A stretch of 40,725 bases of DNA, taken from the NCBI GenBank assembly GCA_943349075.1, contig CALQYY010000003.1, positions 1-40,725 on the forward strand. The letters run 5' to 3'. Both the position numbers and the translations under genes were made by a program. This document shows positions 1 to 40,725 of this stretch, in pieces. The stretch comes from Candidatus Magasanikiibacteriota bacterium (lineage in GTDB: Bacteria > Patescibacteriota > Patescibacteriia > Magasanikbacterales > 2-02-FULL-50-9b). The notes under the pieces were generated by a model, which saw only the letters and a list, made by a program, of their open reading frames with translations, did no database searches and was not told where the DNA came from. Position 1 is the first letter of the stretch, and every line of letters starts with the position of its first letter.

Positions 1-39
1 GCTGACGCGCAGGCGTCGCGCAAGTTCGGAAACGTTCAT
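1..39 (-). CDS. infB: 5' end of a gene running off the window; probably translation initiation factor IF-2
   Basis: Minus-strand ATG at 39 gives MNVSELARRLRVS, resembling the IF-2 N-terminal helix-turn-helix; a promoter lies directly upstream. Only 13 codons are visible. Confidence 0.5.
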   Translation of the reverse strand, partial: MNVSELARRLRVS

Positions 40-64
40 GGGAGTAGAAATTAAAAGTAAGCCA

Positions 65-93
65 ATAATAGCTTATTTGAGCCTTAGCGTCAA
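65..93 (-). promoter_or_regulatory. sigma70-type promoter for the gene starting at 39
   Basis: Minus strand TTGACG (93-88), 17-nt spacer, TATTAT (70-65). Confidence 0.6.
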
Positions 94-143
94 ACATGGG
101 GTCTAAGATTGCTATGGCCGCTTATAATCACCAAATTACCAAT

Positions 144-182
144 AAAAAAGAAGCCGACATCGCGCGTTAGCACAATGCCGAC
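144..182 (-). terminator. intrinsic terminator of the 210..818 gene
   Basis: Minus strand GTCGGCATTGTGC-TAAC-GCGCGATGTCGGC (13 bp including G-U pairs) followed by TTCTTTTTT. Confidence 0.6.
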
Positions 183-209
183 AAAGTAACTCGATCTGCT
201 CAGAGGCTT

Positions 210-818
210 TTAAGCCTGTTCGGTCTCGCGGACGGCCAGGAACTCGCAATCTTCATTAAACACGCGACCAAATAAAAGACTCGTCAAGCCAAGGTTGCAG
301 TACACTGGGTTCAAATTCATGCACATGACCTTACCATCCCACACAGTGCCAAGTGCAACAAGGGTAAAATGATAAGTAACCACTAAATATAGACGCTGCC
401 TCAGATAGTATTCGAGCATCTCGAGTGGTGTGGTAGGTCGATAGCCATCCTTGCTCATCAGCGCTAACACCTTCCTTGGTGAAACATTCCGCTTTGGGCG
501 GTACACCTTGTATATGCACGTCGCAGAACCGTGCTCGAACGACTTGATCACGTCCGGTGCTTTGAAGTTCGCGTCAGTAATTTCCCGGTCTTTAGTGAGT
601 AGCCCAAGTTCTTTCTCGCTCTTATCAAACGAGGACTCGTAATTCACAAGTTGTGTGACCGGTTCACTCGTTTCACACGACAATTCACGCACCTCTTGCG
701 CCAATTGCTCTTCAAGCAAGTCTATCAAAACTTGCAACTGAGCACCTGCGCCGTCCTCCAAATTCTCATCGAGACTTCTGAGACTAGCTAACTGAACTTC
801 TGTGATTCTTTGCTTCAT
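210..818 (-). CDS. hypothetical protein (202 aa)
   Basis: ORF 210..893; start reassigned to ATG at 818 (MKQRITE...), which follows an AGGAGG SD; has its own promoter and terminator. Confidence 0.7.
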   Translation of the reverse strand: MKQRITEVQLASLRSLDENLEDGAGAQLQVLIDLLEEQLAQEVRELSCETSEPVTQLVNYESSFDKSEKELGLLTKDREITDANFKAPDVIKSFEHGSATCIYKVYRPKRNVSPRKVLALMSKDGYRPTTPLEMLEYYLRQRLYLVVTYHFTLVALGTVWDGKVMCMNLNPVYCNLGLTSLLFGRVFNEDCEFLAVRETEQA

Positions 819-882
819 GTTCAACTCCCTCCTAAAGTTACGTATACAACTTCCGACCGCTAAGCCGCTTAGTTGACGGCTT

Positions 883-945
883 ACAATAGCCAATTTTCAC
901 AATCTTGTCAAGACGGTTGACACAATTTTAGATTTTGAGTACAGT
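883..945. promoter_or_regulatory. back-to-back divergent sigma70 promoters
   Basis: Minus: TTGACA(911-906)-17-TATTGT(888-883). Plus: TTGACA(917-922)-17-TACAGT(940-945). Confidence 0.6.
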
Positions 946-959
946 GCTCTATCAACTCT

Positions 960-1925
960 ATGCAAGAAATGGCTCAGCAAATCCATCTGCATCTGACCTC
1001 GCGCGCCCAGCGAGTTGTTGTGGTTCCCCACAAAAACCCTGATGGCGACACGCTTGGAGCGGCAACCGCCTTCTTGCATTACCTACGCGGCATCGGCGTC
1101 GACGCAACACTTTGGTGTAAAACCGGCACAAGCTCAGCGCTTTCATTTTTGCCGCATGCCGACGAGCTCCGCAGCGACCCTGCAATCTGGACTGACCGCC
1201 AATTCGACACGGTTTGCATCTTTGATTCCGGCGATCCTGTGTTTGCGGGCGCACAAGATTGCATCAATTCCCTCGCGAAAAAACCCCGCATCATCAACTT
1301 CGACCACCACTTCACCAACACTCAATTCGGTGACTACAATTTTGTCCAAACCTCTGCCGCATCAACCACTGAAGTTTTACACAACTATTTCAACTACCTC
1401 GGCCTCTCTCCCGATTCGACAATGGCAACCGCGCTCCTCACTGGCCTCATGACAGACACCGGAAATTTTTCAAATCCAGCAACGTCAGAATCTTCGCTGC
1501 GCACCGGCTCCGAACTTATGCGCGCGGGCGGAAATTACACCGCGATTTTGAACTACACCTATCGCAACAAATCAACTGACGCGCTCAAACTCTGGGGAAT
1601 CGCGCTCTCGCGTCTCATCATCAAAAAAGATCTTGACCTTGCGTACACCGTTTTGCTTCGCAGCGACATGGCCGGCCTCAAAGTAACTGACGGCGACATC
1701 GAAGGTGTTGCGAATTTTCTGAACTCAATTGGCGAAACAAAAATCTCAATGGTTCTCAAAGAAACGCAAGACGGCATGGTCAAAGGTAGTTTACGCACAA
1801 CCACTAACGACATCGATGTTTCCGAAATCGCCGGCGGCTTTGGCGGCGGTGGTCACAAAAAAGCAGCAGGCTTTTCGGTTCGCGGCCGACTCGAAAACGT
1901 TGCTGATGAATGGCGAATTGTCTAA
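960..1925 (+). CDS. nrnA: DHH/DHHA1 phosphoesterase (bifunctional oligoribonuclease/pAp phosphatase)
   Basis: HKNPDGD, FDHH, TDTGNF, SLR and GGGGHKKAAG motifs. Confidence 0.93.
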   Translation: MQEMAQQIHLHLTSRAQRVVVVPHKNPDGDTLGAATAFLHYLRGIGVDATLWCKTGTSSALSFLPHADELRSDPAIWTDRQFDTVCIFDSGDPVFAGAQDCINSLAKKPRIINFDHHFTNTQFGDYNFVQTSAASTTEVLHNYFNYLGLSPDSTMATALLTGLMTDTGNFSNPATSESSLRTGSELMRAGGNYTAILNYTYRNKSTDALKLWGIALSRLIIKKDLDLAYTVLLRSDMAGLKVTDGDIEGVANFLNSIGETKISMVLKETQDGMVKGSLRTTTNDIDVSEIAGGFGGGGHKKAAGFSVRGRLENVADEWRIV

Positions 1926-1927
1926 TA

Positions 1928-1956
1928 TTGATTATTTTGGTCAAATTCGCTAAACT
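1928..1956 (+). promoter_or_regulatory. clpP promoter (leaderless geometry)
   Basis: TTGATT-17-TAAACT, ending 8 nt before ATG 1965. Confidence 0.5.
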
Positions 1957-1964
1957 CTCCCTAT

Positions 1965-2546
1965 ATGTCAACTTTTCTCATTCCAACCGTCATTGAAAAA
2001 TCCCCACACGGCGAGCGCGCATACGACATCTATTCGCGCCTTTTAAAAGATCGCATCATTTTTCTTGGCACCGAGATTAACGACGACGTCGCAAATTCTG
2101 TGATTGCTCAGCTTTTATTTCTTGAAAGCCAGGACAAAACAAAGGACATCAAAATTTACATCAACTCACCAGGCGGATCAGTTACTGCAGGACTCGCGAT
2201 TCTCGACACCATGAATTTCGTGAAACCTGATGTTTCAACAATTTGTGTTGGCATGGCAGCATCGATGGGAGCGGTTTTGCTTTCAGCTGGTGCAAAAGGC
2301 AAACGCTTCGTACTTCCGAATTCTGAAATCATGATCCACCAAGTGCTCGGTGGCGCAGAAGGCCAAGCATCGGATATCAAAATTCGTGCAGAGCGAATTA
2401 TTCAGATGAAAGAAAATTTGAATAAGATTCTCGCGAAAAACACGGGGCAGAAATTCGATAAAATTGAGCGCGACGCGGATCGTGACTACTTCATGACCGC
2501 AGCCGAGGGTGTTGCCTACGGCATTGTCGATAAAATCATTAAGTAA
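1965..2546 (+). CDS. clpP: ATP-dependent Clp protease proteolytic subunit
   Basis: [31 protein letters not shown] (catalytic Ser), MIHQ, DRDYFM. Confidence 0.98.
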
Positions 2547-2548
2547 CT

Positions 2549-2577
2549 AAAAACCGGCGATTTACGCCGGTTTTTTT
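2549..2577. terminator. bidirectional intrinsic terminator
   Basis: AAAAACCGGCG-ATTTA-CGCCGGTTTTTTT. Confidence 0.85.
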
Positions 2578-2581
2578 AAAC

Positions 2582-2714
2582 AAAAATTCCTGCCGATTAA
2601 TTCGCGCTCAAGAAGACTTCTTATAGATGGATTCGAGCCGGAGCCCGAATTCCCCTTCTAAGGAGTCCCCATGCTTGTCGTGAGCGCGAGTTAATTGGCA
2701 GGAACCTGTCTGAA
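2582..2714 (-). ncRNA. candidate structured ncRNA, 6S-like long irregular hairpin
   Basis: 24-bp closing stem (2587-2610 with 2681-2704, 2 imperfect positions), asymmetric internal bubble, inner stems and an ATTCGGGC-TCCG-GCTCGAAT apical hairpin; near-consensus minus-strand promoter upstream and a T-run downstream. Confidence 0.55.
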
Positions 2715-2720
2715 CGTCGA

Positions 2721-2749
2721 AATATACAGGTAAACGAAACTTTTGTCAA
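2721..2749 (-). promoter_or_regulatory. near-consensus sigma70 promoter for the ncRNA candidate
   Basis: TTGACA(2749-2744)-17-TATATT(2726-2721). Confidence 0.7.
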
Positions 2750-2778
2750 GTCTCGCTCGTGGGGATAAATTAAATCCG

Positions 2779-4605
2779 TTAGTTTCCTGCTGTTCCTGCG
2801 GCATCGGGGCTCGTTGGAACCCCAACTGTTACCCCTAATTCTGGTGTTGATGTTGGCGCAACCCCAATAAGGCACACCTCCGCCCACGGCTTATAGTAGC
2901 TTTGAAAATCCTCTTTTTTAACGGTTCCATCTGCGTATTCAACGGTATAGGTAAACAACATTGTTGCTCCCGCATGCGCTTTTTCGGTACATTTGACCTT
3001 ACCTGGCGGCAAAGTTGTTGTTGGAATCTCCTTTTTAGGTGGCGCTGGCTGCGCAGCTAACTTTTTTGGGATTGTTCGACTTGCCTTTCGACCGTCTGAC
3101 GTGCCCCAAAAATTGAAGTCGAGTGTTGTGCCCTTAAGATGCGGGTCAAGGAGTACCCAGTGCGCTGTATCATTTTTAAATCGGAAATCAGGCTTCGGGT
3201 CGTAGATCGTTGCATCTGTTCCTGAAACGCCATTTTCGAAGTAGTAGCCAACTTGATATGAGTGGTTCCGGCGCTCTACGATTGGAAACCCAGCGCCCAT
3301 CGCCGCGCGAAATGTCGTTGTTCCAATCTGACACAAACCACCCCCAAATTCTGGCTGCGTTTTATTATCTTTGATCACGAGCTCCTCGAGATATCCAGCC
3401 GCACCATCAATTGGACCAAGCGCTTTCATCAAAGAAAATGTTTCGCCAGGCGCGATCAAAATATTCTTCAAAGAATTCATTCCGGTTGTGATATTGTGGA
3501 TACGATTTTTTGGAGACCCTGCAAATTCAGAGCGCCCCGTTCCGATCAGTTCATTCAAACCAAGCTCGTTTAGGTCGCCAATCTTTATCTTCGGCTCAGC
3601 ATCTTTTGTGGCGACCACAACTGTATTTTCCTTTGTGCTCAGTGAGGCAAACAAATTATTTGCAAGTGCTTCCCAATCAATTTGAACGCCAAGCACATGC
3701 GGCTGAAATTTCAAAACTTTTTTCCCATCAAATTCGAACTCAGCATTTTTTGGCTCTTGTTCAAAAGCAGCAAGTTGAGCGCCGAGCTTTAATTTCAAAA
3801 ACTCAGCATCAATCGCAACAACAACATCTCCATCAGCCATGCGCGGCTGCAAAAGCGCAACAAGATCGGTGTTTGTTAGTGTAAAATTTTTATCTTTAAT
3901 TTTGAGCACGCGTCCTTTGGTAATTTCGCTCGCGAGCGTTTCTGCATTTGATTTTAAGCTCTCAGCACGATCAGTTGTGATTTCCGGCTCCATTTCGATA
4001 ATAGCAGCTGTCACCCGATTCTGCCCCGACGTAACAGCAGATTCAAACGACTGTGTGAGTGATTCAAGATCTATCTGCTGTCCATTTGTTGATGGAACGA
4101 CTGTTACGCCCGATTCTGAAAAAGCGAATTTTGCATTTGCAGCACTTGTTAACGGAAGTGCCCATGAATCAACAAGCTCTTTTGTTACAATTTCAGACGG
4201 AAGACGCATCAAAGAAAGCTCAACATCGGTTCTCTGGCCAAACCCAAGCACGTCGCGCAATTTACGAGTCAAAGCGTCGCGGCTTGCAACATTTTTTGCA
4301 TGTTCGAGCGTGCTTTCAACATCAAATGCTGCGATCGAAACAGGGATTATACGAGAACCCATTCCTGGAATTTCAACGGTCACACCCTGTGAAAAGGTTG
4401 CGATTTTTTTATTCAGCTCGCGCTCCGAATCAAGGAGAGTTTTTCCACCAACATCAACGCCCGCAATATAAAATTGTGGAGAAAAATTTTTAAACGTTGC
4501 AGCAGACGCAAAAATAGCGCCAATTCCAAATGCGCCAATAACAAATGTGCCGGCGAGCAGCACGACATACGGTTTTTTTAAAGCTGACAAAATTTCAATC
4601 TTCAT
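2779..4605 (-). CDS. VanW/YoaR-family membrane-anchored protein with putative peptidoglycan-binding repeats
   Basis: N-terminal TM, IAGVDVGGKT; C-terminal VanW motifs NRIHNI, PGETFS, GGGLCQIGTT, ERRNHS, DATIY, DFRFKNDT. Confidence 0.9.
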   Translation of the reverse strand: MKIEILSALKKPYVVLLAGTFVIGAFGIGAIFASAATFKNFSPQFYIAGVDVGGKTLLDSERELNKKIATFSQGVTVEIPGMGSRIIPVSIAAFDVESTLEHAKNVASRDALTRKLRDVLGFGQRTDVELSLMRLPSEIVTKELVDSWALPLTSAANAKFAFSESGVTVVPSTNGQQIDLESLTQSFESAVTSGQNRVTAAIIEMEPEITTDRAESLKSNAETLASEITKGRVLKIKDKNFTLTNTDLVALLQPRMADGDVVVAIDAEFLKLKLGAQLAAFEQEPKNAEFEFDGKKVLKFQPHVLGVQIDWEALANNLFASLSTKENTVVVATKDAEPKIKIGDLNELGLNELIGTGRSEFAGSPKNRIHNITTGMNSLKNILIAPGETFSLMKALGPIDGAAGYLEELVIKDNKTQPEFGGGLCQIGTTTFRAAMGAGFPIVERRNHSYQVGYYFENGVSGTDATIYDPKPDFRFKNDTAHWVLLDPHLKGTTLDFNFWGTSDGRKASRTIPKKLAAQPAPPKKEIPTTTLPPGKVKCTEKAHAGATMLFTYTVEYADGTVKKEDFQSYYKPWAEVCLIGVAPTSTPELGVTVGVPTSPDAAGTAGN

Positions 4606-5032
4606 CTACTACAACGATTGGGATATGGTGCACTTTGATCTGTTTCGGGATCGTGAGCGTCAGCATTCCATTTTTAAATTGCGCACTCGCCTCTTCTGAC
4701 TTTACATCTACCGGCAAAATAATACTGCGTGAAAAATTTCCCCAAAAACATTCTTCAGAAAAAAAATGCTCCGCACTTCGCTCAATCTCGCGCACACGCG
4801 TTCCACGAATCGTCAAAACATCTCCATCGAGATGAATGGAAATTTGCTCCGGATCAACTCCGGCAATGGGCGCCATAATGATCAGCAGATCCGAAGTCTC
4901 CGCAATATCAACCGGCAACTCACCTTCACCAGCAATGTCTGAGGACAATGCCTCAACCTGCTCGGTATTGTCAAACAAATATGGGTTCGCCATACGCGTG
5001 GCCATTATACGATTAATTTTTCCACTTGGCAA
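4595..5032 (-). CDS. Hsp20/alpha-crystallin small heat shock protein
   Basis: PVDIAET, LTIRGTR, ECFWGNFSRSIILP, AQFKNGMLTLTIPK; exact start uncertain. Confidence 0.93.
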   Translation of the reverse strand: MPSGKINRIMATRMANPYLFDNTEQVEALSSDIAGEGELPVDIAETSDLLIIMAPIAGVDPEQISIHLDGDVLTIRGTRVREIERSAEHFFSEECFWGNFSRSIILPVDVKSEEASAQFKNGMLTLTIPKQIKVHHIPIVVVDED

Positions 5033-5905
5033 TTATTTTTTTGCACCTCCAAGCGCCTCCTTCAGCGTTGCCAAATTCTGCGTCATTACGCTGATATATG
5101 TCTCAGGTTCCGGCTCCGCAACCTCAAGCGGATTCAATATAAAGATGGTTCGGCCTGTGTCGCGCGCAACCGATTCCAAAATTGCGGGACTGAGCTCCGA
5201 CTCTCCAAACAACGCTGCCTGTGGATATTTTTCAAGCGTTCGAATAACCGCAGCAATTTCCGCTGGCGATGGATTGTCTTCTGGAATATCCTTCACAACT
5301 GCAACCACATTCAAATTGTAGTCCTGCGCCAAATATCCAAACGCGTCATGGAGCGTCACAATATTTCGCTGAGGGAGCGCCCCGAGCGTTCGATATTCTG
5401 CATCAAGCGCGCGCAGTTTTTCAACATAAGCACTCGTTCGAAGCCCAATAATTTCAGCTGACTCTGGAAACTGCTTTTGCATCTCGGCTCCAATCCCCTG
5501 CACCATCACAATCATACGAGCTGGTGAGAGCCATACATGCGGATCGTCGGCGCCCGGCGGCAAATTCAAAAATTTCGACGCGGTAATTACCGGCGCTTTT
5601 GATTCAGCTGCTGAAATTCCATTTGCAATCCAATCATCAAGTGTGAGCCCAAGCGTCACAATTGCCTTCGTGCGCTGCAAAATCTCGAGCTCGCGCGTTG
5701 ATAAAATCACATCATGCGGCTCCGCGCCTTTTGGCAAAACGCTCTGCACATCAGCAACATCGCCCAAAATATTTTTGGTGACCGAAGTGAGTGGAACAAT
5801 TGTTGTTGCAACAACCGGTTCGTTTGAATTAATTTTTTGTGCGCACCCCGCGCCACCGAGGATCAGCGTGCCTAAAAATAAGCCTGTGAGTAGAATTTTT
5901 TTCAT
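5033..5905 (-). CDS. Zn/Mn ABC transporter substrate-binding protein (ZnuA/TroA family)
   Basis: EPHD, DPHVWLSP and HDAFGY metal-binding motifs; start reassigned to MKKILL at 5905; signal ends in GGAGC. Confidence 0.9.
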   Translation of the reverse strand: MKKILLTGLFLGTLILGGAGCAQKINSNEPVVATTIVPLTSVTKNILGDVADVQSVLPKGAEPHDVILSTRELEILQRTKAIVTLGLTLDDWIANGISAAESKAPVITASKFLNLPPGADDPHVWLSPARMIVMVQGIGAEMQKQFPESAEIIGLRTSAYVEKLRALDAEYRTLGALPQRNIVTLHDAFGYLAQDYNLNVVAVVKDIPEDNPSPAEIAAVIRTLEKYPQAALFGESELSPAILESVARDTGRTIFILNPLEVAEPEPETYISVMTQNLATLKEALGGAKK

Positions 5906-5910
5906 ATTTT

Positions 5911-6342
5911 TTAAATTTCTCGCCACGCAAATAAACCAAAAATCGCGAATGTGCAAATGTAGGATGCGATGCAAACCAGGCACCAGGTTGCGAGCAATAC
6001 GCTACTGATCCACGCAAGATGCAGGCTAAACCCGGCCGCAAACGCGATGCTTGCCGCAAGAATGAGCTTAGTTCGGCGCTGTGGACGGTTCAACATTTCT
6101 GTTGCGAGCGTAAAAAACCACACATACCCCAGCATCCCCAAAATCGCAACCGGAACTCCGAAGACCTCAGAATAAATCCCCTTGTTCACGATATCGCAGT
6201 TAAACTGGGCGTTCAGATTGCAAAGTACCGAATTTGTTGTGCTAAAATGTATGTAGGTCGCGTATATGGTAATCAAAAAGCCTATCACGGAAAACCCCTT
6301 GATTCCTTGGTAAACTCGCTGGTGTTTGACGTTTATTTCCAT
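5911..6342 (-). CDS. vitamin K epoxide reductase (VKOR) family disulfide-bond formation protein
   Basis: C-x7-C loop (CNLNAQFNC), YSEVFGVPVA, WCLVC active site, four TM segments. Confidence 0.92.
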   Translation of the reverse strand: MEINVKHQRVYQGIKGFSVIGFLITIYATYIHFSTTNSVLCNLNAQFNCDIVNKGIYSEVFGVPVAILGMLGYVWFFTLATEMLNRPQRRTKLILAASIAFAAGFSLHLAWISSVLLATWCLVCIASYICTFAIFGLFAWREI

Positions 6343-6378
6343 TGATGGTATTCTACACCCGCAAAATAATTAGGACAA

Positions 6379-6510
6379 CTAATTACAGAAGACTTGGCTC
6401 AGCCATTTTCCCTTCGGGAAAATAGAGGGACCTGCGTCAGAAACAATGAGTTGCTAATTATAAGACTTGGCCCACCTATTTTTCTTTCAGAAAAATAGTG
6501 GGACCTGCGT
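6379..6510. repeat. two imperfect ~57-bp direct repeats, each with an internal hairpin (REP-like)
   Basis: CTAATTA..AAGACTTGGC-[hairpin]-GGGACCTGCGT at 6379-6437 and 6455-6510. Confidence 0.8.
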
Positions 6511-6551
6511 TCGGAGCAAATCCGGACGCGAGCGTCCGATTTGCTCCGAAC
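6509..6551. repeat. near-perfect inverted repeat just 5' of the tRNA
   Basis: GTTCGGAGCAAATC-C-GGACGC-GA-GCGTCC-GATTTGCTCCGAAC. Confidence 0.85.
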
Positions 6552-6553
6552 TT

Positions 6554-6628
6554 GGTCCCATCGTCTAACGGTTAGGACATTAGGTTTTCATCCTAAAAAC
6601 AGGGGTTCGATTCCCCTTGGGACTACCA
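6554..6628 (+). tRNA. tRNA-Glu (TTC)
   Basis: GGTCCCA/TGGGACT acceptor stem, TTAGG-TT-TTC-AT-CCTAA anticodon arm, GGTTCGATTCC T-arm, encoded CCA. Confidence 0.96.
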
Positions 6629-6687
6629 AAAAATACCAGCTTCGGCTGGTATTTTTTATTTAGGTAGTCCCAAGGGGAATCGAACGG
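6623..6687. repeat. 65-bp module copy 1: terminator plus inverted tRNA-Glu 3' end
   Basis: 64/65 identical to 7427-7491; 6663-6685 is the exact reverse complement of tRNA positions 6605-6627. Confidence 0.93.
6628..6657. terminator. bidirectional intrinsic terminator
   Basis: AAAAAATACCAGC-TTCG-GCTGGTATTTTTT. Confidence 0.9.
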
Positions 6688-6796
6688 GCATAAAGGAATT
6701 GCCTGGGGCAATTCCGACTGCCCCGGACCGCGAGCGCCCAAGCGCGAACGGCGATTCCCGATCTAAAAAATAAGTAACACTTGTCAAAACCATTCA

Positions 6797-7354
6797 TTAC
6801 TTTGGTTGTACCGCAGAATCGAACTTAAGCGAATTCATCACTTGCTGACCATATGAATTCATAAATTCTACATCGTAGGCAATCACTATGATGCGAGACT
6901 TATCAAGGGTTGGAATTGCAACAATATCTAATGAAAAAAGTCCTTCAGCATGTGTTTTAACAGCTTGTAAATTGCTTACAACCACCGGCTCGACCTTCAT
7001 TCCTGCCGAATAATGACCAGACTTTTGTTTTAACCACTGCTCCGCTGACATTCCTTTTGGAAGAACATCTGAGGTTATGTCTACAGTTGCAGGGCCATCA
7101 AATGATTCGAGATTCTGTTTCTTGATAGATTCATAAGTCTCAACGTCCCACAAACTGACGTATGAACCACCATTACTAGATGTGCTGCCTTCGCCGAATA
7201 TCATCGTTCCTTGAGGAACTACAAAAGAAACCCCAGGAAGTGAGTACACGACCTCTTTGTTTGATAATTCAGGTGCAGTAGCTGGCTGCTGCACCGCGCA
7301 TCCTGCTCCAACAAACAAAAGCACCACTGGTAGAATAAAATATTTCAATTTCAT
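6797..7354 (-). CDS. putative lipoprotein, possibly PsbP/Mog1p-like fold (cassette 1)
   Basis: MKLKYFILPVVLLFVGAGC signal; the fold call is a weak pattern-based guess. Confidence 0.75.
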   Translation of the reverse strand: MKLKYFILPVVLLFVGAGCAVQQPATAPELSNKEVVYSLPGVSFVVPQGTMIFGEGSTSSNGGSYVSLWDVETYESIKKQNLESFDGPATVDITSDVLPKGMSAEQWLKQKSGHYSAGMKVEPVVVSNLQAVKTHAEGLFSLDIVAIPTLDKSRIIVIAYDVEFMNSYGQQVMNSLKFDSAVQPK

Positions 7355-7381
7355 ATATACAAATTATTTTAAACTAGTATA
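7337..7381 (-). repeat. 45-bp promoter/leader/start block copy 1
   Basis: Identical to 8237-8281; on the minus strand contains TATACT (-10), the leader and codons for MKLKYF. Confidence 0.93.
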
Positions 7382-7426
7382 ACACAGGGAGAGGTGTTAT
7401 AAAGATGTTTTGCCTACCGCTTTGAT

Positions 7427-7491
7427 CTACCAAAAAATACCAGCTTCGGCTGGTATTTTTTATTGAGGTAGTCCCAAGGGGAATCGAACGG
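7427..7491. repeat. 65-bp module copy 2: terminator plus inverted tRNA-Glu 3' end
   Basis: Matches 6623-6687 with one mismatch; terminator hairpin 7432-7461; tRNA fragment 7467-7489. Confidence 0.93.
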
Positions 7492-7639
7492 CTCGAAGCG
7501 TAGAAAAAAAGTTCTGTGAACTTTTTTTTTCAGTGAGAGGGGCTGAGCCCTGCGAAGCCCGGGGTCGTAGACTGATTTTACATGTAACAATTCGATGAAC
7601 TGCCCCGGACCGCGAGCGACGAATCCGCCACGATCCTTT

Positions 7640-8254
7640 TTATATCTCTCTCACACACTTATCCTCAGCTATCTGCGCATCCTTACGCATTTTTTCTGGC
7701 ACAACAAAACTCCGTTTGTTTAAATTTGTACCACTGATCGCAAAGAATTTTTCTGATTTCCACATCTGCCAACATGGTCCTGGTGAATTATCTACACCCG
7801 ATTCAAAGAAAATAAAATCACCACCAATAACATCAGCACCTCTAAATTCAGAACCAAATGCGTAAGATGATTTAATTTTTTCAGAATAAATCATCTTTGC
7901 ACCAAGCACAGCGTCAACGGAGCCTGTCTGCTGGTATTGTACATCACGAGTTGCATCGTATAACCAAATATTTTGCGTATCACCCATATTTCCAGACTCT
8001 GTAATAAAATAATATCGCATCGGATTTGTATCATCTTTAAAAGTTTCGACACCGTGTGCGCGATGAATTGCGAGCTCTACCCGCGCTGCAAATAACTCCG
8101 ACTTTAATTGAGTATTTTCTGAAGAAAGTTGTGATGTCTCAGACTGAACAATGTTTGGCTCCAATGAAACTTCTACACTTTCAGGACTAACTTTCTGACA
8201 CCCTCCACCAATAAGTAGAAGCATCGCTGGCAAAACAAAATATTTCAATTTCAT
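7640..8254 (-). CDS. putative lipoprotein, hypothetical (cassette 2)
   Basis: MKLKYFVLPAMLLLIGGGC signal, short coiled coil; mature part not visibly similar to cassette 1. Confidence 0.75.
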   Translation of the reverse strand: MKLKYFVLPAMLLLIGGGCQKVSPESVEVSLEPNIVQSETSQLSSENTQLKSELFAARVELAIHRAHGVETFKDDTNPMRYYFITESGNMGDTQNIWLYDATRDVQYQQTGSVDAVLGAKMIYSEKIKSSYAFGSEFRGADVIGGDFIFFESGVDNSPGPCWQMWKSEKFFAISGTNLNKRSFVVPEKMRKDAQIAEDKCVREI

Positions 8255-8304
8255 ATATACAAATTATTTTAAACTAGTATATCATCGGGGGGGGGTCATC
8301 GCAA
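8237..8304 (-). promoter_or_regulatory. 45-bp block copy 2 and promoter with a 9-nt homopolymer in the spacer
   Basis: TTGCGA(8304-8299)-17 nt including C9 (G9 on plus, 8287-8295)-TATACT(8281-8276). Confidence 0.7.
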
Positions 8305-8396
8305 CACACACCCCTTGACAAAACATATACACATATCGCCAAACCCCAACAAAACGTGATAAAATATCACCAATAATTAATCAGGTAACAAAACGT

Positions 8397-8678
8397 ATGG
8401 CAAAAATGACAAAGTCAGCGATCCTTGATGCATTAGCTGGCAGCACAGAACTCACAAAGAAGGATGTCGGCGCAGTGCTCGACGCAATGGCAACTCTCGC
8501 TTACAAGGAAGTTAAGAAGAGTGGCGAATTCGTTGTTCCAGGTATCGGAAAGCTTGTTAAGATCGCTCGCAAGGCACGCATGGGCCGCAACCCAGCAACT
8601 GGCGAACAGATCAAAATTGCTGCAAAAACAGTAGTTAAGTTCCGCGTTGCAAAGGCAGCTAAGGACGCAGTACTCTAA
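8397..8678 (+). CDS. hup: HU family DNA-binding protein
   Basis: MTKSAILDALA, RKARMGRNPATGEQIKIAAK, VKFRVAK. Confidence 0.96.
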   Translation: MAKMTKSAILDALAGSTELTKKDVGAVLDAMATLAYKEVKKSGEFVVPGIGKLVKIARKARMGRNPATGEQIKIAAKTVVKFRVAKAAKDAVL

Positions 8679-8698
8679 AGCGACCAGACGTTAAAACT

Positions 8699-8729
8699 AA
8701 AAACACCGCCTTCTCGGCGGTGTTTTTTT
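8699..8729. terminator. bidirectional intrinsic terminator
   Basis: AAAAACACCGCC-TTCTC-GGCGGTGTTTTTTT between convergent genes. Confidence 0.9.
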
Positions 8730-8733
8730 AATT

Positions 8734-9447
8734 CTATTTTCCGCAGTAATGTTTGAGCGTCACCATCAAATCCTCATTCTGCTCTGCAGGATTTTTTGCC
8801 GACTCGCTTCCGAACAACCAATCGAGATATCCATGATCGCTCGCAGCCACTTCCTCGAACGACTTCCCACGATATTTTCCGAATCCAAAACTCTTAAGCA
8901 AAACCGGTGTGTTCGTGAGCTCAATCATTTTTTCAACTGCAACCTCACCTTCCACCCCAAACTTCTCAGCCACAATTTTTTCCAAATGATTGTACAACGC
9001 CTCCAAAACCAAAATGTCACCAAGCGCATCATGCGCATTCACACCGGTTATATTGAGTCCCAAAAAGTATCGGAGAAACTGAAGGTTGTATTGCTCTGCC
9101 TCAATCACATGGCGCGCAAGTCGAAGCGTATCAATCGCACGCTCAACCGTGACACCCTCGTTTTTGAGCACCTCAATATCAAATGGCGCGTTGTGCGCAA
9201 CAACAACTGTCGACGGAATTTCTTGAACGAGCTGATTAAAAACCTCGCTACCCCCAAACACTGGTTTATCGGCAACCATTTCGTTTGTGACATGATGAAT
9301 CGCCATCGCGCCATACGAAATTGGCATCGGTGGTTTGAAATATTCATTCACCACAACCCCACTCGCTGGGTTTTTGTATGCAAGCTGCACTAAGCGGCGC
9401 GTCGGTTCCAAATCAGTTGTTTCGGTATCAAGAAAAATCAAATTCAT
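8734..9447 (-). CDS. DEDDh 3'-5' exonuclease (ExoX-like) with C-terminal FGKYRG domain
   Basis: FLDTETT, VAHNAPFD, IDTL, AHDALGD, FGKYRGK..YLDWL. Confidence 0.9.
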   Translation of the reverse strand: MNLIFLDTETTDLEPTRRLVQLAYKNPASGVVVNEYFKPPMPISYGAMAIHHVTNEMVADKPVFGGSEVFNQLVQEIPSTVVVAHNAPFDIEVLKNEGVTVERAIDTLRLARHVIEAEQYNLQFLRYFLGLNITGVNAHDALGDILVLEALYNHLEKIVAEKFGVEGEVAVEKMIELTNTPVLLKSFGFGKYRGKSFEEVAASDHGYLDWLFGSESAKNPAEQNEDLMVTLKHYCGK

Positions 9448-9450
9448 AGA

Positions 9451-9789
9451 CTATTTGCGCGCTAGCTGATTAAAAAAAGAACTTACAAGTGAAACAACAA
9501 AGCTAAACAGAAGCGCCCACCAGAACCCATCAACGCCAAACCCTGGAATAATGTAAGCAGCAAGCATCACAAGCGCAGCATTGATCACAAAAACAAATAG
9601 GCCGAACGTAATAACTGTCACTGGCAACGTCAAAAACACCAAAATCGGACGAACAAACGCGTTGAAAACGCCAAGTGTGATCGCAACAAGCGCTGCGACC
9701 AAGAAATTTCGAACATGCACACCCGGAATCAGCGCCGATGCCACAAGAACAGCTGTTGAGTTAAGCAGGATCCTCAGTAAAATTTGCAT
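9451..9789 (-). CDS. YvlD-like 4-TM membrane protein (so-called phage holin family IV)
   Basis: NAFVRPILVFLTLPVTVITFGLF.FVINA, PGF.VDGFWWALL. Confidence 0.88.
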   Translation of the reverse strand: MQILLRILLNSTAVLVASALIPGVHVRNFLVAALVAITLGVFNAFVRPILVFLTLPVTVITFGLFVFVINAALVMLAAYIIPGFGVDGFWWALLFSFVVSLVSSFFNQLARK

Positions 9790-9792
9790 ATA

Positions 9793-12177
9793 TTATCGAA
9801 TAGTCGCGCTGCATTTAGATTCGAGCGCGTTGATTACCGCCGCGTGTGCAATTGCAAGCTCTTCGCCTGACAACGTGTGATCGTCTGAACGATACAGCAC
9901 ATGAAGTGCTGGCGCCTTTTTGCCCTCGCCGAGCTGAGGTCCTCTGAAAATGTCGAACAATTCAACATTTCGAACAAGTGGGTGCGCACCCAAAACAGCT
10001 TGGGTAATCACATCAAGATGTACCGACTCATCGACAGTAAAAGCTACGTCCCGAACAGAACCCTGAAAAACCGGCGCTGAACTGTATTTTTTGCTGAGTG
10101 ATTTCTGAGAGTAAAGCAGTGTTAAATCAATTTCGGCAAGTACTGTTTCGTGTTCGAGTCCCATCTCATTTTGAATTGTCGGGTCTAATATTGCGATACA
10201 CCCAACAACACAATCACCGACCACAACAGAACCTGCAGATCCTTTTTTCCACCAACCCTCAAAGCTTTGTGGAAGCACAACACTGGCCTCATATCCAAAA
10301 TTTTGAAGCACGCGAATCACCATTTCACGAACCTGCGCAAAATTTTGCTTTGCGTGTTTTTCAGAAAATGCAATTCCTAATTTTGTTGGCTGCGCATCGT
10401 GTGAAAAAACTTTTGCGATTTCAAAAATCGCAACACGACTCTGGCTGCGCTGATTTTTCTCAACAACCTCCGCGAGATTCATGACGAGTGTCGGCGCCAA
10501 ATATGGTCGCTCGCTCGAAAGTGGATTTGCAAGTTCGATGAGCCCCTCGCTCGCATATCCAAAAAGCGCAGCCGTCTGTGGACGCACATACGCATACGTA
10601 TTCACCTCCGTGAGGCCGTGTCGAAACGCGCACAACTCTTTGATGCGATATTGCTCTCGCACAACCGGAAGCTCCTCAATATTTCGAAGCGCAATTGCAG
10701 GAAGCGCTGATGGAATTTTTTCGTAACCAACCAAGCGCACAATTTCCTCAACGATATCGTGTACACCTTTAATATCTTTCAAACGAAATGTTGGAACGGT
10801 CACGCGAATTTTCTTTGCGTCACCCTTGCAGACAAACCCAAGCTGTCCCAAAATCTTTTTTGCCGCACTGAGCGTAATTCCCTCACCAATCGCGCGCGTA
10901 ATATCGTCCTGCGAAACATCAAGTGTTCCTGGTTTTGGCAACGCTTTTTTCTGATCAACAACTTTCGAAACAACGCGCGCCGCTGGAAAAATCTGAAGAA
11001 GGAGTTCAACTGCACGTGCCAACCCAAGTTCGGTATTATTTGCATCCAAACCTTTTTCAAAACGACTCGAGCTTTCCGTGCGCACGCGCATACGCGTAGA
11101 TGTCTGACGAACTGAACTTCCTGAAAAATTCGCCGACTCAATCACAACTGATGTCGTCGCATCCGAAACCGCGTGTTCCACACCGCCAATCACACCCGCA
11201 ACTGCAATCACATCATTTTTTGTTGCAACAACAAGTCCTCCCGCTGGAATGTCATACGTTTTCCCATCAAGCGCGTTTATTTTTTCGCCCGCGTGCGCTT
11301 TTCGCACAACAATTTTTCCTCCCGCAGAATTAAAATCAAACGCATGAAGCGGCTGACCCGTTTCAAGCATCACATAATTTGTAACATCAACAAGCGCGTT
11401 GATTGGTCGCACACCTGAAACCAGCAAACGCTTCTGCATCCATACTGGCGACGGCGCAGCAGCAACACCGCTAACAACTACCGCCTGATAACGAGAACAC
11501 AAAGCACTATCGTCAACCGAAACATCGAGTGCAACATCCGATTTCCCTTTAATAGTTTTCGCAGCTGGCAACATAACTTTTGCATCAAGCACTGCGCCGA
11601 ATTCGCGCGCGAGCCCGCGAAGGCCCCACAAATCCGGACGATTCGACAACGCCTTGTTATCGAGCTCAAACAACACACCATTTTTTCCGAGCGCCTGCGC
11701 AAGTGGAGTTCCAGCCTTCGCTTTGAGATGCGACAAATCCAAAATTTCTTTCTCACCACCTTTTGGAAAATCTGCCGCCAAACCAATTTCGTCAGCACCA
11801 CAAATCATGCCATCACTTTTGATTCCACGAATTTCAGCAGGCTCGAGCGTAATTAAATCACCCTCGCCATGCCACTGCACGCGCGCACCAATACGCGCGA
11901 GCGCAACCTTCTGTCCAATTTCCAAATTCGAACCACCGCACACAATCTGAAGTGGAACATGCTCACCAACATCAACCAAACAAATGCGAAGCCGATCCGC
12001 TTTTGGATGTGGACCAATTTCACCAATCACGCCAACGCAAATGTTGTCGAGAACTTCGCCTTCGCGAACAATGCCCTCAACTTCTGCTGTTCGGAGCGTA
12101 AAAATTTGCGCGATTTTTTCATCGCTTTGCCCTGTAAGATCTACAAATTCTGATAACCATTCTTTTGAGATGAGCAT
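9793..12177 (-). CDS. pheT: phenylalanine--tRNA ligase beta subunit
   Basis: MLISKEWLSEF, HPKADRL, SDGMIC, NRPDL, DVTNYVMLETGQPLHAFD, RFEKG, C-terminal RDVAF anticodon-binding domain. Confidence 0.98.
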   Translation of the reverse strand: MLISKEWLSEFVDLTGQSDEKIAQIFTLRTAEVEGIVREGEVLDNICVGVIGEIGPHPKADRLRICLVDVGEHVPLQIVCGGSNLEIGQKVALARIGARVQWHGEGDLITLEPAEIRGIKSDGMICGADEIGLAADFPKGGEKEILDLSHLKAKAGTPLAQALGKNGVLFELDNKALSNRPDLWGLRGLAREFGAVLDAKVMLPAAKTIKGKSDVALDVSVDDSALCSRYQAVVVSGVAAAPSPVWMQKRLLVSGVRPINALVDVTNYVMLETGQPLHAFDFNSAGGKIVVRKAHAGEKINALDGKTYDIPAGGLVVATKNDVIAVAGVIGGVEHAVSDATTSVVIESANFSGSSVRQTSTRMRVRTESSSRFEKGLDANNTELGLARAVELLLQIFPAARVVSKVVDQKKALPKPGTLDVSQDDITRAIGEGITLSAAKKILGQLGFVCKGDAKKIRVTVPTFRLKDIKGVHDIVEEIVRLVGYEKIPSALPAIALRNIEELPVVREQYRIKELCAFRHGLTEVNTYAYVRPQTAALFGYASEGLIELANPLSSERPYLAPTLVMNLAEVVEKNQRSQSRVAIFEIAKVFSHDAQPTKLGIAFSEKHAKQNFAQVREMVIRVLQNFGYEASVVLPQSFEGWWKKGSAGSVVVGDCVVGCIAILDPTIQNEMGLEHETVLAEIDLTLLYSQKSLSKKYSSAPVFQGSVRDVAFTVDESVHLDVITQAVLGAHPLVRNVELFDIFRGPQLGEGKKAPALHVLYRSDDHTLSGEELAIAHAAVINALESKCSATIR

Positions 12178-12178
12178 A

Positions 12179-13204
12179 CTATTGCTGTAAAAAATTCAAA
12201 TCACCTGCGTTAAATTCGCGCACATCGCCCACCCCATATTTAAGCATCGCGATTCGAGTGAGACCGAGTCCAAACGCAAAACCCGAAACTTTTTTCGGAT
12301 CGAGCTTCGCCGCCTTCAAAACTTCTGGATGAATCATTCCGCAACCAAAAATTTCAAGCCAACCCGTTCCTTTACACAATTTACAACCCTGACCCGCACA
12401 AATCACACACGTCACTTCCCCATTCATTCCCGGCTCCACGAACGGATAAAACTTTGGACGAAGTCGAACGTGCGTTTGCGGTCCGTACAAATGCTGCGCC
12501 GCCGCCTCAAGCGTTCCTTTGAGATGCGCGAGCGTCACGTTTTCACCAACAACAAAACCCTCGAACTGATAAAACGTGTGTTCGTGACGAACATCCGTTG
12601 CTTCATTTCGAAAACATCGCCCTGGCACAACCGCCGCAAGTGGCGCGCCGTACATCTGAAGCGCACGAACCTGCATGCCACTCGTATGCGTGCGCATGAG
12701 CAGTGTCGGATGGTCCTTAATGTAAAACGTATCCTGCATGTCACGTGCTGGATGATCCGCAGGAATATTGAGCGCTTCGAAATTATAAAATTCTGACTCA
12801 AGCTCGGGGCCGTCCAAAACCAAAAACCCTTTTCCGCGGAAAAATGTTTCCAAATTCTGACGAACTTCGGTGATTGGATGAAGCGCGCCATATTCCGGTC
12901 GTGGCAAAACAGGCTCTGAAATATCAATCGCGCCCGCGCCGGTCAGTGCAGCAAACTCACGGCGTCGAGCATTAATCATCACCTCAATTTCATTTTTTAC
13001 CTGATTTGCGCGCGCGCCAACCGTTTTTCTACTCTCCTCGTCCAGCGAGCTGAGCGTTTTTAAAATAGCTGTTAACTCGCCATTTTTTCTCCCTAAAAGT
13101 CCAATATCGCATTGTTCAACGCCTTCGGCATCTGGCGCCTTTGAAATCAAATCAGTTGCTCGAGCCAAAATTGCATCGAGCTGGGCTAATACCACTGCAG
13201 ACAT
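12179..13204 (-). CDS. pheS: phenylalanine--tRNA ligase alpha subunit
   Basis: NFEALNIPADHPARDMQDTFY, RTHTS, FYPFVEP, GFAFGLG; start reassigned to ATG 13204. Confidence 0.98.
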   Translation of the reverse strand: MSAVVLAQLDAILARATDLISKAPDAEGVEQCDIGLLGRKNGELTAILKTLSSLDEESRKTVGARANQVKNEIEVMINARRREFAALTGAGAIDISEPVLPRPEYGALHPITEVRQNLETFFRGKGFLVLDGPELESEFYNFEALNIPADHPARDMQDTFYIKDHPTLLMRTHTSGMQVRALQMYGAPLAAVVPGRCFRNEATDVRHEHTFYQFEGFVVGENVTLAHLKGTLEAAAQHLYGPQTHVRLRPKFYPFVEPGMNGEVTCVICAGQGCKLCKGTGWLEIFGCGMIHPEVLKAAKLDPKKVSGFAFGLGLTRIAMLKYGVGDVREFNAGDLNFLQQ

Positions 13205-13287
13205 ATGTCTAAAAACTATCGAATGATACCTGAAGTTATACACTATTTTGCCCATAAATTACAAGATCCGTGGCGCAACACCAATTG

Positions 13288-13316
13288 TTGACACTTCAGC
13301 AAAATTTTGCTATAAA
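13288..13316 (+). promoter_or_regulatory. strong sigma70 promoter of the Cys-rich operon
   Basis: TTGACA-17-TATAAA with TG extension; GGAGG SD at 13363-13367. Confidence 0.75.
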
Positions 13317-13374
13317 CAGACCCAGCCATCCACGCATTTGTGGGTGTGTCCGAATTCTATCCGGAGGTCCGAGA

Positions 13375-15000
13375 ATGAAGCCCTTTCTTTTGTTCATCTT
13401 GTTGGCGTGCGCAATTGGTGCGTGCGAAGGTTCTGACACCACCGTTCCATCCGTGGAAGCCGTTGGAGATGCATCCGGCGCTGACACTGTCCACAAAGAT
13501 GGTGGAGGAGCCGACACAAGCTCTGTGGTCATGTGCTCAGAGGCGCAGATGCAGACCGGCTACTGCGACGACTTCAACAAGTGCACCGAGAGCGACTCGT
13601 GTCGCGCTGACGGAACCTGCGAGGGCAACCCCTTCACCTGCGACGACGGCAACAAGTGCACCGTTGACTCGTGCTCCCCAAAAATTGGCTGTTCGACGGT
13701 GCCAAACATCGGAGCGCAGTGCAATGATGGCGACGAGTGTACAGGAAACGACGTGTGCAAATCCGGTGGCTCATGCGTCGGCGAAGCTAAGTCGTGCGAC
13801 GACGGCAATCCATGCACGATCGACGCATGCAACAAAAATAAGGGCTGCTACTACGCCAATTCGCAAGGTAGTTCATGCGAAGACGGCAATCCGTGCACCA
13901 CGAGCGACGCATGCCAAAATGGTTTATGCTCGCCTGGGCTCGCGAAGGTGTGCAACGACGGGAACGCCTGCACAACCGACAGCTGCGACCAAGAAGACGG
14001 TGTTTGCACCTCGTCGCCATCCGGCGAAAACGAGAAGTGCGACGACAACAACCCATGCACGGAAGATGATCGCTGCAAAAGCGGCAAATGCGCTTCCGGC
14101 AAAAGCAAGGTCTGCCCAAGCAATCAGTGCTACATAGAGATGTGCAGCGAAAGCACGGGTCAATGTGTCATCACGTTCGAAGGCAACATACTGACGACGT
14201 GCTCAGACAATGATGCGTGCACATCCAATGACACCTGCAACGTGACCGAGAAGAAATGTCAGGGCGTGCCGAAAAAATGCAATGACAGCAACGAGTGTAC
14301 GGAGGATTTATGCATCAGCTCGGTTGGCTGCCAGCATCCAAAGCAAGAGAACATCACGTGCGACGACAACGACTCCTGCACGAACCAAGACCTGTGCAAG
14401 CAAGGTGTCTGCGTCGGGCAAAAGAAAAACTGCAATGACAGCAACCCGTGCACGAGCGACTTTTGCGCGCCCAGCGGCCAGTGCGACCACCCCGTCGTCA
14501 CCGGGCAATCGTGTGAGGACGGCAATACCTGCACCAAGGACGATGTCTGCCAATCGTCGGGTGTGTGCATTGGCAAGAGTCTCGACTGCAACGACGGAAA
14601 CGATTGCACGAGCGATTCCTGCAACCCGACCAGCGGCTGCAAAAGCACCAAACTTTCGGGCAACGTTTGTTCAGATGGCAAACTCTGCACCGAAGGCGAC
14701 AAATGCTCCGAAGGCAACTGCGTCGGCAAAGCAAAAGTGTGCGACGACGGCAATCCTTGCACCGACGACGCGTGTCTAGAAGGAAGCGGTACGTGCCAGA
14801 ACAAAATTGTCGCCGCAGATTTGTACACCTGCAAAGACCCGAACAATGTCTGCGCGCCGGGCGCGATCGGGGTTTGCAAAGCAGGTGGTGTCTGTGTGAC
14901 AGAAGCGCCCTGCGACGACAACAACAAGTGCACAACCGACGCCTGCGACAAAGCGGCAAAAAAGTGTGTGCACCTGCCCGTTGTCGGGTGCATGCAATAG
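13375..15000 (+). CDS. Cys-rich repeat lipoprotein (CDDGNPCTxDxC, Dictyostelium/myxobacterial CTDC-type repeats)
   Basis: MKPFLLFILLACAIGAC lipobox-like signal after GGAGG; about 20 tandem ~24-aa four-Cys repeats. Confidence 0.88.
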   Translation: MKPFLLFILLACAIGACEGSDTTVPSVEAVGDASGADTVHKDGGGADTSSVVMCSEAQMQTGYCDDFNKCTESDSCRADGTCEGNPFTCDDGNKCTVDSCSPKIGCSTVPNIGAQCNDGDECTGNDVCKSGGSCVGEAKSCDDGNPCTIDACNKNKGCYYANSQGSSCEDGNPCTTSDACQNGLCSPGLAKVCNDGNACTTDSCDQEDGVCTSSPSGENEKCDDNNPCTEDDRCKSGKCASGKSKVCPSNQCYIEMCSESTGQCVITFEGNILTTCSDNDACTSNDTCNVTEKKCQGVPKKCNDSNECTEDLCISSVGCQHPKQENITCDDNDSCTNQDLCKQGVCVGQKKNCNDSNPCTSDFCAPSGQCDHPVVTGQSCEDGNTCTKDDVCQSSGVCIGKSLDCNDGNDCTSDSCNPTSGCKSTKLSGNVCSDGKLCTEGDKCSEGNCVGKAKVCDDGNPCTDDACLEGSGTCQNKIVAADLYTCKDPNNVCAPGAIGVCKAGGVCVTEAPCDDNNKCTTDACDKAAKKCVHLPVVGCMQ

Positions 15001-15009
15001 GAGGGTCCA

Positions 15010-15927
15010 GTGAAGATTCGTTCAATTCTTTTTATGATGGTGATGGCGGCGTGTGCTGCGTGCTCACCGGACGAAGCCGCAGCGCCACGCGATGTGGTGG
15101 CTGATACGGACACCGAATCCCCTGACCTCTCTGCGGAGGAAGTTCCTCTGCTCAGAATTGAAGGGGGTGCAGAGCTTTTGGTTGTAAGCGGCCAATTCCG
15201 TGCGCCCTGCGCGGAAAATTCCGAGTGCGACAACGGCTACTGTGTCCTGACACTCAGCGGCAAGGTGTGCTCAAAAAACTGCGCGAGCAGCTGCGAACAC
15301 CCCGAATTCGTCTGCGACCAAGCACCTGGCGGCGACCCTGTCTTCATCTGCGTCCCCAAGCACACAACTGAAGTGTGCGACGGGGTCGATAACGATGGAG
15401 ACTTCAAGGTCGACGAAGACCTGTGCGAGGATGGAAATCCGTGCACACTCGACGAGTGCAATCTCGGCGGGCCACAAGGGTCGTGCAAACACGTAGAGCT
15501 CAACGGCAATTCGTGTTTTGACGGCTCCGTGTGCACAGAAGATGACACATGCATCAATGGAGTCTGCAAAGGCGGCGCGAAAAAGAAATGCGTCGACGGA
15601 AACTCCTGCACCAAAGATGATGTGTGCGACCCGGCCAGCGGCTGCCAATTTCCTCCGCAAGCCGGTCCGTGCGATGACGGTAATCCATGCACAGGCATCG
15701 GATCCGACGAAAAGCAAGTCGCACCCGACACATGCGCAAGCGGCGAATGCAAGCCCGGCGCACCGTCACACTGCGACGACCACAACCCCTGCACAAATAA
15801 CCTGTGTAAGCCGGCCGGAGGCTGCTATTTCAAAGCAGTTCCCGATCAGCCAAACAATGGCTGCCCCAAAGATGGCGACCCGAGCACCGTCGAGTGGTGC
15901 GTCGCCGGTTTGTGCAGCTACAAGTAA
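15010..15927 (+). CDS. Cys-rich lipoprotein with CTDC repeats and a MopE-like EVCDGVDNDGD motif
   Basis: GTG start after GGAGGG; MKIRSILFMMVMAACAAC signal; EVCDGVDNDGDFKVDED; CEDGNPCT and CDDGNPCT repeats. Confidence 0.85.
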   Translation: MKIRSILFMMVMAACAACSPDEAAAPRDVVADTDTESPDLSAEEVPLLRIEGGAELLVVSGQFRAPCAENSECDNGYCVLTLSGKVCSKNCASSCEHPEFVCDQAPGGDPVFICVPKHTTEVCDGVDNDGDFKVDEDLCEDGNPCTLDECNLGGPQGSCKHVELNGNSCFDGSVCTEDDTCINGVCKGGAKKKCVDGNSCTKDDVCDPASGCQFPPQAGPCDDGNPCTGIGSDEKQVAPDTCASGECKPGAPSHCDDHNPCTNNLCKPAGGCYFKAVPDQPNNGCPKDGDPSTVEWCVAGLCSYK

Positions 15928-15960
15928 CCCAAACCCTTCGCGCCCAGGAAACGCGAAACC

Positions 15961-16004
15961 AAAAAGCGGAGCCACACCTCACCAGTGTCGCTCCGCATTT
16001 TTTT
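15961..16004. terminator. probable intrinsic terminator between convergent operons
   Basis: AAAAAGCGGAGC...GCTCCGCATTTTTTT. Confidence 0.6.
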
Positions 16005-16054
16005 ACTCACAAGTTTTCAATCGCACACCCCACGCGTGTCCTGAAAAATATAAC

Positions 16055-17962
16055 CTACTGGCAGACCGCGCATTCCTCGTTCGCCACATCCCTCTTCATC
16101 GTCTTCCCATCAATTCGCTCCGCCTCAATTGGCGCCGCGCTGCGCAAGTAATAGAGTGACTTCATACCAACCTGCCATGCAAGGAAATGAACATCGTTCA
16201 AATACTTACCGCTAATTGGTGTTGAGAAGAATACGTTGATCGATTGCGCCTGATCAATATATGGCTGACGATCCGCTGCCTGCTGCACAATTTCGCGCAT
16301 ATTCATTTCGTATGCAGTTCGGAACACCATCTTTTCTTCTTCGCTCAAGATATCGAGAAACTGCACACTTCCCTTTGCCGCGATAATTTCCTTCCACACT
16401 TCCGAATTGTTTGCGCCCTTTGTCTCGAGCAATTTCTCAAGTGATTTATTTTTCACCAAGAAACTTCCTGACAATGTTTTCTGCAAATATGCATTTCCTG
16501 AAATCGGCTCAACACATGGCGTTGCTTCGCCACAAATAAATGCGGTCGACGCAGTTGGCTGAATACTTGTCACGTAAGTGTTGCGACGTGTTCCCCCATC
16601 GAGCGGAAGTCCGCGCTCCTGGCCCAAACGCTCTGACGCTGCATGCGCTGCATCGCCAATCGTTTTAAACATCACCTTGTTTGTCGAGCGTGCGAGCACA
16701 CTTTCAAACGGAATCATTTTGCTCATCAAATATCCGTGATAACCCATCACACCGAGACCAATCGAGCGTTCATGCTTCACCGAATTAATTGCTTTTGTAT
16801 ATTCCTTTGTTGGCGCCATTTCGATGAACGCATCGAGATTGTTGTCCAAACATTTCACACACAAATAGGCAATCTCATTTACCTGCTCCTTCCACTCGTC
16901 CCAGCGTTCGAGATTCAAATTTCCGAGACAGCAAACTGCGGTGCGCTCTTCATTCGTCGGCAACACAATTTCCGTACACAAATTGCTCTGACGAACAAAA
17001 AGTCCCAAATCTTTGTGATGCTGTGGAACCGCGCGATTAACGGTGTCGATGTATACGATATATGGTTCACCTGTTTCTGCACGAAGTGTCAAAATCTTGC
17101 GCCAGATATCGAGCGCTGGAAGTGTTTTAGCAATCGTCTTGTAGTGCGGATCGATCAAATTAAAATCTGCCTGCGCCTCAACCGCTTTCATGAATTCATC
17201 CGTCACCACAACGCCGTGATTCAAATTCATGCACTTGCGATCTGGATCGCCGCCGGTTGGTTTGCGCATCTCCAAAAATTCTTCAATATCTGGATGATCA
17301 ACGCGCAAGTATGCCGCAGCAGCGCCACGACGAATTCCGTTGCGCGAAACTGCGATCGTTTCTGAGTCCATGATTTTCAAAAATGGAAGCACACCACTTG
17401 AGCGAAGTCCTGATGACTGAAGCGGCGCATTCTGTCCGCGAAGCTGTGACCAATCTGTTCCAATACCACCACCGTTTTTTGCAAGAAATGCATTCTCGCG
17501 ATAAATATCAAAAATACCTTCGAGTGTATCTGGAACGGTGTTGAGAAAACATGAGATCGGCAAACCCTTGCGCGTACCAATATTCATGAGCACCGGTGTT
17601 GCAGGAATAAACCACATCTTACTCATCACGTCGTAGATTTTCTGTGCGAGTTCGCGATCGCCGCGTGACATTCCTGTTGCAACTCGCGCGAGAAAAGTCT
17701 GAGGGTCTTCGCAGATTTCATTATTTGCGTCGCGCAAAAAATAACGATCACGCATATTTTCGAGGCCGAAATATGAGTGGAGCGCGTTATTTTCCGGGTG
17801 GAGCTGAATTGATTTCTGAACTTCAATATCAGCATTGTAGTGTGGACAATCCCAACTATTTTTGCCCGCGGTTTTGCTCAAAATTTCCTCGAGCAATAAA
17901 TCGCGGGCGCTTGCAAGATCGTTGTTTGAGAGCGCGTCAATGACGGATGAGTATAAGAGCAT
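16055..17962 (-). CDS. nrdA: class Ia ribonucleotide reductase alpha subunit (compact, no intact ATP cone visible)
   Basis: ATPVLMN, ISCFL, GGGIG, QSNLCTEI, CCLGNLN, QPTAS, KSLYYLR, C-terminal CAVC. Confidence 0.96.
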   Translation of the reverse strand: MLLYSSVIDALSNNDLASARDLLLEEILSKTAGKNSWDCPHYNADIEVQKSIQLHPENNALHSYFGLENMRDRYFLRDANNEICEDPQTFLARVATGMSRGDRELAQKIYDVMSKMWFIPATPVLMNIGTRKGLPISCFLNTVPDTLEGIFDIYRENAFLAKNGGGIGTDWSQLRGQNAPLQSSGLRSSGVLPFLKIMDSETIAVSRNGIRRGAAAAYLRVDHPDIEEFLEMRKPTGGDPDRKCMNLNHGVVVTDEFMKAVEAQADFNLIDPHYKTIAKTLPALDIWRKILTLRAETGEPYIVYIDTVNRAVPQHHKDLGLFVRQSNLCTEIVLPTNEERTAVCCLGNLNLERWDEWKEQVNEIAYLCVKCLDNNLDAFIEMAPTKEYTKAINSVKHERSIGLGVMGYHGYLMSKMIPFESVLARSTNKVMFKTIGDAAHAASERLGQERGLPLDGGTRRNTYVTSIQPTASTAFICGEATPCVEPISGNAYLQKTLSGSFLVKNKSLEKLLETKGANNSEVWKEIIAAKGSVQFLDILSEEEKMVFRTAYEMNMREIVQQAADRQPYIDQAQSINVFFSTPISGKYLNDVHFLAWQVGMKSLYYLRSAAPIEAERIDGKTMKRDVANEECAVCQ

Positions 17963-17995
17963 AGTATTTTTATAAATGAATGAGCCGCGATCGCT

Positions 17996-18958
17996 TTACC
18001 AATCTGACACAACTGTTCCCTTCGAATATTCTGTTGCACGATTTTCGAAGAAGTTTGCGTGTTCTTTTGCGTTCACCATAACATCGAGCCATGGGAGCGG
18101 ATTTTGCACGTGGTACATCATGTCCAAACCAAGTTCACCGAGTTTGCGATCCGCGGTATAGCGCACGTACTCCTTAACTTGCTGCGCGGTGAGCCCTGGA
18201 ACCGGACCCATCGAGAAACATGCATCAACGAACGCATCCTCGAGTGCGACCATGTCGCGACACGCGGTGTAAAGTTTTTCGCGGAACGCATCGGTCCAGA
18301 GCTGTTTGTTCTCCGAAATAAAATCTCGGAACAACTGACAGACGCCGCGACTATGCAGCGTTTCATCGCGAATACTCCATGTCACGATTTGACCAACGCC
18401 GCGAAGTTTTCCAAGGCGTGGAAAGTTCATCAAAATCGCAAACGACGCAAACAAACTCACGCCTTCCACAAATCCACCAAACACCGCGAGATTAATCGCG
18501 AGATTTTCTGGCGACTCTGTATCAAACGTCTGCAAATAATTATATTTGCCGCGCATTGATTCGTATTCGAGAAACGCTGAGTATTCCTGCTCTGGAAGTC
18601 CGAGCGAATCATTCAAATATGAGTATGCCCACACATGGACACTTTCCATTGCAGCAAACGACGAAAGCATCATCTTGATTTCTGGCTTTGGAAAACATGG
18701 AATGAGGCGCGTGTTGTAATTGTTGTTCACCTCAATATCGGCTTGCGTGAAAAAACGAAGAATCTGAATAATCAAATTCGCTTCTGGCGGCGTTAAGTTG
18801 AAACGATAATCAATAATATCGTTTTCCATTGGAACTTCCGTTGGAAGCCAATGCGCTTGGTTCTGTTTTTTGAAAAATTCAAAATACTCTGGGTACTCAA
18901 ATGGTCGATACACGTTGCGTGGGGTCAAAAGTGCGCACGAATTTTGGAGGGAGCTCAT
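17996..18958 (-). CDS. nrdB: class Ia ribonucleotide reductase beta subunit
   Basis: HWLPTEV, FFTQAD, ESVHVWAY (radical Tyr), VEGVSLF, RDETLH, NFFENRATEY. Confidence 0.96.
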   Translation of the reverse strand: MSSLQNSCALLTPRNVYRPFEYPEYFEFFKKQNQAHWLPTEVPMENDIIDYRFNLTPPEANLIIQILRFFTQADIEVNNNYNTRLIPCFPKPEIKMMLSSFAAMESVHVWAYSYLNDSLGLPEQEYSAFLEYESMRGKYNYLQTFDTESPENLAINLAVFGGFVEGVSLFASFAILMNFPRLGKLRGVGQIVTWSIRDETLHSRGVCQLFRDFISENKQLWTDAFREKLYTACRDMVALEDAFVDACFSMGPVPGLTAQQVKEYVRYTADRKLGELGLDMMYHVQNPLPWLDVMVNAKEHANFFENRATEYSKGTVVSDW

Positions 18959-19033
18959 ATCGGAGGGAAAATTACCTCATGGAGAGGGAGGCCATCAGTA
19001 TACCTTGTTTAAAATTTTTGGAAAGATACATAA

Positions 19034-19081
19034 ACACAACATCTTGTGTTGATAACTTATTCACAGCACAAGATGTTGCGT
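19034..19081. promoter_or_regulatory. tandem NrdR boxes with interleaved DnaA boxes
   Basis: ACACAACATCTTGTGT (19034-19049) and GCACAAGATGTTGCGT (19066-19081), starts 32 bp apart; TTATTCACA (19057-19065) and minus-strand TTATCAACA (19055-19047). Confidence 0.75.
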
Positions 19082-19166
19082 TTTGTAAAAAAAGTGGTAT
19101 AGCTTTTGATAGCCCCTACACCTTCTGAACCTTTTGTGATAAACTAGCCACAAAATCATTATTCCT

Positions 19167-20048
19167 ATGCATGTAGTTATTATCGGTGCCGGACGTATCG
19201 GACAGGCATTTAAACATTTGTGCGAGGCGCGCGCGGAATCTGTATCGCTTTTTGATGCAGACACAACCAAAGTTCCCGACCAGCGACCACTTGCGGAAAT
19301 AATTCCACCAGCGGATGTGATTTTTTTGTGCATCCAATCGTTCGCAATTCGCGAAGTTCTCGCAGAACTCAAACCGCTTTTAAAACGAGCGGCGCTTGTT
19401 GTCTCGCTCGCCAAAGGAATCGAGCGTAACACCTTTAAAACATTGGACATTGTTATTCCAGAATGCCTCGCACCCGAGCAGCCATGGGGTCTGATTATTG
19501 GCCCAATGCTTGCTGAGGAAATTTTACAAAACCAGGGTTCAGCAGGTGTATTCGCGGGATCAAACCCTGAAGAATGCACAATCCTCTCGTCACTTATTGA
19601 TCCACACAACCTCAGTCTCGAATGTTCGACTGATATACACGGCGTCGCGCTTGCAGGTGTTCTGAAAAACATCTACGCACTTTCGCTCGGCATTGCTGAT
19701 GGCATCGGCTGGGGCGCGAACCGCAAAGGCTGGCTCATCACCCGCGCGATTCGCGAGATGCGCGACATTATCGAAATTCTCGGCGGCGATCCAAATACCG
19801 CTGACGGCCCTGCAGGACTCGGCGATCTAATCGCAACCGGCTCAAGCCCACACTCACGCAATCGCGCAACAGGCGAGCAGATCGTAACAACCGGACAAAT
19901 GAATCCGCTCAGCGAGGGTTACATTTCCCTATCGTCTTTGAAACACCTTCTCGGTGAGCGCACATCTGAATTTAAAATTCTCTCAACCTTAATCGAAATC
20001 ATTGAACACAAACAGGATGCAAGAACAGTCTACAAACAACTCGTATGA
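19167..20048 (+). CDS. gpsA: NAD(P)H-dependent glycerol-3-phosphate dehydrogenase
   Basis: IIGAGRIG, SLAKGIE, GPMLAEE, GVLKNIYA, GLGDLIATG, SRNR. Confidence 0.92.
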   Translation: MHVVIIGAGRIGQAFKHLCEARAESVSLFDADTTKVPDQRPLAEIIPPADVIFLCIQSFAIREVLAELKPLLKRAALVVSLAKGIERNTFKTLDIVIPECLAPEQPWGLIIGPMLAEEILQNQGSAGVFAGSNPEECTILSSLIDPHNLSLECSTDIHGVALAGVLKNIYALSLGIADGIGWGANRKGWLITRAIREMRDIIEILGGDPNTADGPAGLGDLIATGSSPHSRNRATGEQIVTTGQMNPLSEGYISLSSLKHLLGERTSEFKILSTLIEIIEHKQDARTVYKQLV

Positions 20049-21073
20049 AGATTCTTGCGATAGAAACATCGTGCGATGATACCGCCATAGCTGTAATGCA
20101 GGCTCGTGGCACCAGCATCAAAACGCTCGCCCAAGTTACTGCATCACAAATCCCAATCCACCGCCGCTACGGAGGTGTTGTTCCTGAAGTTGCAGCGCGC
20201 GCGCATGCAGAAACAATCATTCCAACCATCAAAGAGGTGTTTGCGCAACTCGGCCTCGACCCTGACCGCGCAATGAAAAAACCACCGATCGATGCAATCG
20301 CTGTTACGAGCGGGCCAGGCCTTGTTACCAGTTTATGGGTCGGTGTCACAACCGCAAAACTTCTCGCGCGCGAATGGGACGTGCCAGTTTTTGGCGTCAA
20401 TCATATGGTTGGCCACATCTACTCCTCGCTCGTCAACCAAAAACTTCCAGAGTTTCCAATGCTCGCACTCATTGTTTCTGGCGGCCACACCGAAATTGTA
20501 TGGATGAAAAATCCAACATCGTGGAAAAAAATTGGATCAACGCGCGACGATGCAGCCGGCGAAGCGTTCGATAAATTTGGAAAAGTTCTCGGGTTTTCAT
20601 ATCCAGGTGGCCCTGAAATTTCAAGGCGCGCAGAAAAAGGAAACGCAACCGCGATCCAGTTCCCTCGCCCCATGATTAACGACGGCACATACGACTTTAG
20701 TTTTTCGGGACTCAAAACATCAGGGCGCATGTGGGCCGAAGCGCAAAAAAAGTTAACACCAAAATTAATTGCCGACGGATGCGCTTCGTATCAAGCAGCG
20801 ATTGTTGATGTGATCATCACAAAAACCGTTCGCGCAATTGAGCAGTACAAACCAAAAACCGTTGTGCTTGGCGGCGGTGTTTCGGCAAACGACGCACTTC
20901 GAAACGGATTACTCGCTCGCACAAAACACATCAAAGGTGTTAAAATTCATATACCGGAAAAACAGTACACAACTGACAACGCCGCGATGATCGGCGCTGC
21001 CGCATACTTCACAAAAAATAAATTTAAATCATCGTGGCGCTCGCTTGCAGCGAACCCTGCGTTTGAAATATAA
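20045..21073 (+). CDS. tsaD: tRNA N6-adenosine threonylcarbamoyltransferase
   Basis: ILAIETSCDDT, YGGVVPEVAARAH, VNHMVGH, VSGGHT, TRDDAAGEAFDK, DNAAMI. Confidence 0.98.
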   Translation: MKILAIETSCDDTAIAVMQARGTSIKTLAQVTASQIPIHRRYGGVVPEVAARAHAETIIPTIKEVFAQLGLDPDRAMKKPPIDAIAVTSGPGLVTSLWVGVTTAKLLAREWDVPVFGVNHMVGHIYSSLVNQKLPEFPMLALIVSGGHTEIVWMKNPTSWKKIGSTRDDAAGEAFDKFGKVLGFSYPGGPEISRRAEKGNATAIQFPRPMINDGTYDFSFSGLKTSGRMWAEAQKKLTPKLIADGCASYQAAIVDVIITKTVRAIEQYKPKTVVLGGGVSANDALRNGLLARTKHIKGVKIHIPEKQYTTDNAAMIGAAAYFTKNKFKSSWRSLAANPAFEI

Positions 21074-21078
21074 ACTAT

Positions 21079-21909
21079 ATGGTAGAGCTTTCAAAAATCG
21101 ACGACAATTTCACAGATGCGTGGATGAAGTACGAGTCAAAGGCGGGTTATTATGCGTTATTTATACTTGTGACCGGCCTTATTTTGTTTGGTTTAGTTTT
21201 ATTGCTTATTGGGCTCTTTGGTGCAGCATCATACCCCGCACTCACTTACTTTTATGATTATTTTAGCCGCACAGGCGGTGAAATATCTGGTGATCTAAAT
21301 ATATTTTATATTGTTTGGATTGCATGTGCATTCGGACTGTTCATTGTAGCCAGCAATATTCTTGGGGCGTGGCAAACAGCTGCACTATGGATCGCATACT
21401 CAACACCAGAAAAATTAAAATTTTCTCAAATTTTTAAACAAGCAATTCCACTTACACCACGATACTTCGGACTTGGGCTATTAAAAGGTTTAATTATTTT
21501 TGCTGGCTATACGCTTTTCATTGTCCCTGGAATTTTGTTCAGTGGATGGTTTGCATTCAGCGAAATTGCTGCACAAAAAAAATCTATTATCGAATCTCTC
21601 AAATATAGCCGCTCACTTGTTACCAACCGTTGGTGGTCCATCGTACTCCGCTTAGTTCTCGGCTTAATTATTGCGATGGTAATTCCGCAAATAGTTCAGT
21701 CAGTGGTAATGAGCCTCTTCACAGCAGAAAACAGCGCATTCGACCTAATAACGCTAATTGGAATTCTTATGGCGGTTTCAATTTCTATTTTCCAAGCATT
21801 CTTTTTAGCGCAGTGGTACGGCATCTTCAAGTACGCAATCTATCTTGATGCACAAAAATCATTGGGAGCTACTCCGTCTGAATTGCCTGTTGCCCCACAA
21901 GCAATGTAA
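21079..21909 (+). CDS. multi-pass membrane protein (DUF975/GPDPase-membrane-like)
   Basis: About 6 TM segments; LFIVPGI and ESLKYSRSLVTNRWW motifs. Confidence 0.75.
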   Translation: MVELSKIDDNFTDAWMKYESKAGYYALFILVTGLILFGLVLLLIGLFGAASYPALTYFYDYFSRTGGEISGDLNIFYIVWIACAFGLFIVASNILGAWQTAALWIAYSTPEKLKFSQIFKQAIPLTPRYFGLGLLKGLIIFAGYTLFIVPGILFSGWFAFSEIAAQKKSIIESLKYSRSLVTNRWWSIVLRLVLGLIIAMVIPQIVQSVVMSLFTAENSAFDLITLIGILMAVSISIFQAFFLAQWYGIFKYAIYLDAQKSLGATPSELPVAPQAM

Positions 21910-24900
21910 TTCGCTGCTGAAAATCAGCGCTCCAATCAACTGCGAAATCGGTCTCAATTATTCTTTTTTGACCATCGGCGGTTGTAATGGCGAGAAAAAT
22001 CTTCATGTCGCCACGACTTCCTGCGAGAAGGTTTTTTAACTTCTCTTTATTTTCTGTCGTCATCGATGGCTCAATTTCAATCGTCGTTGATCTGATAATT
22101 GTCATCGGCTCAGGTGATGACGAAGCATTCGATGATTGCTCTGCGGGAGCACCGTATCCCCCGCCCGGATTATTCGGATCGCGCTTCACAAATCTTTTTT
22201 TGTTTTTTGCCAAACCAAACATTTCAATAATTTTCGTCTTCATCTCACCCACATTTTCTGGCGTCAAAATTTCCGCATGCTCGACAAAAATCTTATTGTC
22301 TCCCTGCTCGCTCGAACGTCGTCCGATAATTGCAGCAACCGTTCCAACAACCCAAACCGCTTCTGTTTTTTCAAATGATTTTGGAAAAATCATAATTTCA
22401 GCAGTTCCCGACAAATCCTCAACTTTTGCATTCATCATCGCATCATGATTTTTTGTCCACTTCTTTTTCGCCTCTGCAACAATACAAACAAGAAGAATCA
22501 TTCCGCCCGCAGGCTCCGCTTCGATATTCACAATTTCCGTATAATTGTTCGAGAAAATAACTGCGTAATCTGCACACGGATGCGACGAAATATACAAACC
22601 AATCAGCTCTTTTTCCCATTTTAGTTTTTCAGGAAGATCAGCGTCTGGCGCTGGTTGCAATTTAAGCGTTGCAGCGGGAGCGCCCATGAGCCCGAGCAGC
22701 GACCCTTGATTACTGTCGCTCGCAGTTAAATGTTCACGCGCAAAAACAAGCATGCGCTCAACGTTCGCGAGGAGCATTCCACGATCACCCCAATCATCCA
22801 TCGCACCACATTTGATCAAACTCTCAATTGATTTTTTATTCAAATCTTTGTCGCGAACGCGTTCAAGAAAATTCGCGAGCGACTCAAATGGCCCGCGCGC
22901 TTTTCGCTCGGCGATGATAACTTCGGTAATGTGCGCGCCAACGTTTTTAATTGCCGACAAACCAAACCGAATATCCTCACGCCCTGTCGGTCCTTTAATC
23001 ACGGCAAACTTCTCAAAACTTTCATTCACATGTGGTGGTAAAACCTTAATCCCCATGCGCTCACACTCGTGCGTAACTTCGGCCATCTTTTCGATATCAT
23101 CACTTTCAGCCGAAAGCACCGACGTCATGTATGCCGCAGGATAATTCGCTTTCAAGTATGCAGTATTATAAGCAACCACCGCGTATGACGCCGCATGAGC
23201 TTTATTAAAACCGTACGCCGCAAACGGCTCAATCAAATGCCAAAGCACCTCAACTTTTTCCTGCGACATGCCGCGCTCAACCGCACCGGTAAAAAACTTT
23301 TCTTTTTGACGTGCCATTTCCTCTGGAATTTTCTTACCCATCGCCTTACGAAACTTATCCGCCTCTTCCCAGTTATAGCCCGCAATCTTAATCGCAGTCA
23401 GCAAAACGTCATCTTGATACGTCAAAATACCGAGCGATTGATCAAGAACATCTTTCAAGCGTTCATCAATATAGGTAACGAGCGACGGATTATGTTTTCG
23501 GCGAATGTACTCCGGAATCGAATCCATCGGACCCGGACGAAAAAGCGCCACCATCGCCATAATATCGAAGATGGTCGTTGGTCGAAGTTCCTTCACATAG
23601 CGCGTCATTCCCGCACCCGCAAGCTGAAACACACCAACTGTTTCACCGCGCGCCAGCATGGCATAAGTTTTCTTGTCGTCCCATGGAATTTTTTGCAGAT
23701 CAATATGCGCTCCATACAACTCGCCAATGAGCTTCACCGCATTTCCCAAAATTGATAAGTTACGAATTCCAAGAAAATCCATTTTCAAAACACCTGCTTT
23801 TTCAACTGCGTGCATTTCGTATTGCGTTGTCAAAAGTGTTCCACCAATTTCGTACTGAACCGGAGAAAATTCTGTAAGCGGTTCTGGCGAAATAACCACA
23901 CCCGCTGCGTGAATTGATGTGTGACGTGCATTTCCCTCAATCTTGCGCGCAATGTTTAAAAGTCGCTGAACATCTGGCTGCTCATCAAAAACTTTTTTCA
24001 AATCAGGAGATTCTTCAAGTGCCTTATTGATGGTCATCGGAGCTCCTTGCGCACCAAATGGAATTAATTTTGCAACGCGATCGCAAAAGCCATACGAAAA
24101 TCCGAGCGCACGACCCGCATCACGCACACTCGCGCGCGCAGCCATTGTTCCAAATGTAATGATTTGCGCCACACGCTCTTTTCCGTATTTTTTCGTCACG
24201 TACGCAATCACTTCTTCACGACGATCATCGGCAAAATCGCCGTCAACATCGGGAGGACTTGGACGAAACGGATTCAAAAAACGCTCAAACGGCAATTTAA
24301 AATACATCGGATTCACCGAAACGATTCCAATCGAATACGAAACAAGCGAGCCCGCAGCAGATCCACGAGTCGTTGTCACGATTCCATTTGCGCGCGCCCA
24401 CAAAATATAATCTGCCACAGCCAAAAAGTATGGCGCATACCCTTTTGTTTTGATAATCCCAAGTTCATATTCGATGCGCTCGCGGTTAACCTCGGAAACT
24501 TCGCCGAGCAACTTCTGAAGACCTTCAAACGCGTGCTCGCGAAGCACATCGTCATACGTTTTGTCATCCGGTTTTTCAATCGGAGGAAAGTGCCACACAT
24601 CAAGCTTGATTTCAATATTTACACGATCCGCAATTTTCACCGTATTCTCAAGCGCTTCCGGCAAGTGGCGCCAACGCGACTGAATCTGCTCAACTGTCGA
24701 CATCGAACGATCAATATCAACGAGTGACGCATTTCGGTGATCATGAACCGTTTTTCCAGCACCGATACATTCCGAAATTTCACACGCTTCCGCATCATCC
24801 GGAACAAGATAGTGAACATCGCGTGTCACCACGAGCGGTATTCCAGTTAATTTTCCAATTTCCTGCAACCCTTCATTAATCAAAAACTGACCGTCCAAAT

Positions 24901-25432
24901 CCGGATGATCTTGGAGTTCCAAATAAAAATTTTCGGCGCCGAGCATTTCTCGAAACTCCTCTGCAACTTTTTGCGCCTTTACTTTGTCGCCACTCAAAAT
25001 CAACTGTGAAATTTCACCCTGTTTGCAACCCGACAAAACAATAAGCCCCGCTCCAAGCTCGCGCAGCAATGTTTTATCAGCGCGCGGGAGTCCTTCATAA
25101 AAACCCTCGAGAGCTGCGCGCGAGACCAGTTTCATCAAATTTTTGTAGCCTTCGTAATGCTCTGCAATTACCGTTAGGTGGTATGGTTTTGGTTGATCGA
25201 ACGATTGATCCGCGCGATCTGGAACCATGTACAACTCACAACCAATAATCGGCTTAATCCCCGCCTTCAAACATTTTTCATAAAATTCAATCGCCCCATA
25301 GAGTGCGCCATTGTCGGTGAGCGCAACCGCGGTCATCCCTTGACGCTTCACCTCAGCGATAAGATCGCTAATTTGAGGCACTGCCTTAAGTAACGAATAG
25401 TGGGTATGGCAGTGGAGGTGAACAAAAGACAT
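21869..25432 (-). CDS. dnaE: DNA polymerase III alpha subunit
   Basis: FVHLHCHTHYSLL PHP domain, RGSAAGS, PDVDGDF, HAAGVVI, KMDFLG, YGFNKAH, OB fold. Confidence 0.98.
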   Translation of the reverse strand: MSFVHLHCHTHYSLLKAVPQISDLIAEVKRQGMTAVALTDNGALYGAIEFYEKCLKAGIKPIIGCELYMVPDRADQSFDQPKPYHLTVIAEHYEGYKNLMKLVSRAALEGFYEGLPRADKTLLRELGAGLIVLSGCKQGEISQLILSGDKVKAQKVAEEFREMLGAENFYLELQDHPDLDGQFLINEGLQEIGKLTGIPLVVTRDVHYLVPDDAEACEISECIGAGKTVHDHRNASLVDIDRSMSTVEQIQSRWRHLPEALENTVKIADRVNIEIKLDVWHFPPIEKPDDKTYDDVLREHAFEGLQKLLGEVSEVNRERIEYELGIIKTKGYAPYFLAVADYILWARANGIVTTTRGSAAGSLVSYSIGIVSVNPMYFKLPFERFLNPFRPSPPDVDGDFADDRREEVIAYVTKKYGKERVAQIITFGTMAARASVRDAGRALGFSYGFCDRVAKLIPFGAQGAPMTINKALEESPDLKKVFDEQPDVQRLLNIARKIEGNARHTSIHAAGVVISPEPLTEFSPVQYEIGGTLLTTQYEMHAVEKAGVLKMDFLGIRNLSILGNAVKLIGELYGAHIDLQKIPWDDKKTYAMLARGETVGVFQLAGAGMTRYVKELRPTTIFDIMAMVALFRPGPMDSIPEYIRRKHNPSLVTYIDERLKDVLDQSLGILTYQDDVLLTAIKIAGYNWEEADKFRKAMGKKIPEEMARQKEKFFTGAVERGMSQEKVEVLWHLIEPFAAYGFNKAHAASYAVVAYNTAYLKANYPAAYMTSVLSAESDDIEKMAEVTHECERMGIKVLPPHVNESFEKFAVIKGPTGREDIRFGLSAIKNVGAHITEVIIAERKARGPFESLANFLERVRDKDLNKKSIESLIKCGAMDDWGDRGMLLANVERMLVFAREHLTASDSNQGSLLGLMGAPAATLKLQPAPDADLPEKLKWEKELIGLYISSHPCADYAVIFSNNYTEIVNIEAEPAGGMILLVCIVAEAKKKWTKNHDAMMNAKVEDLSGTAEIMIFPKSFEKTEAVWVVGTVAAIIGRRSSEQGDNKIFVEHAEILTPENVGEMKTKIIEMFGLAKNKKRFVKRDPNNPGGGYGAPAEQSSNASSSPEPMTIIRSTTIEIEPSMTTENKEKLKNLLAGSRGDMKIFLAITTADGQKRIIETDFAVDWSADFQQRITLLVGQQAIQTE

Positions 25433-25437
25433 ATTTC

Positions 25438-25467
25438 AAAAGTACTTGGGATTTTACTCCCAAGTAC
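25438..25467 (-). terminator. terminator-like hairpin just upstream of the dnaE start
   Basis: Minus strand GTACTTGGGA-GTAAAA-TCCCAAGTAC-TTTT. Confidence 0.6.
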
Positions 25468-25500
25468 CTAACTTTTCAAGTGAAAAGAATGGATGCTCAA

Positions 25501-25854
25501 TTAGCGTGACAAATGCTTGATTGCTTTAGTTGCTTTCTTTTTTGCAACGCGGAGACCTTCTTTGCCTGCTGATTCAATTTCATCGCCGAGTGGACCCATC
25601 ACTTTTCCTGTCATCATCTTGAGGCCATCCATGACGAAACCGACACCAGCTCCAACGAGCTCCAACTTATCGCGGATATATCCAACCGATTCGTTAAGCT
25701 CGTGTAGACGTTCCTGAACTTCAGAAACGATCTGGTTTGCGTGTCGTAAAATTTGTGTTGCGTAGTAGAGCAGCCATGAGATGAATAATGCCACCCACAA
25801 AACTGAGAACGCAATTACTATGTTTAAAATGTCTTTGCTGTCGTTAATGAACAT
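25501..25854 (-). CDS. hypothetical single-TM coiled-coil protein (DUF948-like)
   Basis: N-terminal TM followed by heptad helix; TATAAT upstream. Confidence 0.75.
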   Translation of the reverse strand: MFINDSKDILNIVIAFSVLWVALFISWLLYYATQILRHANQIVSEVQERLHELNESVGYIRDKLELVGAGVGFVMDGLKMMTGKVMGPLGDEIESAGKEGLRVAKKKATKAIKHLSR

Positions 25855-25912
25855 ATTAATGAGCTAGAGAACTATGCAAGAATTATAGCACGAAAGTTAT
25901 CAACAACAAAAC

Positions 25913-26668
25913 TTATTTAAACTTTTCTTCAGGCCAAAAACCCATGCGTTCAATATTGTCGACATATTTTTTGGTGAATCGTTTGTTGTCGAGTACATTC
26001 ATCGTGTCCACCATATAAACAAAATCGATGAGCAAAAGAACAACTGCGACAACAGCTGCAGCAATATATCGATTCACTAAATCGTCGCCATACGAAATAA
26101 GCGTGACACCGATGAGCGCGGCAGCGATTGAACCAAGTACTCCCCATGCCCAAATTCCCATGCGTTCAACGCGCAGCGCATGAATTTTCTGGCGCGACTC
26201 CGTTGCTTGACCTGAGATTGTCATGAGCTCGGCAAACAAAAGTTCGCCTTTTTTGCTTGAAATCTTATCGAAACCGTAGAGCTGCTGCGTTATGCGACGA
26301 AACATTTCATTGGTGTCGTCGTAGCGCTGAAATGGTAAAACTTCAAATGCGTGGAGGTATGATTCGATTGCTTCGCGTACAAGATCAAACCATGGGATCT
26401 GATTTTCGCTACGAGAAAAAGCTCGAGCTAAGTGGTGTATGCGGCGTAATTTATTGAGCTCAACAGATACCGCATCAGACAAACTGTTATATCGAGCAAT
26501 TGCATTGCTGATAAAAAAAGTAACAAGAAGACCGAAAATAATGCCCAGCAAAATCGTTGTAGCAGACCCCCACTCAAGCTGATGACCAGTTGTGAGCATT
26601 GCAAGCACCCATGAGATCGCTCCGATTGCCAAAAGATGTAACAGAAAATGAACAATGCGTTTAAACAT
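25913..26668 (-). CDS. membrane protein (DUF4239/bestrophin-like topology)
   Basis: 2 TM, soluble helical region, 2 TM; LGIIFGLLVTF motif. Confidence 0.7.
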   Translation of the reverse strand: MFKRIVHFLLHLLAIGAISWVLAMLTTGHQLEWGSATTILLGIIFGLLVTFFISNAIARYNSLSDAVSVELNKLRRIHHLARAFSRSENQIPWFDLVREAIESYLHAFEVLPFQRYDDTNEMFRRITQQLYGFDKISSKKGELLFAELMTISGQATESRQKIHALRVERMGIWAWGVLGSIAAALIGVTLISYGDDLVNRYIAAAVVAVVLLLIDFVYMVDTMNVLDNKRFTKKYVDNIERMGFWPEEKFK

Positions 26669-26724
26669 ACGCGAAATATTTTTTATTTATTGTAGTATAC
26701 CGAATTTTGAGATGAATCGCAAAA

Positions 26725-27813
26725 TTATTTTAGAAGCAATGCGATGTCGCGATACGTGACAGCAACAACAAGAAGCATGAGGAGTGCAAAGCCAATAAGG
26801 TGTGCATATTGCTCAATTTCCCCGCGCATTTTTTTGCCAATAACTTTTTCGAAAATCACAAACAATGCACGACCACCATCAAGTGATGGAATTGGCAACA
26901 CATTGAGCACTCCCAAGTTAATCGAGAGCATTGCCATAAGTTGAAGCAACGGCCCAAAACCACTCGCAGCAACCTTTCCTGTTACAACCGCAATACCAAC
27001 CGGCCCCGACACGCCCTCTTGCAATTCACCACTCTGAACAAGTTTTGAGACAATCGTTCCGAGGGTTTTAAAAATCAAAAGCGATACGTCTTTTGTTTCT
27101 GTTCCCGCCTTAACAATCGCTGATGTAAATGGATAACGGACTGAAGCAACATCAACCATGTTCACACCAATTCCCGTCACACCTGGTTGAATTTCTCCAG
27201 GAATAACCGTCAAGCTCTTTTTTTCTTTCTGACGAACTACTTCAAGCGCAACCGTTTTTCCACCACTGTTCGAAACAATATTTTTTACACGGTCCGATGA
27301 TGGAAATTCATCTGACTCAACCTTCGAAATTTCATCACCCACTTTAATCCCCGCACGCTCCGCTGGACTCCCTTTCATAACACCGCCAACTACCAGCCGC
27401 TTGTTTGAAACAATCGCATCTGGATCTTGAAATCCAGCAGGCATATCAACGCCTGTCATGAAAAGTCCTAGAAAAATTACATAACCAAGCGCAAAATTCA
27501 TCACAACTCCAGCAAGCAAAATCACCAAACGTTGCCATGTTTTCTTGTGCGCAAAACTATCGTTGTCGCTAGAATCGCTTCCGTCTTCGCCTTTTAAACG
27601 AACAAAACCACCGAGTGGAATCCAGTTTGCCGTATAGTCTGTCCCGTTTTTATGAAAAATTTTTGCAATTTTTGGTGGAAACCCAAAACCAAATTCATAT
27701 ACACGCACACCAAATTTCCGAGCCATATAAAAATGACCCCACTCGTGCGCAATCACGAGTACAAACAAAACCAGAATAAAAACACCAATGGAAAACAATG
27801 CTGATAAAATCAT
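26725..27813 (-). CDS. rseP: RIP metalloprotease RseP (M50 plus PDZ)
   Basis: HEWGH, EFGFGFPP, IPLGGFV, SPAERAG, NVLPIPSLDGG; start reassigned to 27813. Confidence 0.96.
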   Translation of the reverse strand: MILSALFSIGVFILVLFVLVIAHEWGHFYMARKFGVRVYEFGFGFPPKIAKIFHKNGTDYTANWIPLGGFVRLKGEDGSDSSDNDSFAHKKTWQRLVILLAGVVMNFALGYVIFLGLFMTGVDMPAGFQDPDAIVSNKRLVVGGVMKGSPAERAGIKVGDEISKVESDEFPSSDRVKNIVSNSGGKTVALEVVRQKEKKSLTVIPGEIQPGVTGIGVNMVDVASVRYPFTSAIVKAGTETKDVSLLIFKTLGTIVSKLVQSGELQEGVSGPVGIAVVTGKVAASGFGPLLQLMAMLSINLGVLNVLPIPSLDGGRALFVIFEKVIGKKMRGEIEQYAHLIGFALLMLLVVAVTYRDIALLLK

Positions 27814-27814
27814 A

Positions 27815-29161
27815 TTATGAAATGAGATTTTGAACTTCTGAAATTTTTTGATGCATGACATCAGCCGATTTCGCTTCTAGATTTAATCGCAAAAGCGGCT
27901 CTGTGTTTGATGGTCGTACATTAAACCACCAATCGCCCATATCAAAGAGCAATCCATCGAGTCGTGAAACAGATTTAGCAATAGGCGCGTAAACTGATTC
28001 GATTTTTTCTAATGCTGCGGCGCGATCATGCACCTCAAAATTAATTTCTCCCGAATGCGCATCACTCAAAAATTCCGCTGCCAAAACCGACAATGGTTTT
28101 CCTGATGTTTGAAGCAGTTTCAAGACAAATAACATTGCTGCTTCCGCACACTCAACGCTAAAATACTCTTGAAAATAAAAGTGACACGAGAGTTCTCCTG
28201 CAAAAATTGCACCGTTTTCGCGCATCTGTTTTTTGATAAACGCGTGCCCAACACGAGACATTTCAGGAACTCCACCAGCCGCTTCAACTGCACGCGCAAC
28301 TGCACGACGCGAACGAAGATCGAATAAAATTTTTGCACCCTGATGTGTGCGAAGTAATTCTTGTCCGATAAGACCTGTTAATACATCGCCACCGATCATA
28401 TTACCGAGCTCATCAACAAAACCAACACGATCACCATCTCCATCGAACGCGAGACCAACTGACGCTCCGCGTGACACAACTTCGTGCTTTAACGCCTCAA
28501 GCGTTTTTTCTTTTAGTGGATTTGCTTCGTGATTTGGAAATGTTCCATCCGGCGTTTCATACATCACATGCGCCGAAACCATCGGCACGCGCGCGAGCAA
28601 TTTTCGAATTACCGCACCTTCCATACCATTGCCACAATCAATCACTACTGACAGCGGCTTTGATTCGTCAAGCGAAACCATGGAAAAAATTTTATCCAAA
28701 CAATCATCAAACACCTCGCGATCCTGAGTTGTTCCCGCTTCCGGCGCCGAAACAAAATCACCCGCAAGCGCGCGCGCCTTAATTTCGAGCAAACCACTTG
28801 CCTCACCCACCGGCATACCATTTCCGAGGAGCATTTTCATGCCGTTCCACTCCCCCGTATTATGGGAGGCTGTGATCATAATTCCCCCATCATTTCCCTC
28901 ATAGCCCGCGGTTGCAAAATACAAAATCGGTGTTGTGACACACCCAACTTTGATGAGTTTGACGCCCGACGAAACTGCTGCAGCCTCTATTGCTGAGACC
29001 ATTTCAGGGCTTGAGACACGCATATCCCACCCCAAAACAAGTGTTTTTATGTCAAAATGTTCGATAAATGCACGCGCAATTTGAGCGGCGCCCGCAGCGT
29101 CCCACTCCTCTCCATAAACTCCACGAACGTCGTATGCTTTAAAAACTTTAGGTAATAACAT
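27815..29161 (-). CDS. manB: phosphomannomutase/phosphoglucomutase
   Basis: FKAYDVRG, ITASHN, FDGDGDR, GELSCH, VRPSNTEP. Confidence 0.93.
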   Translation of the reverse strand: MLLPKVFKAYDVRGVYGEEWDAAGAAQIARAFIEHFDIKTLVLGWDMRVSSPEMVSAIEAAAVSSGVKLIKVGCVTTPILYFATAGYEGNDGGIMITASHNTGEWNGMKMLLGNGMPVGEASGLLEIKARALAGDFVSAPEAGTTQDREVFDDCLDKIFSMVSLDESKPLSVVIDCGNGMEGAVIRKLLARVPMVSAHVMYETPDGTFPNHEANPLKEKTLEALKHEVVSRGASVGLAFDGDGDRVGFVDELGNMIGGDVLTGLIGQELLRTHQGAKILFDLRSRRAVARAVEAAGGVPEMSRVGHAFIKKQMRENGAIFAGELSCHFYFQEYFSVECAEAAMLFVLKLLQTSGKPLSVLAAEFLSDAHSGEINFEVHDRAAALEKIESVYAPIAKSVSRLDGLLFDMGDWWFNVRPSNTEPLLRLNLEAKSADVMHQKISEVQNLIS

Positions 29162-29177
29162 ATTTTTCTCTAATTCA

Positions 29178-29206
29178 TTGACGTTTCAGGCAAAATTAGC
29201 TATGAT
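29178..29206 (+). promoter_or_regulatory. promoter for the lemA-like/clpC operon
   Basis: TTGACG-17-TATGAT. Confidence 0.6.
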
Positions 29207-29224
29207 TTCTGCATACATTTTCCT

Positions 29225-29620
29225 ATGTCCTTTAAGAACACTCCAAACGTCTGGCGAGATTATAACACACAGCGAGAACGCAGGTATCACTACCTTCCAA
29301 AGCTCATTTCCGTCAGTCGCGGCTATCTTAAAGACAATCAGCGGGAAATTTTTGCCATCGTTGAAACTGTCGAACGGGCGCGTCAACTCAAGGCGCTTGG
29401 CCTTGCCCTTCTCGGCGAACAGCTCGACGCAGAAAAAAAACTTACCAAAGAAATTCGCTCCCTGATCGTTCTTTGCAAACACCATCCAGCGCTTCTAGCA
29501 AAAAACGCATACATGGATCTCGAGCACGAACTTCTCGATGCCGATGCGCACATGCACGCGCTCCACGCCTTACTCATCGGCTCCCAAAAACAGCCCTATG
29601 GAATCAGAACTCTTCACTAA
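29225..29620 (+). CDS. divergent, truncated LemA-like protein
   Basis: QRERRYHYLPKLISVSRGY...HHPALLAKNAYMDLEHEL parallels the LemA pattern QLxRRxDLIPNLVxTVKGY...YPxLKAxxNFxxLQxEL. Confidence 0.6.
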   Translation: MSFKNTPNVWRDYNTQRERRYHYLPKLISVSRGYLKDNQREIFAIVETVERARQLKALGLALLGEQLDAEKKLTKEIRSLIVLCKHHPALLAKNAYMDLEHELLDADAHMHALHALLIGSQKQPYGIRTLH

Positions 29621-32108
29621 CAAATCGACGTTTCATTTTCGAAACGTAATTGCACAAGCATTTCATCACGCAGCCCTCGCGGGAACAAAAGTGGTCACCC
29701 CACTTCATTTGTTATTAGCCCTCGTTCAAGAAACTGGCAGTATTGGCGAAGAGATTGTGCGTCGTGCAGGAGTTCGCCCTGATATGCTCGTCGCACTGCT
29801 AGCACTCGCCGATGTTGTTGAGCTAAATCGCAGCGCAGTTTTATCACCAACCTCAAAACGCGTCATTGAAAAAGCGGTGATGCGCGCAGCACAAGGCAAC
29901 CATTCGTACATTGGTACAGAACATTTGCTCCACGGCTTAATCGAAGCCGCGCTTCCGGAAATTGAAATTGTTTTTAAGAACCCTGCAGTCAAAGTGAAAG
30001 AGTTAACGCAACAGCTTGAAATCGCACTCAAAAGTGCTGGCAAACTTCCTGAGATGCTCTACCAAATCTGGGGAGAAAACCAAATCAAGCAAACATGGAA
30101 AGGCGCGCCCGACAAATCAAAAAAGTTGCCCGCACTTGAATATTTTGGAAACGAACTCACGAATGAAGCGCATGCCGCAAAACTCGATCCTGTGATTGGA
30201 CGTGATGAAGAAATTGAACGCATGATTCATATTCTTGCGCGTCGAACAAAAAACAATCCACTGCTTCTCGGAGAACCAGGCGTTGGAAAAACTGCGATTG
30301 TTGAAGGTCTTGCAAAACGTGTTTTGTCAGGACAGGTTCCACCACAACTACTCGGCAAACGAATTTTCGCGGTTGATCTTGGTCTCATGATTGCGGGCAC
30401 GATGTATCGCGGTGAATTTGAATCACGCATCAAACAATTAGTCGACGAAGTTCGCGCAAATCCTGATATCATTTTGTTCATCGATGAAATCCATTCGATT
30501 GTTGGTGCTGGCTCATCAAACGGCACACTCGATGCGGCAAATCTCTTAAAGCCAGCACTTGCCCGCGGTGAGCTTCGTGTCATTGGCGCAACAACATTCG
30601 ATGAATTCAAAAAACATATCGAGCACGATGCAGCGCTTGAGCGTCGATTTCAAACAGTGAGCGTTCGCGAACCATCAACTGAAGAAACAATTGAAATTTT
30701 GTCGCACATCAAAGGCCACTACGAACGATTCCATGGAATTTCGGTTGGGCCTGATGCAGTGCACGCAGCGGTGAATCTCGCACACAAATATTTTCCTGAG
30801 AAACGCTTTCCAGACAAAGCAATTGATTTGCTTGACGAAGCGATGAGCGCAGTTAAAGTACAAACAGCGAATGTTACAACAGCCGAACTTCAAAGCCAGC
30901 TCACACAATCGCTCAAAGAAGTTGTTGTGAAAAAACAAAAAGCAATTATCAAAGAGTCGTACGAAGAGGCGCAAAAACTCAAGGCCGAAGAGCAGCAAAT
31001 CGCACTGCAGTTGAATGCTATTTTAGATGACCAGAAAAACGCGGCTCCGCGCGGCGCTGTAACAGCTCAAGATATTCACGCTGTTATCGAGCGAATTCTT
31101 CGTCGCCCCATCAGCGAGCGCGAAACAATTGCGCCAAAAGAATCGCTTCATGCATTTTTGTCTGCACGCGTTTTTGGACAAGACGACGTTCTCACAACCG
31201 TCACACACGCAATCACCAAAGCGCGCCTTGGTCTGCACGAAGAAAACCGCCCGCTTGCATCATTTTTGTTTGTCGGCTCATCTGGTGTTGGAAAAACAGA
31301 ACTCGCAAAATTAATTGCAGCTGGCATTTATGGCGATCCAAAAGCGCTCATTCGCCTGGACATGACCGAATTTTCGGAAGGATTTTCTGTGTCAAAAATG
31401 ATGGGCTCCCCTGCGGGCTATGTTGGCTATCGCGAAGGAACAACAATTGTTGACCGCCTCCGCCGCCAACCGATGAGCGTTTTGCTTTTCGACGAAATCG
31501 ACAAAGCCCACCCCGATGTGCTCAATATTTTGTTGCAAATGCTTGAGGAGGGCCGCATCGCAGACGCAAGCGGCAAAGAAGCGTCGGTCAAACAATCGGT
31601 CATCATTCTCACCTACCAAATTGCGCCCGAAGAAATTACCGGCTCAAGTTTTGGATTTAGCTCGGATGCCGTTGTTCGTTCAAGCGATGCTGTTCGAGCG
31701 ACACTTTACAACAGCTTGAAACCAGAACTTCTCAACCGTATCGACAATGCGTGCGTATTCAAGCCACTTGATAATGACAGTTTAACCAAAATCGCCGTTA
31801 AACAATTGAACGATTTTACAACTCGCCTTCTCAAGCGATCAATCGTTTTGAATTGGGATGAAAAAGTCATTGAACTCATCACCGCAAAATCATCCGACAC
31901 CAAAGAAGGCGCGCGCAAAGTTCGCCACATCATCGAAAACGCAATTGAACAAAAATTGATTGCACATTTATCGATGAATCCAGACACATCTGAGTATCGG
32001 ATTGATACAAAAAATGATATACTGGGCGTCGAACCAATCTATGCCACAGTTCGTGGGAGCGCCTCTAAAACTAAATCCCGAACCAAACGACGAGTCTTAC
32101 AGGGCTAA
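29598..32108 (+). CDS. clpC: ATP-dependent Clp protease ATP-binding subunit (ClpC-like)
   Basis: Clp_N repeats, LDPVIGR, GEPGVGKT, FIDEIH, UVR-like coil, GSSGVGKT, PAGYVGY, FGF loop; start reassigned to 29598. Confidence 0.92.
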   Translation: MESELFTNKSTFHFRNVIAQAFHHAALAGTKVVTPLHLLLALVQETGSIGEEIVRRAGVRPDMLVALLALADVVELNRSAVLSPTSKRVIEKAVMRAAQGNHSYIGTEHLLHGLIEAALPEIEIVFKNPAVKVKELTQQLEIALKSAGKLPEMLYQIWGENQIKQTWKGAPDKSKKLPALEYFGNELTNEAHAAKLDPVIGRDEEIERMIHILARRTKNNPLLLGEPGVGKTAIVEGLAKRVLSGQVPPQLLGKRIFAVDLGLMIAGTMYRGEFESRIKQLVDEVRANPDIILFIDEIHSIVGAGSSNGTLDAANLLKPALARGELRVIGATTFDEFKKHIEHDAALERRFQTVSVREPSTEETIEILSHIKGHYERFHGISVGPDAVHAAVNLAHKYFPEKRFPDKAIDLLDEAMSAVKVQTANVTTAELQSQLTQSLKEVVVKKQKAIIKESYEEAQKLKAEEQQIALQLNAILDDQKNAAPRGAVTAQDIHAVIERILRRPISERETIAPKESLHAFLSARVFGQDDVLTTVTHAITKARLGLHEENRPLASFLFVGSSGVGKTELAKLIAAGIYGDPKALIRLDMTEFSEGFSVSKMMGSPAGYVGYREGTTIVDRLRRQPMSVLLFDEIDKAHPDVLNILLQMLEEGRIADASGKEASVKQSVIILTYQIAPEEITGSSFGFSSDAVVRSSDAVRATLYNSLKPELLNRIDNACVFKPLDNDSLTKIAVKQLNDFTTRLLKRSIVLNWDEKVIELITAKSSDTKEGARKVRHIIENAIEQKLIAHLSMNPDTSEYRIDTKNDILGVEPIYATVRGSASKTKSRTKRRVLQG

Positions 32109-32469
32109 TCTTCATGCTGCAAATCTAAACAGCGCTCGCGAAGAACAAGAAAGACCTGAAGAAACAAATTTTTCAGGACAATATACGCCACCATCTGGCG
32201 ATGATTACGAAATCAATCGATCACCTACACAATTTTCTGACATGAGTGCAGACGTGGAGGACGGTGACGACCAATCCGATTTTGAGGCAGGTTATAATTC
32301 GGCGGTTGGCGACGGATCATTTCTTAAAGAAAAACTTGTTTCGTGGGCAGTAGGAATTTTTTCACCACCCGGAACAGGCCCTATGTTTGGCAGTGGCGCA
32401 TCACTCATACAGTGGATTTTCCGCGAAGACGACCCATCTGAAACATCAAACGAAAACGAAGAAACCTAA
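32041..32469 (+). CDS. hypothetical acidic, probably disordered protein
   Basis: ATG at 32041 overlaps the clpC 3' end; fills the gap to the next gene. Confidence 0.55.
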   Translation: MPQFVGAPLKLNPEPNDESYRANLHAANLNSAREEQERPEETNFSGQYTPPSGDDYEINRSPTQFSDMSADVEDGDDQSDFEAGYNSAVGDGSFLKEKLVSWAVGIFSPPGTGPMFGSGASLIQWIFREDDPSETSNENEET

Positions 32470-32480
32470 CGCTCTTTTCT

Positions 32481-33740
32481 ATGGAAATCGAAAAAAAGAA
32501 ACTTTTAGCCGCAGCAGGAATCATACTCCTCACAACACTGCTTGGAATTCTTGTGTACAAAGTCTATTTTGCACCAGCGCCTGAGCAGCCAATTCCCGAA
32601 GACGTCTCTGGCGACATAACTCCAAATCAACTTACCGAATCCGATGCGCGCGACAAATCGATTGGTGTTGATGCGGGTGAACTTGCAAGCGGCTTTGAGC
32701 GACCACCGCTTGAGACTGCAGCGCAAGTAGTTCAAGGCGACGGCGGCCAAATCAACGTTGCAGTCACAACAGTCATTTCAAATCCGACAGCAGCGCTCAC
32801 CACCGGATCGAGCGATGGAACATTTCAATTTTACGACCGACTCGATGGACGTTTTTACAAAGCCGATGAAGACGGCAACAAAATTCCACTCTCGCAAGAA
32901 ATTTTTCCAGCAGTCCAAAGTGTAACGTGGGCACCAAACAAAACCATCGCCGCAATGACCTTTCCCGATGGAAAAAAGGCTGTCTATGATTTCAACGCAA
33001 AAAAACAATACTCGATTCCATCACACTGGAACGACGTAAATTTTTCGCCGGATTCAAAACAGATGGCGGGAAAAACAGATAGTCCTGATCCAAAACTTCG
33101 ATATTTGTTTACATCAAACATCGATGGAACAAACGCGCTTCCGATTGAACCGCTTGGCGAAAACGGCAACAAAGTAATTGTTAGCTGGTCACCCAACAAC
33201 CAAGTAATCGCGTTTTCTCGAACCGCTCCCGCGCTCGGCGGCGGTGGCGATCGTCAAGGCGTTTTGTTTATCGGAAAAAATGGCGAGAACTTCAGACAGC
33301 TCACCGTCGAAGGAATGGGCTTCCAACCAAGCTGGTCACCACAGGGCGATCGTGTGCTCTATAGCGCACACAACGGTTCGTCAGACCTAAAACCAACACT
33401 CTGGATTGATGGTGGTAGCGACGAAACAGTTGGTGCCGCAAAAAATTATTTAGGCATCGACACCTGGGCAAGTAAGTGCACTTTTTTGAACAACGATGAA
33501 GTTCTCTGTGCAGTTCCCGACCCTTCACGCTTGCTCCCTGGAATTGGATTTGCACCACAGCTTGCAACCAACACAAATGACACTGTCTACAAAGTTAACA
33601 TTCGCTCAGGCCTTCAAACAATTGTTGGAAAACCAGACGGCGATCACACCATCGACACACTTTCAGTTTCCGCAGACGGCACCAATCTTTTCATGAAAGA
33701 AAGCGGTTCTGGAGAAATTCTAAAAATGCAGCTCAAATAG
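32481..33740 (+). CDS. membrane-anchored TolB/WD40-like beta-propeller protein
   Basis: N-terminal TM; repeated WAPN/FSPD/WSPN/WSPQG blade motifs. Confidence 0.82.
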   Translation: MEIEKKKLLAAAGIILLTTLLGILVYKVYFAPAPEQPIPEDVSGDITPNQLTESDARDKSIGVDAGELASGFERPPLETAAQVVQGDGGQINVAVTTVISNPTAALTTGSSDGTFQFYDRLDGRFYKADEDGNKIPLSQEIFPAVQSVTWAPNKTIAAMTFPDGKKAVYDFNAKKQYSIPSHWNDVNFSPDSKQMAGKTDSPDPKLRYLFTSNIDGTNALPIEPLGENGNKVIVSWSPNNQVIAFSRTAPALGGGGDRQGVLFIGKNGENFRQLTVEGMGFQPSWSPQGDRVLYSAHNGSSDLKPTLWIDGGSDETVGAAKNYLGIDTWASKCTFLNNDEVLCAVPDPSRLLPGIGFAPQLATNTNDTVYKVNIRSGLQTIVGKPDGDHTIDTLSVSADGTNLFMKESGSGEILKMQLK

Positions 33741-33741
33741 T

Positions 33742-34413
33742 ATGCAAAAGCACTGGCTACTTATTGCGATGGTTGCGATTATCACACTTTTTGTAGGTGG
33801 TGGAATAATCTACCAAATTACATCGTCCCGAACGCCAGTGTCCCAACCACAAGCAAAAGCTGCGCTCACCGAACCGACAATTAAAATCACCGACCCTCAA
33901 CGCGGAAATCAAAATGCCCCGCTTACCATTGTATATTTTAGCGATTTTGGGTGCGATAGTTGCGCGGGCGCGGACCCAATTCTTACAGCTCTTGAAAAAG
34001 AATTTCCAGACAAGATTCGTTTTGTTTGGAAAGATTTTCCAACGCACAAAAATATTTTTCCCGAATCATTTGAGATCCACAAAGCTGCACGCTGCGCCGC
34101 AACGCTCGGCAAATTTTGGGATTTTGAACGAACTGCTTTTTTGCATAACAGTGAGATTCGTTTGAATACCCCTATGCTGGACAAAATCATCACAGAATCC
34201 GGTCTGAGCACCAAAGCACTTGCTGAATGTATGAGTTCCCCAGCAGTCACTGGTGTCATCGAAGAAAATGTTGACGAAGGAAAGCGATTAGGAGTAACAG
34301 CGACACCGACTTTTTTTCTCAACAATATTCGATACGAAGGAGTTATGCCCTACTATCAATTCGCTGGAACTATTAGAAAAATGCTTGCGAAAATCGAATA
34401 TGACAAAAACTAG
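33742..34413 (+). CDS. DsbA/BdbD-family thiol-disulfide oxidoreductase
   Basis: N-terminal TM, GNQNAPLTIVYFSDFGCDSC, GVTATPTFF (cis-Pro loop). Confidence 0.92.
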   Translation: MQKHWLLIAMVAIITLFVGGGIIYQITSSRTPVSQPQAKAALTEPTIKITDPQRGNQNAPLTIVYFSDFGCDSCAGADPILTALEKEFPDKIRFVWKDFPTHKNIFPESFEIHKAARCAATLGKFWDFERTAFLHNSEIRLNTPMLDKIITESGLSTKALAECMSSPAVTGVIEENVDEGKRLGVTATPTFFLNNIRYEGVMPYYQFAGTIRKMLAKIEYDKN

Positions 34414-34416
34414 CTT

Positions 34417-36606
34417 ATGAAAATCATTTTATTTTTTCTCGCAACACTTTTTTTCATTCCAACAAATGCGCATTCTGCAGGCCTCTTTGAGTCATGTAAT
34501 CCTTCGTTTTGCGACAGCGATCTGCAGTGTCCTGGATTTCAAATGTTTGGACAATCGCTCCAAAAAGAACAGAAATGTTGGCCGGAAAAAACATACAAAC
34601 CATGCGGATCAAGTGGTGATTGTAAAGCAATTGGCGATTGTGTTGTTGGAAATACCGTAGACACGGTCACCAGTCCTGTCGCATTTTGTATCGATAAAAA
34701 GTATTACCCACCCGGTGATAAAGGTGTTGCTATCCAGGATAAATGTATCTCGACAAAGAATTGTGGCGCTAACGAACAGTGTGTTCGAATAACTCGCTAC
34801 GACAAAGAGACCTTTGGAACAAGTGAGTTTGTACAAAATAACAACTGCGTTCCACTTTCCCAACTCCCAGCATCACTTGTTTTTAAAGACACAACGGGTA
34901 GCTGTGGGCAAAACCAACAATGTTCAACCGACGAAACATGCGTTGAAAATACCTACCTTGATATTGTTGCAAAAGCAGCCTACGTTCCACTTTCCGGCCT
35001 TCTTTCTTTTAAACAACCCGTTTGCTACAAAACAAAATATTTAGCTGGTTCGTGCAAAAACTATGGGGACACCTGCCAAGTTTCCGGAACTGGCACAGGA
35101 TACTGCATGAACACACTCGATGCAGGAAATGTTGTTCTCAAATGCATTGATGTCACCTACTTGCCAGGCGGCCCCTCAGCTCCATCAAATTATGCATGCA
35201 GCACTGATTCTCAGTGCAAAGGCTCCCCTGGTTACAACTATTGCCTCATCAATCCTGTCACAAACAAAGGAAATTGTTTTTCACAAAAAACAATTTTCTC
35301 AGACATGACAAAACTTCCGGACCCTACCTGCACATTAATTGGAAAACAGGGTTGTGAAGCAACTGGAAAAGAATCAATCTGCGCATCATATCCCGATAAA
35401 GCGACCGCTGTTTGCATTAATTACGCCGGAGGCGGTGCTGCACTATCAAGCGGAGCTGGAACAGCATCGCCGGATCCATCGCAACTTCCCGATCAAAATG
35501 TTGCGCAGCAAACCTACGAAGCTTACGCACCAAAACTTCAAATCGACATCCCAAACCTAACATTTGCTGAAAATATTACCGCTGTTGATGGGCCTGGAGG
35601 AATTAAATACTTCTCTGTTCCCTATCTTGCGTCTTACATCAACGCTGTTTATAAGTACGCACTCGGTCTTGGTGTTTTGATTGCTGTAATTATGCTCATG
35701 TATGCCGGATTTCGTTGGATGAGCTCATTCGGAAATACAAAAGCAATTGAAGAAGCAAAAACAATGGTTGGAAATTCCGTCTTCGGCCTCGTACTTTTGT
35801 TCGCAGCATTCACCATCCTCTACTACATAAACCCAGAGCTGCCGAAATTATCTGCACTTCAGATTTTTGCACCAAAACAGGAAGCCTTCAAAAATCCAGC
35901 AGAAGAAAACCAGGATGGTAGTGGTGTAACAGGGTCGGTATCTTCTATTGGCACCCCTCCCGGCGTTTCCACCGCTTTATGCGAAGAAAACAAAGCACTC
36001 CCTCTTAATCCACTCGCAACACCTTTTAAAAATAAGGATTATTTTGCGTGCAAATACACAAAAAAGAGAAACATTAAGAATATTTCTCTTGTAATTATTC
36101 ACGAAGGAGGTTCAAATGCCAACGCAACAGCAGATATTTGGATAAAACGAAGCATGGATCTGAATTATGCAATCGGAGCACATTACGCAATCAACAAAGA
36201 CGGTACTATTGTTCAGTATGTGCCGGAAGATCTAATTGCAAACCATACACCAGGCGGTGGTAATGGAAATGCAAATAATTATTCAATTGGAATCGATTTG
36301 GCTATTCCAAATTGTTCGCAATCAGCAGCTTCTTGTAAACCAGACAGTGCGGGTTATAAGTGCATGAAATATACAGACGCACAATACGAAGCCCTAAAAA
36401 AATTACTTAAGGATATTTCTTCTCGAACCAAGGTTACTTACGATGACGACCACATCATTCAACATTGTGAGGTGTGTGACGCATCACACTGCGATGCACG
36501 TGGCTTAGACTGGTCAAAACTAGGATTAACACAATTAAAACATCGTACAGCAGATGGTACCTGTATCAAGCGCTGGACAACTAAAGCTGGTGGCTGCACC
36601 CAATGA
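34417..36606 (+). CDS. Cys-rich exported domain + VirB2/TrbC-like pilin TM hairpin + N-acetylmuramoyl-L-alanine amidase (Amidase_2)
   Basis: Signal peptide; YINAVYKYALG..YAGFRWM..AK..INP pilin hairpin; IIHE, AHYAINKDGTIVQYV, NNYSIGID, HIIQH. Confidence 0.85.
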   Translation: MKIILFFLATLFFIPTNAHSAGLFESCNPSFCDSDLQCPGFQMFGQSLQKEQKCWPEKTYKPCGSSGDCKAIGDCVVGNTVDTVTSPVAFCIDKKYYPPGDKGVAIQDKCISTKNCGANEQCVRITRYDKETFGTSEFVQNNNCVPLSQLPASLVFKDTTGSCGQNQQCSTDETCVENTYLDIVAKAAYVPLSGLLSFKQPVCYKTKYLAGSCKNYGDTCQVSGTGTGYCMNTLDAGNVVLKCIDVTYLPGGPSAPSNYACSTDSQCKGSPGYNYCLINPVTNKGNCFSQKTIFSDMTKLPDPTCTLIGKQGCEATGKESICASYPDKATAVCINYAGGGAALSSGAGTASPDPSQLPDQNVAQQTYEAYAPKLQIDIPNLTFAENITAVDGPGGIKYFSVPYLASYINAVYKYALGLGVLIAVIMLMYAGFRWMSSFGNTKAIEEAKTMVGNSVFGLVLLFAAFTILYYINPELPKLSALQIFAPKQEAFKNPAEENQDGSGVTGSVSSIGTPPGVSTALCEENKALPLNPLATPFKNKDYFACKYTKKRNIKNISLVIIHEGGSNANATADIWIKRSMDLNYAIGAHYAINKDGTIVQYVPEDLIANHTPGGGNGNANNYSIGIDLAIPNCSQSAASCKPDSAGYKCMKYTDAQYEALKKLLKDISSRTKVTYDDDHIIQHCEVCDASHCDARGLDWSKLGLTQLKHRTADGTCIKRWTTKAGGCTQ

Positions 36607-38966
36607 AAATAAACACAACCGGTATGAACAAAATTAACACAAACAAAAGAACTCTTCGTTTAGATTTTGGTTATATCGTACTGAGCGTTTTTTCATTTAT
36701 CATTTTTTCGGCCATCCCTTCAATCGCAGCAGCTGAAATACTCCCTGGCCAACCGCTTGGTGCTTGTAAGACAGGACTTTTAACAATCTCTTGCCCAGGC
36801 GAACAAGATTGTTGGGATATAAAATCTTTCAAAACAAGCAACGTAATAGCCCCTCCAACGGAAACCATGTGCTTGCCTCGAGCTAACTACCCTTTTTGCA
36901 CAAAATTTGATGACACTTTGTGTGAGAATAGCAGCGGTGGAACGGATCAATGTGTTGCTGTAAGTTCAGTTGCAGATCCGACACTTTACGGAATGACCTG
37001 TCTTTCAAAAAACCTTGTTCCACAAGAAAAAACATCAGTCGATGCGAATTGTGGAACCTGCGGTCTTTACCAGCAGTGCGTATATGTTATCCCGAACAAC
37101 ACAGATGTTTGGCCAAAAAAACGATGCATAAACAAAGATTCGCTCCCTCCTGCTGTAATTGAAGCAGATGGAACATGCCAAACAAATGCATCATGTGCGG
37201 CAGATGAAATGTGTATTTTCAATACATTTGAGCCGCAAAAATACGGTTTCAGCTGTGTTAAAAAAGCGTTTATTACAGAATCACCGAGCTGCCCTGCTGC
37301 AAGTAAGAACGAGCTTTACAACATCAAGGCTGGGATATCGTGTGGCAATCCAGGCGAAACAAAAACATGCGTGTACGCGATTCCTGGATACAAAGGTCCG
37401 AAACCATTTACCGTTGGGTATCGCTGCGTCGACTTCTCAAAAATTGCAGGCGGTCAAAACGCTCCATCAGCTGAAACATGCACAAACGATGCTGACTGTA
37501 CGGTCAAAAATCCAGAAAACCCCTACTGCATTGCAAATCCTGTAACGAAAAAAAGCCAGTGCTTCAGTCAGTCAGCAATTTTTACAGACATGAAAACAAT
37601 TGCTTCTGCTACCCCACAATGTGGTACAGGAGTAAACGCAAAAGATTGCAAATGCCCTGCGTCTGAAATTCCAAAATGTGCGCCCGGCAATGATGCGGCA
37701 AATTCAATATGCGCAACATATGTAGGTGATGGAAAAATTTTTGGACAAATCGCCTGCATCAACAGTGGAAACTTGGGCTCAGGAGGTGCAACAATTACAT
37801 ACAGTGACACAAAGCAGAATATTCAAAAGCAGACATACACCACGTTTGCACCAAAAATCCAAGTCGATATTCCCGGCCTTACTTTTGATGGGACCGTTGA
37901 AGCGACAGACAATGCCTCAGGTCAAAAAAACTTTTCATTGCCTTACATTGCAACCTACATCAACGCTGTGTATAAATATGCAATCGGCCTCGGAACACTC
38001 TTTGCAATTATCACCATCATGTATGGTGGTTTGCGATGGATGACGTCGTTTGGAAACACAAAAGCTGTAAGCGAAGCAAAAGGCGCGATCGGAAATGCTG
38101 TTGGAGGCCTTGTCTTACTTGTTGGTGTTTACACAATTCTCACAATCATCAACCCAGGAATGACGAACCTGAAAAACATTGAGATAATGGCACCAAAACA
38201 AGAAGAGTTTCAGATGGCTGAACCGGACGAACCTGATGAAAACGTCGCAACTGTTGACGCGTCTGGAGCTCCAATTCCTGGAAGCACAAAAAAAATCCGT
38301 CTGTGCAACTCGTTTGATAGCTGTCAAAAACTATGCACAGCCGGTGGTGTAAATGTTTCTGCAATGAATGCTGCGATTCAAGCAAGTGGACTCACACCGC
38401 CGAACAATTTGATTGATCCGCGCACAGCGCTGTCTACCTATTTTAGCAATTGTGCAAGCGGCACAAACCCCGACACAAAATACACGAACTGCGGCGTTGT
38501 TTTCCGAGGTGACGACAAAGAGACCCGTGTTCTACCTTCAGTTGTTAAGGGAATTGCAGATGCTGCAAAAATCGCAAACGAAGCGGGATATGTTTTGAGC
38601 ATTGGCTCATCGTATCGCTCCCCTGAAAAACAGGTTGCAAAAGTCTGTACAAAAATGACAAAAATTCCAGCAGGGACATCTCCGTGCGGCCCAGAACTTG
38701 CATGTCCTGGAGGCAGTAATCACGGAAACGGGTTTGCAATCGATGTTTGTCTTGCAAAAAAAGATGCTCCAACAAAATGTCTAACCCCACCAACGGGTTC
38801 AGCAGATACGTGCGCAAATAATACACAAAAAGTTCTTGCGAGTACCGAACTTAAAATTCTTAACGACACACTTTTTAAGGCTGGTTGGTATAAATATTGC
38901 AAAGAACTCTGGCACTTTGAATACACCTCACAACCTGTTGATGGTTTCCGGACAAAATCGTATTGA
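36603..38966 (+). CDS. Cys-rich exported domain + VirB2/TrbC-like pilin TM hairpin + M15 (VanY-like) D,D-peptidase
   Basis: Same pilin module (YGGLRWM..AK..INP); SSYRS, SNHGNGFAID, ELWHFEY. Confidence 0.85.
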   Translation: MKINTTGMNKINTNKRTLRLDFGYIVLSVFSFIIFSAIPSIAAAEILPGQPLGACKTGLLTISCPGEQDCWDIKSFKTSNVIAPPTETMCLPRANYPFCTKFDDTLCENSSGGTDQCVAVSSVADPTLYGMTCLSKNLVPQEKTSVDANCGTCGLYQQCVYVIPNNTDVWPKKRCINKDSLPPAVIEADGTCQTNASCAADEMCIFNTFEPQKYGFSCVKKAFITESPSCPAASKNELYNIKAGISCGNPGETKTCVYAIPGYKGPKPFTVGYRCVDFSKIAGGQNAPSAETCTNDADCTVKNPENPYCIANPVTKKSQCFSQSAIFTDMKTIASATPQCGTGVNAKDCKCPASEIPKCAPGNDAANSICATYVGDGKIFGQIACINSGNLGSGGATITYSDTKQNIQKQTYTTFAPKIQVDIPGLTFDGTVEATDNASGQKNFSLPYIATYINAVYKYAIGLGTLFAIITIMYGGLRWMTSFGNTKAVSEAKGAIGNAVGGLVLLVGVYTILTIINPGMTNLKNIEIMAPKQEEFQMAEPDEPDENVATVDASGAPIPGSTKKIRLCNSFDSCQKLCTAGGVNVSAMNAAIQASGLTPPNNLIDPRTALSTYFSNCASGTNPDTKYTNCGVVFRGDDKETRVLPSVVKGIADAAKIANEAGYVLSIGSSYRSPEKQVAKVCTKMTKIPAGTSPCGPELACPGGSNHGNGFAIDVCLAKKDAPTKCLTPPTGSADTCANNTQKVLASTELKILNDTLFKAGWYKYCKELWHFEYTSQPVDGFRTKSY

Positions 38967-38991
38967 CAAAACATACGCTGACGCATAGAGT
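38963..38991 (+). promoter_or_regulatory. radA promoter (leaderless geometry)
   Basis: TTGACA-17-TAGAGT, ending 8 nt before ATG 39000. Confidence 0.6.
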
Positions 38992-38999
38992 CTATTTAT

Positions 39000-40340
39000 A
39001 TGTTTCTTTGCTCAGCCTGTAATTCAAAATCTCAAAAATGGTCTGGAAAGTGTCTCTCCTGTAGCGCATGGAGCACGCTTTCTGAAATTCCTGACGAACC
39101 CAAAAAGAAATCGGGAGGATCTTCAGGACGCGCAGCTGTGCACGCTGAAACAATTGTTTTAAATAATCACGCAGCAACAGCCGTTGCACACAAACGCCTC
39201 TCAACGGGCGCTGCGGTTGTTGATGAAATTTTGGGCGGTGGAATCGTCCCCGGATCGCTCATCTTGCTCGCGGGCGAGCCTGGAATCGGAAAATCAACGA
39301 TCGTCATGCAGTTTGCTGTCGCAGCACGCGGCGTTTTATATATATCGGGAGAAGAATCGGCCGACCAGGTCGGTCTGCGTTTGAAACGCCTCGACAAAGA
39401 AAAAAAATCTAACGTCTCTTTTGTTGGAACGACCGATTTTGAAACCGTCGACGCTGCAATTCGAACACAAAAACCAACGCTCGCCATCATCGACTCCGTC
39501 CAAACCATGCGCCACCCCGATGTCGCAGGCGAACCGGGCGGCGTTGCGCAGGTGCGCGCAATTGCGAATGCTTTGATGGAGCTTGCAAATCAAACAGGCG
39601 TTCCCGTCATTTTGATCGGACACGTAACAAAAGACGGCTCCGTTGCAGGACCGAAAACACTCGAGCATTTAGTTGACGTTGTTCTCTCGCTTGAAGGAGA
39701 ACGAACAGACAGACTTCGCTTCCTTCGGTGCTTCAAAAACCGATTTGGCCCAACTGACGAAGTCGCCGTTCTTGAGATGCTCGAAAGCGGTTTGCAGCCC
39801 GTAGCAGACCCGTCAGGGCTCTTGCTTGAAGAACGTTCACTTCCTGTCCCGGGAACCGTTGTGACGTGTCTCATGGACGGAAATCGTCCGCTTCTCGTTG
39901 AAATTCAAGCGCTCACCACAAAAACAACATTCGGATTCCCCCAGCGCCGCGCGCAAGGCGTTGATTCAGCGCGTCTTCAGATACTTCTCGCAGTTTTAGG
40001 GCGCCGCATGGGGCTTCCTGTCGATCAATATGACGTGTTTGTAAACGTCGTCGGCGGCATCTCCGCAGACGAACCCGCTGCCGACCTCGCAATTTGCATG
40101 GCAATCGCATCCTCAATTTCCGAAAAAACAATTCCACAAACCGTAACTGCTTTTGGCGAAGTCGGTCTTTCGGGTGAAATTCGCCGCGTCAAAAATTCCG
40201 ACAAACGCCTCAAAGAAGCTGAGCGTCAGGGATTCAAATTCGCACTCGTTCCAACGGCAAAAAATATGCCTCAAATGAAAACATTAAAGTTGGCACCAAT
40301 CGCCGACATTCGTTCTGTTCTCGAAAAAATCGACAAATAA
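39000..40340 (+). CDS. radA: DNA repair protein RadA/Sms
   Basis: C4 zinc finger, GEPGIGKST, KNRFG, Lon-like C-terminus (GEVGLSGEIR). Confidence 0.98.
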   Translation: MFLCSACNSKSQKWSGKCLSCSAWSTLSEIPDEPKKKSGGSSGRAAVHAETIVLNNHAATAVAHKRLSTGAAVVDEILGGGIVPGSLILLAGEPGIGKSTIVMQFAVAARGVLYISGEESADQVGLRLKRLDKEKKSNVSFVGTTDFETVDAAIRTQKPTLAIIDSVQTMRHPDVAGEPGGVAQVRAIANALMELANQTGVPVILIGHVTKDGSVAGPKTLEHLVDVVLSLEGERTDRLRFLRCFKNRFGPTDEVAVLEMLESGLQPVADPSGLLLEERSLPVPGTVVTCLMDGNRPLLVEIQALTTKTTFGFPQRRAQGVDSARLQILLAVLGRRMGLPVDQYDVFVNVVGGISADEPAADLAICMAIASSISEKTIPQTVTAFGEVGLSGEIRRVKNSDKRLKEAERQGFKFALVPTAKNMPQMKTLKLAPIADIRSVLEKIDK

Positions 40341-40341
40341 C

Positions 40342-40725
40342 TTATTCTCGATGGAGTTCCATTTCAAAACGCTCAAGTTGTTTTTTGAGTAGCGGATATT
40401 TTTCGAGCAATGCTGAATCACCAACGATTTTTTCAGCAGAATCTTTTGCGTATTCCCAAATATCGAGTGAAATTTCACGCAAAAATTCAATATCAGAAAA
40501 ACCAGATTGCACCGTTCCCCACATATCGCCTGCACCACGCATTTCAAGATCTTTTTCCGCAAGCACAAAACCGTCGGTTGTTTTTGTCATCAGCTCCAGC
40601 CGTTTTTTTGCCGTTTCACCTTGCGTTTTCGAAAACAAAAAACAATACGACTGCTGACTTCCGCGCCCAACGCGCCCACGAAACTGATGCAGCTGCGCGA
40701 GCCCGAATCGCTCCGCACCCTCGAT
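40342..40725 (-). CDS. recG: ATP-dependent DNA helicase RecG, C-terminal part (runs off the window)
   Basis: Minus strand AERFGLAQLHQFRGRVGRG, DGFVLAEKDLEMRGAG, QSG. Confidence 0.96.
   Translation of the reverse strand: MEGAERFGLAQLHQFRGRVGRGSQQSYCFLFSKTQGETAKKRLELMTKTTDGFVLAEKDLEMRGAGDMWGTVQSGFSDIEFLREISLDIWEYAKDSAEKIVGDSALLEKYPLLKKQLERFEMELHRE

What the first reader, a model, noticed from the sequence alone, without database searches (positions are those of the whole stretch)
6554..8304. tRNA-Glu-anchored tandem cassette array: conserved flanks around unrelated lipoprotein passengers
Seen: two ~0.8-0.9 kb units follow tRNA-Glu. Each carries (i) a 65-bp module, 64/65 identical (6623-6687, 7427-7491), starting with the tRNA's last bases CTACCA, then a terminator, then an inverted tRNA 3' end; (ii) an identical 20-bp GC motif ACTGCCCCGGACCGCGAGCG (6717-6736, 7599-7618); (iii) a minus-strand lipoprotein gene; (iv) an identical 45-bp -10/leader/MKLKYF block (7337-7381, 8237-8281). 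The mature proteins show no visible similarity. Simple duplication would tend to conserve the coding region better than the flanks, and the reverse is seen here. Inference: an integron-like or gene-conversion system that swaps surface-protein cargo between fixed promoter/signal and tRNA-derived arms, with no recombinase encoded locally.
Basis: partly seen in the sequence, partly recalled or inferred. Interest (0 to 1): 0.85.

Follow-up and report, generated by a model that had tools for sequence, protein, structure and literature searches.

The report
Variable lipoprotein cassettes beside tRNA-Glu
Next to a tRNA-Glu gene of a tiny-genome (Magasanikbacteria-like) bacterium sit two unrelated lipoprotein genes that share a copied promoter and export signal, each followed by a small hairpin element found after many tRNA genes, and related populations carry one, the other or both genes.

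Summary
All four repeats are real. The 65-bp (64/65) and 45-bp (45/45) blocks occur only at this locus; the 20-bp GC motif does not.

The tRNA-derived arm and GC motif belong to a ~115-135-bp hairpin element I call TDE. It lies convergent to, and 22-37 nt downstream of, 12 of 28 tRNA genes here and 20 of 20 hits examined in relatives. It usually carries a direct copy of that tRNA's T-loop-to-3'-end segment, a covarying hairpin and its own terminator. Rfam has no match.

The lipoproteins are unrelated beyond the signal peptide. LP1 is PsbP/DcrB-like, and its MKLKYF signal is native to its family. LP2 belongs to another family, was not found in 30 relatives, and carries a grafted LP1-type promoter, leader and signal.

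The locus is polymorphic:
- LP1 only, in one metagenome contig;
- LP2 only, or TDE plus LP2, in other runs;
- another gene plus LP1;
- large serine recombinases at the same tRNA in two relatives.

My reading is a tRNA 3'-end insertion and recombination hotspot with stacked cassettes, closest to Dehalococcoides ssrA islands. It is not an integron. The enzyme and mechanism are inferred.

The parts
6389..6553 (+). Upstream repeats: two ~58-nt hairpin units (6389-6446, 6462-6519; 79% alike), each starting like the tRNA's leader plus 5' acceptor strand, then a perfect hairpin (6509-6551).
   Evidence: the repeat finder family D3 and pair I8. The copy number or sequence of the ~73-nt unit differs in contigs of other runs, with joints 6385->6460/6464/6468 and 6426->6500. 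Similar units lie upstream of tRNA-Glu(CUC) on C24.
6554..6628 (+). tRNA-Glu(UUC) gene with encoded CCA. It anchors the array.
   Evidence: ARAGORN; Rfam tRNA 66.5 bits.
6623..6687 (.). 65-bp block, copy 1: the last 6 nt of the tRNA, a two-way terminator hairpin (6628-6657) and an inverted copy of the tRNA's T-loop-to-3'-end (6659-6685).
   Evidence: The metagenome locus L053 carries the same block at 63-64/65, whereas L054 has a different terminator there (33/65).
6654..6773 (-). TDE1, the canonical tRNA-downstream element.
   Evidence: Covariance model R1, 97.6 bits, E 2.5e-25; fold -27.5 kcal/mol, z -4.2; covariation.
6753..6775 (+). Truncated direct copy of the tRNA T-loop/T-stem 3' part: 7 nt exact, then a degenerate acceptor remnant and an A-tract.
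   Evidence: exact run of 7 nt in the window, L053 and L054.
6797..7354 (-). LP1, a 185-aa probable lipoprotein whose mature part is PsbP/DcrB/Mog1-like.
   Evidence: ORF. Homologues at 82-97% identity in 5 clusters. ESM Atlas structure matches with TM 0.61-0.66 to PsbP-like clusters. AF2 pLDDT 63 and weak Foldseek hits to PsbP, DcrB and EagT6, E from 4e-3. 27% identical to a G003 lipoprotein.
7299..7394 (-). Promoter/leader/signal block, copy 1: an extended -10 (TG-n-TATACT), a 5' leader and the signal peptide up to the lipobox Cys. The core 7337-7381 is identical in both copies.
   Evidence: (promoter-like site 7403..7376 with TG).
7382..7426 (+). Junction piece J. Its last 29 nt are a decayed copy (16/29 by my own count) of the tRNA T-arm region that precedes the 65-bp block.
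   Evidence: the repeat finder family D2. It is also present upstream of LP1's promoter in L053 (alignment A3; 75% identity).
7427..7491 (.). 65-bp block, copy 2 (64/65 to copy 1).
7462..7640 (-). TDE2, a composite element. Its 5' arm and GC motif (7599-7623) and its 3' T-loop copy are of the TDE type, but its interior is of a second type, also found after tRNA-Met on contig C5.
   Evidence: Read from the sequence. The interior aligns to C5 with score 70, against shuffles of 22 +/- 3.5, maximum 36. R1 does not detect it.
7640..8254 (-). LP2, a 204-aa probable lipoprotein. Its mature part belongs to a different family with a conserved SPGPC..W..C signature.
   Evidence: ORF. 57 representatives with E <= 1e-3 at 21-38% identity (one, a 29-residue fragment, at 97%). 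The 12 homologues read have other N-termini, and the invariant columns are in A5. Not found in 30 relatives with this query. The AF2 single-sequence model is unusable, pLDDT 35.
8199..8294 (-). Promoter/leader/signal block, copy 2.
   Evidence: (promoter-like site 8304..8276 with TG).
8282..8396 (.). Intergenic region between LP2 and the HU-like gene (8397-8678). In L054 the same sequence precedes LP1.
   Evidence: Alignment A3; 94.4% identity to L054.

Best explanation
The locus is a strain-variable islet built at the 3' end of tRNA-Glu(UUC), a site where DNA is repeatedly inserted and exchanged in this lineage. It has two layers.

Layer 1, the TDE element. The tRNA-derived arm plus GC motif is a ~115-135-bp palindromic element (TDE) that occupies the 3' flank of many tRNA genes. 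On the tRNA strand the order is: tRNA, a new two-way terminator, an inverted copy of the tRNA's T-loop-to-3'-end, a conserved hairpin core, and then a direct copy of the T-loop-to-3'-end segment (17-20 nt), sometimes followed by the old terminator. This is the signature of insertion into the T-loop with duplication or replacement of the tRNA's 3' end. Repeated events give tandem arrays.

Layer 2, the cargo genes. Single genes with their own promoter sit between these units. LP1 is a resident-type lipoprotein. LP2 is a foreign gene that received a copy of LP1's promoter, leader and signal peptide.

The repeated 65-bp and 45-96-bp blocks then act as recombination arms. Haplotypes with LP1 only, with LP2 only and with both all exist, and their differences end at these blocks.

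Shown: the anatomy, the genome-wide family, the polymorphism, and the unrelatedness of the two cargo proteins.
Inferred: that TDEs arise by insertion, that cassettes are gained and lost by recombination between the repeats, and which enzyme does it. Homologous recombination is sufficient. A trans-acting large serine recombinase or Xer is possible.
For: TDE family.
- R1 gives 15 hits in G000, all convergent to 12 different tRNA genes out of the 28 found.
- All 20 of the 20 best hits fetched from relatives lie 22-37 nt downstream of, and convergent to, a tRNA gene of many isoacceptor types.
- Of the 35 tRNA-TDE loci examined, 19 carry a direct copy of the T-loop-to-3'-end at >=75% identity, several at 17-20/17-20, and 21 carry an exact inverted run of >=10 nt starting at the T-loop.
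- Orthologous tRNAs are empty or filled. tRNA-Ser(CGA) is empty in G001 and filled in G000, G002 and G003. The sequence after G003's direct repeat resembles the sequence after G001's tRNA, 8/11 by my own count. tRNA-Ile(UAU) is full in G000, mini in G001 and empty in G002 and G003.
- Tandem and truncated copies occur on C24, C40 and C26.
- Covariation in 22 relatives' copies: 91% of cells paired, 18 of 23 pairs with compensatory change, 0 of 500 shuffles as high, and 36-47% paired when partners are slid.
- Distribution: 6 of 6 genomes of the same family, 3 of 24 others of the order, and 16 of 150 others of the class.

Cargo.
- hhalign aligns the LP1 and LP2 families only over 23 signal-peptide columns.
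- LP2's mature domain was not found in 30 relatives, but it has 57 remote representatives, and the 12 read have other N-termini.
- The MKLK[YF]F signal is shared by LP1 and by two G003 paralogues that are homologous to LP1.
- GC content is 42.1% in LP1 and 38.7% in LP2, against 46-49% in neighbouring genes.

Polymorphism.
- L054 has HU, the same intergenic region, LP1, a TDE and the tRNA, with one cassette only. Its two homology blocks to the window overlap exactly in the promoter block.
- L053 has another secreted 209-aa gene, then 16 nt of block 2, J, LP1, a TDE and the tRNA.
- One contig of run X1 joins 6622 to 7427, skipping 804 nt, which is the LP1 unit. One contig of run X6 joins 6688 to 7449 with 89 other letters between.

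Exchange of the unit.
- T1 plus inverted copy, the TDE1 core and LP1 are 97%, 97% and 89% identical to L053, while the flanking VKOR-like gene is only 78%.
- Against L054 the pattern is reversed: the VKOR-like gene is 92% and T1 plus inverted copy is 75%.

Same site used by other mobile DNA.
- Large serine recombinase genes converge on and overlap tRNA-Glu(UUC) in G004 and G006, tRNA-His in G000 and tRNA-Glu(CUC) in G001. In G001 a 7.3-kb element sits between the tRNA and an older terminator plus mini-TDE.
Against: - No recombinase, transposase, reverse transcriptase or Cas1 that could move TDEs was found in the 87.6%-complete genome, apart from one Xer-like gene and one partial large serine recombinase at another tRNA.
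- In the window itself TDE1's direct repeat is truncated to 7 nt, and R1 does not recognise TDE2.
- 16 of the 35 loci lack a clear direct copy.
- No direct repeat of the tRNA end was found for the serine-recombinase element of G006 within 13 kb or genome-wide. None was found in G004, where the contig ends 2 kb on. The link between these enzymes and TDEs is therefore only positional.
- G-U and A-C mismatches are equally frequent in the helices (13:13 and 12:9). The structure could therefore act as DNA or as RNA, and a purely functional origin without insertion is not excluded.
- The X1 joint has only 27 nt on its short side and lies in a repeat. The tool warns that such joints can come from repeats or from other organisms.
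- The window's own junction (J, 65-bp block 2, TDE2) was not seen in any independent sequence that I could read.
- The species compared are 70-90% identical, so the empty/filled comparisons rest on short flanks.
Confidence: 0.6

Rival explanations
1. A dedicated site-specific cassette platform, working like an integron. The TDE folds, as single-stranded DNA or as a cruciform, into a stem that mimics the double-stranded T-loop/3' end of the tRNA gene. A trans-acting recombinase recognises this structure and inserts or excises cassettes of the form TDE plus gene at tRNA T-loops.
For: - A TDE follows each of the two genes, as an attC follows a cassette gene.
- Structure is conserved more strongly than sequence, with strong covariation and no strand bias in wobble pairs.
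- The closing stem is made of target-derived sequence.
- Haplotypes differ by whole units.
- The unit is more conserved than its chromosomal flank against L053.
- Recombinases use these tRNA ends in relatives.
Against: - Most TDEs carry no cargo.
- There is no integron integrase. The Xer-like protein scores 139 bits against a cut-off of 265 for the integron-integrase model.
- The cassettes have their own promoters.
- No circular or excised form was seen, although contig data cannot show one.
- All observed differences can be produced by homologous recombination between repeats of 45-96 bp.
Confidence: 0.15
2. An ordinary local tandem duplication of an ~800-900-bp unit (tRNA T-arm, terminator, TDE, lipoprotein gene, promoter). 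One gene body was later replaced or diverged, and gene conversion kept the flanks alike. No insertion process specific to tRNA ends is involved.
For: - The three repeat pairs are collinear, with offsets of 804, 882 and 900 nt.
- The 29 nt before block 2 look like a decayed tRNA T-arm, 16/29 by my own count.
- Identity within the genome exceeds identity between orthologues, as gene conversion would give.
Against: - The mature domains are unrelated by profile comparison, and LP2 has its own remote family.
- TDE2's interior is of another type, shared with a tRNA-Met flank.
- Single-cassette haplotypes of both kinds exist.
- This model does not explain why the same element lies after 11 other tRNA genes.
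Confidence: 0.12
3. The TDE is chiefly a functional RNA or transcription element, such as a 3'-UTR stabiliser, a terminator-insulator between convergent genes, or a small RNA that mimics or pairs with the tRNA 3' end. On this view it is not a scar of insertion, and its presence beside the lipoprotein genes is incidental.
For: - Position and orientation relative to the tRNA terminator are fixed.
- The helices covary.
- In 5 of the 13 G000 loci listed it lies directly after a same-strand gene, so it would be transcribed as a 3' UTR.
Against: - Presence is patchy among orthologous tRNAs of congeners.
- Tandem, truncated and nested copies occur.
- Direct repeats include the old terminator.
- G-U pairs show no excess over A-C.
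- There is no consistent promoter where no gene lies upstream (reading).
- Rfam has no family for it.
Confidence: 0.15
4. The two-cassette arrangement is an assembly chimera of co-existing LP1-only and LP2-only haplotypes, joined through the 65-bp and 45-bp repeats.
For: - The genome is a 53-contig metagenome bin, and many contigs end at tRNA/TDE loci.
- Both single-cassette forms exist in public data.
- I saw no independent sequence that spans J, block 2 and TDE2.
Against: - L053 independently shows LP1's promoter followed by J and the first 16 nt of block 2, so J is a real neighbour of LP1.
- The repeats are shorter than typical reads and the largest assembly k-mers (this point is inference).
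- J is unique sequence, found nowhere else in the assembly.
Confidence: 0.08

Closest known systems
Dehalococcoides ssrA-specific genomic islands (McMurdie et al. 2011, PMC3146451; passages read)
   Same: [quoted passage not shown]
- The islands are bounded by the gene and by ~20-bp direct repeats of its 3' end.
- Several islands are stacked in tandem downstream.
- A large (~540-aa) serine recombinase lies on the reverse strand next to attL.
- A conserved element-derived motif lies next to each repeat.
- The authors discuss non-autonomous 'cis-mobilizable' units and accretion.
   Different: - Here the targets are many different tRNA genes and not one tmRNA gene.
- The commonest unit is only ~115-135 bp, has no genes, and carries a conserved three-way hairpin structure, an inverted copy of the target and its own terminator.
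- The window has no recombinase.
- No direct repeat was found for the serine-recombinase elements of G006 and G004.
Integron gene cassettes (ORF plus attC, inserted by IntI at attI); features recalled, not read here
   Same: - Single-gene units stand in tandem.
- Each gene is followed by an imperfect palindrome whose structure is conserved more than its sequence.
- Cargo is unrelated from unit to unit.
- Cassette number varies between strains.
   Different: - There is no IntI, attI or Pc.
- The cassettes have their own promoters and are transcribed towards the anchor.
- The palindromes are built from the sequence of the adjacent tRNA.
- Most palindromes have no cargo.
Mycoplasma variable lipoprotein loci, vpma/vsp (Chopra-Dewasthaly et al. 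2008, PMC2268961; passages read). The conserved signal peptide of these families is recalled, not seen in those passages.
   Same: - Clustered lipoprotein genes in a small-genome bacterium share a conserved 5' region.
- That paper places the recombination sites at -1 to -72 from the start codons.
- A tRNA gene lies next to the locus in one strain's map.
   Different: - There an adjacent Xer1 recombinase inverts DNA to move a single promoter between genes (phase variation).
- Here both genes have promoters and the same orientation, no recombinase is adjacent, and the variation seen is between populations.
MITEs and REP/BIME-type intergenic palindromes (general knowledge; PMC11602168 seen only as a search listing)
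   Same: It is a small, non-coding, multi-copy, hairpin-forming element in intergenic 3' regions, with patchy distribution among relatives.
   Different: - Its target is strictly tRNA 3' ends, in one orientation.
- The duplication is 17-20 nt and runs to the end of the tRNA.
- The 'terminal inverted repeats' are copies of the target and not of the element.
- No cognate transposase was found.

Membership tests
Integron | Integron integrase (IntI) gene next to the array | tested here: not met
   There is no recombinase in the window. The only Phage_integrase-family gene of the assembly, on C20, matches Xer models best. It scores 139 bits on the integron-integrase subfamily model against a cut-off of 265. 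The genome is 87.6% complete.
Integron | Promoterless cassettes expressed from a common Pc | tested here: not met
   Each gene has its own extended -10 promoter-like site (TG + TATACT) 28 nt (by my own count) upstream of its ATG.
Integron | attC sites with R''/L''-L'/R' boxes and a GTTRRRY core | tested here: not met
   The TDE arms are T-loop-derived (TTCGAWTCC...). The consensus of A1 shows no GTTRRRY core. The consensus motif itself is recalled.
T-loop-targeting serine-recombinase islands (Dehalococcoides ssrA-GI type) | Direct repeat of ~20 bp of the target's 3' end, starting in the T-loop | tested here: met
   19 of the 35 tRNA-TDE loci have it at >=75% identity, always starting at GAWTCC of the T-loop. 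In the window the copies are truncated (6753-6775) or decayed (7398-7432).
T-loop-targeting serine-recombinase islands (Dehalococcoides ssrA-GI type) | Large serine recombinase on the reverse strand next to the target gene | tested here: inconclusive
   Met at the same tRNA in G004 and G006 (Resolvase + Recombinase + Zn_ribbon), at tRNA-His in G000 and at tRNA-Glu(CUC) in G001. Not met in the window or beside any TDE.
T-loop-targeting serine-recombinase islands (Dehalococcoides ssrA-GI type) | Tandem units bounded by the repeats | tested here: met
   The window has two units. C24 has 2 plus a truncated third, C40 has 2 or more, and C26 has 2. In G001 C11 an element has been inserted between the tRNA and an older unit.
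T-loop-targeting serine-recombinase islands (Dehalococcoides ssrA-GI type) | Excision and integration shown (circles, empty sites) | not testable with these tools
   Only assembled contigs of public runs could be laid. They show haplotypes that lack a unit, but they cannot show circles or rare junctions.
MITE | Element-specific terminal inverted repeats, short target duplication and a related autonomous transposon | tested here: not met
   The inverted arms copy the neighbouring tRNA. The duplication is 17-20 nt. No Y1 transposase, reverse transcriptase or Cas1 was found in G000. The 34 viral contigs that share a 15-mer gave no R1 hit.
Mycoplasma-type phase-variable lipoprotein locus | Adjacent recombinase and invertible promoter-bearing segment | tested here: not met
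   No adjacent recombinase is present. Both genes are on the same strand with their own promoters.
PsbP/DcrB/Mog1p-like fold (LP1 only) | Alpha-beta sandwich matching PsbP-like structures | tested here: inconclusive
   The Atlas model gives TM 0.61-0.66 to PsbP-like clusters. My AF2 model has pLDDT 63 and only weak Foldseek hits, best E 4e-3 and TM ~0.4. There is no Pfam or NCBIfam hit.

The most novel reading that the evidence does not exclude
The TDE is a new kind of recombination site. It is a self-folding DNA module whose closing stem re-creates the double-stranded T-loop/3' end of whichever tRNA gene it sits beside. An unidentified trans-acting enzyme uses it to insert small modules and single-gene cassettes at the T-loops of many different tRNA genes. 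That would amount to a tRNA-anchored functional analogue of the integron in ultra-small (CPR) bacteria, supplying their surface-protein variability.
Probability: 0.15. Interest if true: 0.85.

Novelty: new variant of a known kind. Interest (0 to 1): 0.6.

Why it matters
CPR/Patescibacteria have tiny genomes and depend on contact with other cells, yet little is known about how they vary their surface. Four points follow from this locus.

- tRNA 3' ends are the places where such genomes take up and shuffle small pieces of DNA. Many contigs of this assembly break there.
- A ready-made promoter-plus-export-signal module has been copied onto a foreign gene, which is a simple route to put new proteins on the surface.
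- A structured mini-element, absent from Rfam and from the papers I could search, marks 12 of 28 tRNA genes and occurs sporadically across the class.
- If the element proves to be an insertion sequence or an attachment site, it defines a target rule: the T-loop of many different tRNA genes (at least 22 anticodon types among those examined), with a 17-20-nt duplication. I could match that rule to no known transposase or integrase family.

For annotation, these elements and the tRNA fragments they carry explain pseudo-tRNA-like pieces and assembly breaks in CPR bins.

Tried and rejected
- Rfam, at gathering and at E-value thresholds, gave only the tRNA. The weak rsmX and permuted-tmRNA rows are terminator or T-arm look-alikes.
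- A scan of viral contigs with a 15-mer of the TDE core gave 34 loci. None matched model R1, so these are chance matches.
- Searches of G000 for Resolvase (PF00239), RVT_1, Y1_Tnp and Cas1 found nothing. PF07508 later found a partial serine recombinase at the start of contig C23. Its N-terminal domain lies off the contig, which explains the PF00239 miss.
- I looked for a direct repeat of the tRNA-Glu end at the far side of the serine-recombinase elements. None was found in G006 within 13 kb or genome-wide, and G004's contig ends too early.
- The AF2 model of LP2 without an alignment has pLDDT 35 and is unusable. No structural comparison of LP1 with LP2 was therefore possible. The ESM Atlas has no model of, and no usable hit for, LP2.
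- My first reading, that three unrelated mature domains carry the MKLKYF signal, was wrong. G003's two lipoproteins are paralogues and are homologous to LP1. Direct BLASTP of LP1 against the G003 tRNA-Glu-locus protein had shown only the signal.
- I first took L054 for a very close strain because the HU protein is identical. Nucleotide identity along the locus is mosaic at 75-99%, so I make no claim that LP1 evolves faster than its flanks.
- Sequencing runs: no RNA holder is listed, so nothing can be said about expression. In the four DNA runs laid as contigs, depth over the LP1 part is lower than over LP2 and the flanks. Contig depth cannot rank parts of a stretch, so I use only the two joints.
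- The terminator scan did not list the hairpin at 6628-6657.
- Literature searches found no description of such an element: tRNA + Patescibacteria + inverted repeat + T-loop; tRNA genes + target site duplication + miniature + T-loop + bacteria; Magasanikbacteria + tRNA. This covers only the open-access library searched. Supplements were not seen.

Full report
OBSERVATION

The window is contig C3 of a 727-kb, 53-contig assembly that is 87.6% complete. A congener's record is titled Candidatus Magasanikiibacteriota.

tRNA-Glu(UUC) lies at 6554-6628.
- the 65-bp block, 64/65 identical;
- the 20-bp GC motif, identical, within a 25-nt match at 92%;
- the 45-bp block, 45/45 identical, inside a 96-nt match at 82%;
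- two minus-strand ORFs of 185 and 204 aa starting MKLKYF with Cys19.

The tRNA 3' end, the hairpin and the inverted copy together form a 27-bp-armed palindrome of -41.1 kcal/mol as DNA, z -15. The 65-bp and 45-bp blocks are unique to this locus in the assembly. The sequence around the GC motif is not.

THE tRNA-DERIVED ARM IS PART OF A GENOME-WIDE ELEMENT

The region 6675-6729 matched other contigs. Reading those places showed the same architecture after other tRNA genes. On the tRNA strand the order is:
- the tRNA;
- an A/T-flanked hairpin that can terminate both ways;
- an inverted copy of that tRNA's own T-loop, T-stem 3' strand and (often decayed) acceptor strand;
- a conserved long hairpin;
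- a GC hairpin;
- a direct copy of the tRNA from the T-loop (GAWTCC) to its 3' end.

I call this element TDE. A covariance model (R1) was built from 14 copies. Its results:
- It finds 15 matches in the assembly, all beside 12 of the 28 tRNA genes that ARAGORN finds.
- All 20 of the 20 best matches that I fetched from relatives lie 22-37 nt downstream of, and convergent to, a tRNA gene. The tRNAs are Lys, Glu, Gly, Val, Leu, Gln, Trp, Arg, Ser and Asp.
- Every one of 6 genomes of the same family has 1-11 copies. So do 3 of 24 other genomes of the order and 16 of 150 others of the class.

In 22 copies from relatives and metagenome loci that were not used to build the model, 91% of cells pair and 18 of 23 pairs show compensatory change. 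None of 500 shuffles reaches this, and sliding the partners drops pairing to 36-47%. That alignment was fitted to the model, which favours the structure. Covariation in the closing stem is also partly trivial, because both of its arms copy the neighbouring tRNA.

G-U and A-C oppositions are equally common, at 13:13 and 12:9. The fold therefore works equally well on either strand, as expected for a DNA palindrome and less so for an RNA. Rfam holds nothing like it.

IS THE TDE AN INSERTION?

Of 35 tRNA-TDE loci, 19 have the direct copy at >=75% identity, many at 17-20 of 17-20, at +99 to +151 nt. Twenty-one have an exact inverted run of >=10 nt from the T-loop.

Orthologous tRNA genes of congeners are either filled or empty.
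- tRNA-Ser(CGA) is empty in G001 and filled in G000, G002 and G003.
- The bases after G003's direct repeat resemble those after G001's tRNA, 8/11 by my own count.
- tRNA-Ile(UAU) is full in G000, carries a mini version in G001, and is empty in G002 and G003.
- At tRNA-Glu(UUC), G001 has a TDE followed by a perfect copy of the tRNA end including CCA and a second terminator. G002 has none, and G003 has a truncated one.
- Arrays of two copies plus truncated older ones occur on C24, C40 and C26.

Together these look like repeated insertion into the T-loop, in which the element brings a new terminator and the old 3' end is displaced outward. No enzyme for this was found. G000 lacks reverse transcriptase, Y1 transposase and Cas1. 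It has one Xer-like recombinase and one partial large serine recombinase.

THE SAME tRNA ENDS ARE USED BY LARGER MOBILE DNA

- In G004 and G006, a 562-aa and a 519-aa large serine recombinase gene converge on tRNA-Glu(UUC), and their reading frames end inside it.
- In G000, such a gene runs into tRNA-His at the start of contig C23.
- In G001, a 7.3-kb stretch with a 562-aa recombinase lies between tRNA-Glu(CUC) and an older terminator plus mini-TDE.

This matches the Dehalococcoides ssrA islands, which have a T-loop insertion point, 20-bp direct repeats, a reverse-strand serine recombinase at attL and tandem accretion (PMC3146451, passages read). However, I found no direct repeat for the G006 element. 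The tie between these enzymes and TDEs is one of position only.

THE CARGO

- LP1 has close homologues at 82-97% identity and a predicted PsbP/DcrB/Mog1-like fold. The evidence for the fold is moderate from the Atlas and weak from my own model.
- LP2 has 57 remote representatives at 21-38% identity (one, a 29-residue fragment, at 97%) with an invariant SPGPC..W..C signature. The 12 homologues I read have other N-termini.
- LP2's mature part was not found in 30 relatives with this query.
- Profile-profile comparison aligns the two families only over 23 signal-peptide columns.
- G003 has two MKLK[YF]F lipoproteins, one at the tRNA-Glu locus on the other strand and one ~700 nt from tRNA-Ile. They are 30% identical to each other, and one is 27% identical to LP1.

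The signal therefore belongs to the LP1 family, and LP2 carries a graft. The shared block runs from the extended -10 (TG-n-TATACT) through the leader to the lipobox Cys codon. Both cargo genes are lower in GC (42.1% and 38.7%) than their neighbours at 46-49%.

POLYMORPHISM OF THE LOCUS

- Metagenome locus L054 carries HU, the same intergenic region, one cassette (LP1), a TDE and the tRNA. Its two blocks of homology to the window overlap exactly in the promoter block. This is what a deletion or unequal exchange between the two promoter blocks would give.
- L053 carries a different secreted 209-aa gene, then 16 nt of the second 65-bp block, the junction piece J, LP1, a TDE and the tRNA.
- Among contigs of four public lake and groundwater runs, one (X1) joins 6622 to 7427. 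It skips the 804-nt LP1 unit, so the tRNA runs straight into the second block and LP2. Another (X6) joins 6688 to 7449 with 89 other letters between, which gives a TDE-like piece but no LP1. The X1 joint has only 27 nt on one side and lies in a repeat, so it counts as supporting evidence and not as proof.

The promoter block is 45/45 identical within the genome, but 43/45 and 41/45 to L054 and L053. That points to a recent copy or to gene conversion.

The unit made of T1, inverted copy, TDE1 core and LP1 is 97%, 97% and 89% identical to L053, where the flanking VKOR-like gene is 78%. Against L054 the flank is 92% and T1 plus inverted copy is 75%. The unit and its flank therefore have different histories, which indicates lateral exchange of the unit.

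HOW IT MOST LIKELY WORKS

The array is best read as stacked units at a tRNA 3'-end hotspot:
- TDE1 with its terminator;
- LP1 with its promoter, bracketed by two partial copies of the tRNA end (6753-6775 and 7398-7432);
- a second terminator with the composite TDE2, whose interior matches the element after tRNA-Met on C5;
- LP2 with the grafted promoter and signal, next to HU.

The repeated blocks of 65 bp and 45-96 bp are long enough for RecA-type exchange, which would add or remove units and swap alleles between strains. A site-specific route is possible but not shown. The two-cassette state could have arisen by serial insertion or by unequal exchange between LP1-type and LP2-type haplotypes. 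My data do not separate these two routes.

COMPARISON AND NOVELTY

The locus works like a tRNA/tmRNA-linked island with tandem accretion, and looks like an integron array only superficially. It fails each integron feature tested: integrase, common promoter and attC core. It shares the conserved 5' module with Mycoplasma variable lipoprotein loci, but not their inversion switch (PMC2268961, passages read).

Three things appear new, within the limits of three literature searches and Rfam:
- the TDE itself;
- its use of many different tRNA genes with a T-loop-to-end duplication;
- the promoter/signal graft onto a foreign gene.

I rate the finding a new variant of a known kind, with interest 0.6.

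CAVEATS

- This is a metagenome bin.
- The junction J, block 2, TDE2 was not seen in independent data.
- All population evidence comes from assembled contigs.
- No RNA data exist for it.
- The enzyme is unknown.

Noticed in passing
window 6389-6553; also G000 C24 ~1440-1600 and L013 1830-1916: Upstream of tRNA-Glu genes lie tandem ~73-nt units. Each starts like the tRNA's leader plus 5' acceptor strand, then has a stable hairpin and an acceptor-3'-like piece, so it resembles a mini-helix. Their number or sequence differs between public runs (joints 6385->6460/6464/6468 and 6426->6500). The 5' side of these tRNA genes may therefore accrete repeats too.
   Followed up: partly
G000 contig C23:1-923: A partial large serine recombinase ORF, cut by the contig start, reads through into the antisense of tRNA-His (849-923). 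A second, identical tRNA-His on C37 has a mini hairpin element with a 20-nt inverted copy of its 3' end.
   Followed up: partly
L115 (G001 C11) 12014-12135 and 17795-19518: A 7.3-kb stretch with a 562-aa serine recombinase sits between tRNA-Glu(CUC) and an older terminator plus mini-TDE. This shows that new DNA enters right at the tRNA end and pushes older units outward.
   Followed up: partly
G000 contigs C26, C40, C43, C33, C15, C47, C24: Many contigs begin or end within a few hundred bases of a tRNA gene or a TDE array. tRNA-Asn and tRNA-Ser(GCU) each appear at two contig ends. tRNA flanks therefore seem to be where this assembly breaks, as expected for repeats or strain variation.
   Followed up: no
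G000 C5 ~8330-8528 (downstream of tRNA-Met) and window 7500-7600: A second type of tRNA-downstream element has a GC stem, an A-run/T-run hairpin and a conserved 3' box. It is present after tRNA-Met and as the interior of the window's second element. Only two copies were seen.
   Followed up: partly
window 13270-15927 (+): Two adjacent ORFs of 576 and 305 aa, with signal-peptide-like starts, are made of many Cys-rich repeats of the form C..DGN.CT.D.C. They look like large secreted repeat proteins.
   Followed up: no
whole assembly G000: ARAGORN found 28 tRNA genes and no tmRNA gene in the 87.6%-complete assembly.
   Followed up: no
L110 (G003 C20) 850-2081: A fourth MKLKFF lipoprotein (222 aa, LP1 family) lies ~700 nt from tRNA-Ile(UAU), in a ~3.4-kb stretch that interrupts the synteny seen in G000.
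   Followed up: partly
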